Shown: in pieces, positions 1 through 64,000 of the stretch
Layout: every line of letters begins with the position of its first letter
Position numbering within the stretch: position 1 is the first letter of the stretch
NCBI GenBank assembly: GCA_964016885.1
Contig: OZ024758.1
Location: forward strand, 32,674,001-32,738,000
Length of the DNA stretch: 64,000 nt
Direction: 5' to 3'
Source: Eledone cirrhosa
Taxonomy: Eukaryota
The notes under the pieces: generated by a model
What the model was told of the DNA's origin: nothing
The model's database searches: none
The model's input: the letters and a program-made list of their open reading frames with translations, nothing else
Program-made: the position numbers and the translations under genes

Positions 1-930
1 ACATGTAGCCCAAATGGGGTTCCTCTAAAGTGTCTATGGAGCAACATTACTCAATAGAGTGTGTAACTTAGCAATCAGGGAGTTGCACCAGGTAGAGTAA
101 ACTACTTCTCCAAATCAAGAGATCACAGCTCCAGTACTACAGACCTGTGGCTAGAATATATAAAAAAAGAATCATTAGAGAGATGTTTCGGGTAAAGCCA
201 ACCAGCAGGAGATCCAGATGTGGAGTGTTCAGCAAAGATCTATGAAATCGATTGGTCCTGTTAATATTTCACATTTTGGAATTGTGAATTAAAAAAAAAC
301 AACAACAAAAAAAAACTAAGAGAAATGCTAATATTTCCTCCAAAGAAAATAAGCAGTTTCCACCAAACTAGACATTTAAAATCATTTTAATCATGTTTAT
401 AACAGAATATTGGTTTCTTTATTAAAATTAATGCACGTAAAAATCTAGATACAACAAGGATTATTCTTTTACTGATATTTTGAGTCAATATATCTATATA
501 TCTCATGAGAATCCTTCATATATTTGTTTAAGCTACATTGGAAAAGGGAAAATTCTCCTCTAATACATAAAAGAGAAAAGATGATGATGATTAGGGAGAA
601 ATGAAGATAATGACAACAACAATGATAATGATGACGGTGAAACATTCTAGATAGTTTTTTTTGATTTGCCCTATGAGATAATATAGATTCTCAATGCAAA
701 GAATCTATACTTCATTAAGTGTGATGTCTTGCTTCTAAAGTTGAAAATTGATTTCCGCTGGGATTCAAGTACATATCTTTTTCTAGAAGTTGAATAAAAT
801 ATACAAGTTAATAATCAACTGAATAATTTTCTAAAGTCAAGCTCTTCTTATTCTCTCAAGTAAATGAGTATTTAGAATGTCATTATTTGTTATTATTATT
901 TTTATTATTATATAAAATAAATGTAATAAC

Positions 931-1060
931 CTCAGATCATTGAAGCTCACGGTGGAGATGACGAAGGACCGTGACGAGTGGAGAGATGCTGTGCTGAATA
1001 AGACCCGTCCCACCCTTGCAAGCAGGGAAGAGCGGACGTAAAATGATGATGATGATGATG
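931..1060 (+). mobile_element. RTE LINE 3' end fragment with (GAT)n tail
   Basis: Encodes [26 protein letters not shown], followed by GGACGTAAAA(TGA)n. Same end as the copies at 3745, 8402, 53863 and 61553. Confidence 0.85.
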
Positions 1061-1485
1061 AACCGCTGCTGCCACCACCACCACCACCACTACTACTACT
1101 ACTACTAGCAGTAGTAGTAGTAATATCATCATCATCAGCTTTACCATGATATTTTCAATAATTTTATGTGAGTTTCTGCTCCATCACCAGGTGTATCATT
1201 ATATTTCCAAGGTGTGTACAGAATTGTCTTTTGGGAATTTGGAATTGTGTTTGTATACTATACACCAGTTTTTCACTATATTGTGGAATTTGTTTTGTTG
1301 TTTCTAGCATTATTTTAATGTTTCCTATGTGTTGTCTTGGTTATATGTTATATTAATGCGTAGCAGCAACCTTGGTTTCTGTGTTTACAATAATTTTCAA
1401 TATGGCTTCCTCTTCAAGACCAGTGAAACATAGTAGCAAAAATGAGAGTAGAACTGAATAAGTCTCTTTGAAAGAAAACAATCAT

Positions 1486-1639
1486 TTAACCTGTTAATTT
1501 ACACAGCTACAGTTGCTGCGCCAAGTTTTTTTCAGTAAAATGAAGTTATGAACTGTTGTAAACAAGTTATCTCATCTGTGGCACTGGAATGCATACATGT
1601 TAAGATGAGTTATCTCGTCTACAGCACTAAAGAGGTTAA
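1486..1639. mobile_element. Possible piggyBac-type MITE
   Basis: TTAA-CCTGTTA ... TAAAGAGG-TTAA ends, with an internal duplication AGTTATCTCRTCT. Confidence 0.35.
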
Positions 1640-2740
1640 TCGTCAATCATTTAAAAAGAAGCAGAAGGCCAAGTTTTGTAGTGCAAAGTATATTTTAGTG
1701 AAGTAATCTGAATTTTATCTTCACTGGGGGTTCGCCTAAAAGAGGTAACATGTGATGCTTGTAAGGGTGCTTGCTTGATACTATATGTCTTATCTGTTTA
1801 ATATTCTTCAGGCTGCCACTAGTTGATTGTTATTACATGCATATCTGTATGTGTGTGTGTTTATGTGTATATATATCAGTAAATATAATATAATCCAATG
1901 TATATACCAGTGGTTCCCAATCTTTTCATTACCAAAGACTCTTTTATTTAAATGTATAATGCTGTGAGCATGCTGACTTGCCTCAAAAATTATTAGAGAG
2001 GTTCCCAGTGCTCCGCGTTATATTGTTATCTTTTGCTCTGGAAATGTTTCGTTTGTCTACCCCTTTTCATTCTCTTTTTTAATTATTTATACAACTCTTC
2101 AGTAAATAAAATTTTTTATAAATCTGAATATATTATTGCTACCTATTTTATCTAGCTTGAAGGATAGGACTTGCATCAAGAATATTGAGGGATGAAATAT
2201 TTAGATTAAAATAATATAGTTATTGAACAAGTAGGTGGTGTTAGGAAGGGATTGCAGCGAAAATGGGTTGAGAAAACCCTCCAGCTATGATATAACAGCA
2301 GTCATACCTGTTTTGCTTATTCAGGACTGGTGATGCTCCATTACAACCTCTCTAGAGCTAATGCCAAGAAAATGCACCTGGTACAACTTGTAAGATGGTT
2401 GGTGATAGGAAGGGCTATAGAAACCATACTAAAAAAGGTTTGAGAAAAAACCTTTCAGTTGTGTCATGGGCATGGCAATCTCTGCAGTGTTGGTGATAAA
2501 GGCAATAAATGTACCCAGAACACTCTGTAAATGGGATTGGTGATAGGAAGAGAAGGACCTCTAACTGTAGAAAACCCACCAAAGGATTAGGAGGAGTTTT
2601 CAGCTATATCAAAGATATGAAAACTTCCCTTGGAAAGAGATGTGAGAAAGGTCATTAGCACCAATTAAGTACTACCTTGGTCCGTAACAACCCAACTAAC
2701 CTTTAGTTAGTAGGCTAAATAGATGATGATGATGATTATA

Positions 2741-2962
2741 AAGGGCAGTGGATTGGCAGTATCAGTAGGGCATCGGACGCCATCCTTTGTGGCATAGTTA
2801 CGTCCCTTTATGTTCTGAGTTCAAATCCCGCTGAAGTTAGCTTTGCCTTTCATTCTTACAAGGTCAATAAAATAAAGCACCAGTAATGCAATGGGGTCGA
2901 TTTAATTGACTTTCCCCTCCCCTCAAAATTGCTGGCCTTGTGCCTATAGTAGAAATCATTAT
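2741..2962 (+). mobile_element. tRNA-derived SINE with Meta/MESC-like central domain
   Basis: Head GGCAGTGGATTGGCAG..GAGTTCAAATCC, central GCCTTTCATYCTTAC..GTCRATAAAATAAAGYACCAG, tail GCTGGCCTTGTGCC..(ATT)n. Several copies in the window. Confidence 0.75.
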
Positions 2963-3420
2963 TACTGGAACTAATGCCTCTTCTCCCCACCACATAAGTA
3001 TTATTAATTAATTACCACTGCCCATATCCACACACACCCTCACTACATTAAATATCTTGGTACTTACTTCACTCATGTCTACTTATTCTTCAAGTTGTCA
3101 CCTATAAAATGAAACTGTCTACTATCAGTACTTTCTCATAAATCCATTCTTCAAATACTCTTCTTTTGCAACACAATTTTTCACATTCCTCCACTAAATT
3201 TGATAGGTTTCTAAATATGAACACAAATTAACTTCTCATTAGTATCCAACAGTATACATTTTTTCAATGAGGAAATAATAGATTTTAGTCACAAAATAAA
3301 TATATTCAAACTGAATGTAAGATCATTTAAGTTTTAAATGCAAAAATCATTCTTTGCTTTTGCTAGTTCTTTCCAGTACAAGGTCATGGCTAATATATAT
3401 ATTTATATATATATATATAT

Positions 3421-3622
3421 ATATTTATTAAAATAACAGATTAAAGTTTAAGCAAAGAATCGCTGCTTTAAGAAGATCCCGTTAAGGGTGAAAGCAGCGA
3501 TTCTTTGCTTAAACTTTAATCTGTTATTTTAATAAATATTTGCTCTACGGTTCTTATATATTTGATATATATTTTCCTTATCGAGCCCTCTTTGGATTTT
3601 AGTCTTCAATTTTATTATTATT
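3421..3622 (+). mobile_element. Penelope-like pLTR fragment with 49-bp perfect fold-back and partial hammerhead
   Basis: Arms 3421-3469 and 3491-3539 are exact reverse complements. The sequence matches the hammerhead at 49032-49120. (TA)n lies on both sides. Confidence 0.65.
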
Positions 3623-3624
3623 AC

Positions 3625-3663
<39 letters not shown>

Positions 3664-3669
3664 ATATAC

Positions 3670-4379
3670 ACAGAGTGTCCCCCCCAAAATGTATACACAC
3701 TTTGATTACCTGTACAGGCAATATTTATTAGAATGATTATATGATGCCTGTGTGAGATGCGCGATGCTGCATGGTAGTGAGGCATGGGCAGCAACTGCAG
3801 AGGATATGCGACGGCTGGAGAGAAATGAAGCAAGTATGCTCCATTGGATGTGTTATGTCAATATACATGAATGAGTAAGCATGGATGAGCTGAGAGAGAA
3901 ACTGTGTATAAGAGGGATAAGTTGTAGTGTGCGGGAGAGAAGATTGTGTTGGTATGGAGATGTGATGTGCATGGAGGATGACTGCTGGGTAAAGAAGTGC
4001 CAAGAAATCCCAGTAGAAGGAAGACGCAGCAGAGGAAGACCACGTAAAACATGGGCGGAGGTGGTGAGAGGAGACCTCAGATCGCTGAAGCTTACGGAGG
4101 TGATGACAAAGGACCGTGACAAGTTGAGAGATGCTGTGCTGAATAGAACCCGTCTGACCCTTCCAAATAGGGAATAAGGACGTAAAATGATGATGATGAT
4201 GAATGCACAGCCTTTTTCAAAAATAAAATGATCTACAGACATAATTCAATTGTATATAAAACACCCAAAAATGTTTACATAATTTAAAAAATGCATCATC
4301 ATCATCTACAACAGAATTTATTTTAATGCATTTTTTTGTTGTTGAAGTGTGTATACATTATTATTGGGACACCTTCTGT
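3670..4379. mobile_element. Tc1/mariner-type MITE interrupted by an RTE fragment
   Basis: Imperfect TIRs CAGAGTGTCCC..ATGTATACACACTT and AAGTGTGTATACAT..GGGACACCTTCTG. A short relative lies at 23778-23862. Confidence 0.55.
3745..4202 (+). mobile_element. 5'-truncated RTE LINE 3' fragment
   Basis: ORF 3881-4177 (LCWYGDVMCMED..RGRPRKTWAEVV..DRDKLR) followed by a (GAT)n tail. Confidence 0.9.
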
Positions 4380-4420
4380 GTGTGTTTGTATATATATATA
4401 TGTATATATATAAACATAAT

Positions 4421-5030
4421 GTCAGGTCACCAGTTGGTGCTACTGGTAACATGTATCCCAGTACAACCTGTCCCATGGTCGGGTTGTGGGCGACTAAACT
4501 GGCAACCCCACCAAGGTTTCTTGGTGAGGAGGGTGACTTTGGACATCCTCCAGGACTAAAAACAAAACCTGTCAAAGGGCAAAGGAGCTCTTAAGAGTCA
4601 ATGGCCATCCAAAATCACCGGGAGAGATGACCACTTAGCCTTTGTCAAGGCAGAATTCTAGGAGAAGGAAAACTCTGATATAACACCTGCAACCCTGATG
4701 GTATCCAATGATGTTGACTTGTTCTTCTTTTTGGTAAATATCATCTTGGTTAAGAGAGTGGGACTGGCTTTGTGCAGTGCCTTTGCTCACTATAAAAGCT
4801 TCACGGCACAGGCATTGCTTTATATCTGGAGATCTCTCTGCACTTGTCATCACATGGTACCATGGGCCCAGCACTATGTGTCAATGATTGTACCAAGTGT
4901 AGTGTTTGTACCAGAGTTTTCAAATCACTGGCTGGACTAAAAAGTCACACTCGTTCAGCGCATCGGTAGGGGTTCTCCTACATGGATATAAAGTAGTGGC
5001 CATACTCGAAAACGAGTTGGCAGCCACCAT
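4421..5030 (+). mobile_element. Non-autonomous RTE derivative (5'UTR joined to 3' end), full length, with probable TSD
   Basis: Near-identical to 63332-63940 (minus). The 5' part is homologous to the RTE 5'UTR at 46440-46660 and the 3' part encodes [22 protein letters not shown]. Flanks are TATATATAAACATAAT and TATATATAAACAAAAT. Confidence 0.8.
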
Positions 5031-5353
5031 ATATATAAACAAAATTTGTTTTCACTCTAACGTAGTGGATACATAAATACATTTGGGAGTTTTCTATCGA
5101 ATAATATTTGATTCATTTGCAAGCAAACAGCCTATGTGTTTTAGATGACTATTGTCATCCTTTTGTTCTAGTGATATTATTATTTTTTAAAGTCAACAAT
5201 ATATGGTGTGTTCCAATATAAGCACCCCACATCAAACAAGAATCTATTAAGCTATTTATTGCCTCTGAAATGCGGCATAATAGGTAATAAAATGGAGTTG
5301 ATGTTTCCTTATATATATATATATATATATACCAATTATTGGTTCCTCAACTA

Positions 5354-5547
5354 ATAATTGTTTCTACTTTTGGCACAAGGCCAGCAATTATCCCTGTGTA
5401 TTACTGGTACTTTATTTTATCGACCCCGTAAGGATGAAAGGCAAAGTTAACCTCGGCAGGTTTTGAACTCAGACTATAAAGGGCCGTAACTCTTTGCTGC
5501 AAAGCATGGCGTCCGACCCTCTACCGATACTGCCAATCCACCGCCTT
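5354..5547 (-). mobile_element. Meta/MESC-like SINE
   Basis: Reverse complement of the 2741 family; near-identical to 6772-6956. Confidence 0.8.
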
Positions 5548-5640
5548 TTCCTCAACTAATAATAAACCGGAGACTCATGGGCAATATATTCTCCATCCTG
5601 TTGGCCAGGACCAAGAGGTGGAGGATGCTCGTTCGGACGT

Positions 5641-5733
5641 CACATACACACACGCACACAAATATATACATACATACACACACACATATATATATATATA
5701 TACATACGCATATATATATATATATACATACCT

Positions 5734-5764
<31 letters not shown>

Positions 5765-5771
5765 CATACAT

Positions 5772-5818
<47 letters not shown>

Positions 5819-5825
5819 CATACAT

Positions 5826-5858
<33 letters not shown>

Positions 5859-5909
5859 CATACATACACATATATATACATACACACACACATATATATA
5901 TACATACAT

Positions 5910-5944
<35 letters not shown>

Positions 5945-5945
5945 C
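5641..5945. repeat. (TA)n/(CA)n compound microsatellite
   Basis: Direct reading. Confidence 0.97.
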
Positions 5946-6259
5946 TGTATTCTTGTTAGAAACAGGACTGCTGATTTTTGTATCTTCATAAACTAAAAAT
6001 AATAATAATATTAATACTACTACTAATAATAATAACAACTATTGAAACCAAATCAAGTGGTGATTATAGGCTATTTGGCACTGGATCAATTAGCTATATA
6101 ATAACATTTTATTAGCTAATTTTCTCTGCAGATTGTAGCTTAGCAATGGAATCATCTCAGTCAATGATTTAACATTGATTTCTAAAGAATAAAACTTACA
6201 AATATAAACATTCCAAATATATTAATGATTTAAATAACAAAATTGAAACACATTTTCTT

Positions 6260-6532
6260 TACTCTCAGGAGAGAAAGAAGGGGGGGGGTGATAGATGTGG
6301 AGAAGGGAGCGGTGGGGTAGAGGAGGAGAGGGGACGTGGTAGAGAAGGGGAGAGAGAGAGGAGAGAAAGGGGGAGATTGATAGATAGAGGGAGAAAGAGG
6401 GGGAGATTGATAGAGAGGAGATGAGGGAGGGAGGGGGAGAGGGAAAGAAAGACGAGAGAAAGAGAGAGATGGATAGAGAAGGAGAGAGGAGAGAGATGGA
6501 AGAAAGAGAAATAGAGAATGAGGGGGAGAGAG
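6260..6532. repeat. GA-rich polypurine tract
   Basis: About 270 nt almost entirely A/G on the plus strand. Confidence 0.9.
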
Positions 6533-6771
6533 ATTGGTTAAAGGGCACAAACTGAAATGATACTATTTGAATCACGTTTACATACATCAGTTGACATAAT
6601 CAACATAGCAAACATTGGAAAGCATTGGTAGACATTTTAGCTGAGAGTAAAACCGAATAAATGGCAGAAAAATTCTGACCCCAACCAGCAGAATATAAAC
6701 TGAATATAAACATATAAACTAGAATTGGGAAGAAAAAAAAACCTTTTTAAAATTGCATGCAAGATATATTA

Positions 6772-6956
6772 TTATAATTGTTTCTATTTCTGGCACAAGA
6801 CCAGCAATTATCCCAGTGTATTACTGGTACTTTATTTTATCGACCCCGTAAGGATAAAAGGCAAAGTTAACCTCGGCAGGATTTGAACTCAGACCATAAT
6901 GGGCCGTAACTCTTTGCTGCAAAGCATAGCGTCTGACCCTCTACCGATACTGCCAA
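6772..6956 (-). mobile_element. Meta/MESC-like SINE
   Basis: Near-identical to 5354-5547. Confidence 0.8.
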
Positions 6957-6962
6957 TATATA

Positions 6963-7155
6963 TATCATCATCATCATCGTTTAACGTCCATCTTCCATGC
7001 TAGCATCGGTTAGACAGTTTTGTTCCATTTGATGCGGGAATGGTCAGGAGACATTGTCTTGCTCATACAGAAGTGTCTCTGGCAGGTTTTTTTACAGCTG
7101 GATGCCCTTCCTAACACCAACCACATTTACAATGTGGACTGGGAGCCTTTTTACC
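6963..7155 (-). mobile_element. RTE 3'UTR/SINE-tail fragment
   Basis: (CAT)n-CGTTTAACGTCC..GGATGCCCTTCCTAACACCAACC, as in the RTE 3'UTR at 41000-41170. Confidence 0.75.
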
Positions 7156-7215
7156 ATATCTCCTAGGGCGGTGGATTGCTGGCCTTGTGCTTAAATCAGT
7201 AACCATTATATCTAT

Positions 7216-8390
7216 CTAGGGCGGGTAAAATTCCTGAGATCCATGGACGAGTTCTCTCCAGCGGTCTCTGTCCCTCATTATCGCTGCCATGTCCTGCGTC
7301 TCCAACAGACCAGTGTCTGTCCTTAGGGCATCAACATACGTTAACCTTGGTCTTCCTCTTCCAGTGTGTCCATGTAGGAGCTCCCACAGGAGCACTGAGT
7401 GCAATGTCAACTCTGGATGTCGGTGAGCATGTCCAGCTAACCTCAGTCTCCTCTGTGTTACTTTTGAGCTGACTTTTGGGAGACTCCCATACAGCTCTGA
7501 GTTTTTCATCCTCAGTGTATACTGATTAATGTTCAGAGCCATCCTCAGCATTCTCGTGTAGCATCCATCCACCATCTGAGTGAGTTTCTTGGTCAGTGTC
7601 CAAGTCTCAGACCCGTACAGCAGCACAGACTCCACTACAGCAATGAAGAGGCGGATTTTCAGGTCTTTACGAAGGTCCGACTTCCACACCAATCTCAAGC
7701 TGTGGCATGCCGCCCAGGCTTTGCTCTTCCTCTCAACCACATCATCTTCCGTATTCCCAATCTTTGCTCCCAAATACAGGAAGTCCTCAACCAATTCTAG
7801 CGGCTTCCCGCCTACATTAGTGATCCCCTCTGGCTTCTCAATATTCTCTACCAGATATTTTGTTTTAGTCTCATTCATTCTCAGTCCCACACTCATCGAA
7901 ACAGTTTCAACCTCCTGCATCAAATCCTCTGCCTCCTTCACTGTATTTGTCACCAAAACTATGTTGTCGGCAAATTCAGCATCTGATACCTTTTTTGTCT
8001 TAACTCTCCTGCTCTGAGCCGGTGTTACAGTAAAGCCAGAGTACTGGTGTTTCTCCAGTGCAAGGCGCATACAATAGTCCACTATGATGATAAAAAGGTA
8101 GGGAGCCAATGTATCTCCCTGGAGCACTCCAGCCAGTATCTCAAAGAACTCTGTCGTCCCATCAGGTGTAATGACTTGGGCTTTGGTGTTGGTGTAGAGC
8201 AGTGATATCAGATCCACTATCTTCTTGGGGATTCCATAAGCCTGTAAGATCTTCATCAGGCAGTGACGGTCCACAGAATCAAAGGCCTTCCTAAAGTCAA
8301 TGAAAATCATGACCGCAGGAAGGCACTTTGCTCTAGCTCCCTCTAATATCCATCTCAGCATCAGGATGTGACTGGTGGTTGATCTTCCCT
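7216..8390 (-). mobile_element. 5'-truncated RTE-clade LINE; RT and C-terminus open for 381 aa
   Basis: FIDFRKAFDSV, GVLQGDTLAPYLF, FADNIVL (catalytic FADD mutated to FADN), FLYLG, SVLLYGSETW, GRGRP. A different family from the other RTEs here. Confidence 0.92.
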
Positions 8391-8401
8391 ATTATATATA
8401 T

Positions 8402-9260
8402 ATCATCATCATCATCATTTTACGCCCGCTTTTCCCCGCTTGCAAGGGTGGGACGGGTCCTATTCAGCACAGCATCTCTCCATTCTTCACAGTTCTTTGT
8501 CATCTCCTCCGTGAGCTTCAGCGATCTGAGGTCTGCTCTTACCATCTCCGTCCATGTTTTTTGTGGTCTTCCTTCTACTGGGATTTCTTGGCACTTCTTT
8601 ACTCATCGGTCATCCTCCATGCGCATCACATGTCCATACCAACGCAGTCTTCTCTCCCGCACACCACAACTTATCCCTCTTATACCCAGTTTCTCTCTCA
8701 ACTCATCTATGCTTGGTCGTTCACGCACATTGACATTGCACATTCAACGGAGCGTGCTTGTTTCATTTCTCTTCAGCTGTCGCATATCCTCTGCAGTTGC
8801 TGCCCATGTCTCACTACCATGCAGTATCGCGCATCTCACGCAAGCATCATATAACCGACCTTCCGTTTGTAGGAAGAAACCCTTCTTTGTCAACAGAGGA
8901 AGCAGCTCTCTAAACTTCTTCCAACCCGTCCTTATTTTAGATACTATGGCCTCGGAGCACCCTCCTCCCTTGCTAATCTGATCACCTAGGTACCGGAAGC
9001 TATCAACCACCTGCATTTGAAAAATGTGTCTATCACTGCGACTTCTACTGTTAAATATCCCTGTACATCAACTGCATATGTAGTTTTGCCTACCTGTTAG
9101 TTTGCCTGCTATCCCACTATATCTCTTGTGTACCCAAGATTTGCATTGTGTACATTTTATAGAATTTATGCCAACTCCTTTCCTACATATCGAACATGGC
9201 CATTTCGCTGATGGAATCAGAGTTTTGTCCTCTTTTCTACTTATCAACACCTTATGAGCA
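8402..9260 (-). mobile_element. Decayed RTE 3' fragment of the PHD-bearing family
   Basis: [36 protein letters not shown] and LHGSETW motifs; (CAT)n tail. Confidence 0.9.
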
Positions 9261-9268
9261 CAACAACA

Positions 9269-9301
<33 letters not shown>

Positions 9302-9764
9302 TTAATGAGGCTGTGGATTAACTGTATCGCTAGAGCATATTTGGTGATTTTATAAGATTGGTTGTATACCACACTATGACTTCTGTTGTAATTTGTTGTT
9401 AATGTGTGCATTGAATTCATAGTACAAGGTACGGCATGGCCAATGCTGGCCAGACTTGATTCTCCACACAAATGACCTGTCTGACCCTTGCAAGCATGGA
9501 AAATGGACATAAAATAGTGATGATGATGATAACGACGTATACAACATGTATACAACCAAAGCCAGTCCAAATCCTCTAAAAGTCTAAAGTCAGGCTTGAG
9601 CCTAGAGGTTCATCAGGCCAGTGCTTATCCCAGTTTTCAAGGCATTAAGTGACTAAGCGTACAATACTCCCCTGGACAGGACACCAGTCCATTGCAGGGT
9701 TAAACTCCCAGCTATTGCTGGAATATTTTCTACAAAGTTTTATTGCAATAGCAATTTCTATAAA

Positions 9765-10088
9765 CGGTGGAACCTTGGTTCACAAACTTAATTCCTTCCT
9801 GAAGGTCATTTGTCACCTGAAATGTTTGTAAACTGAAACTATTTTTCCCATACGAAATGTTGAGAGAGAAATACAGTGAGAGATAGTGACTGTATGTGAA
9901 AGACAGATAGATATCACCACAGTAACTAACTACACATCAAGTGATGCTTTCCTGACGATACTCCCAGCTTGTTGCCAACTGTTGTTGTTGGCTTGTGTGT
10001 TTGTCACTTGAGATGTTTTATGTTCGGAAAAAACTGTTTGTCAGCTGATTTGTTTGGTGAGAGGTGTCCGTGAGCTGAGGTTCCTCTG
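9765..10088. mobile_element. pogo/Tigger-like MITE
   Basis: TIRs CGGTGGAACCTTGGTTCAC and GTGAGCTGAGGTTCCTCTG-TA. Confidence 0.6.
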
Positions 10089-11049
10089 TATATTTCAAAT
10101 AAGAAATAGATATGTAAAAACCTAATGAAGAAAATTAATTCCAAATACAAATACTTTTGAAAATGATATAGTATCTTAAAGAAAGATAGTGACACAGGTT
10201 CACCTCTTAATTTTAGGTAGGACATTTAAAAAAAAAAAAGAAATTAATACAAACATCATAGCTGTGCTGGAATAAAATGGACCTGAAGTATTCAAAAATA
10301 AGTTATCAGAAAAATCTTCTCTGTTGACAAAGTTAAATTACCTTCACTATAGAAGATAGTTAAGCAAGTGACAAATATATATAACTGCAGCACTGAACCT
10401 ATGATTAGTGCCAGAATTTAACATTTAACTAGGAAATATTTGGAATACAAGGAAGAGTTGATTACTATTGAAAATCAACAGACTGTAGAAAAAACATTAC
10501 CTTTCATACCAGAATAATTGCTAAGATGAATAACAATAGTGACAACATAACAAAGCTAATGATGCTTATACAGATTCATACTCTCTCTTTTGCTTTCTCT
10601 CTTTCTCCCCACTCTCTCTCTTTATCATCCCATCTTTCCCTTCTCTCACTCTCTCCCCTGTTTCACCCTCTCCCTTATCACTCTCTCTCACCCCCTCTTT
10701 CACTCACTCTTACCCTCTCCACTATATCTCTTTGTCCCCCTCCCCCCACCTCATTAGCATATCCTTGGAAGTATTACAAGGGAATAATGTTCAGTTCTGT
10801 CAGTAACCTTCTCTGTAGGAGTTAAACATTTCTAATGATTTCAATGGTCATTAACAATGTAAGTAAAGTGAAATGATTAAAACCAATAGATTTCGAGTGT
10901 TGAAGAACTCAGCTGGCTCAGCCATTCCAATGGTCCTCACATGTTTCACTTATTTTGTGAGATCTTCAGCAAATCATCTAATTCCTTCTGTGACTGTATT
11001 TTATAGTGAAGACTTTAAGATGTTATGTTTTCTTCGTTTTCATTATTCT

Positions 11050-11337
11050 AAAGTCTGTCTTCTGCCCAGAGGCTCATCAGACGAGTGCTTATCCCAGTTT
11101 CCGTGGTGTTAAGCGACTGAGAGTACAAGTCTCCTCTCCTCCCTGGACAGGACACCAGTCCATTGTGGGGTTAAAACTCCAACTATTGCTGGTACTCATT
11201 TTTCAAGTGAGTATACTGGAGCAATGTGAAATGAAGTGTTTTACTCAAGAACACAACACACAACCCAGTCCAGGCATGAAAGCCATGGCATTATGATCAT
11301 AAGTTCAACACACTTACCACTAGGTCACACACCTCCA
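11050..11337 (-). mobile_element. tRNA/CORE-related SINE, second subfamily (partial copy at 9580-9722)
   Basis: Degenerate tRNA head and CORE-like CTTGAGTAAAACACTTCATTTCACATTGCTCCAG. The tail is shared with 9580-9722. Confidence 0.65.
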
Positions 11338-12084
11338 TTTGTTTTCATTATTGCTCAAGGAAGTCATCATTATCGGCTAATGTCTGTTTTCCCTGCTAGC
11401 AAGGCTAGAATCAAGTAAGATTTTAAACCAATGTGTTCGTCATTTAGTTATTTATTCAGTTCAATGATTTGTAACTCTTGTCATTTCCTGACCCTGGGGA
11501 TGATATCTTTTTCCTCACTGAGATATATTTAGCTTATATTATCGACATAAAATACTTTAGATATGTGCCATTGTCTGGCATAAAGAGGATTAGAAGATAG
11601 CTTAGGTTACAAATCTCTTTATTGATTTTTAATAAACCTTGAAAAATTTCAGGTAAGTGATGGAGTGTTTCTATGAGATTTTGGACGATACTTTTTAAAT
11701 TCCATCTTGTTATGATGAGAGGAGATTGTAAGAGTCACCTTCATCTTCCCATTATTAATGATATCCACAATATTAGAAAAGATGTCTACTATATTGTTTT
11801 GTCTGGTTGAATAGCAGGCCATTTGTTTTGTTGACAGTGTGTTAATGGGGTCAAGCAGAGATTTTGTCTGCCTGCACTCACACTAAAAGAATGTGACATC
11901 CTCAGGTCATTTGATGAAGAGTGACACACCTCAATAATTGGTGTGCTAATCCAAATTGGTCAATACTTTATTTCACTGAAGTTTTGATCAAATTTTATGG
12001 AAAGATTTGATGCATCTGGAAGGCAATGTGTTGTACCTATAACTACTGTTTAGTACCTTTATATCAACCATATTTAGTACCTTT

Positions 12085-12412
12085 ATCATCATTATATGTC
12101 CACTTTCCCTGCTTGCAAGGGTGGGACGGGAACTGATTCTGGCTTGATTTCTACAGCTGGATGCCCTTCCTAACACCAACCTCATTTACAGTGAGTGCTG
12201 GGTGCTTTTTGCTGTGGCACCTCCACGTCCACTTTGCAGTGGAATGATAGGGACCCTAGTCCCTATCATCTCATTTCTACAGCTGAGTAAACTGGAGCAA
12301 TGTGAAATAAAGTGTCTTGCTCAAGGAAACAACACATCACCCGGTCTGAGAATTGAACTCACAACCTTTCGATTGCAAGGCTAATGCTCTAACCACTAAG
12401 CCATGTGTCTCC
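12085..12412 (-). mobile_element. tRNA-derived CORE-SINE with RTE 3' tail
   Basis: A box TGGCTTAGTGG, B box GAGTTCAATTC, CORE CCTTGAGCAAGACACTT..CAGCTGTAGAAATG, and RTE tail CCCACCCTTGCAAGCAGGG..(GAT)n. Confidence 0.88.
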
Positions 12413-13980
12413 ATATATCAACTATATTTAGTACCTTTATATCATCTATATTTACCTTTATATCAACTATATTTAGTACCTTTATATCAACTATATTTAG
12501 TACCTTTATATCAACTATATTTAGTACCTTTATATCAACTATATTTACCTTTATATCAACTATATTTAGTACCTTTATATCAACTATATTTAGTACCTTT
12601 ATATCAACTATATTTAGTACCTTTATATCAACTATATTTAGTACCTTTATATCAACTATATTTAGTACCTTTATATCAACTATATTTAGTACCTTTATAT
12701 CAACTATATTTAGTACCTTTATATCAACTAAATTTAGTACCTTTATATCAACTATATTTAGTACCTTTATATCAACTATATTTAGTACCTTTATATCATC
12801 TATATTTAGTACCTTTATATCAACTATATTTAGTACCTTTATATCATCTATATTTAGTACCTTTATATCAACTATATTTAGTACCTTTATATCAACTATA
12901 TTTAGTACCTTTATATCAACTATATTTAGTACCTTTATATCATCTATATTTAGTACCTTTATATCAACTATATTTAGTACCTTTATATCAACTAAATTTA
13001 GTACCTTTATATCAACTATATTTAGTACCTTTATATCAACTAAATTTAGTACCTTTATATCAACTATATTTAGTACCTTTATATCAACTATATTTAGTAC
13101 CTTTATATCATCTATATTTAGTACCTTTATATCATCTATATTTAGTACCTTTATATCAACTATATTTAGTACCTTTATATCAACTATATTTAGTACCTTT
13201 ATATCAACTATATTTAGTACCTTTATATCAACTATATTTAGTACCTTTATATCAACTATATTTAGTACCTTTATATCAACTATATTTAGTACCTTTATAT
13301 CATCTATATTTAGTACCTTTATATCAACTAAATTTAGTACCTTTATATCAACTATATTTAGTACCTTTATATCAACTATATTTAGTACCTTTATATCATC
13401 TATATTTAGTACCTTTATATCAACTAAATTTAGTACCTTTATATCAACTATATTTAGTACCTTTATATCAACTAAATTTAGTACCTTTATATCAACTATA
13501 TTTAGTACCTTTATATCAACTATATTTAGTACCTTTATATCATCTATATTTAGTACCTTTATATCAACTATATTTAGTACCTTTATATCATCTATATTTA
13601 GTACCTTTATATCAACTATATTTAGTACCTTTATATCAACTATATTTAGTACCTTTATATCATCTATATTTAGTACCTTTATATCAACTATATTTAGTAC
13701 CTTTATATCATCTATATTTAGTACCTTTATATCAACTATATTTAGTACCTTTATATCAACTATATTTAGTACCTTTATATCAACTATATTTAGTACCTTT
13801 ATATCAACTATATTTAGTACCTTTATATCAACTATATTTAGTACCTTTATATCAACTATATTTAGTACCTTTATATCAACTATATTTAGTACCTTTATAT
13901 CAACTATATTTAGTACCTTTATATTAACTATATTTAGTACCTTTATATCAACTATATTTAGTACCTTTATATCAACTATC
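12413..13980. repeat. 24-bp minisatellite (TATATCAACTATATTTAGTACCTT), about 65 copies
   Basis: Direct reading, with recurring variants CATC for CAAC, CTAAAT, and a 3-bp deletion. Confidence 0.98.
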
Positions 13981-14059
13981 ATCATGTCACAAATAAATCT
14001 GAGGGAGTCAACAGAATTCAAAGTATCATACAGTATCAGTATTGTCAATACACTTTGCA

Positions 14060-14632
14060 TACCATCATCACCATTTTACATCAATTTTTCCACTCTAGCA
14101 TGGGTTAGACGAGTTGTCCTGTTGTGGGCAATGCTAGGTCAGGTGACCATTTCTTGCACATACAGAACTGATTTGGGCTTGGTTTCTACAGCTGGATGCC
14201 TTTCCTACGACAACCTCATTTACAGTGAGTACTGGGTGCTTTTTGTCATGACACTTACATGACCATTTTACAGAGTGAACTGGGTGTTTTTTGTTGTGAC
14301 ACCTACACGACCACTTTACAGAGTGGACTGGGTGCTTTTTGTTGTGACACCTACATGACCACTTTACAGTGTGGACTGGGTACTTTTGTCGTGACACCAA
14401 CATGACCACTTTACAGTGTGTACTGAGTGCTTTTTGTCGTGACACCAACATGACCATTTTACAAGGTGGACTGGGTGCTTTTTGTTGTGACACTTACATG
14501 ACCACTTTACAGTGTGGACTGGGTGCTTTTTGTTGTGACACCAACATGACCATTTTACAAGGTGGACTGGGTGCTTTTTATTGTGACACTTACATGACCA
14601 CTTTACAGTGTGGACTGGGTGCTTTTTGTTCG
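14060..14632 (-). repeat. RTE 3'UTR fragment with a 48-bp unit expanded to about 9 copies
   Basis: Unit CTGGGTGCTTTTTGTTGTGACACYWACATGACCAYTTTACAGTGTGGA. The same unit occurs 1-3 times in RTE 3'UTRs and CORE-SINEs here. Confidence 0.85.
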
Positions 14633-15141
14633 CATAGCAATTTTACCATAGCTTCATTCTTTCTGTCATAATACAAGAAAACCTACTTGATATGTATCAT
14701 TTTGCATATATGCTTGCCATCACATGTATAAATGATTATATTGAGGGATCTTCTATGTGTAGTGGCCACATGACTTCAAATTACATTCTACCAACTTGAA
14801 AAAGAAGAAAGGACAGATTGGATAATTGGATAATGGCAACCGATATTCAGAAAAAAATGGGATGAAACACCTTTCATCATATGTCTACTTAACCAGGTCA
14901 GTCTTGGAGCTACAACAACCATTCTTATGTATAAAAGAGCTCTGTTATTAAAAAAATCATAATTTGTGTTGGTGAGTCAACCTTGTTATTTAAAGATATA
15001 ATTTGTTTTGGACATGAAACTCATTACTAAGAATATAGATTTTTAATGGAAGTGAGGGTGGAGTGAGGGTGGGGTGGGGTGAGGGTGGGGTGAGAATACA
15101 TATATAAATACACACACATAGAGAAGTAATAATAACAAAAG

Positions 15142-15181
<40 letters not shown>

Positions 15182-15441
15182 TTTCTTTATTAACCACAAG
15201 GGTTTACATAAAGTAGACATTAAGGACAGTGCAGGACAATGCAGGACGGTACAAATGGGCATTTCTGCGTGTAAAAAAACAAAAACAGAGGATGTAACAA
15301 AAATAACAATGAAAATAACAATGAAAAATTCCCCAATAGGGGGGAGACTTCGGAGGGACATTTGTGGAGAAAGCCCAGTAAAAAGCCACAATGACCCTGA
15401 CCACCAAGGCAAGTGCCCTCTCCCAGTTTTCCACCTTTAGT

Positions 15442-18400
15442 TTACAGATATATACTCAGAGTCGGCCCATTCACTCGGGCCATTCTTGCTTCTCTCACCC
15501 ATCTTTCAACAAAATGCTGGGAAGAGAGCACTTCCTTCTCTACTCTGATTTTCCTTTTCAAATGAAATTTGAAAAAGTCAATCAGAGCATCACCGAAGAG
15601 GTAAGTGCTCGTCTTCAGCCCTTTCAAACGTGTCCACCATACTATCTCTTTCGCCATGGCCACCAGGCAGATGAAAACTGCCTGCCCTTCCCGGCTAAAG
15701 GAGGAGGGCGGGGCAATCCTCACGATGGACTCAGATGATAGCTGGATCCGTCCTAAACGCGACAGCAGGTGTTCGACATAAACCCACAAGTCAGCAATTT
15801 TCGGACACTGGACGAGTGCGTGCAGGACGGTTTCGTCGCCCTGCGCGCATCTCGGACATGCCCGGCTGACGGCACCTCCATGCCTGTAGAGTTTATCCCG
15901 AACTGGCAAGGCTCCTCGGTAGCACTGCCAGGCCAGAGATTTCTGGAAGTTGTCCATAGGCCCTGGCCCGAAAGTTCTTCCGAAGAGATTGGCTAGTTGA
16001 TTTTCGTCGACGCCTAGAGTTTCCCCAAGTACGTCGTCGCTCTTCCCCTCCACTAATCCTCTATAGAACGCCGAGGTGGAGTTTCCACCAATCACATTGC
16101 CCGATTGGTCGAGGGCTGTGAGCGCCTGAAGACATTCCAGTCTCCAGGCGCTCCCTCTCGGTCTTCGCTTGACCCAGGACAGCAGCTCCGTCAAGGAAAC
16201 GAGCTGGGGAAACACGCGTCTAGCAAACGGCGACCACACCTGATCACCGTCGAGGAAGAGGTGGAGATGTCGTAGCCTGAGCGCGTGCCTGCGCATCATC
16301 AGCCACGGCATGCCCAGCCCTCCACGTAGCGGGTGTTGACAACAGATGGACCGCCTGACCATCGGAGCGCGTCCCTTCCACAAAAAGCGAAAGAGCAAAC
16401 GCTCCAGCACAGTCAGGCGAGGCTTAGGACAAGGTACGACGGTCAGGCGGTAGTAGATGACGGACGCGATGTACGCGTTAGCCACCTCCGCTCGACCTTT
16501 CAGGGATAGCTTCCTCTCGGCCCATTTCTGGGTGAGAGAAGCCACCCTGCTCGTCACCTCGTCCCAGTTTTTGTCCGTCTGGAGGTCCGGACCGAACCAG
16601 ACCCCTAGCAATTTAACCGGTCCGTCCGTCCAGCGTCCGACGACGCTGTTGGACGGCATGGACCTGCCTCTCCAGGTGCCGAGCTGCAGGCCCACTGACT
16701 TTTCCTGGTTGATCATTGCTCCTGTCACCGCTTCGTATTCTCTTAGTGTAGTGCCGATCGCCTCGATGTGTTTGGCGTTCGACACCACTACGGTGACATC
16801 GTCCGCATATGCTGATACGGATCTTCCGCATCCTAGTTCGCGCGGGACCCCCCTCAACGTCTCCAGTTTGTGCAGTAATGGCTCGAGAGTCAATACGTAC
16901 AAGAGGGACGAGAGGGGACATCCTTGGCGGACCGAGCGCATGATGTTGAACGGTTCCGACAGGTGACCGTTCACTCTCACCACAGAGCAGATGTTGCTGT
17001 GCATGGCAGCGATCCAGCCTCTGAAGACGGGCCCAAAGCCAGCCGCCCTCAGGACTGCCGCTAGGTAACGATGGTCGACCCTATCGAAAGCTTTCGACTG
17101 ATCTAAATTGATCAAGGACCCACCCGTGCCAGGTTCCCTAGCTACCCTCTCTACGATGTATCGCATGATGTGGAGGTTGTCGTGGATGGATCTGTCGGGA
17201 ATGGCGCATGTCTGCGCCTCTCCCACCAGACCACCAACGACAAGCGCCAACCTCTTTGCTAGCACCTTGGCCAAAATCTTAAACTCTGTGTTTAGCAGAG
17301 TTATGGGCCGGAAATTGTCTATGTTATCCCCCTTGTTCGGATCCTTTCTCAGCAGTGCCACCGCTCCTCGGCTCACAGAACTGGGAATTCTCCCGTTCTG
17401 TTGCCAGTTGCAGTAGACGTCCGCCAAGAGGCCTCCGAACAAGTCTGGCATCTGTACGTAAAGTTCATAGGGCAGACCATCCAAACCAGGCGATTTACCC
17501 CTTGTGCAGCCAGTCATTGCCTCCCTTACTTCAGCGGCTGTTATCGGCTTTTCGCAACACTTCGCCTCAGTGGCCGAGAGCCGCGGCAGTCCGTCGAGGT
17601 AGACACTAAAGTCCATCCCTCTACCCGGCCCACCGCTGCCCCCGAACAGCTGAGCGAAGTGTCGCTGAAAAGCTTCACACATTTGCCCGGGATCGAGTAG
17701 CATGCGCCCGTCGTGGTCCACCAAAGACCGGATCGTGGCTTTGTTGCCACGACGCGCCTCCGCCACTCGGGCCCATTGAACGGCTTTCGTCCCCTCGTGT
17801 CTGAGAGCACGCACCCTAGCTCTGACAACGCAGCCTTCGTGCTTTGCATTGAAGAATTGGTCAAGGGCCAATTTCGCCGCAAGCACGTCGGTCGCAATGC
17901 CTTTGCTAAGCGCCTCGTCTAATTTTCTAACTAGTTCTCCCTCTGCTCTATTTTTCTCTATTGCTAAAGCCTTACTAAACCTAATCGATTCTATTCTAAT
18001 CGCTCTTTTCAGAGCAAACCACCACTTGTTGTTGACGATGGCCCCCGTCAACGCCCGCTTGACTAGTTCGCTAATCCGGTCTCTGTAGGCCTTGCGCGCT
18101 GGTAAGGACGCGTTTAGCTTCCAGTAGCCGGGTCCTCGTCTATGAAGCCTATCTAAGTCAAGCACACAGATCACGAATTTGTGGTCCGTGTAGCTGACTA
18201 TCTTGAATTGTGGACAGCCTATGCTAGACCTATCTATTTCCCTACAAAATACTCTATCTAGATATGATCTGGATGACCCTATGCGGTTTGTCCAAGTCCA
18301 CATTGGCACATTCGGGAAATCCAATCGGTACCTGTCAGACAGTTCAAAACGCCTGAGCAGGTTGGTGAGGCTCTTGCACCCTCCACCCCTATCCGCTAAT

Positions 18401-18861
18401 CCCACACAGTCCCAGCGTGCATCTAAGATCCCGTTCCAGTCGCCCACTAACACTAAAGAGCGGGACGTTCCAAGAAAGGTCTCCAGACGCCGGAAGAAAT
18501 CAGGCCGCCCTGCTCCTGTCGGGGCATAGACGGCCACTAGCCTGAAAGCTTGCCCGTCTCCGCTGGTCACGTCCAGCACCACCAGCTTACCCTCTGGGTC
18601 CAGGAAGATGGCCCGTATGGCGAGATCCAAACCTCTCCGAAAAAGCACAGCAACTCCTCCACCCGATCCAGGACGGCTGGGAGATGCGTACACATCGTAG
18701 CCGCCGAAGATCGGTACGAAGGCCCGTGCTTCGGAGATTCTGGTCTCGCTGATGGCCACTACATCTATGTTTAGTGACCTGAGGTCGTTGAGCAGGTGAC
18801 CCTGCTTCCATGACGACCCCAAGCCACGCGCATTTATGCTGCCTATTCTGAGTGAGGTCAT
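15442..18861 (-). CDS. L1/Tx1 ORF2: APE endonuclease, reverse transcriptase and C-terminal CCHC (1139 aa)
   Basis: SINARGL, SET, VYAP, GDWN, SYLDR, TDH (APE). KSPGLDG, RPITLLN, DQSKAFDRV, VRQGCPLS, AYADD (RT). CPRCAQGDETVLHALVQC. Confidence 0.96.
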   Translation of the reverse strand: MTSLRIGSINARGLGSSWKQGHLLNDLRSLNIDVVAISETRISEARAFVPIFGGYDVYASPSRPGSGGGVAVLFRRGLDLAIRAIFLDPEGKLVVLDVTSGDGQAFRLVAVYAPTGAGRPDFFRRLETFLGTSRSLVLVGDWNGILDARWDCVGLADRGGGCKSLTNLLRRFELSDRYRLDFPNVPMWTWTNRIGSSRSYLDRVFCREIDRSSIGCPQFKIVSYTDHKFVICVLDLDRLHRRGPGYWKLNASLPARKAYRDRISELVKRALTGAIVNNKWWFALKRAIRIESIRFSKALAIEKNRAEGELVRKLDEALSKGIATDVLAAKLALDQFFNAKHEGCVVRARVRALRHEGTKAVQWARVAEARRGNKATIRSLVDHDGRMLLDPGQMCEAFQRHFAQLFGGSGGPGRGMDFSVYLDGLPRLSATEAKCCEKPITAAEVREAMTGCTRGKSPGLDGLPYELYVQMPDLFGGLLADVYCNWQQNGRIPSSVSRGAVALLRKDPNKGDNIDNFRPITLLNTEFKILAKVLAKRLALVVGGLVGEAQTCAIPDRSIHDNLHIMRYIVERVAREPGTGGSLINLDQSKAFDRVDHRYLAAVLRAAGFGPVFRGWIAAMHSNICSVVRVNGHLSEPFNIMRSVRQGCPLSSLLYVLTLEPLLHKLETLRGVPRELGCGRSVSAYADDVTVVVSNAKHIEAIGTTLREYEAVTGAMINQEKSVGLQLGTWRGRSMPSNSVVGRWTDGPVKLLGVWFGPDLQTDKNWDEVTSRVASLTQKWAERKLSLKGRAEVANAYIASVIYYRLTVVPCPKPRLTVLERLLFRFLWKGRAPMVRRSICCQHPLRGGLGMPWLMMRRHALRLRHLHLFLDGDQVWSPFARRVFPQLVSLTELLSWVKRRPRGSAWRLECLQALTALDQSGNVIGGNSTSAFYRGLVEGKSDDVLGETLGVDENQLANLFGRTFGPGPMDNFQKSLAWQCYRGALPVRDKLYRHGGAVSRACPRCAQGDETVLHALVQCPKIADLWVYVEHLLSRLGRIQLSSESIVRIAPPSSFSREGQAVFICLVAMAKEIVWWTRLKGLKTSTYLFGDALIDFFKFHLKRKIRVEKEVLSSQHFVERWVREARMARVNGPTLSIYL

Positions 18862-18896
18862 GTTTAAAATAGAGTGGAAAAGATGGGAAAGACCAC

Positions 18897-20993
18897 TTAC
18901 CGTACTTTTGGTAGAGGAGGGATGGTTTTTACATCCCTTTTCACTTGATCGTCTGGTGAAGGGACCGTTGAATCGTCCCTTCGGCTGGTCGTCGGCTCTT
19001 CTAAGAGAATGTCTGAGTATACTCTTCGATTGATGGTTCCTCCTAGGTCCCTGAAATCACCAACTGCGTTGGGGAATTTCGTTTTAATATTTGTGTATTG
19101 TTTCTGTGCTATTTTTAGCAGTCTTATGTTAGTTGGCGTTTTGATTGGTGCTGGTATTATGTAGTCCTGTTGTGAAATGTCTGTGTGTTCAATTATGTAA
19201 GTCATTAGTTTCTTGTTGTGTGTATTTATTGCCGTGCATTTGTTTTTCTGGGGGTGGGGTGTGGTTCTGCTATTTTCTTGTCGTTGTTGCTGGGTGTGTG
19301 TGTTTTGTTGTTGTGTTTGCGATGTTGGTGCTTGTGGTGGTGGTGTTGAAGGTGTTGTTGGCGGTGGGGTTGTCGCCGGTGGTGATGGTGGCGCTAGTGT
19401 GGGTGGTGATGGTGTTGGTGTTGTTGCTGCTGTGGGTCTCTTTGCAGTAGACTTTACCCTTTTCTCATTTCTTTCCTCCCTTTTCAAAGGCGACGATGCG
19501 CTGCTTCTGCGTTTGTGCCTTCTTACGACCTTTTGCCATCTCTCTCCCACCTCACACTCCATGTCTGATTCTGTGAGGTCGGGGAGGGGTACCAACTCCA
19601 CTCTTTCACTTGTTGTTGTTGGTGATGTTTGCACTGGAGTCTCTGTTGCAGCTGCATTTGGTATTGCTGTTGTTGTTGTTAGTATTTCCACTGCTGCTGC
19701 TGTTTTTGATTTCCGTGGAGTGGGTATGGGTGCCACGGGCCTATCGTTCCTGGTTGCCGCTTGTCCTGTTGCTGGTAGCCGTGGAGCCGGATTCGGAAGG
19801 AGGGGGGTTTTCTCCTTTCTCAGGGTCTTCTCGTTGCAGAAGGCCCTGAGGTGAGTCTTCGATCCACAGCGAAAGCATTTCGGGCGTTTGCCCTCAACAC
19901 TTATGGGCAGTTGAGTGCCGTTATCGAAGTCTATCACATCCGGGATAGCTTCGATGCACTCCTGGTTGGTTTGGATTAGCATCTCAATGGAGGAGCCGAC
20001 CCAATCTTCTCTTACTTTTTTCTGTACTTGCAGTACAGTTGTTTTGTCGTCGATTCCGACGAGGACAGACGCGGCCAGCCAAGAAGGGGTCATTCCGGGG
20101 GGGACGTGGGTCAGTTTGACCCTCACAATTTTTTGCCCGCAGTAGGAGGGCACCAACACCATTTCCTCGCTCCTTAGGGTCACTACTGATTGGGCCTTTG
20201 CCTCCTGGGGTGTGGCAAAAAGTACGTCTACGGTGGCGTATTTTTTGCCTCGGGTGATGTGCGTTTTCCTCTGCCACACAGACCCCAAGGCTTTTTGTAT
20301 TTGGGCCTCTGTGGCTCTTTCCACCCTACGGGATTTTGTACTTACTGTACGGTACGTGACCGTACAGTGCTCTTGGGTTTCGAAAAAATTTTTCGCTGCC
20401 TTGCAGATTGCTCGGTGTCCGTTCTTTGTCACCATCTTCTTCGCTTCCTCTAATTCCTCATTTGTTATGAGGATTGTTTCCAAGTTTTTCGCAATACCTG
20501 CAAATGAGATTGGTTTTTCTCTGCTGTTGTTGTTGTCGTCAGAGCTGCTGGTACTTTTGTTGTTGCTGCAGGTACTACGACTACTGCCTCCGCCGCTGTT
20601 GCTGTGGTTGTTGTTGGTGTTGCTGCTGCTAATGCTGTTGTTGTTTATGCTGCTGGTGATGCTGTTGCGGCTGCTACTGTTGTTTTCATTGTCACTGTTG
20701 CTGTTGTTATTACGGCTGCTACTGCTATTATTCCTGACGTCAGACGAATGAACTGGGTTTTCGTATTTCCCGCACACCTGTTTCGTCGCTGTCGTCGTCG
20801 TCGTGGAGAAACCTTGCACGCTTTGCACGAGACTTTTCTTTTCTTTCGTCACTTGCGAAAGAGAAGGGAGGGAGAGAGACACATTTAAAGAAGGGAGGGA
20901 GAGAGACAATCTTCTCTCTGCTGTAGTGATGATTGAGGAAGAAGAAGACGGAATGAGTGGGAGTGACGTATGAAATTTCTTTTTCGTAGCCAT
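18897..20993 (-). CDS. L1/Tx1 ORF1 (gag-like, one CCHC zinc knuckle)
   Basis: First ATG at 20993 (MATKKK), CFRCGSKTHLRAFC, Ser/Asn-rich and Pro/Thr-rich low-complexity arms; ends 35 nt before ORF2. Confidence 0.88.
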   Translation of the reverse strand: MATKKKFHTSLPLIPSSSSSIITTAERRLSLSLPSLNVSLSLPSLSQVTKEKKSLVQSVQGFSTTTTTATKQVCGKYENPVHSSDVRNNSSSSRNNNSNSDNENNSSSRNSITSSINNNSISSSNTNNNHSNSGGGSSRSTCSNNKSTSSSDDNNNSREKPISFAGIAKNLETILITNEELEEAKKMVTKNGHRAICKAAKNFFETQEHCTVTYRTVSTKSRRVERATEAQIQKALGSVWQRKTHITRGKKYATVDVLFATPQEAKAQSVVTLRSEEMVLVPSYCGQKIVRVKLTHVPPGMTPSWLAASVLVGIDDKTTVLQVQKKVREDWVGSSIEMLIQTNQECIEAIPDVIDFDNGTQLPISVEGKRPKCFRCGSKTHLRAFCNEKTLRKEKTPLLPNPAPRLPATGQAATRNDRPVAPIPTPRKSKTAAAVEILTTTTAIPNAAATETPVQTSPTTTSERVELVPLPDLTESDMECEVGERWQKVVRRHKRRSSASSPLKREERNEKRVKSTAKRPTAATTPTPSPPTLAPPSPPATTPPPTTPSTPPPQAPTSQTQQQNTHTQQQRQENSRTTPHPQKNKCTAINTHNKKLMTYIIEHTDISQQDYIIPAPIKTPTNIRLLKIAQKQYTNIKTKFPNAVGDFRDLGGTINRRVYSDILLEEPTTSRRDDSTVPSPDDQVKRDVKTIPPLPKVR

Positions 20994-21614
20994 GTTTTTT
21001 TGTTTAAAATGAAATTTTGGGTACAAAACCCCAATAACTGGTTATTTAACCCCGAAGGGCCAAATAACGGACAGAAAGACCCCTCTCACGAGGAGGAGGG
21101 TGTCTTTATCAACAATTTGGTTCAAGTTTTAAACAATTTACAATTGTTTTAACGGTTAAAAATTACTATACCTTACAGAGCCGAGCCTCCGTCAACCATG
21201 GCATTCAATAATAATAATAGAAAGATAATAAAAGAGAGGGAAAGAGAGAAGATATAAGAAAATTCACATTATTTATAGAATAACCAAATGCTAAAATATT
21301 GCAATTTATATGTATGTCAGGTGTTCTATAGCTAAATTCTTTTTGTATTTCCTAACTACTTATGCAGCTCCAAATAGCTTACCTATTGTTCCCTATAAAT
21401 TAAATATTATCTGGTCCTACGCAATATAAATTTGAAATCAATGAACAAACATTTTCCCCTAACCTTATATAGAAGCCATATAATCTATGCACCAGGTGTC
21501 CCTGGGTATACCCCCCACCTAAATGAATATATCAGAATGTTGAGTTCTAGCTCACTTTGAATATATATACTGCATAATCTTTTTTGAGTTATTGAATTTA
21601 TGCTGCAAATTACA

Positions 21615-23075
21615 TAACTTTCAAACTGGCTGTATCCAGCCAGAATTCTCTCACCTCTTTCTATTCAAACTGGCCATAACTAGCTACTCATATTTATGTT
21701 AAAGTATTGTTCTCAAAATAAATAATATCAAAATCTCATAGATCCGATATTATGTGAGATAAAGTGTTTACTGTGAAAATACAATAGTATATATATAGTA
21801 ATGTAAATGGTATGTGAGATAAAGCCTTTACTCTGAAAATACAATAGTATATATATAGTAATGTAAATGGTAGGTGAGGTAAAGCCTTTACTGTGAAAAT
21901 ACAATAGTAAATATAGAGTAATGTAAATGTTATGTGAGATATTATGTGAGGTAAAGCCTTTACTGTGAAAATACAATAGTATATATAGAGTAATGTAAAT
22001 GTTATGTGAGATATTATGTGAGGTAAAGCCTTTACTGTGAAAATACAATAGTATATATAGAGTAATGTAAATGTTATGTGAGATATTATGTGAGGTAAAA
22101 CCTTTACTGTGAAAATACAATAGTATATATATAGTAATGTAAATGTTATGTAAGATATTATGAGGTAAAGCCTTTACTGTGAAAATACAATAGTATATAT
22201 AGAGTAATGTAAATGTTATGTGAGATATGTGAGGTAAAACCTTTACTGTGAAAATACAATAGTATATATAGAGTAATGTAAATGTTATGTAAGATTTTAT
22301 GAGGTAAAGCCTTTACTGTGAAAATACAATAGTATATATAGAGTAATGTAAATGTTATGTGAGGTAAAGCCTTTACTGTGAAAATACAATAGTATATATA
22401 AAGTAATGTAAATGTTGTGTAAGATATTATGAGGTAAAGCCTTTACTGTGAAAATACAATAGTATATATAGAGTAATGTAAATCTTATGTAAGATATTAT
22501 GAGGTAAAGCCTTTACTGTGAAAATACAATAGTATATATAGAGTAATGTAAATGTTATGTGAGGTAAAGCCTTTACTGTGAAAATACAATAGTATATATA
22601 AAGTAATGTAAATGTTGTGTAAGATATTATGAGGTAAAGCCTTTACTGTGAAAATACAATAGTATATATAGAGTAATGTAAATCTTATGTAAGATATTAT
22701 GAGGTAAAGCCTTTACTGTGAAAATACAATAGTATATATAGAGTAATGTAAATGTTATGTGAGGTAAAGCCTTTACTGTGAAAATACAATAGTATATATA
22801 GAGTAATGTAAATCTTATGTAAGATATTATGAGGTAAAGCCTTTACTGTGAAAATACAATAGTATATATAGAGTAATGTAAATCTTATGTAAGATATTAT
22901 GAGGTAAAGCCTTTACTGTGAAAATACAATAGTATATATAGAGTAATGTAAATCTTATGTAAGATGTTATGAGGTAAAACCTTTACTGTGAAAATACAAT
23001 AGTAAATGTTATGTGAGATAAAGTGTTTACTGTGAAAATACAATAGTATATATATAGTAAATGGTAAAGGGTTAA
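21615..23075 (+). repeat. piggyBac-type MITE with an internal 60-71-bp unit expanded to about 20 copies
   Basis: The array flanks match the unexpanded element at 31770-31976. It ends AAATGGTAAAGGG-TTAA, and the left terminus is seen at 47720-47784. Confidence 0.85.
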
Positions 23076-23777
23076 CCTAAATCTATAACAATTCTCTGTG
23101 GTCAACTTTGCCTTTTACCCATTCAAGAAAAAGTACCAGTCTAGTACTGGGGTATATTCTTCCTCTATATCTCTTTCTCACTTCCATTCTCTCACTTTCT
23201 ATCTTTCTCTGGATGAAATCTGCTGTATTCAGACCTAGAGAGAAGATGGATTCTGTCAGGTTTAAAAATGTCCTAGAAATGCTGTATATCAATATGATGC
23301 CCAAGTTATGGGGCTATGCAGGCATGCATAACAATTTTCTCAAATCAAACCATTACAAGTTTTTTTTTATAAACCCTCACTCATCCAATCATATTAAGTA
23401 TGGATGTCAGCATAAGGAAGACTTTAAGAGGCTTAAACTTGGGGTGGCCCTCAAACTGTACTCTGATGAATTATTTTTATTTATTTTTTTTTTTATTCCA
23501 GATCACTGTGCCATCTTGCCTAACTCAAAACTCACAGCGTCTTCATCCAAATACTGTTGTGGCTCCATAAATAAGGAAGTCTTCCTACAGTCATATCTTC
23601 CTCAAACCGCCAGACTTTGGAACTCTCTTCCATCTCATTGTTTTCCTCCTTCATATCACCTGAACTCTTTAAATCTAAAGCAAATTCATTCCTTTTGTCT
23701 TAATTTCTCCTTCTTCATAGTCCCTTACACTAAGTGGCTTCATGATTTGTTTGGGACTTTCAAAAAAAGAATATATA

Positions 23778-23862
23778 TACCGTGTGTCCCCCACAAAAAA
23801 AGTACACACACTTCAACAGCATTCTAATAAATATGTATATACAATTTGGGGGACACCCTGTA
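23778..23862. mobile_element. Very short Tc1/mariner-type MITE
   Basis: TA-CCGTGTGTCCCCCA ... TGGGGGACACCCTG-TA. Confidence 0.55.
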
Positions 23863-23919
23863 TTTAAAAAATAAAAAAAAACTTACTGAGTGAAATTATG
23901 TTGATGATAACTGCTTAGA

Positions 23920-24745
23920 AATGTGCCCGGAGAATGCCAACAAGATTTTCGAATCTTTCAACAAAGCTGACAATAACATCAAATTCAGCATTGAACATTC
24001 CACCGACTCTGGGTCCCTCGCTCTATTTGATTTCAGACTGAACATCTCTGATAGCGGTGAAATCCACACTGATTTCTACTGCAAAGTGGCCAGCAAGGAC
24101 CTGTTTGTGCATTACAAATCTACCCTCCCCAACAGCTCTAAAAGAGGGTACACCTTCTACGAAATGGCTCGCATACGCAACCGATGCAGTGACGCTGCTA
24201 ATAGAGCCACCCATATTAGACGTTTCCACAGGGTACTAGAGATTAATGGCTACCCAGCTTCTCCACCCCACGATGGAACCCCAGACCCAGAGACTAGACT
24301 TAACACAAACAACAGTTGTTTCTTCAAGATCTCAGCGAGGAAACCACCAATGCCATATGTAAAGCCATCAGAAGCGAGGGCCTCAATATCAAACTAGTTC
24401 ACTCTGGACCTTCCCTATGAAGATGCTTCTCCACAAGACAACCCCCCAATGAGGATAACAGATGCACCCTAGCCAATTGCCCTATCTGCAACACTAATTG
24501 TTGCCTACGTACCTATGTAGTATACAGGCAATCTATTTTATATAGACAGCACTATTCAACCATTACATCTCCGTATTAAAGACCATGTTAACATCAACTC
24601 CTCTTCCTTCTCCAAACACATCATCAAATACAGAAACCGGGACAGCATTACTGCCACAGTCTTAACTACCGAACGCAGTGAAGGCACACTAAGAATTAAG
24701 GAAGCCCTCTTAATCAAGCAATTAAAATCTAGGATCAATAATCAA
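23920..24745 (+). mobile_element. Penelope-like element 3' part (RT thumb and GIY-YIG), decayed
   Basis: FNKADNNIKFSIE..LALFDF..TDFYCK..FVHYKS, then CPIC..VVY..YIDSTIQPLHLRIKDH..SKH..LRIKEALLIKQLKSRIN. Confidence 0.85.
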
Positions 24746-24749
24746 ATGT

Positions 24750-25970
24750 CAACAGTGCTTTAAAATCTTGGACAGAAGCCAAAAGAATTTTATATGATGG
24801 TCCTTCAACATTGGAGACAATGGGTCTAATTTTCAGGTCGGGTCCTTCCTTGTGGGTTTTGATCAGATGGTAGAAGTTGGGCAGCCTGCTGTTTCTTGTT
24901 ATGTAATTGTACTTTGAGAGCCTTCGTTGGTCATAGATGTTGGTGGGCTAGGTTGTTGTAGGCCTCTCTGGTAATAATACAAAACTCTTTTCCCTTGTCC
25001 GATGGGATGTACACAAGGTTCCTAGATCTGAGGTTGGTTAGGGTAGCAAGTTGTGGTCTGGAGAGGTTCTGGTGAGTATGTGTATGTTTTTGTAGGATGT
25101 TAGTAATGGTAAGTTTTAACCATGAGAGTTTAGTCTCGAGATCAAGGTTGACAGGTGAAGGGTATTGTAAGTTGAGATGGTAAAGGGGGAATTTTGCTCC
25201 ATTGTGGAAGTCTCGAAGGGTCGATGAAAGACAACGACTTGAGCTTGTAGGCAGCTCTCAATGTTGAGTCTGAGCCTGTCATTGAGTCACTGTGTCAGGA
25301 TCAACTTGGGTCCGAGACGGAGGAGTTGCATTTCATCATCGGAAAGAAAGCTGATTAGATAGGTGTCGTGTTTGTGGTATTCCACATGTTGAACCCCGAC
25401 TCCATTAGTGTTAGAGGTAGTCTGGTAGGGAGGAGTCTTGTCATCACGTTTAGTACTATTCCTAGCTTTAATCTGTGTTTTAAAGGTCCAGTCGAATTTA
25501 GGTTTGAGACGTTCTTTCTCAAATTGGACCCGAGCATGGTAGCACTGGTCAATAGTGGCTGTAGTAGTATGGAGAAGGCTATCGGGTGTTATTCTAAGTA
25601 ACAGCATGGTAGCACTGGTCAATAGTGGCTGTAGCAGGCTATCGGGTGTTATTCTAAGTAACAGCATCAGTTCTGAGATTGTCTGTGTGTGTAGGTGGAG
25701 CTGGTGGTGTAAATTCCGTGTGAATTTCTTTATGCAGGTGTGGTGTATATGTTTGATGAATCCTGAAGAATTGAGGCCTCGAGGGAGGTGGATATTTCTT
25801 ATGGTGTTGGGGATTACATCGTTCTTCAGACAGCGTTAAAGAAAATTAATCTGGCAGCCAATCCTTGCTCATTTCTCCGATAATCTAAAAATTCCCTTTA
25901 CAGTTGCAAACTAGTCCTGGCTCAGGTGTAAAGATAAGAGAGCGTTGTAGGTTGCTTGAAGCATTGTTGA
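24750..25970 (-). mobile_element. Penelope-like element 5' part (N-terminus to RT start), decayed and opposite in orientation
   Basis: FL*RCLKNDVIP, LSDDEMQLLRLGPK and LPNFYHLIKTHKEGPDLKIRPIVS (PLE RT signature). Confidence 0.85.
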
Positions 25971-26272
25971 ATAGGAAACACAAATTTAAATAATTTTGAA
26001 AACCAAACAATGCACAAGAAAGATAATTAAAGTTGCTAAGATAACAAAAGATCTTACTTTAGCAAACTTAATAATTCCAAATATTTTCGGGTTTAAAAAC
26101 CCATTATTGAATGGAAAGAAGTGCACTAGAATTGCTAATTTAAAAGTCTATATTCCAACATCCCAGTAGTCTGTTTCTAGATTCACACACACACATACAT
26201 ATATCACACACATATTTCCCTTTTTATTATATAGATATTTGTACACGCCTTTCACTACATAAATTTACATTC

Positions 26273-26888
26273 AATGGAAAAGAATGAAACAAAATTTCAT
26301 TTCTCACTCTTAGTACGGCTGATACTTAAATGTAAGTATGTATACGTAGATACATATATGTATACAGACGTACAGTAATATGTATATATATACATACATG
26401 CACACATATATATATATGTACGTATGGGTTTACCGAACATTTATTATAATGTTCGGTTTGTTTGTAAACAAACAGCCCGAATTAAGCCGTACAGTGTTCG
26501 GCAACCATCGTCGCCTTTTTGTTCAACACTGACAAAGGAACAATGTACTAGTTTCAAGCTTATTAGCTATCGTCAGCATCGTATACCTTCCTGTCAGATG
26601 ATTGAATGTTTGAAAGTATATACTTTGCTTATGCATATTAACGGCTGAACAGCCTAAATTGCATATCGAGTGAGTTAATCGGCCGGGCGTACCGAAAACG
26701 ATAAATGGAAAAGAATGAAACAAAATTTCATTTCTCACTCTTAGTACGGCTGATACTTAAATGTAAGTATGTATACGTACATACATATATGTATACAGAC
26801 GTACAGTAGTATGTATATATATACATACATGCACACATATATATATGTACGCATGGGTTTACTGAACATTTATTATAATGTTCGGTAC
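26273..26888. repeat. Unclassified dispersed repeat of about 430 bp with partial tandem duplication; second copy at 41203-41620
   Basis: 26273-26455 is repeated at 26704-26885. Contains the hairpin CCGAACATTTATTATAATGTTCGG. Confidence 0.75.
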
Positions 26889-26904
26889 ATTATAATAAAT
26901 GTTC

Positions 26905-27636
26905 GGTAAACTCCTGACATCCATGTTCTTATCAAAGCAGAACGCCCAAGCATTGAGTCTCAAGTAACATCTTCTCAAATGCACTGGACTGGACATATCG
27001 TCTGCATGAAAGAAAACAGGATCCCGAAACAACTGTTTTACGGTGAACTCCATCTTGGAAAAAGGCCTCAACACAAACCGAAAATGAGGTTCAGGGACAA
27101 CATCAAGAACAATCTCAAAGAACTGGCATTTGATAGAGACAACTGTGAGGAGATAGCTCGAAATAGGGCTGGGTGGAGAAAGCACATAAAGGGCAGTTAG
27201 AAAACCTTTGAGGAATATCGTTTGGAACATAAACAACTGAAGCATCAGCTCCGGAAGGGCTGTGCTCACAATCTTGATGAAGTCACCAGTAGTTGGACAT
27301 GCTATTTCTGTCAGTGTGTACTCCTCTCAAAGGCTGGTAACCTGAAGTTACATGATAGGATAACCACTTGCAACACCACTCAACAAAGACCTGGTGAAAC
27401 AATGTGATATGCAACAAAGTGTGTAGGACTAGTTCCAGACTAAAAATACACATGGTAGTACATAAAGATTGTGTCCCACAGGGTGACCCCCACCAGTCCT
27501 GTGGTAAGAATAACTCTCTTCTGTCACCTGTGTTGTAAACCATGCAGATCTGTAGCTGGCCTACAAAGTCATCTACGAAGTCATGGACGCAGAGGGGATG
27601 ATAACAAAGAATCAATAAGAGACGCTGCAATCCTCA
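26905..27636 (+). mobile_element. Decayed BovB-like RTE 3' end with several C2H2 remnants
   Basis: WTGHIVCMKENRIPKQLFYGEL; CHLCCKPCRSVAGLQSHLRSH. Confidence 0.85.
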
Positions 27637-27664
27637 TGTATGTATATATGTATGGATATATGTT

Positions 27665-29703
27665 TCATAAGGAACTCAAGGATGTGAAATCACGTGTGAG
27701 GCAGAGGCTCTCTCAGATTAAAGATAAGTGGTGGAGTGAGAAAGCTGATAAGATACAAGCTGCATCAGATTCCAATAACACAAAGCTGTTGTACAATCTC
27801 TTGCATGAAGTTTATGGACCACCTTCTCTGGTGACACCGCTTTGCAACAGGGATGGCAAGGAAATTTGTGACTAACAGGGAATTCTGTGAAAGTGGCGAG
27901 AGCACTTCAATGAACCTTTGAATCAACCATCTGTCATCAATGAAGATTTCCTCAATCTAATCCCTGAAAAACCTGTGAAAGTAGCTCTCGCAGTACCACC
28001 AACGTTAGAGGAAGTTGCAGTAGCTGTCTTGAAGCTGAACAGTGGAAGGGCTCCAAGTATGGATGGCATACATGCAGAACTCTTACAATATGGTGGTGAG
28101 AAACTTCTGTGACATCTTCCCTTTGTTTGGCAGGATATGGGTTAGTGAATCCGTACCTGAGGACTGGAGAGATGCAGTAATGGTGGTCTTGTACAAGGGA
28201 AAGGGTAATAGGAATGATTGTGGGAACTACAGAGATATATCATTGCTTTCTTTTGCAGGAAAAGTTTTATGTAGGGTGCTTGTGGACCGTCTGCTGACAC
28301 ACATTGCAGATTATGTTCTTCCTGAAAGTCAATCTGGTTTTTGTCCTGGACAAAAGCTTTAAATCTGTATCCGGTTTTTGTCGATCTGACAAAAGCTTTC
28401 GTTACTGTGAACAAAAATGCATTGTGGAAGGTTCTCCAGAAACATGGTTGCCCTGATAAGTTCCTTGCTTTAGTTAGGTCTTTCTATGACGATATGATGG
28501 CTTGGATTAATGTCGGAGGTAACATGTCGGAGCCTATCTCAGTAAAAAATGGAGTGAAACAGGGGAATATTCCAGCACCAACCCTATTTACCATAGACTT
28601 TGCGATGGTTTTCTATATTGCATTCAGGAATTGCAAGCATGGGGTTTACATCTACTATCGAACCTCTGGCAGCATCTACTATCGAACCTCTGGCACTTTG
28701 CTGCAAAAACAAAAGTATTTACATCAATCATAAGAGACCTCTTGTATGCAGATGATTGCGATCTTGTAGCACACACAGAGATTTAAATGCAACACATTTT
28801 GAATCATTTTCTGATGCTTGCACTGCCCTAGGATTGACTGCCAGTCTCAAGAAAACCGTCATCATATACCAACCTGCTCCTGGTAAGCAACTTGGAGTGG
28901 TTGATCAGTTTGTATACCTGGGAAGCACTGGCAATTGATACAGCAACCTTGATAATGAAATTTTACACAGGATTAAGAAAGCAAGTGATGCTTTCGGAAA
29001 GCTAGAAAGGCGCCTCTGGAGTCGGTGAGACATATGCAAGAAGACAAAGGTAAAGGTGTACAAGGCATGTGTACTCTCTTCTCTTCTTTATGCCTGCGAG
29101 ACCTGGGTCACATATCAACACCACCTTAAACAGTTGTTGGAACATTTCCATCAGATGTGTGTTGGATGGATCCATGGCGTTCACTGGAGGGACCACACTA
29201 GCGATGTTGAGATTTTGGAAAGTTCTCTGTGTGAAAGTATAAAAAGCTCTTGTGCTTAAGCAAACACTCCAATGGACTGGTCACCTTGCCAGGATGGAGA
29301 ATTCTAGGATACCAAAACAACTCTTTTATGGGGATATAGTTAAAGGAAAACGACCTCCACATAAACCAAAAGAGAGGTATAAGGATTTGTTGAAAACCGC
29401 CTTGAAAGACGCTAATATCTCTGCTGATACATGGGAAAGTGTAACTGCTGATTGTAATAAATGGAGAAAGACTGTACATGAGGGGAAAGTTGCTTTTGAA
29501 GCATCTTGATTTGCACACGAGAAAGTAAAAAGGGATGCCAGGAAAGGCATTGCTGTTGCATTTCCAGACAGCAAAGGTCCTCCTTGGCTGGGCTAAAAAG
29601 CCACATTCAATTGCAGCACCGTTAATTATTAATATATACGTGTGTGCTTTTTGTTTTTAATCGTGTAATGGGCCATACTCAATAATGAGGGGGCAGCCAT
29701 CAT
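27665..29703 (+). mobile_element. Decayed BovB-like RTE, homologous to 42558-46690
   Basis: Fragmented RT motifs (NYRDISLLS, FVDLTKAF, GVKQG, LYADD, YACETW); 3' end GGCCATACTC..GGCAGCCATCAT. Confidence 0.9.
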
Positions 29704-30026
29704 GTATGTATGTGATAGATATCATAACATTTGGTTCAAAATCAAGTACCAATCACAAAACATATTAGTATATTAGATATGGATTGGTAAGGTTATCCTA
29801 GTTCCTCCAATTAGTGATTAAGATAATATTAGCAATCTAAATATCAATCTCTTCTTACAATTAAACATCCAATTGTTGTTGGCTATTAAAAATGTTTATA
29901 TCTATTTTACTCTTTCTTTTAGGAAACATCAATTCTTGCAATGGCTGCCAACAGATATGTTTATATCTCTATATTTTTTTGTTTTGCAAGGTTTTTGATA
30001 TGAAATCATGTGTTGAAACAAATATT

Positions 30027-30905
30027 GTTATATTTGGGGAGGGTCATATTGTTATAATATTGCCAGAAATAATAATAAAACACACTCATTGTTTGGTTTG
30101 GATTGGTTTTTGCTTCTGTATCTTTTATATCTCCATAGTTGATTTATCTGGCAATCAATGTTTATCATTGATTGACCAATGGTTAAAAATACAGATATAT
30201 ATATAGTCTATTAAAGTTCTTTCATCACACACCTGTGACATCATCAGTGGTACTATCATGTTTCCTCCCATTATATTGCAATATCTACGCCATTTTTATT
30301 TTATTTATTTATTTATTTATTTATTTATTCTTGTCCTCTGTCTCTGTTTGTACATGCATTTGTGTGTGTTTTCTGTTTGGCATGTTTGTTTGTGTCTGAG
30401 TCTGTGTGTTTATATTCTATTTTTCTTCACTAGTGTGTGTTTATGTGTGGTTGTTGTTATTGTACCTTGTATATTTATTTATTTTTATCTATCTTAGGTC
30501 AGTATTGTGTGTTTATGTATGGTTGTTGTTATTATTCCATTCATTTTTTTTTGTTCAACTTTGGTTTTCTTAGTTCAGTTGCTTCTCTGATTTGCCTACC
30601 TGTTGAGTCATTTCTATGTTGCCTATATTACCATCATGTCTTTGTCTGGCATGTTCATATAGTACTGAACCATCTTTTGTACCACTGATGCTGTCACAGG
30701 TGTGTGATGAAAGAACTTTGATAGACTATATATATATCTGTATTTTTAATCATTGGTCAATCAATGATAAACATTGATTGCCAGATATATTAACTATGGA
30801 GATATAAAAGATACAGAAGCGAAAACCAATCCAAACGAAACAGTGAGTATGTTCTATTATTATTTCTGGCGATATTATAACAATATGACCCTCACCAAAT
30901 ATAAC
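30027..30905. mobile_element. Penelope-like pLTR pair: about 227-bp inverted arms, each starting with a degenerate hammerhead core
   Basis: 30027-30253 is inverted relative to 30679-30905. Minus arm reads CTGATGA-T-GTCACA-GGTG-TGTGAT-GAAA. Confidence 0.65.
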
Positions 30906-31769
30906 TCTATATATATATATATATATATATATACATACTCACACACGTGTGTGTGTGAGAGAAATCAAGTATGTTTATGCCCGATATGAGCTGGCAGCTT
31001 ATGCAATCAATTGAATAGTAGAACACGATTAATCTGTATTTACAATACACTGTGAAGCATGTCGCATATGTTTCAAGTCTTAAAAATATCACAGATTAAT
31101 AAATGCTTAACCATATATATATAGTAAATTGTGTAAGAATAATATAATATAACTTTCTTCTCCTTACAAAATAAAGATGTTCCATCAAGGTGAATATATT
31201 AATCTCATTAATAGGTGCTGTAGTGGTGAAATTTTCAAGGATTTTGGCAGTACGGTCACACAGACATTGAAATTACGTAGCAATTACCATATAAACTCAA
31301 ATATAAGCTGACCCTACTGTATAGATCATACACTGTTTACTTTCCTGACATTTGTACATTATTCTATGTGCTATACGTGCCCCTTTGATGAGTTATAGTG
31401 CACCTGAGCACTGTACACAATAATTTTCATTATTATTATTATTTTATATCTGAGAAATGAGCCAAAATACCAACCTTATTTTACGTGGAAGTTGGTAAAA
31501 GTCATTCAAATATTGACACCAAATATAAACCGTTCTACCATCGAGTTTTTGGGGGGTTTTTTTCACATATTCCTCAGCTTATATTCAAGTATATATCGTT
31601 TTATTGCCAATAATTTATATTGTATGTCAATTATTTTGATATTTTTATCAACAGATATATCAGCATACTTTTGCTGCACTCTTTTTTAGTGCATTTGATT
31701 CACTGTCTGCCTCAGATGTGTCTTCATCTGTCTGAGGCCACTTGTGCTTTTTAAAAAGAGGAGGGCATG

Positions 31770-31976
31770 TTAACATTTAAACCAGCCATATCCAGCCAGA
31801 ATTTTGTCACCTCTTTCTGTTCAAACTGGCTGTAACCAGCTTCTCGTACTGATGTTAAGGTATTGTTTTCAAAATAAATAATATCAAAATCTCATAGCTC
31901 CAATATTATGTGAGATAAAGCCTTTACCGTGAAAATATAATAGTAAATATAGAGTAATGTAAATGGTAAAGGGTTA
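31770..31976 (+). mobile_element. Unexpanded copy of the MITE at 21615-23075
   Basis: Colinear with both flanks of the array and holds one unit. Confidence 0.8.
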
Positions 31977-32911
31977 GATACTCCACTCAAAGTGTTTTAA
32001 AGATCCAATATCTTCTGAATTTTTAAATGTCTTAAGATTTTGTATCACATGAAACTGCATTAGCAAGACTTTCTAAAAAAGTACAAAACAGTACAATAAC
32101 TATATCACATTAAAAATTGAAGTCTTTACTCTAATAAAGATACCGTAAACATTTGAACTAACAAACACAATTTATAATATTTTCTGCTAAATAATTATGC
32201 TAAGAGTTAAGAAGTTTTATAAAATCTATTACAATGTGATTTTAATCTGTCAAAATTAATGAGCGATGTTTCCACCAATCTTTACTCCAATTTTATTGAT
32301 TTGAACTTTTGTTTTTCAATATTCCTAACCAGAGTTCCTTCAGCTGAAAAAAATTACATTTCATAAATGCAATTATCAATATTGTCCATACTCATTTAAT
32401 AAAGGAAAGTTATTTTGATTTTCTTTTGAGAAAATAGGTTTTTCTTTTCAGAAACACAAAATAAATTTTCCATGGATAAATATATCTAAAATAATAAAAT
32501 TTATCTGCATTAAAATTAAAACCTAGTTCCAAAATTATCTACTATTCTCACGAGAATACTTTTACAAGTACTATAACCCACTTTGATACTAAATTTCTAA
32601 TGAAATTCAATGTCAATTTATTTCAATTAATTTTGAAAATAGTCAAAAATTTATAGGGATTCAGTAAAATAACAAACACTTAATTAAGTAGGCTGATACT
32701 TGGAGTATTACCATAAATTCTCAAATATAAGCCGACTCCAGTATTTCATGTCTGAGAAATAGGTAAAAGCAACAAGCACCTCCTTAGCAAGCTGATATTT
32801 GGAGTATTACCATATATCCTCGAATATAGGCCGATCCCACTATCTTATGTTTGAGAAATGGGTAAAAATCCAAACCTTGGATCATCATGGAAGAGGACTT
32901 GTTCAATATAT

Positions 32912-33230
32912 ATAGAGAAATGAAGCAAGCATGTTATTGTGCATGAGAAAAACTGGATATAGGAGGAATCGGATGCAGTGTGCAAAAGAGAAGACTGTGC
33001 CGGTGTGGACATGTGGTATATATGGAGGAATGCCAAGAGATCCTAGTGGATGGAAGCTGCAGTAGAGGAAGACCTGGGCAGAAGAGATTAGAACTGATTT
33101 CAAAATGCTGAACCTCGAAGTGGAGATGATGAAGGAACATAACAAGTGGAGGGAAAATGTGCTGGAGGAAAGCTCTCTAATTCATGAAAGCTTGGAAAAA
33201 CAGACATAAAATATTGATGATAATGATGAC
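32912..33230 (+). mobile_element. Old RTE 3' fragment
   Basis: GAGAAATGAAGCAAGCATG..AGAGGAAGACCTGG.. and a degenerate (GAT) tail. Confidence 0.7.
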
Positions 33231-33306
33231 TTAGATACACCCCACCCCCACACACACAGGGTGTTGTAAATGATGCCAAGAAAGCACGTCGTAGGCAACT
33301 TTTATA

Positions 33307-33505
33307 TTAACCCTTTACATCCTGTAACAATTTAGTAGGAAATATCTAAAAAAATGTGTTTCCTACCAGACAGAATATTGGAAACATTTGCAGTAAACTA
33401 AAATAGACTTTCATTTTTAAAGTGATGCAGTTATAGTGCTGCTTTGTACTTTTCAAGAATGTCTTTCTTATATAGTTTTATGTGGTACAGGATATTAAGA
33501 GTTAA
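33307..33505. mobile_element. piggyBac-type MITE (partial copy at about 34205-34271)
   Basis: TTAA-CCCTTTACATCCTGTAAC ... GGTACAGGATATTAAGAG-TTAA. Confidence 0.6.
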
Positions 33506-33569
33506 GTATGCTTAGATCAAATGTATGTATGTTTGTTAATAATTATATACATGTATTATTATGCATTAC

Positions 33570-33985
33570 GGCCTTTCATCCTTACGGGGTCGATAAAATA
33601 AAGTACCAGTAATACACTGGGTAATTGCTGGCCTTGTGCCAAAAGTAGAAACAATTATTATGCATATGTCAACAATGCAAGGAAAAGCTTCCTGGCTGTT
33701 GTTTAGCCTAAGGTTAACCAAGATATAGCATGCTCTAGTCATGACCATCCTATTCTTTTTAGGGTATGATAAATACTACATTACTTACTTAAGATGGTAG
33801 ACACCATGCTTTGAGGCATAGGGTCACACACCTTTATGATCTGAGTTTAAATCCTGCTGAGGTTAGCTTTGCCTTTCATCTTTACGGAGTTGATAAAATA
33901 AAGTACCAGTAATGGACTGGGGTCGATTTAATCGATTTTCCCATCCCTCAAAATTGTTGGCCTTGAGCCTAAATCAAAACCAATG
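33570..33985 (+). mobile_element. Two Meta/MESC-like SINE fragments (33570-33660 and 33795-33985)
   Basis: GCCTTTCATCYTTACGGRGTYGATAAAATAAAGTACCAG in both. Confidence 0.75.
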
Positions 33986-35160
33986 ATTTAGCAGAAAAAT
34001 ATCTAAAAATGGATTTGTTAATTCAAATGTTTATAGTATGTTTATTAGTAAACAGCTCATTGTGAAAATTTGTGGTATTAGGGTAAAGTCTAATTTTTAA
34101 TCTGATACAGAATTTATGAGCTGAAACACTTGCTTGAGGAGGGTTTCTTCATTGAAGACCTTCTGCTATCCAGTTCTCCTGCAAATTTCTGACCAGTCAT
34201 TGTGCTGGTTTGTACTTTTAAAGAATGTTTCGTTAATGTTATTTCATGTGGAACAGGATGTTAAGAGTTAATAACCAAAAAATATGAATCAGAATCACTG
34301 CTATATTTTTACAGCAACCAGACAATCTATTTTAGAGATGAATGGGATGCTACTTCCTTGAAATGAAGCACCTTAATGAGAGAACGGTCTTGTATTGGTA
34401 TCCATTAGAAAGAGGCAAAGGGGTCATCCCAAGATGAACTAGTGACAGACAATTGACAGAGATCTGAAACCAGTCAATGATGTATTGATAGATGCAACTG
34501 AACACGGTCATTAGAGCACTTTGGCTGTCTCATGTGTCTTAAGACATGGGAGCTTCTAAGTAATATCATCATCATCATTTCATTTTACATCCACTTTTTC
34601 CCTGCTTGCACATATACATATGTGAGTCCTGGGTTCAATCGGAGGTAACCACAGTAAGTAAGGTCCTTTGAATGAAACAGTTATAGTACTGTACTCTTTT
34701 ACCTGTTTCAGCCATCTGGGGCACCGCCCTGTAGAAACCATTTCTATATTAAAAAATCTTATATATACACGACATCCCAAGATGAATTGGTTGCAGACAA
34801 TTGACAGAGATTTAAAACCTGTCAACAATAGTTGGAACAATGTATTGATGCAACTGACCATAGTCTAGGTGAGAAGAGAGCCACAACAGCAATACAATAT
34901 ATAAATTTGATTTTCAATTTTGAAAATTAAAACAATGAAATAGAATTCAGTTTCACTTGTCATCAGAGTTCATTTGTATTTATAATTTATTTAGAATTTT
35001 TTAGAATTTTGTCTTCAGAACAGCTTAACCATAATTTGTTGAAAATAAAATGTATTTAAATGTATATATAGTGTATTTTGCAATACACTGTATGCTTAAT
35101 TAAAAGCATTTTGAAGACCATAAGCTATTGTTTTAAAGTAGTGACAATGTCACTTACTTA

Positions 35161-35256
35161 AATTTTCAGCAAACAGGGGAGATAAGCTGACAGAGCTCTG
35201 TTTCATACTTGTTGGTACTTATCAAAGCTCACTACTCTCCCTGTTTGCTGAAAATT
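35161..35256 (-). ncRNA. Type I hammerhead ribozyme, U3-A8 core variant, long stem I
   Basis: Minus strand: AATTTTCAGCAAACAGGGAGAG TAG TGAGCT [TTGATAA] GTAC CAACAA GTAT [GAAA] CAG AGCT CTG [TC] AGCTTA T CTCCCCTGTTTGCTGAAAATT. All three stems pair. Confidence 0.8.
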
Positions 35257-35319
35257 ATGTGTGTTGGATTCTTATAGAATTCCAGTAATAATCAGGAACT
35301 GATTATACAGAGCGGTCAC

Positions 35320-37260
35320 CGGTACGCTAAATTCCTCGCTATACTCATTGCTAATCCTAACTTTGCTGACTGCTTCCTTATACATGGCTTGTACAGCTTT
35401 CACAAACCATTCATCTACTCCTAGTTTTCTAAGAGCCCACCAGATTACAGCACAGGGAACTCTGTCAAAGGCTTTCTCGAGATCGACGAATGCCAGGTAG
35501 AGTGGCTTACTTTTAGCTAGGTACTTTTCCTGCAACTGCCTCACAAGGAAGAGGGCATCAGTGGTGCCTCTTCCTTGCACAAACCCAAATTGCATCTCAT
35601 CTAGTTTCACCCGGCCCCTAAACAACTGTGCTATAACTCTTTCTGTTACTTTCATGACCTGGTCCATCAGCTTTATACCTCTATAGTTTCCTCTATCTAG
35701 TGCATCACATTTACCTTTGTAGCAGTTGACAATGATGCTACTGCACCAATCCTTTGGTATGACACCTTCTAGTATTACCTGGTTAACAATACGTGTGGTT
35801 ATGGTGTGACCTACCGAACCAGATGCCTTCAGCATCTCGGCAGCTATACCCGATGGGCCGGTTGCCTTCCCCATCTTCATATCTTTGATTGCCTTACTTA
35901 TTACGCTGCTGCTGACTTGTACTGCTGGCCCCCTCTATAGGGTCTACTTGGGGTAGAGTCTCTTCTTCCCATGCATTCTCCTCATTTAGTAATCTTTCAT
36001 AATGGCTCTTCCACGCATCATTCTTCTCAGCACTTGAGAGGGCAATCTCACCTTTATCATTCCGGATACACTTCTCTCGAATGACATCACAATTCTCTCT
36101 GACACACTGCCTCACAATCTTGAACACCTGTTTCTGGTCCTCACATTGCAAAACATGCTTGAATTTTCTATCCGCTGCTTCCCTCCTAGCTAAGTATACT
36201 TGTCGCCTAGCTTCCCTCTTGGTCTCTATATGATGTATCCTGCTCCCCTTGTTCTTCCATTCTTTCCATGCTTGTCTCTTGGCCTTAACTGCCTCATCTA
36301 CCTTATTGTTCCACCACCAAGTCACTCTCCTCCTACCTGTGGTCTTACTCCAGCCACAGATCTAATCCGTCACCTCTCGTAAGTTATTTTTTAGGAAATC
36401 CCAGTGATCTCCTACATTGAATGTCTCTATCTGTCCTTCTTTATTGTCATAGGCATTGAGTAAAATATCTTTAAATCTGTTACTGGCTGAGGAGTCTTTC
36501 AGCTTCCAGATCTTTCTTCACCAGGTTTGTCTATTTCTGACTGTGAGGTCGCTGACAACTAAGCTATGTTGGGAGGTACATTCCTCACTAGGGAAGGCTT
36601 CTGTGTTTACGACTGTCCATCTGTCAGGTCCTCTGATGAGGATAAAATCTATCTGACTAGAATGCTCCCCTGATCTATAGGTAATCAGGTGGTTGTCGGG
36701 TTTTTTGAAGTTTGTGTTACATATCGACATGTCATTGGCGTCGCAGAATTCTAGAAGCCTGAATCCTTCTTCATTTCTTGTGCCAACCCCATGGCCTCCA
36801 TGGACTCTATAGAAGCTGTCGCAGTGTTTACCTACGTGTCTGTTAAAATCTTCTGCAATGATTAGGAAGTCATTGTCATTTGTTAGAGCAGTAGTGTGCA
36901 TTAGGGACTCGTAAAACCTATCCTTAAGTTCGTCTGGCAACCCTGATTGGGATGTGTAAGCTGATATTATTGTGGTAATTGTTTTATTCAGGACTAGTCT
37001 GAGTTTAATGGTTCTTGCATTCACCCTGTTCACTGAGATTACCTTATCTACCCACTTGTCAGCTATCGTCATTTCCCACCCAGAAAAATTTGTAGCACTG
37101 ACTTTCTCCTACAAGAACTCTAGCAGACTCTCCTCTCCATCTAGTCTCTTGCACAAAGCATACATCAATTTCCTTTCGCTCTAGCATCTCTACGATTTCT
37201 CCTGCTCTTCCTTTCATTGTGCTTACATTGATGGTACCAACTCGGAGTTTTGGGCATTTG
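35320..37260 (-). mobile_element. Decayed RTE 5' portion (APE and RT N-half); putative 5'UTR to about 37690
   Basis: GTINVSTM, TIISAY, SQIDFILIR, TSQH, NYRGIKL, FVDLEKAFDRV. Close relative of 49125-51849. Confidence 0.92.
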
Positions 37261-37825
37261 TCAACATTCGTGGGAAAGGGTCGATTTTTGCAGGGGTGTG
37301 TCTATGCTTCCTGTCTCTGAATTGAAGCTTCACATGGGTGCTTGGTAGCTCGCGGATTCATATTAATTTATTAAATCCGGGTTGCTCCATTTATTCTCAG
37401 CTTATCCATACATAAAGGTAGAATTCAGGGCTAGAAGAACAGTGGTGGTGGTAATAATGGCAGGGTGTGTTGGGGCTGCAACGGGTGAGGGGAGAGGTAG
37501 GTAGTAGTAGAAATGGCAGAGATTGTTGGGGTTGGTAATAAGTGGGACGGGGATCATGCTGAGGTTTGATTAGTCGAATAGGCTATGGTGGCGTGAGGGG
37601 GTGGGTGGAAGGGAAATTGTAAGATAGGTAGCCATCATTGCCTATAATATCTCATGGCAAAATAAACCGATACGAGTACCTATATTAGACAAGGCGAAAT
37701 GTTAGGATTTCGAAGGGGGTAGACGATTTCGAAGGGGGTAGACGACTTCGTAGAGACAGTGAAATGATAAATACAACAACACTAATAATAATGTAAGAGA
37801 TATATATATACATATATATATATAT

Positions 37826-40768
37826 ATTCAAGAGACCAGGTGGAGGGGTGGGTCTGCTAGGTTCATTGAGGGTAAAAAACGATGTTATAAGCTTTTCTGG
37901 GTGGGAAACGACGATGGGCTGGGTGGAGTAGGAATCATGGTAGCAGAAAAGTGGGCAGATAAGATAATAGACGTAAATAGAGTGAACGACAGAATAATTA
38001 AAATACGACTTGTCCTCAATAGAACTACGGTGACAGTAATATCTGCGTACGCACCCCAATCCGGACTGCCCGGCACTATAAAAGACAGATTCTATGAGAC
38101 ACTGATGCTAACTACCTCCCAAATATCCGACAGTGACTATATAATTATCGCAGGCGACCTAAATGGTCATGTTGGACAACATTGTGACGGCTACGACGAA
38201 ATCCATGGAGGCTATGGGTTTGGTACTAGAAATGAGGAAGGCTCCAGAATCCTGGAATTCTGTGATGCAAATAACCTAACTATCTGTAACACTAACTTCA
38301 AAAAACGTGACAATCACCTGATCACCTATAGATCCGGGGAACACACAAGCCAGGTAGATTATATCCTTACCAGAAGACGTGACAGAGTGTCTGTTGTAAA
38401 CACTAAATCCCTCCCCCATGAAGAATGCACCTCCCAACATAGACTGATAATTAGCGACCTCATAGTCAGGACGAGACGTACTCGACAGCAGAAGAGAACT
38501 ATCCTCAGGAGAAAAATATGGAAGCTAAAGGACCACACAGCCAGGAATAAATTTCAAAGCATATTACTTGATGCTTTCGACAGTAAGGAAGAACATTTAG
38601 AGTCGGACAATATAGAGGGAGAGTGGGAATTTCTGAAAGCAAACCTGCTGTTGGCGACAGACGAAGTCTGTGGCCGGAGCAGGCCTGTAGGCAGGAGGAG
38701 AGTAACATGGTGGTGGAACAGTAAGGTGGAGGGGTCAATTAAGGCCAAAAAGCAGGCTTGGAAAGTATGGCGGGATGGGGGAAGTAGAGAAGACTATCAA
38801 GTGGCCAGGAGGGAAGCTAGGAGACAAGTGTACTTAGCAAGAAGGGAAGCTGAGGAAAGAAAGTTCAAGCATGTTCTACAACGCGATGACCAAAAACGTG
38901 AGGTGTTCAGGATTGCTAGGCAATGCGTCAAGGAAAACCGTGATATTGTCGGGGAGAAGTGTGTACTAAACGACGATGGCACACTTGCCATCACCGACGC
39001 TGATAAGAAGGTAGCTTGGAAGTGTCACTATGAAAGGCTACTAAATGAGGAGAATAAATGGGAGAAAGACAGTCTCCCCCATATCGACCCAATAGAGGGA
39101 CCAGCAGTGTTAGTCGAGGGGAGTATAATAAGTAAGGCAATCAAGGATATGAAGACAGGTAAGGCGGCTGGGCCTTCGGAAATAGTTGCTGAGATGCTGA
39201 AGGCATCTGGCACGGTGGGACACACCATGGTCACCCGCATAGTTAACCAAGTCGTACAGAATGGGGTTGTTCCGAAGGACTGGCATAGCAGCATCATCGT
39301 TAACTGTTATAAGGGTAAAGGAGACGCCCTAGATAGGAGTAACTATAGAGGCATTAAATTAATCGACCAGGTCATGAAGGTCACGGAAAAAGTAATAGCG
39401 CAACTAATCAGAGAGAGAATTGACCTAGATGAAATGCAGTTCGGGTTTGTGTCAGGCAAAAGTACCACAGACGCTCTTTTCATAGTACGACAACTACAGG
39501 AGAAGTACCTAGCTAAAGGTAAACCCCTCTACTTAGCTTTTGTCGACTTGGAGAAAGCCTTCGACAGAGTCCCCTGCTCCATTATCTGGTGGGCTCTTAG
39601 AAAACTAGGCGTTGACGAATGGCTTGTGAGGGCTATACAAGCCATGTATAAAGAAACAGTCAGCAAGGTTAGAATTAACAACGAATATAGTGAAGAGTTT
39701 AGCGTAAAAGTTGGCGTCCATCAGGGCTCTGTTCTCAGCCCACTACTATTTATTATTGCCCTTCAGGCTATAACAGAGGAGTTCAAGACAGGCTGCCCAT
39801 GGGAACTCCTATACGCAGACGACCTGACACTCATAGCGGAATCAATGGCCGAGCTAGAGAAGAAATTCCAAACATGGAAGCACGGCCTAGAGTCAAAAGG
39901 ACTTAAAATTAACCTGGCTAAGACCAAAGTACTAGTTTGTAGGAAAGAAAACAAGGCGGCGGTCCCTTCTGGGAAATGGTCGTGCTCGGTGTGTAGGAAA
40001 GGCGTAGGTAGAAACTCCATTTTATGTCCTAAATGCAAAGTATGGGTGCATAAAAGATGTAGTGGGATCACAGGTAAGCTAACTAAGAACATAGATTTTA
40101 CATGTGGCCGGTGCTCTGGTGCAATAAGTAGCAGCAAGTGCCCACAAAATACTAGCTCTTTCAATTGCGCAGAGGGTTCCATAGAAATAGTGGACAGCTT
40201 CCGTTACCTGGGCGATAAAATCAGCAGTGGGGGAGGGTGCTCTGAAAGTACTGTAGCTAGAGTCAGAACTGGTTGGAAAAAGTTCAGAGAGCTTATACCA
40301 CTATTAGCTGCTAAAGGGTTCTCACTAAAAATGAAAGGCAGGTTGTACGATGCCTGCATACGAACAGCAATGCTGCATGGCAGTGAGACCTGGGCATTGT
40401 GTGCAGAGGATATACGCAGACTAGAGAGGAACGAAGCTTGCATGCTCCGCTGGATGTGTAACAGTAATATACGTGAACGGCAAAGCATAAACGAACTAAG
40501 GAAAAAATTAGAGATAAGAGGGATCAGATGTTGTATACTCGAGAGAAGGCTACATTGGTATGGACACGTGATGCGCATGAAAGTCGATAGCTGTATAACA
40601 AAGTGCAGAGCAATAAAGATAGACGGTAGTCACGGAATAGGCAGACCTAGAAAAACCTGGGACGAGCTGATAAACTCCGACATCACACACTTACACCTCT
40701 CCAAGACAATGTCACTGGACCGAGACCTTTGGCGGTACTCAGTAACAGAGAAGACCCGCCTTACCTAA
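37826..40768 (+). CDS. RTE ORF: APE, RT and PHD-like finger; lacks the N-terminus and start codon
   Basis: Frame open from IQETRW at 37826. SAYAPQ, GDLNGHVG, QVDYIL, SQHR; GVHQGSVLSP, LYADD; CSVC..CPKCKVWVHKRC..CGRC. Confidence 0.9.
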   Translation: MQETRWRGGSARFIEGKKRCYKLFWVGNDDGLGGVGIMVAEKWADKIIDVNRVNDRIIKIRLVLNRTTVTVISAYAPQSGLPGTIKDRFYETLMLTTSQISDSDYIIIAGDLNGHVGQHCDGYDEIHGGYGFGTRNEEGSRILEFCDANNLTICNTNFKKRDNHLITYRSGEHTSQVDYILTRRRDRVSVVNTKSLPHEECTSQHRLIISDLIVRTRRTRQQKRTILRRKIWKLKDHTARNKFQSILLDAFDSKEEHLESDNIEGEWEFLKANLLLATDEVCGRSRPVGRRRVTWWWNSKVEGSIKAKKQAWKVWRDGGSREDYQVARREARRQVYLARREAEERKFKHVLQRDDQKREVFRIARQCVKENRDIVGEKCVLNDDGTLAITDADKKVAWKCHYERLLNEENKWEKDSLPHIDPIEGPAVLVEGSIISKAIKDMKTGKAAGPSEIVAEMLKASGTVGHTMVTRIVNQVVQNGVVPKDWHSSIIVNCYKGKGDALDRSNYRGIKLIDQVMKVTEKVIAQLIRERIDLDEMQFGFVSGKSTTDALFIVRQLQEKYLAKGKPLYLAFVDLEKAFDRVPCSIIWWALRKLGVDEWLVRAIQAMYKETVSKVRINNEYSEEFSVKVGVHQGSVLSPLLFIIALQAITEEFKTGCPWELLYADDLTLIAESMAELEKKFQTWKHGLESKGLKINLAKTKVLVCRKENKAAVPSGKWSCSVCRKGVGRNSILCPKCKVWVHKRCSGITGKLTKNIDFTCGRCSGAISSSKCPQNTSSFNCAEGSIEIVDSFRYLGDKISSGGGCSESTVARVRTGWKKFRELIPLLAAKGFSLKMKGRLYDACIRTAMLHGSETWALCAEDIRRLERNEACMLRWMCNSNIRERQSINELRKKLEIRGIRCCILERRLHWYGHVMRMKVDSCITKCRAIKIDGSHGIGRPRKTWDELINSDITHLHLSKTMSLDRDLWRYSVTEKTRLT

Positions 40769-41172
40769 AAATATATAGTAAAACCTACTCCAGCCAGTAG
40801 GCATCTCTAACAAAATACACCCCGTCCCACCACCACCACCACCCCCACCCCATCCACACCACCCCGTTCTATGTAAAGTTATGTTGGTGCCGCGCCATCG
40901 AGGCCGAAACAAATGAGATCGTGTAGGTGTCACAACAAAAAAACACACAGTCCACGCTGTAATGTGGCCGTGTAGGCAACACGGTAAAAACCTCCCAGAC
41001 CCACACTGTAAATGTGGTTGGTGTTAGGAAGGGCATCCAACTGTAGAAAACCTGCCAGACAGTCCTATGCGAGCAAGACAATCACTCTTGCCTCAAGTGG
41101 GACTACCCCCGTCCAAACCCATGCAAGCGTGGAACACGGACGTTAAACGTTGATGATGATGATGATGATGAT
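37826..41172 (+). mobile_element. Near-full-length RTE LINE, 5'-truncated inside APE and flanked by (TA)n
   Basis: Uninterrupted ORF, about 390-nt 3'UTR and (GAT)n tail. Confidence 0.95.
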
Positions 41173-41202
41173 ACATACATATATATATATATATATATAC
41201 AT

Positions 41203-41619
41203 AAACGGAAAAAATGAAACGAAATTTCATTTCTCACTCTTAGTACGTTTATCGTTTTCGGTACCCCGGCCAATTAACTCACTCGATATGCAAATTAGGC
41301 TGCTCAGCCGTTAATATGCATAAGGAAAGTATATACTTTCAGACGTTCAATCAACTGGCAGGATGGTATACGTTGCCGACGATAGCTAATAAGCTTGAAA
41401 CTAATACAGCGTTCCTTTGTCAGTGTTGAACAAATGAGCAACGATGGTTGCTAGACACTGTTCAGCTTAATTCGGGCTGTTTGTTTACAAACACACCGAG
41501 CATTATAAATGTTCGGTGAATCCATACGTACATATATATATATGTGTGCATGTATGTATATATATATACATACTACTGTATGTCTGTATACATATATGTA
41601 TGTACGTATACATACTTAT

Positions 41620-41620
<1 letters not shown>
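41203..41620. repeat. Second copy of the 26273 repeat, with a 43-bp terminal block inverted relative to the body
   Basis: 41203-41247 is in the same orientation as 26704-26748, while 41248-41620 is the reverse complement of about 26330-26705. Confidence 0.75.
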
Positions 41621-42557
<937 letters not shown>

Positions 42558-42607
42558 ATGATGACTGCCCCCTCGTTATCGAGTATGGCCATTGCACGAG
42601 GAGAAAA

Positions 42608-42661
<54 letters not shown>

Positions 42662-45600
42662 ATATACATATATACACATATATATATACATACACACATA
42701 TACATTAATAACAATAATAATAATAATAACAACAACAATAATAACGACAACAACAACAATAATAAGATACATATATATATGCACACACACGCGCACACAT
42801 AAACATATCTACACACACACACACACACACGATAGCAACTAACAGCGCTGCGATCGAATGTGGCTTTTTAGCCCAGCCAATGATCTAAAATGTCTTGCAC
42901 AGAGTCGGCAACCAAAACATTCACTGGGAATAGTCGGCTGTGGTTGGAGTTCGTGTACTTTTGCATGTCGCTTGAGCCCTCCTGCTGATTTACATTCTCT
43001 ACCACATGTTTGGCAAGCATGATGAGTAGCATCTCCAACAGCAGCCTGGTAGTCAACCACTGGTCTTACTTTATGACTGTGAAGATGACTTTCGAGTCCA
43101 GCTTTGCTTAGGCAGAGTCTCGCACAGACGCTGCATGTCAGCACCATAGGAGGACCCTCGCCGTCTGGAAGTGCAACAGCAATGCCCTTCCTCACATCCC
43201 GCTTTACTTTCTCGTATGCGATTCGAGATGCCTCAAAGGCAACTTTTCCCTCATATATAGTCTTTCTCCATTTATTACGATCAGCAGCAATATTTTCCCA
43301 TGTATCAGCAGAGATGTTAGCGTCTTTCAGAGAGGCTTTCAAGGAATCCTTATACCTCTTTTTTGGTTTATGTGGCGGTCGTTTTCCTTTAACCAACTCT
43401 CCATAAAAGAGTTGTTTTGGTATTCTAGAATCCTTCATCCTGGCAAGGTGACCACTCCATTGGAGTCTTTGCTTAAGCACAAGAGCTTCTATACTCTCAC
43501 ACATAGAGCTTTCCCAAATCTCGACATCACTGATGTGGTCCCTCCAGTGAACGCCATGGATCCGTCTGAGACACATCTGATGGAAACGCTCCAATTGCTT
43601 AAGGTAGTGTCGATATGTGACCCAGGTCTCGCAGGCATAAAGAAGACAAGAGAGCACACATGCCCTGTACACCTTTACCTTTGTCCTCCTGCATATGTCT
43701 CGCCGACCCCAGAGTCGCCTTTCTAGCTTTCCGAAAGCATCACTTGCTTTCCTAATCCTAAGTGAGATTTCACTGTCAAGGTTGCTGTATCGATTGACAG
43801 TGCTTCCCAGGTAGACAAACTGATCAACCACTCTAAGTCGTTTACCATACACATAGATATTTGGTTCAGTGTACTGCTTACCAGGGGCAGGTTGGTACAT
43901 GACGACGGTTTTCTTGAGACTGACAGTTAATCCTAGGGCAGTGCAAGTGCCAGAAAATGCATTGAAAATGTGCTGCATATCACTCTCTGTGTGCGCTACA
44001 AGATCGCAATCATCTGCATACAAGAGGTCTCTTATGATTGATGTAAACACTTTTGTCTTTGCAGCAAAGCGCCTGATGTTAAATATGCTGCCTGAGGTTC
44101 GATATCGGATGTAAACACCGTGCTCGCAATTCCTGAATGCAATACAGAAAACCATTGCAAAGTATATGGCAAACAGGGTCGGTGCTGGAATATCCCCCTG
44201 TTTCACCCTATTTTTTACTGAGATAGGCTCCGACATTAACCCAAGCCTTCATGTCGTCATGGAAAGACCTACCTAAAGCAAGGAACTTATCAGGGCAACC
44301 AAGTTTCTGGAGAACCTTCCACAATGCATCTCTGTTAACAGTATCAAAAGCTTTTGTCAAATCGACAAAAACCTGATACAGATCCAAACCTTGTTCCATG
44401 CACTTCTCCTGGAGCTGTCTAGCTGAGAAGATCATATCCGTAGTGCCGCGTCCAGCACGAAAACCAGATTGACTTTCAGGAAGAACACAATCTGCAATGT
44501 GTGTCAGCAGATGGTCCAAAAGCACCCTACATAAAACTTTCCCTACGACAGAAAGCAATGATATACCTCTGTAGTTCCCACAATCATTCCTGTTACCCTT
44601 TCCCTTGTACAAGACCACCATTACTGCATCTCTCCAGTCCTCAGGTACGGATTCATTAGCCCATATCCTGCCAAACAAAGAGTGAAGATGTTGCAGGAGT
44701 CTCTCACCACCATATTGTAGGAGCTCAGCATGTATGCCATCCATACCTGGAGCCCTTCCACTGTTCACATTGAAGACAGCTACTGCAACTTCCTCTAACG
44801 TTGGTGGTACTACGAGAGCTACTTTCACAGGTTTTTCAGGGATTAGATTGAGGAAATCTTCACTGACGACAGACGGCTGATTCAAAAGATCATCAAAGTG
44901 CTCTCGCCACCTTCATAGAATTCCTTGTGAGTCACGAAGAAGTTCTTTTCCATCCTTGCAGCGAAGCGGTGTCACCAGAGAAGAAGACGGTCCCTAAACC
45001 TCACGCAAGAGACTGTACTTTGTGTTATTGGAATCTGACTTAGTTTGTATCTCACCAGCCTTCTCACTCCACCACTGATCCTTCATCTGAGAAAGACTCC
45101 GCCTAACACGTGATTTTACATCCTTGAGTTCCTCATGCAACGTATTCCTCTCCTGTGGTTTTGCCGTCAAGTAGCGTGACAGAGCACGCCTCTTATCAGC
45201 CAACAAGTCTTCTATATGTACATCATTCTCATCAAACCAGTCCTGATGTTTCCTCTGCGCCAATCCCAGAACACGCCTGCCTACATCATAAACCTACTTT
45301 TTAAGGGTCGGCCAATCCTCACCAAGATCTGCAGCCTGCATCTCTTTTTCCAATGTCCTCTTCACATTTTTATCCTTAAGACGAGCAGCATTCAATCTTT
45401 TGGGCAGGGCAACGCCAGGAGCCCGGATTTTACGTTTAGTGATTAGTTTCACTTTTGCGCGTACCAGGCGGTGGTCCGTCCAGCACTCAGCTCCACGAAG
45501 AGCACGAACACACTGCACATCCTGTCTGTCACGCATCCTGACTAAGACGTAGTCCAAAAGATGCCATTCCTTAGATGCAGGATGCATCCATGTGGTCTTG

Positions 45601-46690
45601 AATTTGTTCTTTTGTTGGAACATGGTGTTGGTAACACACAGATCCAGCTCCTCACAGATCTGCAGCAGGAGCATACCATTGTTGTTACACTTTCCCACCC
45701 CATGCCTTCCGATTACATTCCATGTGTTAAAATCCCTACCCACTCTAGCATTAAAGTCACCAAGCACGATGACTTTGTCTGCCTGCGGGATATTTCTTAA
45801 AACACCTTTCAAGGCATGGTAAAAGGACACTTTTTCTTCATCGACAGAATTCATAGTTGGAGCATACACACTCACCAGGGTCGCATATCTTCCCTTGTCC
45901 AGCGGAATTCTCATGGACATAAGATGCTCACTAATCCCTACTGGGAATTCTTCTAATTTATTCACAAGAAGTCTTAACAGCAAATCCTACCCCAGCCTCT
46001 CTTCTGGTTCCTTCATCTCTTCCTTTCCAGAAGAATGTATATTCTCCACAAAATTCTGTAAGATGACCATCTCCAGCTAACCACGTCTCAGATAAAGCCA
46101 CGATGTCAAGATCGTAACGTTGGAGCTCCTTTGCATCAAGAGTGGTCCTTCGTTCAGGATGCTCCAAGGACTCCCTGTCAAGCAGCGTCCGTACGTTCCA
46201 GCAGCCAAGACTAAATACCTTGTTTGGCTCTATTACAATGGCACGATGAGGAGCGGGCCCAGGCTGTGATAACCTGGGGCCCCTGCTCTTATTGCCAATT
46301 ATCTCTTTTATATTGTTCTGGAACATCATTGAATTGGAAAAAAAAAAAAAGTAATTATAATAGTAACAATATTAATAATAATAATAATAATAATAATACA
46401 CTATTAATAATTATTAATGCGCTCGTGCAATGCCTGTGCGTGACGAATATTTTTAAAGTGAGGAAAGACTGTGCACTGAGCCAATCCCACTCTCTGAGCG
46501 ACAGTAGCTATAACCCGAAAAGAAGAAAAGATCAACATCATCGGTAACTACTGAGCCGCAGGTTTTATGTCGGAGTTAACCCAGTTTCCTAAGATGCCTT
46601 CTCCTAGAAGAATGCCCTGACAAAGGCTAGGGGTTCTTCACTCCCAGTGGTTTAACTGCGCGATCGGGCATCCAGCCCGATTATTTCTAT
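42558..46690 (-). mobile_element. Near-full-length BovB-like RTE with frameshifts and three C-terminal C2H2 fingers
   Basis: GCWNVRTL, SETW, VYAPT, GDFNARVG, TDHRLV (APE); NYRGISLL, FVDLTKAFD, LYADD (RT); three CxxC-x12-HxxxH-type repeats. The 5'UTR spans about 46420-46690. Confidence 0.93.
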
Positions 46691-47392
46691 GTCCCCGCGC
46701 AAAAAAAAAAAAAAAAAAAATCACTTATTGACACTTATACGTACGACATACACACACGCGCATACATATGCGTGCACACAGCAACACTCATACATACAAA
46801 CAAACACACACACGCTACTCTACTCACTTACACACACACACACAGATATATATATATATATATATATATTACCGTCATTACTGATACAAGATTACAAGAT
46901 TATGTCAACTGTTGACTTTCAAGAGCTTGTATAGTTGAAGCCGATCGTACTACAGTCCAGTATTATGATAATTGCTTTACAGCATAGAGTCACGGCCCTC
47001 CACGCTCTGAGCTTAAATCCCGCCGAGGTCAACCTTGCCCTTCATCCCCACAGAGTCAACAAACCAGATTTCAACCCCAACATCTACAATGTTTACAGCA
47101 ACAACAGCTTCAGAATGAATTGAAATGAAGATTTACAACAACAACAACAGCGGCATCAAACGATAAAAAAAAACAAATAAAACCACAAACAAACAAAAAA
47201 ACTCAAAATAACAAAACACACACAACACAACACAACAATATCAACTGCCACCACCACCACCACCACAACCGCCACCATCACCATCACCAGCGACCGGGGC
47301 CTTAACAAAACAACTTTAATAATAATAATTTTTCTGCTTTTGGCACGGATCCAGCGACTGGTCTAGCGCATTACTGGTACTCTCTTTTGTTG

Positions 47393-47710
<318 letters not shown>

Positions 47711-47840
47711 CCACCACCGCCGTTTAACGAAAGAGGTCAGAGAATTCTGGCCGGATATGACCGGTTTAAATGCTAAAGAGTTAAATATAAGGTGTGCAGC
47801 AGGAAGTGGTCAAGAAGGTATGTATGTATATATTATATAT

Positions 47841-48068
47841 ATCATCATCATCATCATCATCGTTTAACGTCCATCTTCCATGTTTGCATGGAAGATGGAC
47901 GGAAGTTTTCCCACTTGAGGCAAGCGTGGTTGTCTGGCGGGTTTTCTATGGTTGGATGCCATTCCTAAGACCAACCACGTTTACAGTGTGGACTGGGAGG
48001 TTTTTACAGTGTTGCCTAGACGGCCACATTACAGCGTGGACTGTGTGTTTTTTTGTCATGACACCTAC
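47841..48068 (-). mobile_element. RTE 3'UTR fragment matching 40920-41170
   Basis: Reverse-complement similarity and a (CAT)n tail. Confidence 0.8.
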
Positions 48069-48107
48069 ACATATATGTATATATGTATATATATATATAT
48101 ATATGTA

Positions 48108-48470
48108 TCATCATCATCATTTTACGTCTGCTTTTCCCTGCTTGCAAGAGTGGGACGGGAACTGGTTCTGGCTCGATTTCTACAGCTGGATGCCCTTCCT
48201 AACACCAACCTCATTTACAGTGAGTGCTGGGTGCTTTTTTGGCGTGGCATCTCCACAACCACTTTGCAGTGGAACGATAGGGACCCCAGTCCCTATCGTC
48301 TCATTTCTACAGCTGAGTAAACTGGAGCAATATGAAATAAAGTGTCTTGCTCAAGGAAACAACACATCACCCGGTCTGAGAATTGAACTCAAAACCTTTT
48401 GATTGCAAGCTCGAAAGGTTGTGAGTTCAAATCTCAGACCGGGTGATGTGTTGTTTCCTTGAGCAAGACA
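48108..48470 (-). mobile_element. CORE-SINE, 5'-truncated, with a 60-bp fold-back duplication
   Basis: 48343-48402 is inverted at 48411-48470. Confidence 0.85.
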
Positions 48471-48681
48471 TACATATATATATATATATATATATACATA
48501 CATATATATATATACATTGATACATATATACATACATACATATATACATACATACATATATATATATATACATACATATATATACATACAAACATATATA
48601 TATATGTGTGTGTATATATATAGTTATGTAATAAACAACATAAGGCAATTATTACATATATTCCTACATATATACACACAC

Positions 48682-48726
<45 letters not shown>

Positions 48727-48730
<4 letters not shown>

Positions 48731-48998
48731 CACATGGCTCAGTGGTTAGAGCATTGGCCTTGCAATCGAAAGGTTGTGAGTTCAATTCTCACACCAGGTG
48801 ATGTGTTCTTTCCTTGAGCAAGACACTTTATTTCACATAGCTCCAGTTTACTCAGCTGTAGAAATGAGATGATAGGGACTGGGGTCCATATCATTCCACT
48901 GCAAAGTGGTCGTGGAGGTGCCACAGCAAAAAAGCCAGAATCAGTTCCTGTCCCACCCTTGCAAGCAGGGAAAAGTGGACATAAAATGATGATGATGA
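48727..48998 (+). mobile_element. CORE-SINE with internal deletion, downstream of (GA)n
   Basis: Same head, CORE and tail as 53206-53540. Confidence 0.88.
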
Positions 48999-49031
48999 TA
49001 TGTTTTTTTCGAAATATTTACTTCTGCGTTC

Positions 49032-49106
49032 ACAGATTGATTTTTTAGTTTCAGAAGATCCCGTTAAGGGTGAAAGCAGCGATTCTCTGCTTAAACTTTA
49101 ATCTGT
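49032..49106 (+). ncRNA. Type I hammerhead-like fold with variant core CAGAAGA
   Basis: ACAGATT GATTTTTT AGTTT [CAGAAGA] T CCC GTTAA GGG T [GAAA] GCAG CGATTCT CTGC [TT] AAACT TT AATCTGT. A partial second copy lies at 3471-3525. Confidence 0.65.
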
Positions 49107-49124
49107 TATTTTAATAAATATATA

Positions 49125-51845
49125 AAAACCCGACAACCACCTGATCAACTATAGATCAGGGGAGCACTCCAGTCAGATAGATTTTATCCTCATCAGAGGA
49201 CGTGACAGATGGACGGTCGTAAACACAAAAGCCTTCCCTAGTGAGGAATGTACATCCCAACATAGCTTAGTTGTCAGCGACCTCACGGTCAGAACTAGAT
49301 GAACCTGGAAACAGAGGCCAACCTGGAGAAGAAAGATCTGGAAGCTGAAAGTCCCCTCAACCAGTAACAGATTTAAAGATATTTTACTCAACGCCTACGA
49401 CAGTAAAGAAGAACAGATAGAGACATTCAATGTAGAAGAGAACTGAGAGTTCCTAAAAAATAATTTACTAGAGGCGACAGATGAGGTCTGTGGTTGGAGT
49501 AAGACCTCAAGCAGGAGGAGAGTGACTTGGTGGTGGAACAATAAGGTAGATGAAGCAGTTAAGGCCAAGAGACAGGCATGGAAAGAATGGAAGAACGGGG
49601 AGAGCAGGGTACATTACATAGAGACCAAGAGGGAAGCTAGGCGACAAGTATACTTAGCTAGGAGGGAAGCAGAGGATAGAAAATTCAAGCATGTTTTGCA
49701 ACGTCAGGACCAGAAACAGGAGGTGTTCAAGATTGCGAGGCAGTGTGTCAGAGATAGTTGTGATGTCATTGGAGAGAAGTGTATCCGGAATGATAAAGGT
49801 GAGCTTGCCCTCACAAGTGCTGAGAAGAAAGATGCATGGAAGAGTCATTATGATAGATTACTAAATGAGGAGAATGCATGGGAAGAAGAGACCCTACCCC
49901 AAGTAGACCCTATAGAGGGGCCAGCAGTACAAGTCAGCAGCAACGTAGTAAGTAAGGCAATCAAAGATATGAAGATGGGGAAGGCAACCGGTCCATCGGG
50001 TATAGCTGCTGAGATGCTGAAGGCATCTGGGTCTGTAGGTCACACTATAACCACACGTATTGTTAACCAGGTAATACTAGAAGGTGTCATACCAAAAGAT
50101 TGGTGCAGTAGCATCATTGTCAACTGCTACAAAGGTAAAGGTGATGCACTAGATAGAGGAAACTATACAGGTATAAAGTTGATGGACCAGGTCATGAAAG
50201 TAACAGAAAGAGTTATAGCACAGTTGATTAGGGACCGGGTGAAAATAGACGAGATGCAATTTGGGTTTGTACCAGGAAGGGGCACCACTGATACCCTCTT
50301 CCTTGTGAGGCAGTTACAGGAAAAGTACCTAGCTAAAAGTAAGCCACTCTACTTGGCATTTGTCGACCTTGAGAAAGCCTTTGACAGAGTTCCACGTGCT
50401 ATAATCTGGTGGGCTCTTAGAAAACTAGGAGTAGATGAATGGTTTGTGAAAGCTGTACAAGCCATGTATAGGGGAGCAGTCAGCAAAGTTAGGATTAGCA
50501 ATGAGTATAGCGAGGAATTTAGCGTACAGGTTGGGGTCCACCAGGGCTCTGTTCTTAGCCCCCTCCTGTTCATCATAGTCCTGCAGGCAATAACGGAGGA
50601 GTTTAAGACCGGATGCCCATGGGAACTCCTGTATGCTGATGACCTCACACTCATAGCTGAATCTATGGTAGAACTAGAGAATAAATTCCAAACTTGGAAG
50701 CAAGGACTAAAAAGAAAGGGTCTCAAAGTCAACATGACAAAGACTAAGGTCCTTGTAAGTAGGCGAGAAAACAGAACCCAGATCCCCTCAGGGAAATGGC
50801 CTTGTTCAGTATGTAGGAAAGGTGTAGGTAGGAACTCCATTCTCTGCCCCAAATGCAAACAATGGGTACACAGGAGATGTAGCGGGATCTCAGGAAGCTT
50901 AATTAAGAATGTAGGCTTCACATGCAGCAGCAAGCAGCAAACAGCCACAGGAAACAAGTACCACCAATCTCTGGGAGGGCTCTGTAGAAACAGTAGACAG
51001 CTTCTGCTACCTAGGTGACCGAATTAGCAGCGGAGGTGGGTGTTCAGAAAGTACAATAACTAGGGTAAGAACGGGATGGAAGAAGTTTAGGGAACTACTA
51101 CCACTGCTAGCTGCAAAAGGCTTCTCCCTCAGAATGAAAGGCAGACTGTAGTGAGACCTGGGCGCTGAAGGTGGAAGACTTACGTAGATTAGAGAGAAAC
51201 GAAGCCTGCATGCTCCGATGGATGTGTAATAGTAATATACGTGAACGACAAAGCATAAATGAATTGAGAGAGAGACTGAGCATAAGAGGAATCAAAGGCT
51301 GTGTGCAGGAGAGGTGGTTGCGCTGGTATGGACATGTGATGCGTATGAAGGATGACAGCTGCATAAAAAGGTGCAGAGCATGAGAAGTCGATGGAAACCG
51401 TGGAGTGGGGAGACCCAAGATGACCTGGGATGAGGTGATAAAAGCTGACCTTACCCAATTACACCTCTCAAAGGCGATGACACACGACCGTGACCACTGG
51501 CGTCATGCAGTAATTCAGAGTACCCAACCTCCCATGGGTACAAGCTGAAGCATATAGACAATATGCCCCCACACCCCCACTGCAAGGTGGTCGTGGAGGT
51601 GCCACGGCAAAAAAGCACCCAGCCCACACTGTAAAGTGGACGTGTAGGCGCCACGAAAAAGCACCCAGCACTCACTGTAAATGAGGTTGGTGTTAGGAAG
51701 GGCATCCGGCTGTAGAAATCAAGCCAAATCAGTTCCTGTATGTGCAAGGCATGGTCAGCCGACCAGACACTGCCCACAACAGGACAACCCGTCTAACCCA
51801 TGCTAGCGTGGAAGAACGGACGTAAAACGGTGATGATGATGATGA

Positions 51846-51849
<4 letters not shown>
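49125..51849 (+). mobile_element. 5'-truncated RTE (PHD-bearing family) with stops and deletions
   Basis: ORF 49522-51018 with RT motifs (GVHQGSVLSP, LYADD), a 3'UTR and a (GAT)n tail. Confidence 0.93.
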
Positions 51850-51879
<30 letters not shown>

Positions 51880-51883
<4 letters not shown>

Positions 51884-52761
51884 GGAAGCAGAAAATTGCT
51901 TTTTGTGATCCAGTTTGTGGTTAAGAAAGCCAGTTTCATGGATGGTTTCAACGTACGGTTAGGGTAACTCCACAAGTTTGTAAGAATTCCGTTCAATCTT
52001 GGAGTATATAAAAGAGAAAACACAGGTAAGCATTAAGAGAAGGATTTTATCCAGGTATTTACGACCGTTTCATATACTTAGACTTTATACCCGATTGTTG
52101 TATCTAAACCCTTTTAATTACCCACAAAAACCAATACCTATATCCCCCCCTTCTCCTTCATTCCTCTTCTATTTCTTTGTTTTCTTCCTTCACTCCCCTT
52201 CTTGGCTATCTTTTCTTTTTTTCTTTCCCCCTCCTTCTTTGTTTTTATTTTTGTCATTATTATCTTTATCTTTATTTTTTATATATATATTTATCTCTTT
52301 ATATCCCCCCTCTCCCTCTCTCTCTCTCTCTCTATCCATGCCTCCCACTATGATCAATTTAATTCTCTTTAACTCACTACATTCCACAACATGAAGTCTG
52401 CTATCAAAACTGACCAAAGAATCCTTCCACCTCTACCCCTCCCTCCATCTCAGTTTGTCACTCTACTTCCTACCTCTTCCCCCTTTCTCTCTCTCTATAC
52501 TATTCCGTTTGTCCCCTCACCTCCTGATTCCTCTCTCTCTATACTAGTAAATACAATTCTAAATAAATGTTTTTCTCTATATATTAAAAATTATTTCAAG
52601 AGTAACTTACTATTTTGAAAATTTGGACTGTGAACAACAATTATAATTGAGTGGCTGCTATTTGCAGTATAACAATATAAGGTTGCACTTACCAATGAAA
52701 CGGTCGTAAATACCTGGATAAAATCCTTCTCTTAATGCTTACCTGTGTTTTCTCTTTTATA
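51880..52761. mobile_element. Penelope-like pLTR remnant with 67-bp perfect inverted arms starting at a hammerhead 3' half
   Basis: 52007-52073 is inverted at 52695-52761 (ATGAAAC-GGTC-GTA-AATACC..), with (TA)n on both sides. Confidence 0.55.
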
Positions 52762-52762
52762 C

Positions 52763-53205
<443 letters not shown>

Positions 53206-53540
53206 GGAGGCACATGGCTTAGTGGTTAGAGCATTGGCCTTGCAATCGAAAGGTTGTGAGTTCAATTCTCAGACCAGGTGATGTGTTGTTTCCTTGAGCA
53301 AGACACTTTATTTCACATTGCTCCAGTTTACTCAGCTGTAGAAATGAGATGATAGGGACTGGGGTCCCTATCATTCCACTGTAAAGTGAACGTGGAGGTG
53401 CCACGGCAAAAAAGCACCCAGCACTCACTGTAAATGAGGTTGGTGTTAGGAAGGGCATCCAGCTGTAGAAATCAAGCCAGAATCAGTTCCCGTCCCACCC
53501 TTGCAAGCAGGGAAAAGTGGACGTAAAATGATGATGATGA
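53206..53540 (+). mobile_element. Full-length CORE-SINE inside (TA)n
   Basis: tRNA A and B boxes, CORE domain and RTE tail. Confidence 0.9.
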
Positions 53541-54856
<1,316 letters not shown>

Positions 54857-54899
54857 TTTGAGATAGAGCGCCCGTGATGTTTGCTATAATCTGAGATTA

Positions 54900-56530
54900 G
54901 AGCAAACATCACGGGCGAAATAATAATAATAATGTAAGAAACTTGACACCACGTGTACCATCTAAGTCTATCTCGAATGCTGGAGAAAACACTATCGATA
55001 ATAATATTAATCGAAGAAATTTGACACCACATATACCATCAGAGTCTACCTCGACTGTTGTGGAAAATACTATCGATAATGATAAAAATGAAAAGTATAA
55101 ACAATTGAAAATTTCCCTCAACAAAATCTTCCAGAGAGAAATTAATTCATGTATAAACATTTCTCTTGATGAACATATTAAAACAAATATATTTAATAAA
55201 AAACAAATAATGAAATATTACCTGTTAATCTGACGAATTAGGGGATGAATATTTATGAGGGATAAAAACCCCAACATTTTGGCAAATCAACGCCTGTTTA
55301 TATGCCTAAGCAACGACAGTGAAGCATTATCTTGGTGATAGCAGTGATATTAACAAGAACAGAACACCACCAAAAATACCATCATATATAACTAAAATAG
55401 AAAAAAAGATTTCTGACCTACGAAAAACCATAGGATATGTGACGATGCTCCTTACATGCAAACAAACACAAAAAAACTTCACTCTTCACCAACAAAGAGT
55501 GAAAAAGAAAACAGAGATGATGTTTGGTAACAGTATAACCAGAACTCTTCAATATAAGCTGATCACCGTCAAACAAGAATTGAGAGCTGTTAACGAAAAA
55601 TGCTGATACCTGAAGAAGATAGATGAGAAAAAAGTGCTTAATAAAAGATTCAGACGAAACCAAACATCAGTCTATAGAGATATAAAGGGCAAAATAATAA
55701 GTGTCACTGAGGCCCCATCTTAGAAAGACATAGATTCTTTTTGGAGAAAAATATGGGGTGAAAAGAAGAATTTCAACCAAGATGCAGTGTGGCTAAAAAA
55801 ATCCAAAAGAACTATTGCTCCTATGCTACAAGAAAAACATACAAAATGAGACTGTGGTTAGAAAACTCCAAGATAAGAAAACACCAGGAAGAGACATGAT
55901 TGTCGGCTACTGGTACAAAAAACTGATATTCTATTGGAGGTATCTTACCGACTTCTACCAACAAGTTCTTAAGGGAGATACACTTATACCAGAGTAGTTG
56001 ACATTAGCACAAACATTACTGGTCCCCAAGAACTGACACCCACTTGGCAAAAAACTACCGACCCATTGCATGCCAGATCCTAATGTATAAGATGTATACA
56101 GCCTGCCTGAACCTATTCCTCCAAGATCACTGTGAAAATAATAATATCATCACAGATGAACAAGCAGCTGGAAAGAAAAGGGTTTGGGGATGTGCTGAAC
56201 AACTCCTAATCAACAAAACTGCGATGTCAGAGGTGCGACAACTTAGGAGGAATATGGCTACAGTCTGGCTGGACTTCAGGAAAGCTTTCGATTCTGTTCC
56301 CCACTCTTGGATGATAGAGGCCCTCCAACTTGCTAAAGTCCCAGACATTGTCAGAGCCATAGAGAGGCTGTCTTCTTCTTGGGCTACTATCCTAAGGTTA
56401 AAGACAGAGGGGGAGGACTCTATTTTCACTGATAAGATAAAATATCACAGGGGTATATTTCAGGGTGACAGTCTCTCTGTGATATTATTTATCCTGTCAT
56501 TAAACCCCTTGTCCTTTCTGCTCACACAAT
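54900..56530 (+). mobile_element. Decayed R4/Dong-like non-LTR retrotransposon, broken before YxDD
   Basis: KTPGRDMIVGYWYK, NYRPIAC, EQ..G..GCAEQLLINK, WLDFRKAFDSVPHSW, RGIFQGDSLSVILFILSLNPLSFLL. Confidence 0.8.
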
Positions 56531-57410
56531 TAAACTGTCTTATTCTACAACTATGAATATGGCCCAAAACATCGCTAAAATAAACAGTATAATTCTAAAT
56601 CAAAATCAACATAATGATATTAATAATAGTGTTAATATAAATAATAATAAATCAAAATGTAATTGTAGAAATAAACCAGATTGCCCTCTGCAAAATAATT
56701 GTTTGGATAGAAATCTGGTGTATAAATGTACCGTAAAAACAAATAACAACACATACAACTACATAGGAGCAACTTCTTTGACATTTAAATCGAGATTTGC
56801 GAATCACAAATGCTCATTCTCGAATTTTAATAGGAAGTCTTCGACTTCTTTATCACAGCTTAAATGGTCATTAAAAGACAAAAATTTAAAATACTCGATC
56901 TTTTGGACGAAGCTTTGTAATAGTGGAATTTATACAAATTCTTCAATATCAATTAACTGCAACCTCTGTACAAAGGAGACCCTATTAATAATTAATAATT
57001 ATGAAAACTTTAACAAAAAGAGTGAATTATTCTCAAACTGACTTCATAAAGTTTTGTCTACATTCCAAGCCTCGCATAAAGTCCGGAAAAAACAGTAAAC
57101 AATCAGGCCTAATTTTCGATGTCTATTATCAACTGTTGAACGTATAAGTCATAAAGGTTTATAAAACTTTAATAATACTTTGGCTGCTAATCATTTATAA
57201 TAGAATTAATGTTTGAATGAATGACACTCGTTTGATAACTAGTTTACTTGATAGATATACATACCCTATGATTTTTTGGATATTTATAACTTTGGATTCA
57301 GATCTTTATTTATCTGTCTCTGTTTTAAGTATATAGTTGGGATATCTAACTTGTAAATTTGCTGATTATAATTTGAACTGTGGATCATTCATGCGTTTGC
57401 ATATTTTATA
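56530..57410 (+). mobile_element. Naiad-like Penelope element 3' fragment (GIY-YIG endonuclease and 3'UTR)
   Basis: CNCRNKPDCPLQNNCL..LVY..YIGAT..FKSRFANH..SF..CNLCTKE..NKKSELFSN*LH. Confidence 0.85.
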
Positions 57411-57430
57411 TATATATATATATTACTCAC

Positions 57431-57563
57431 TTTGAGTATGTTTTTGGGGACTCAGAATGTTGGATGTGCACTTGGTTTTTTTTATGTATATCTAGGTATA
57501 AATTTAACAAGCCATAATAGCTGACAAATATTGGTTTATCTCTCCACTGAACTGGAGGTAAAA
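57431..57563 (-). CDS. Candidate 133-nt host-gene exon
   Basis: TTGCAG acceptor and GTGAGT donor, with one open frame (LPPVQWRDKPIFVSYYGLLNLYLDIHKKNQVHIQHSESPKTYS). Polypyrimidine tract is weak and no homology was recognised. Confidence 0.3.
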
Positions 57564-58169
57564 CTGCAATTATAGCATTACTAACAATGATTATAATTTT
57601 TATTTTTTATTAAATGTATACCGTTTCATTAATACCTATAATTATATCTATATATAGTTGTACAAATAGCTTTATCTAGTGTAATAACATAATCGTAGTT
57701 ACATTTATAAATAATTTAGACACTCAAATGACATTATATATTATTATAAGTGTTTGGTTTTCCCTGGAAGGTCGAACTTATATAATCATTTACTTAATAC
57801 AATATAAAATAATATATTTTTCAAATATTTTTCAAATATTCAGCGCTTCTTTATATCACATTCACTAAATTATTTTAGAGATATCTTTTCTATACTTTAT
57901 TAAAACAATATTGCATTTGTTTCTAATTTTGGGCATCTTTAAATTTCACAAATAGTTCATTTTCTTTTAGTGGTATATTTACTTATTTTGTATCTAGCCC
58001 CTATTACTAGGACTCATATAGTTTTGACTTATATCTTTATAGTATATATCAACTAAATGAAAATAATTGATATAAAACATTAATTCTTTAACAATATTTT
58101 TAACTGTATATATTTTGAGCAATATCTTCAGGAAATTATTTACTATACTGCAATACAGCATTATTGTAA

Positions 58170-58277
58170 TCTCGCCGAGGTTAACTTTGCCTTTCATCCA
58201 TACGGGGTCGATAAAATAAAGTACCAGTAATGTACTGGGTAATTGCTGGCCTTGTGCCAAAAGTAGAAACAATTATT
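58170..58277 (+). mobile_element. Meta/MESC-like SINE 3' half
   Basis: Matches the 5354 family. Confidence 0.8.
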
Positions 58278-58529
58278 GTAATATAATAATATATTATATA
58301 TATTTGAAAGGTATCACCTCAACTATGAACAAATAATAAACTATAATCTTGGTATATTATGATCAATACATATATATATAGTTGAAAATTCTGACTTCTT
58401 GAAGTTTAATTATAAGGCCAGTTGACACTTTAGGCACTCAAACTATTTAACAATAAATTCTTTAATTATTATAAATTATATTATAGAAGCTGTTGTCAAT
58501 ATTATAAGTAATTTTGGTAAAGATTACCT

Positions 58530-58866
58530 TCATCATCATCATCATTTTACGTCCGCTTTTCCCTGCTTGCAAGGGTGCCACGGGAACTGGTTCTGGCTTG
58601 ATTTCTACAGCTAGATGCCCTTCCTAACACCAACCCCATTTACAGTGAGTGCTCGGTGCTTTTTTTCCGTGGTGCCTACACAACCACTTTACAGTGGAAT
58701 GATAGGGACCCCAGTCCTATCATCTCATTTCTACAGCTGAGTTAACTGGAGCAATGTGAAATAAAGTGTCTTGCTCAAGGAAACAACACATCACTTGGTC
58801 TGAGAATTGAACTCACAACCTTTCGATTGCAAGGCCAATGCTCTAACCACTAAGCCATGTGCCTCC
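58530..58866 (-). mobile_element. Full-length CORE-SINE
   Basis: Reverse complement of the 53206 family. Confidence 0.9.
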
Positions 58867-59456
58867 TTCGTGGGGATATAAAACATTATATATATATATA
58901 TTTTCTTTCTCGTGTTTCGTAAATCATTTAAATTTGCTTTCATTAAATTTGAATTTTAAAAATTTAACATAATTATATTATAATATTAATACAAATATCT
59001 ATTAACTATTAAAACCTAAAATATGATTCTTTACCCTGAAATAACATAAATTAAATATTTTGAAAATTAACTGCGAACTATATTATATAGAAATCTGTGT
59101 GTGTAGAAACTTGAACATAAATTACTCCCCTTTTCTCTCTCTCTCTCTCTTTAATCATCTTTCATCTGTCTTCTCAAGCCACATACTAAATATGTCATCA
59201 CATCAGCTGTGTCTTCCTCTATGTTTTCCTTTCCCTCCTCTTTCGCTAATAGTTTTTAAAAATTTAAAATGTTATAACTGTTATATTGATGCCATGTATT
59301 TCTTAAAATATATTACTCGCACCCTCTCTATTGTTTGTATTACGTTATCTCATGTTCTCAATATTAGGGTATAAATATTGAGTTTTGTCATAAGTTAACC
59401 ACTACCTTGATTAAATCTTAACCATCTACCATGTCAGAGTATGTCATGTATCATTT

Positions 59457-59523
59457 TATTTTATCTGATGAGGACGTACTGTTGAACTTAATTCAGTACC
59501 TCTGAAATATGTATAATAAAATA
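59457..59523 (+). ncRNA. Minimal type I hammerhead ribozyme (PLE type)
   Basis: TATTTTAT [CTGATGA] GGACGTACTG TTGAACTTAATT CAGTACCTCT [GAAA] T ATGT A[TA] ATAAAATA. Confidence 0.75.
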
Positions 59524-59665
59524 TAATTGATCACAAGAATATCTATTTTGTTAATATTTTGAACTAATATTAATAACTCTGGAAAACATTTTTTCTGTAG
59601 AGTGCTTCCAATCTATTGTAAAACTCATTCTTTGATGTACTCATTGAATCTTGTTTAACTCTTAA

Positions 59666-60093
<428 letters not shown>

Positions 60094-60234
60094 TCAGGTT
60101 ATCAATAATGTAGTGATAATATATCATCACGTTAGAGATGAACAGCGTACATATAGGTTTGCTCAATGAGTATAAATTATATTCCGGAGAAAATGTAGAA
60201 AAGATGAATATAAAATGTAGAAAAGATGAATATA

Positions 60235-60375
60235 AAATGTAAATTGTGTAATATGGAATCATTTTGTATTATGAAATCAAAAAATATTTTATTAAATAAC
60301 AGAATAGAGCGATCGTTATACTGTAACCATCGCTTGAAATCTACATTTTCATATTACAAACACTACCGGGATTGA
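60235..60375 (+). mobile_element. Second Naiad-like GIY-YIG C-terminal fragment, not in the ORF track
   Basis: KCKLCNMESFCIMKSKNILLNNRIERSLYCNHRLKSTFSYYKHYRD*, which aligns to 56955-57098. Confidence 0.75.
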
Positions 60376-61136
60376 ACGCCTGTCTCCATCTCCGTTTGAT
60401 TGTCAAAATACATAGTAACATTCTCTATTAGTCTTAATTCTATCAACTCTTCTATTCTTTACCATTTAATATAAACTGCTATAGATAAAATGAGATTTCT
60501 TAATTCAATTCCCTAATGCATATACCAGCAGGCTACCAGCATTGTTGTTATACAGTAGCAGTGAAAATCTCCCTCTTCCTTAATTGACACTTTATAATTA
60601 GTACTACTACACCAAACGACCAGCCCTGTCCATTGTTCAATTGGTCAAGTATAGATTAAAATAGGCACTCCCAAAAATTCTTATTTAGATAAAATAAACC
60701 ATATACTCATTGTATTCTCATTAGAAACCCTTTATATACTTGTTTACCAGTAAATAGAATTGCCATCTGTCATATACTATCCCCTCTCTTCTTCCTTTAT
60801 TACAACTAATATAAATACTTCAATTTTTCTGATTTTTTCCAATTTATCCAATATCTCTGAAGAAGTGACAACTGATTATACATTTGCTATCGAATACTTG
60901 CAAACATTATATGATTACGCAAGCAGTGATACATAGGTATGCCGTCTGTTACAGAAACATATGTCAATACCTAATAAATTCCTTTTTTAAAAAAAGCACT
61001 TTCATTTTATATTCATCTTTTCTATATATATGTGTGTAGGAGGTGAGTTTTATTGTAGTACAATAAAGCAATGCAGATATCGGATAAGTAGCACTCTACA
61101 GTTTGTAGGACTGAAGTATAAATAGTATATAAGATC

Positions 61137-61465
61137 AAAAGATGGTTAAAAGAGTTCCATGTATTTCATTATGCGCATTTCAAAAACAAATATGATCATG
61201 CAATAACATTTGCGTTTTCGTCAGATAAAATAGGGAGACATGATATGAAGGTTAAAACACACTTGTGAATAGTGCAGTTTTAAATCAACATATATGTTGA
61301 TTTAAAACTGCACTATTCACAAGTGTGTTTTAACCTTCATATCATGTCTCCCTATTTTATCTGACGAAAACGCATAATGATATTTGTTTTTGACGAAAAC
61401 GCATGATGATATTTGTTTTTGAAATGCGCATAATCAAATACATGGAACTCTTTTAACCATCTTTT
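61137..61465. repeat. Fold-back with a 164-bp perfect spacerless palindrome and a hammerhead in each arm
   Basis: Perfect from 61211 to 61374, centred at 61292/61293, with outer arms continuing. Confidence 0.9.
61162..61232 (-). ncRNA. Minimal type I hammerhead ribozyme with palindromic stem III
   Basis: Minus strand: TATTTTAT [CTGACGA] AAACGCAAATGT..ATATTTGTTTTT [GAAA] T GCGC A[TA] ATGAAATA. Confidence 0.75.
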
Positions 61466-61468
61466 TAT

Positions 61469-61529
<61 letters not shown>

Positions 61530-61552
61530 CATACATACATATACATACATAC

Positions 61553-62390
61553 ATCATCATCATCATTTTACGTCCGCTTTTCCCTGCTTGCAAGGGTGGG
61601 ACGGGTCTTATTCAGCATCTCTCCACTCGTCACGGTCCCTCGTCATCTCCACCGTGAGCTTCAATGATCTGATGTCTGTTCTCACCACCTCCGCCCATGT
61701 TTTTCCTGGTCTACCTCTACCACGTCTTCCTTCAACTGACAATTCCTGGCACTTCTTCACCCATCGGTCATCCTCCATGCGCATCACATGTCCATACCAC
61801 CTCCGTCTCCTCTCCCGTACACTACATTCTATCCCTCTCAGACACAGTTTCTCTCTCAACACATTTATGCTGGGTCGTTCACGCATATTTACACTGCACA
61901 TCCAACGGAGCATGCTTGCCTCATTTCTCTCCAGCCGTCGTATATCCTCTGCAGTTGCTGCCCATGTCTCACTACCATGCAGCATCGCGCGCTCCTCACA
62001 CAGGCATCATACAACCGGCCTTTCGTACACAGGGAGAAACCCTTCTTCGTCAACAGAGGAAGCAGCTCCCTAAACTTCTTCCAACCCGTCCTTATTCTAG
62101 ATACTATGGCCTCGGAACACCCTCCTCCCATGCTAATCTGATCTCCTAGGTACCGGAAGCTATCCACCACTTCTATAGCGCCCTCTTGCATTTGAAAAAT
62201 GTGTCTATCAGTGCGACTTCTACTGTCTAATTTCCCTGTACATCTACTGCATACATATTTCTCACTACCTGTTAGTTTGCCTGCTATCCCGCTACATCTC
62301 TTGTGTACCCAGGATCTGCATTGTGTGCATTTTATAGAATTTATGCCAGTTCCTTTTCTGCATATCGAACATGGTCATTTCCCTGACGGA
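61553..62390 (-). mobile_element. RTE 3' fragment (PHD-bearing family)
   Basis: [30 protein letters not shown] and a (CAT)n tail. Confidence 0.92.
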
Positions 62391-62473
62391 AATAAATATA
62401 TATATACACATACATACATATATACATATACATACATATATATATACATATACATACATACATATACATACAT

Positions 62474-62518
<45 letters not shown>

Positions 62519-62535
62519 CATATATACATATACAT

Positions 62536-62782
62536 ATGGTGGCTGCCAACTCGTTTTCGAGTACGGCCACTACTTTATATCCATGTAGGAGAACCCCTAC
62601 CGATGCGCTGAACGAGTGTGACTTTTTAGTCCAGCCAGCGACTTGAAAACTCTGGTACAAATACTACACTTGTGACAATTATTGACACATAGTGCTGGGC
62701 CTATGGTACCATGTGACGACAAGTGCAGAGAGATCTCCAGATATAAAGCAATGCCTGTGTCGTGAAGCTTTTATAGTGAGCA
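62536..62782 (-). mobile_element. 5'-truncated copy of the non-autonomous RTE derivative
   Basis: Matches 63332-63577; embedded in (TA)n. Confidence 0.85.
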
Positions 62783-63331
<549 letters not shown>

Positions 63332-63940
63332 ATGGTGGCTGCCAACTCGTTTTCGAGTACGGCCACTACTTTATATCCATGTAGGAGAACCCCTACTGAT
63401 GCGCTGAACGAGTGTGACTTTTTAGTCCAGCCAGCGACTTGAAAGCTCTGGTACAAACACTACACTTGTGACAATTATTGACACAGCGTTGGGCCCATGG
63501 TACCATGTGACGACAAATGCAGAGAGATCTCCAGATATAAAGCAATGCCTGTGCCGTGAAGCTTTTATAGTGAGCAAAGGCACTGCACAAAGCCAGTCCC
63601 ACTCTCTTAACCAAGATGATATTTACCAAAAAGAAGAACAAGTCAACATCATTGGATACCATCAGGGTTGCAGGTGTTATATCAGAGTTTTCCTTCTCCT
63701 AGAATTCTGCCTTGACAAAGGCTAAGGGGTCATCTCTCCCGGTGATTTTGGATGGCCATTGACTCTTAAGAGCTCCTTTGCCTTTTGACAGGTTTTGTTT
63801 TTAGTCCTGCAGGATGTCCAAAGTCACCCTCCTCACCAATAAACCTTGGTGGGGTTGCCAGTTTAGTCGCCAACGACCCGACCATGGGACAGGTTGTACT
63901 GGAATACATGTTACCAGTAGCACCAACTGGTGACCTGACA
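63332..63940 (-). mobile_element. Full-length non-autonomous RTE derivative
   Basis: Reverse complement of 4421-5030. Confidence 0.85.
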
Positions 63941-64000
63941 TACATATATACATACATACATACATACATACATATATTAATACATACATATATACATACA

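Follow-up and report, generated by a model that had tools for sequence, protein, structure and literature searches.

The closest described systems are the non-LTR retrozymes, the pseudo-LTRs of Penelope-like elements (PLEs) and a group of natural hammerhead ribozymes with a variant core. As reported by Craig et al. (2021, 10.1101/2021.04.23.441226), PLE insertions are partial tandems with an inverted, 5'-truncated arm and a tail of 30-40 bp on one end, and they use (TA)n targets; this signature of partial tandem, inverted arm and tail is described as common to PLEs and unique to them (10.1101/2021.04.23.441226; PMC11167929). For a PLE protein, Frangieh et al. (2024, PMC11167929) report that each strand of an AT-rich DNA is cut and extended and that synthesis starts at two adjacent internal sites of the RNA, the tail being the stretch between them. 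That retrozymes make use of PLE proteins has so far been proposed, in the retrozyme and PLE literature at hand, from co-occurrence and sequence similarity. Cleavage is described as dimer-dependent in axolotl retrozymes (PMC7229834) and as protein-assisted for a PLE hammerhead (PMC11167929), and eight of nine Xenopus retrozyme dimers are reported to stay uncleaved in vitro. As for the core, several natural hammerheads have U3-A8 by covariation in place of the C3-G8 pair, and such ribozymes are active in vitro according to Perreault et al. (2011, PMC3088659); about 1300 U3-A8 motifs are reported from the Cercyon PLEs of Schistosoma mansoni (Cervera and de la Pena, 2014, PMC4209133).

The locus analysed here lies on the minus strand of a 64-kb window, by which we mean the whole stretch of 64,000 nucleotides. 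Positions 35161..35256 form a type I hammerhead motif with an extended stem I (6 + 3 + 18 bp), as judged by sequence, structure evaluation and covariation. Its outer helix is a perfect 18-bp duplex (35256-35239 with 35178-35161, the 5' arm being 35239..35256), followed inwards by a bulged A, 3 bp and an internal loop (3x1) in which the lone U, at 35182, takes hammerhead position 1.7. Stem I proper pairs TGAGCT (35231-35226) with AGCTTA (35188-35183). The core TTGATAA (35225-35219) reads U3 U4 G5 A6 U7 A8 A9, with U3 at 35225 and A8 at 35220; stem II with its loop occupies 35218-35205 (GTAC/GTAT, loop 2 CAACAA) and is followed by GAA at 35204-35202. Stem III (35201-35190) is a perfect 12-nt palindrome, which gives 4 bp and a tetraloop in a monomer and 12 bp when two units come together. 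By hammerhead numbering, C17 is 35189 and the predicted cleavage site follows GUC, at 35189/35188. The sequence characters of a type I hammerhead are present, namely a (C/U)UGAN(G/A)A core, GAAA, UH, three stems and an open stem I; the elements that the initial annotation had placed in register on the minus strand are found at its coordinates, and its type I assignment is borne out by sequence and structure evaluation alike. Stem II needs a qualification, as the annotated GTAC/GTAT is correct for this copy and wrong for the family, in which it is GTAC/GTAC: at position 35205 the family letter C11.1 has become U, giving a G-U wobble, the GTAT half is private to a few copies, and in two contig sets about 92% of the depth shows the family letter. 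The Rfam scan found no hammerhead match in the window, nor any on 35000-35400 up to E=10, which was predicted beforehand and is expected for a variant core. Two more hammerhead-like motifs in the window, at 59465 (plus strand) and 61224 (minus strand), have C3-G8 cores and a long AT-rich stem I; they are related to motifs in loci L086, L089 and L097 and probably belong to another repeat family.

The motif lies in a copy of a non-coding repeat unit of about 319 nt with thousands of relatives genome-wide, and we consider it probable that this family is a non-autonomous non-LTR retrozyme inserted by PLE proteins, of which the window holds a truncated copy. The unit (319 nt, GC 33.5%) contains one type I hammerhead and no ORF. 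The hammerhead had been annotated as an orphan, a description that does not survive the search of its own genome (3.0 Gb): there were 1749 first-look candidates, the 40 scored gave 45 matches, with identities of 95-100% among the full-length ones, and the exact 27-letter core pattern occurs at 618 places (control, 0). The copy in the window (35050..35325, minus strand), the only one in the 64 kb, is 5'-truncated and tail-less, spans unit positions 17-292 of about 319 and is 95.7% identical over 276 nt to a natural unit taken from locus L010. When that unit was mapped onto 50 loci, head-to-tail partial tandems with 320-to-1 junctions appeared together with inverted arms set back to back, and the copies sit in (TA)n tracts as partial tandems and inverted pairs. 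Head-to-tail arrays with two or more hammerheads occur in L034, L038 and L031, a property of the family, the window copy being a partial monomer. Several subfamilies have evolved with an identical closed unit layout.

The way in which copies end points to their mode of insertion. They stop at two fixed 3' points, unit positions of about 294 and 320, which are 26 nt apart and some 140 and 168 nt beyond the predicted hammerhead cut site; the window copy ends at the short one, and (TA)n follows most terminal long ends. Of the 40 two-ended insertions among 88 clusters, from loci partly picked for carrying two cores, 39 pair a long end with a short one. In a second, independent set of 85 clusters, 18 of 22 two-ended insertions show this pairing and the other 4 have like ends, so that both samples pooled hold one of each end in 57 of 62. 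The arms run through the unit junction, which implies that the template was a multimer or a circle. Partial tandems with an inverted 5'-truncated arm, a tail on one end and AT-rich or (TA)n targets are thus all found in this family, and the same end signature is present in ORF-bearing PLEs of this genome. There is good evidence in these sequences, then, that the family was inserted in the manner of PLEs.

Several further features of the unit and its copies deserve mention in their own right. The largest array (L031:1245-9168) covers 7.9 kb with about 20 units and a higher-order repeat of about 1.16 kb; some of its units lack a whole hammerhead hairpin, and contigs contain skips of about 105 nt over the hairpin that are similar to these units. 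Locus L142:1-3334 is a 1.17-kb inverted duplication, 99.3% identical, with a subfamily-C insertion in each arm. The pair L138/L146, which carries a damaged hammerhead, was considered as a case of ribozyme-free transposition and rejected, being a segmental duplication. A splice-donor-like hexamer, a candidate intron signal, lies just past the outer helix (35152-35157, minus strand; strict motif in 54 of 98 copies), and an acceptor-like TTTCAG is found inside the tail, at unit position of about 302, in 133 of 159 ends. Together they would bound a putative intron of about 120 nt that holds the short start site; a search for spliced, intron-less DNA copies of the unit gave 0 matches, a result that neither supports nor excludes the intron.

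Whether the ribozyme still works can be approached through its conservation. Copies were sampled without bias towards the core by anchoring on a 19-nt upstream motif (35265..35283, minus strand), which is conserved in all subfamilies and matched 2211 places in the genome under a suffix constraint; from the first 100 places listed, 90 were taken and yielded 94 anchored copies, 10 having been dropped by eye as deleted, truncated, duplicate or oversized. Positions 4, 5, 6, 9, 13, 14, 15.1 and 16.1 are conserved in 88 to 94 of the 94 copies, position 7 varies freely, and position 17 is G in two. In a 36-row alignment, both partners change in 11 of 34 pairs, and percentage paired and covariation score beat 500 of 500 shuffles and all slid controls, while the count of double-change pairs is not above the column shuffle (195 of 500); most of the covariation changes are single events between subfamilies, so the independent events are few. 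The outer helix shows compensatory changes among subfamilies at 6 pairs, its outermost 2 pairs being specific to the window subfamily. This covariation between subfamilies indicates that the long stem has been selected.

Folding predictions give a less simple picture. The 96-mer has a free fold of -46.1 kcal/mol (z -9.5; none of 200 shuffles matched it), and this minimum-energy fold is not the hammerhead, as stem III is there paired with the 5' strand of stem I together with U3-U4-G5; in a model that ignores tertiary contacts, the hammerhead fold of the window monomer lies 7.6 kcal/mol above the alternative. The predicted gap is 4.8-8.8 kcal/mol in four of five copies of the window subfamily, 0.7-2.5 kcal/mol in 8 of 8 copies of subfamily C and 5.0-10.1 kcal/mol in the 5 parsed copies of subfamily B, 7 of the 35 copies in this comparison being unparsed and without a value. 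In the natural tandem L038, used in place of the L034 dimer because one unit of the latter is mutated, the double hammerhead is 6.2 kcal/mol more stable than two monomers and still stands 4.8 kcal/mol above the free fold. The unit RNA as a whole is highly self-paired (circular fold z -8.0; with the hammerhead left out, z -5.3; 60 shuffles in either case). With the monomer predicted to be misfolded by some 7 kcal/mol, cleavage is likely to be dimer- or protein-assisted.

This misfolding also feeds the rival account that survives best, in which the family is mobilised by PLEs and the hammerhead of the window subfamily no longer cleaves, having been kept only as an RNA fold or a protein-binding site. 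Hammerhead mutants are reported to have no effect on PLE insertion in vitro (PMC11167929), making the ribozyme dispensable there, and some array units without a whole hairpin and two unlinked C3-A8 copies agree with such a loss. We nevertheless hold this account to be unlikely, since the stems covary across subfamilies in which catalytic positions are fixed, positions 3 and 8 switch together and position 17 avoids G; the window subfamily itself has retained the canonical G10.1-C11.1 pair and U1.7. From this pattern of conservation it seems likely that the hammerhead cleaves in some form.

A second rival concerns the origin of the units, which might be nothing but the solo pseudo-LTRs and 5'-truncated ends that an autonomous PLE outside our sample has left. 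Their end signature is that of PLEs, most PLE insertions are 5'-truncated, and the helper search, a GIY-YIG search with 20 long-ORF regions, sampled 7 PLE proteins from a genome rich in PLEs, with 10597 GIY-YIG candidates. Against this, past the long end the sequence leads back into the unit start or into AT-rich target in 90 of 90 listed ends, and never into an ORF. A tblastn search with the 7 PLE proteins of this genome detected no ORF upstream and on the same strand of the unit in 79 loci and the window, in agreement with the annotation's statement that no PLE ORF is adjacent; the four hits within the 79 loci are distant, downstream or marginal, and the same proteins detected no upstream PLE ORF in 80 further short loci. 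The mark of an autonomous PLE, an ORF with RT plus GIY-YIG between pseudo-LTRs, was accordingly absent from these loci. Tandem arrays without an ORF exist (L031), and the closed unit has been kept across several subfamilies. We regard the pseudo-LTR origin as improbable and keep to the retrozyme reading. Local alignment of the unit with 7 other hammerhead-bearing regions gave none above shuffles (z -0.9 to 0.6), and a likeness by eye of the tail to two PLE families was likewise not above shuffles. No helper PLE emerged from these comparisons.

The PLEs met in this search merit a brief description. Locus L081:4452-9431 (minus strand) is a repeat-ORF-repeat PLE with RT and GIY-YIG and a CxxxxCxxC linker, which the motif given in 10.1101/2021.04.23.441226 would assign to the Neptune/Nematis kind. 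In its family (also in L083, L086, L090 and L092) both terminal repeats carry a minimal U3-A8 hammerhead, of which a 38-letter motif has 6009 exact genome copies, and the two 3' ends are separated by about 65 nt; by eye, a splice-donor-like sequence overlaps the GUA cleavage triplet, and an acceptor-like site follows about 110 nt farther downstream. In a second PLE family (L052, L099, L075 and others) the core letters equal those of the window motif and a U-U closes stem II; in L052 a unit of a sister subfamily is inserted in (TA)n at the PLE's 3' end. The window itself contains a broken PLE fragment (23897-24875) with 38% identity to the L091 protein (E 6e-44). At L091:8068-9553 lie four tandem units of about 490 nt, each with a C3-G8 hammerhead, as a further retrozyme-like family, and at least three more hammerhead repeat families occur (L061/L093, L087/L088 and L082/L086/L090).

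The same counts that describe the core dispose of a third rival, in which the motif is a lone orphan, a ribozyme co-opted by the host or a C3-G8 copy in decay. When any letter is allowed at positions 3 and 8, the genome has 633 matches, 618 of them U3-A8, and the C3-G8 form (CTGATGA) has 0 genome matches in the same neighbour context; U3-A8 is therefore the family state, which answers the annotation's question whether TTGATAA is the consensus, and its alternative of a decayed CTGATGA copy falls. The exceptions, about 2%, fit ordinary decay. The finding of one copy only in the window is what speaks for a lone ribozyme, against hundreds of near-identical copies with an identical core that refute such an origin; the window copy, truncated, drifting neutrally and with a private change in stem II, makes the co-option suggested in the annotation implausible, and we give this rival almost no weight.

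The U3-A8 core is a known variant and no surprise, being published and common in the PLEs of this genome, where two ORF-bearing families carry it. A sister subfamily found by chance beside the PLE in L052 is about 80% identical and C3-G8, and the C3-G8 sister subfamilies show compensatory changes in stems I and II. The proposal that U3-A8 is the compensatory swap of C3-G8 is upheld. Among the 94 anchored copies the 3-8 states are C-G in 57, U-A in 26, C-A in 6, U-G in 1, A-G in 1 and gapped in 3, and the pair is Watson-Crick (C-G or U-A) in 83 of 91 ungapped copies; C3-A8 is found in two unlinked copies. A tree of 90 rows (the 94 minus 8 truncated plus 4 references), with positions 3 and 8 masked and rooted at the midpoint only, places the U3-A8 copies in two supported groups, each within C3-G8 relatives. 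Two 3-8 changes are needed in 200 of 200 bootstrap trees, and a single origin is rejected with p-AU 4.8e-10 on this midpoint-rooted tree, which recombination between subfamilies could mislead; the two groups also have different stems around the core. On these sequences, U3-A8 appears to have arisen twice within the family, and C3-G8 would have changed to U3-A8 once in the founder of the window subfamily and separately in a second lineage. That U3-A8 relieves misfolding in general is not supported as a rule, as ORF-bearing PLEs carry U3-A8 without such a competing helix and the C3-G8 subfamily B is predicted to be equally misfolded; AT-biased drift explains U3-A8 equally well.

The neighbourhood of the window copy has its own history. 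An RTE-type LINE fragment without its 3' half (35318..37151, minus strand; RVT_1, E 1e-12) abuts the unit as a neighbour and not as a part of the element; the approximately 60 nt that the annotation saw between the RTE break and the motif are part of the repeat unit, which adjoins the RTE directly. Comparison with a second RTE copy (49124-50531) locates the junction at 35318..35323, with 5-of-6 microhomology. The RTE break coincides exactly with the unit edge, and the 3' half of the RTE was not found past the element. The exact break, the microhomology and the missing 3' half would be accounted for by a deletion that also took the other arm: probably, the window copy is the tail-less arm, its partner and the RTE 3' half having been lost by microhomology-mediated deletion. 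That the motif belongs to the RTE LINE or to an RTE-dependent SINE, as its position beside the fragment on the same strand might suggest, has a negligible probability, given that the second RTE copy runs on into normal RT sequence at the break point, only 3 of 29 other loci have a match to the RTE flank of the window near the unit and none has it at this junction, and the 3' ends of the unit are fixed internal sites with no RTE-like tail. The repeat search inside the window was swamped by microsatellites and yielded the second RTE copy only; the window also holds an open RTE-type frame of 1001 codons (37763-40768, plus strand), about 70% identical to the broken RTE at the DNA level.

For the retrozyme family we envisage the following course of events. 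Tandem copies would be transcribed, and the hammerhead would cut after GUC, mostly as a double hammerhead formed through the palindromic stem III or with the help of a protein; cleavage would yield unit-length RNA, which may circularise. A PLE reverse transcriptase-endonuclease would then nick both strands of a (TA)n target, and copying would begin at the two internal sites, some 140 and 168 nt downstream of the cut. By continuing across the unit junction it would produce arms longer than one unit, set back to back, with a single tail at one of the two ends. We tentatively extend this to a joint reading, possible but on balance doubtful: the insertions would be a genomic record of PLE two-strand priming from two fixed sites on circular or multimeric RNA, one per end, the monomer would be held off by the helix between core and stem III, and the 3-8 pair would have flipped twice under selection, here offsetting a longer inhibitory helix (computed 2.7 kcal/mol).

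Altogether, the strict pattern of one tail per insertion constitutes positive evidence, from the insertions themselves, for the mobilisation of retrozymes by PLEs, and the insertion ends name two start sites that can be tested with the in vitro assay already available for PLEs. The family also supplies matched natural C3-G8 and U3-A8 putative ribozymes, and it illustrates that CUGANGA searches and Rfam overlook thousands of hammerheads in this genome. The annotation's inference of an undescribed retrozyme or PLE family proved right, in that the family has the features of a retrozyme and our literature search, supplements and repeat libraries aside, found no description of it; the word 'hammerhead' is absent from the main text of PMC13282606.

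Set beside the systems with which we began, the family has the testable properties of a non-LTR retrozyme, is not an autonomous PLE and is no new kind of system. It shares with non-LTR retrozymes, as these are described in PMC7229834 and 10.64898/2026.07.22.740005, a non-coding, low-GC, self-paired unit of about 300 nt with one type I hammerhead, the occurrence as monomers, dimers and arrays, the palindromic stem III and the co-occurrence with PLEs; its 319 nt and 33.5% GC fall within the range of about 170-400 nt and the low GC given in PMC7229834, and the U-U at the base of stem II of axolotl HHR_Amex2 recurs in one sister subfamily. RNA circles and cleavage are putative features of this family. 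The family differs from the retrozymes so described in its U3-A8 core in two lineages, in being mostly dispersed partial tandems with inverted arms, and in the PLE tail asymmetry, which the available text of PMC7229834 and 10.64898/2026.07.22.740005 does not report for retrozymes. With PLE pseudo-LTRs, as portrayed in PMC4209133, Craig et al. (2021) and PMC11167929, it has in common a sense-strand hammerhead upstream of fixed 3' ends, a partial tandem with an inverted arm, a tail on one end, (TA)n targets and the U3-A8 variant, whereas the unit is without an RT/GIY-YIG ORF, the tail measures 26 nt instead of the 30-40 reported for PLEs, and the minimal PLE hammerhead is replaced by one with a canonical 6-bp stem I, a 4-bp stem II and a real stem III. 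U3-A8 cores and PLE-linked retrozymes have already been published, so that what is added here is a retrozyme with asymmetric tails and a 3-8 pair that has flipped twice in nature. The covariation from C3-G8 to U3-A8 is the one reported for natural hammerheads (PMC3088659); compared with the examples given there, the swap is here placed on a tree, inside one repeat family, twice, and each time beside C3-G8 relatives.
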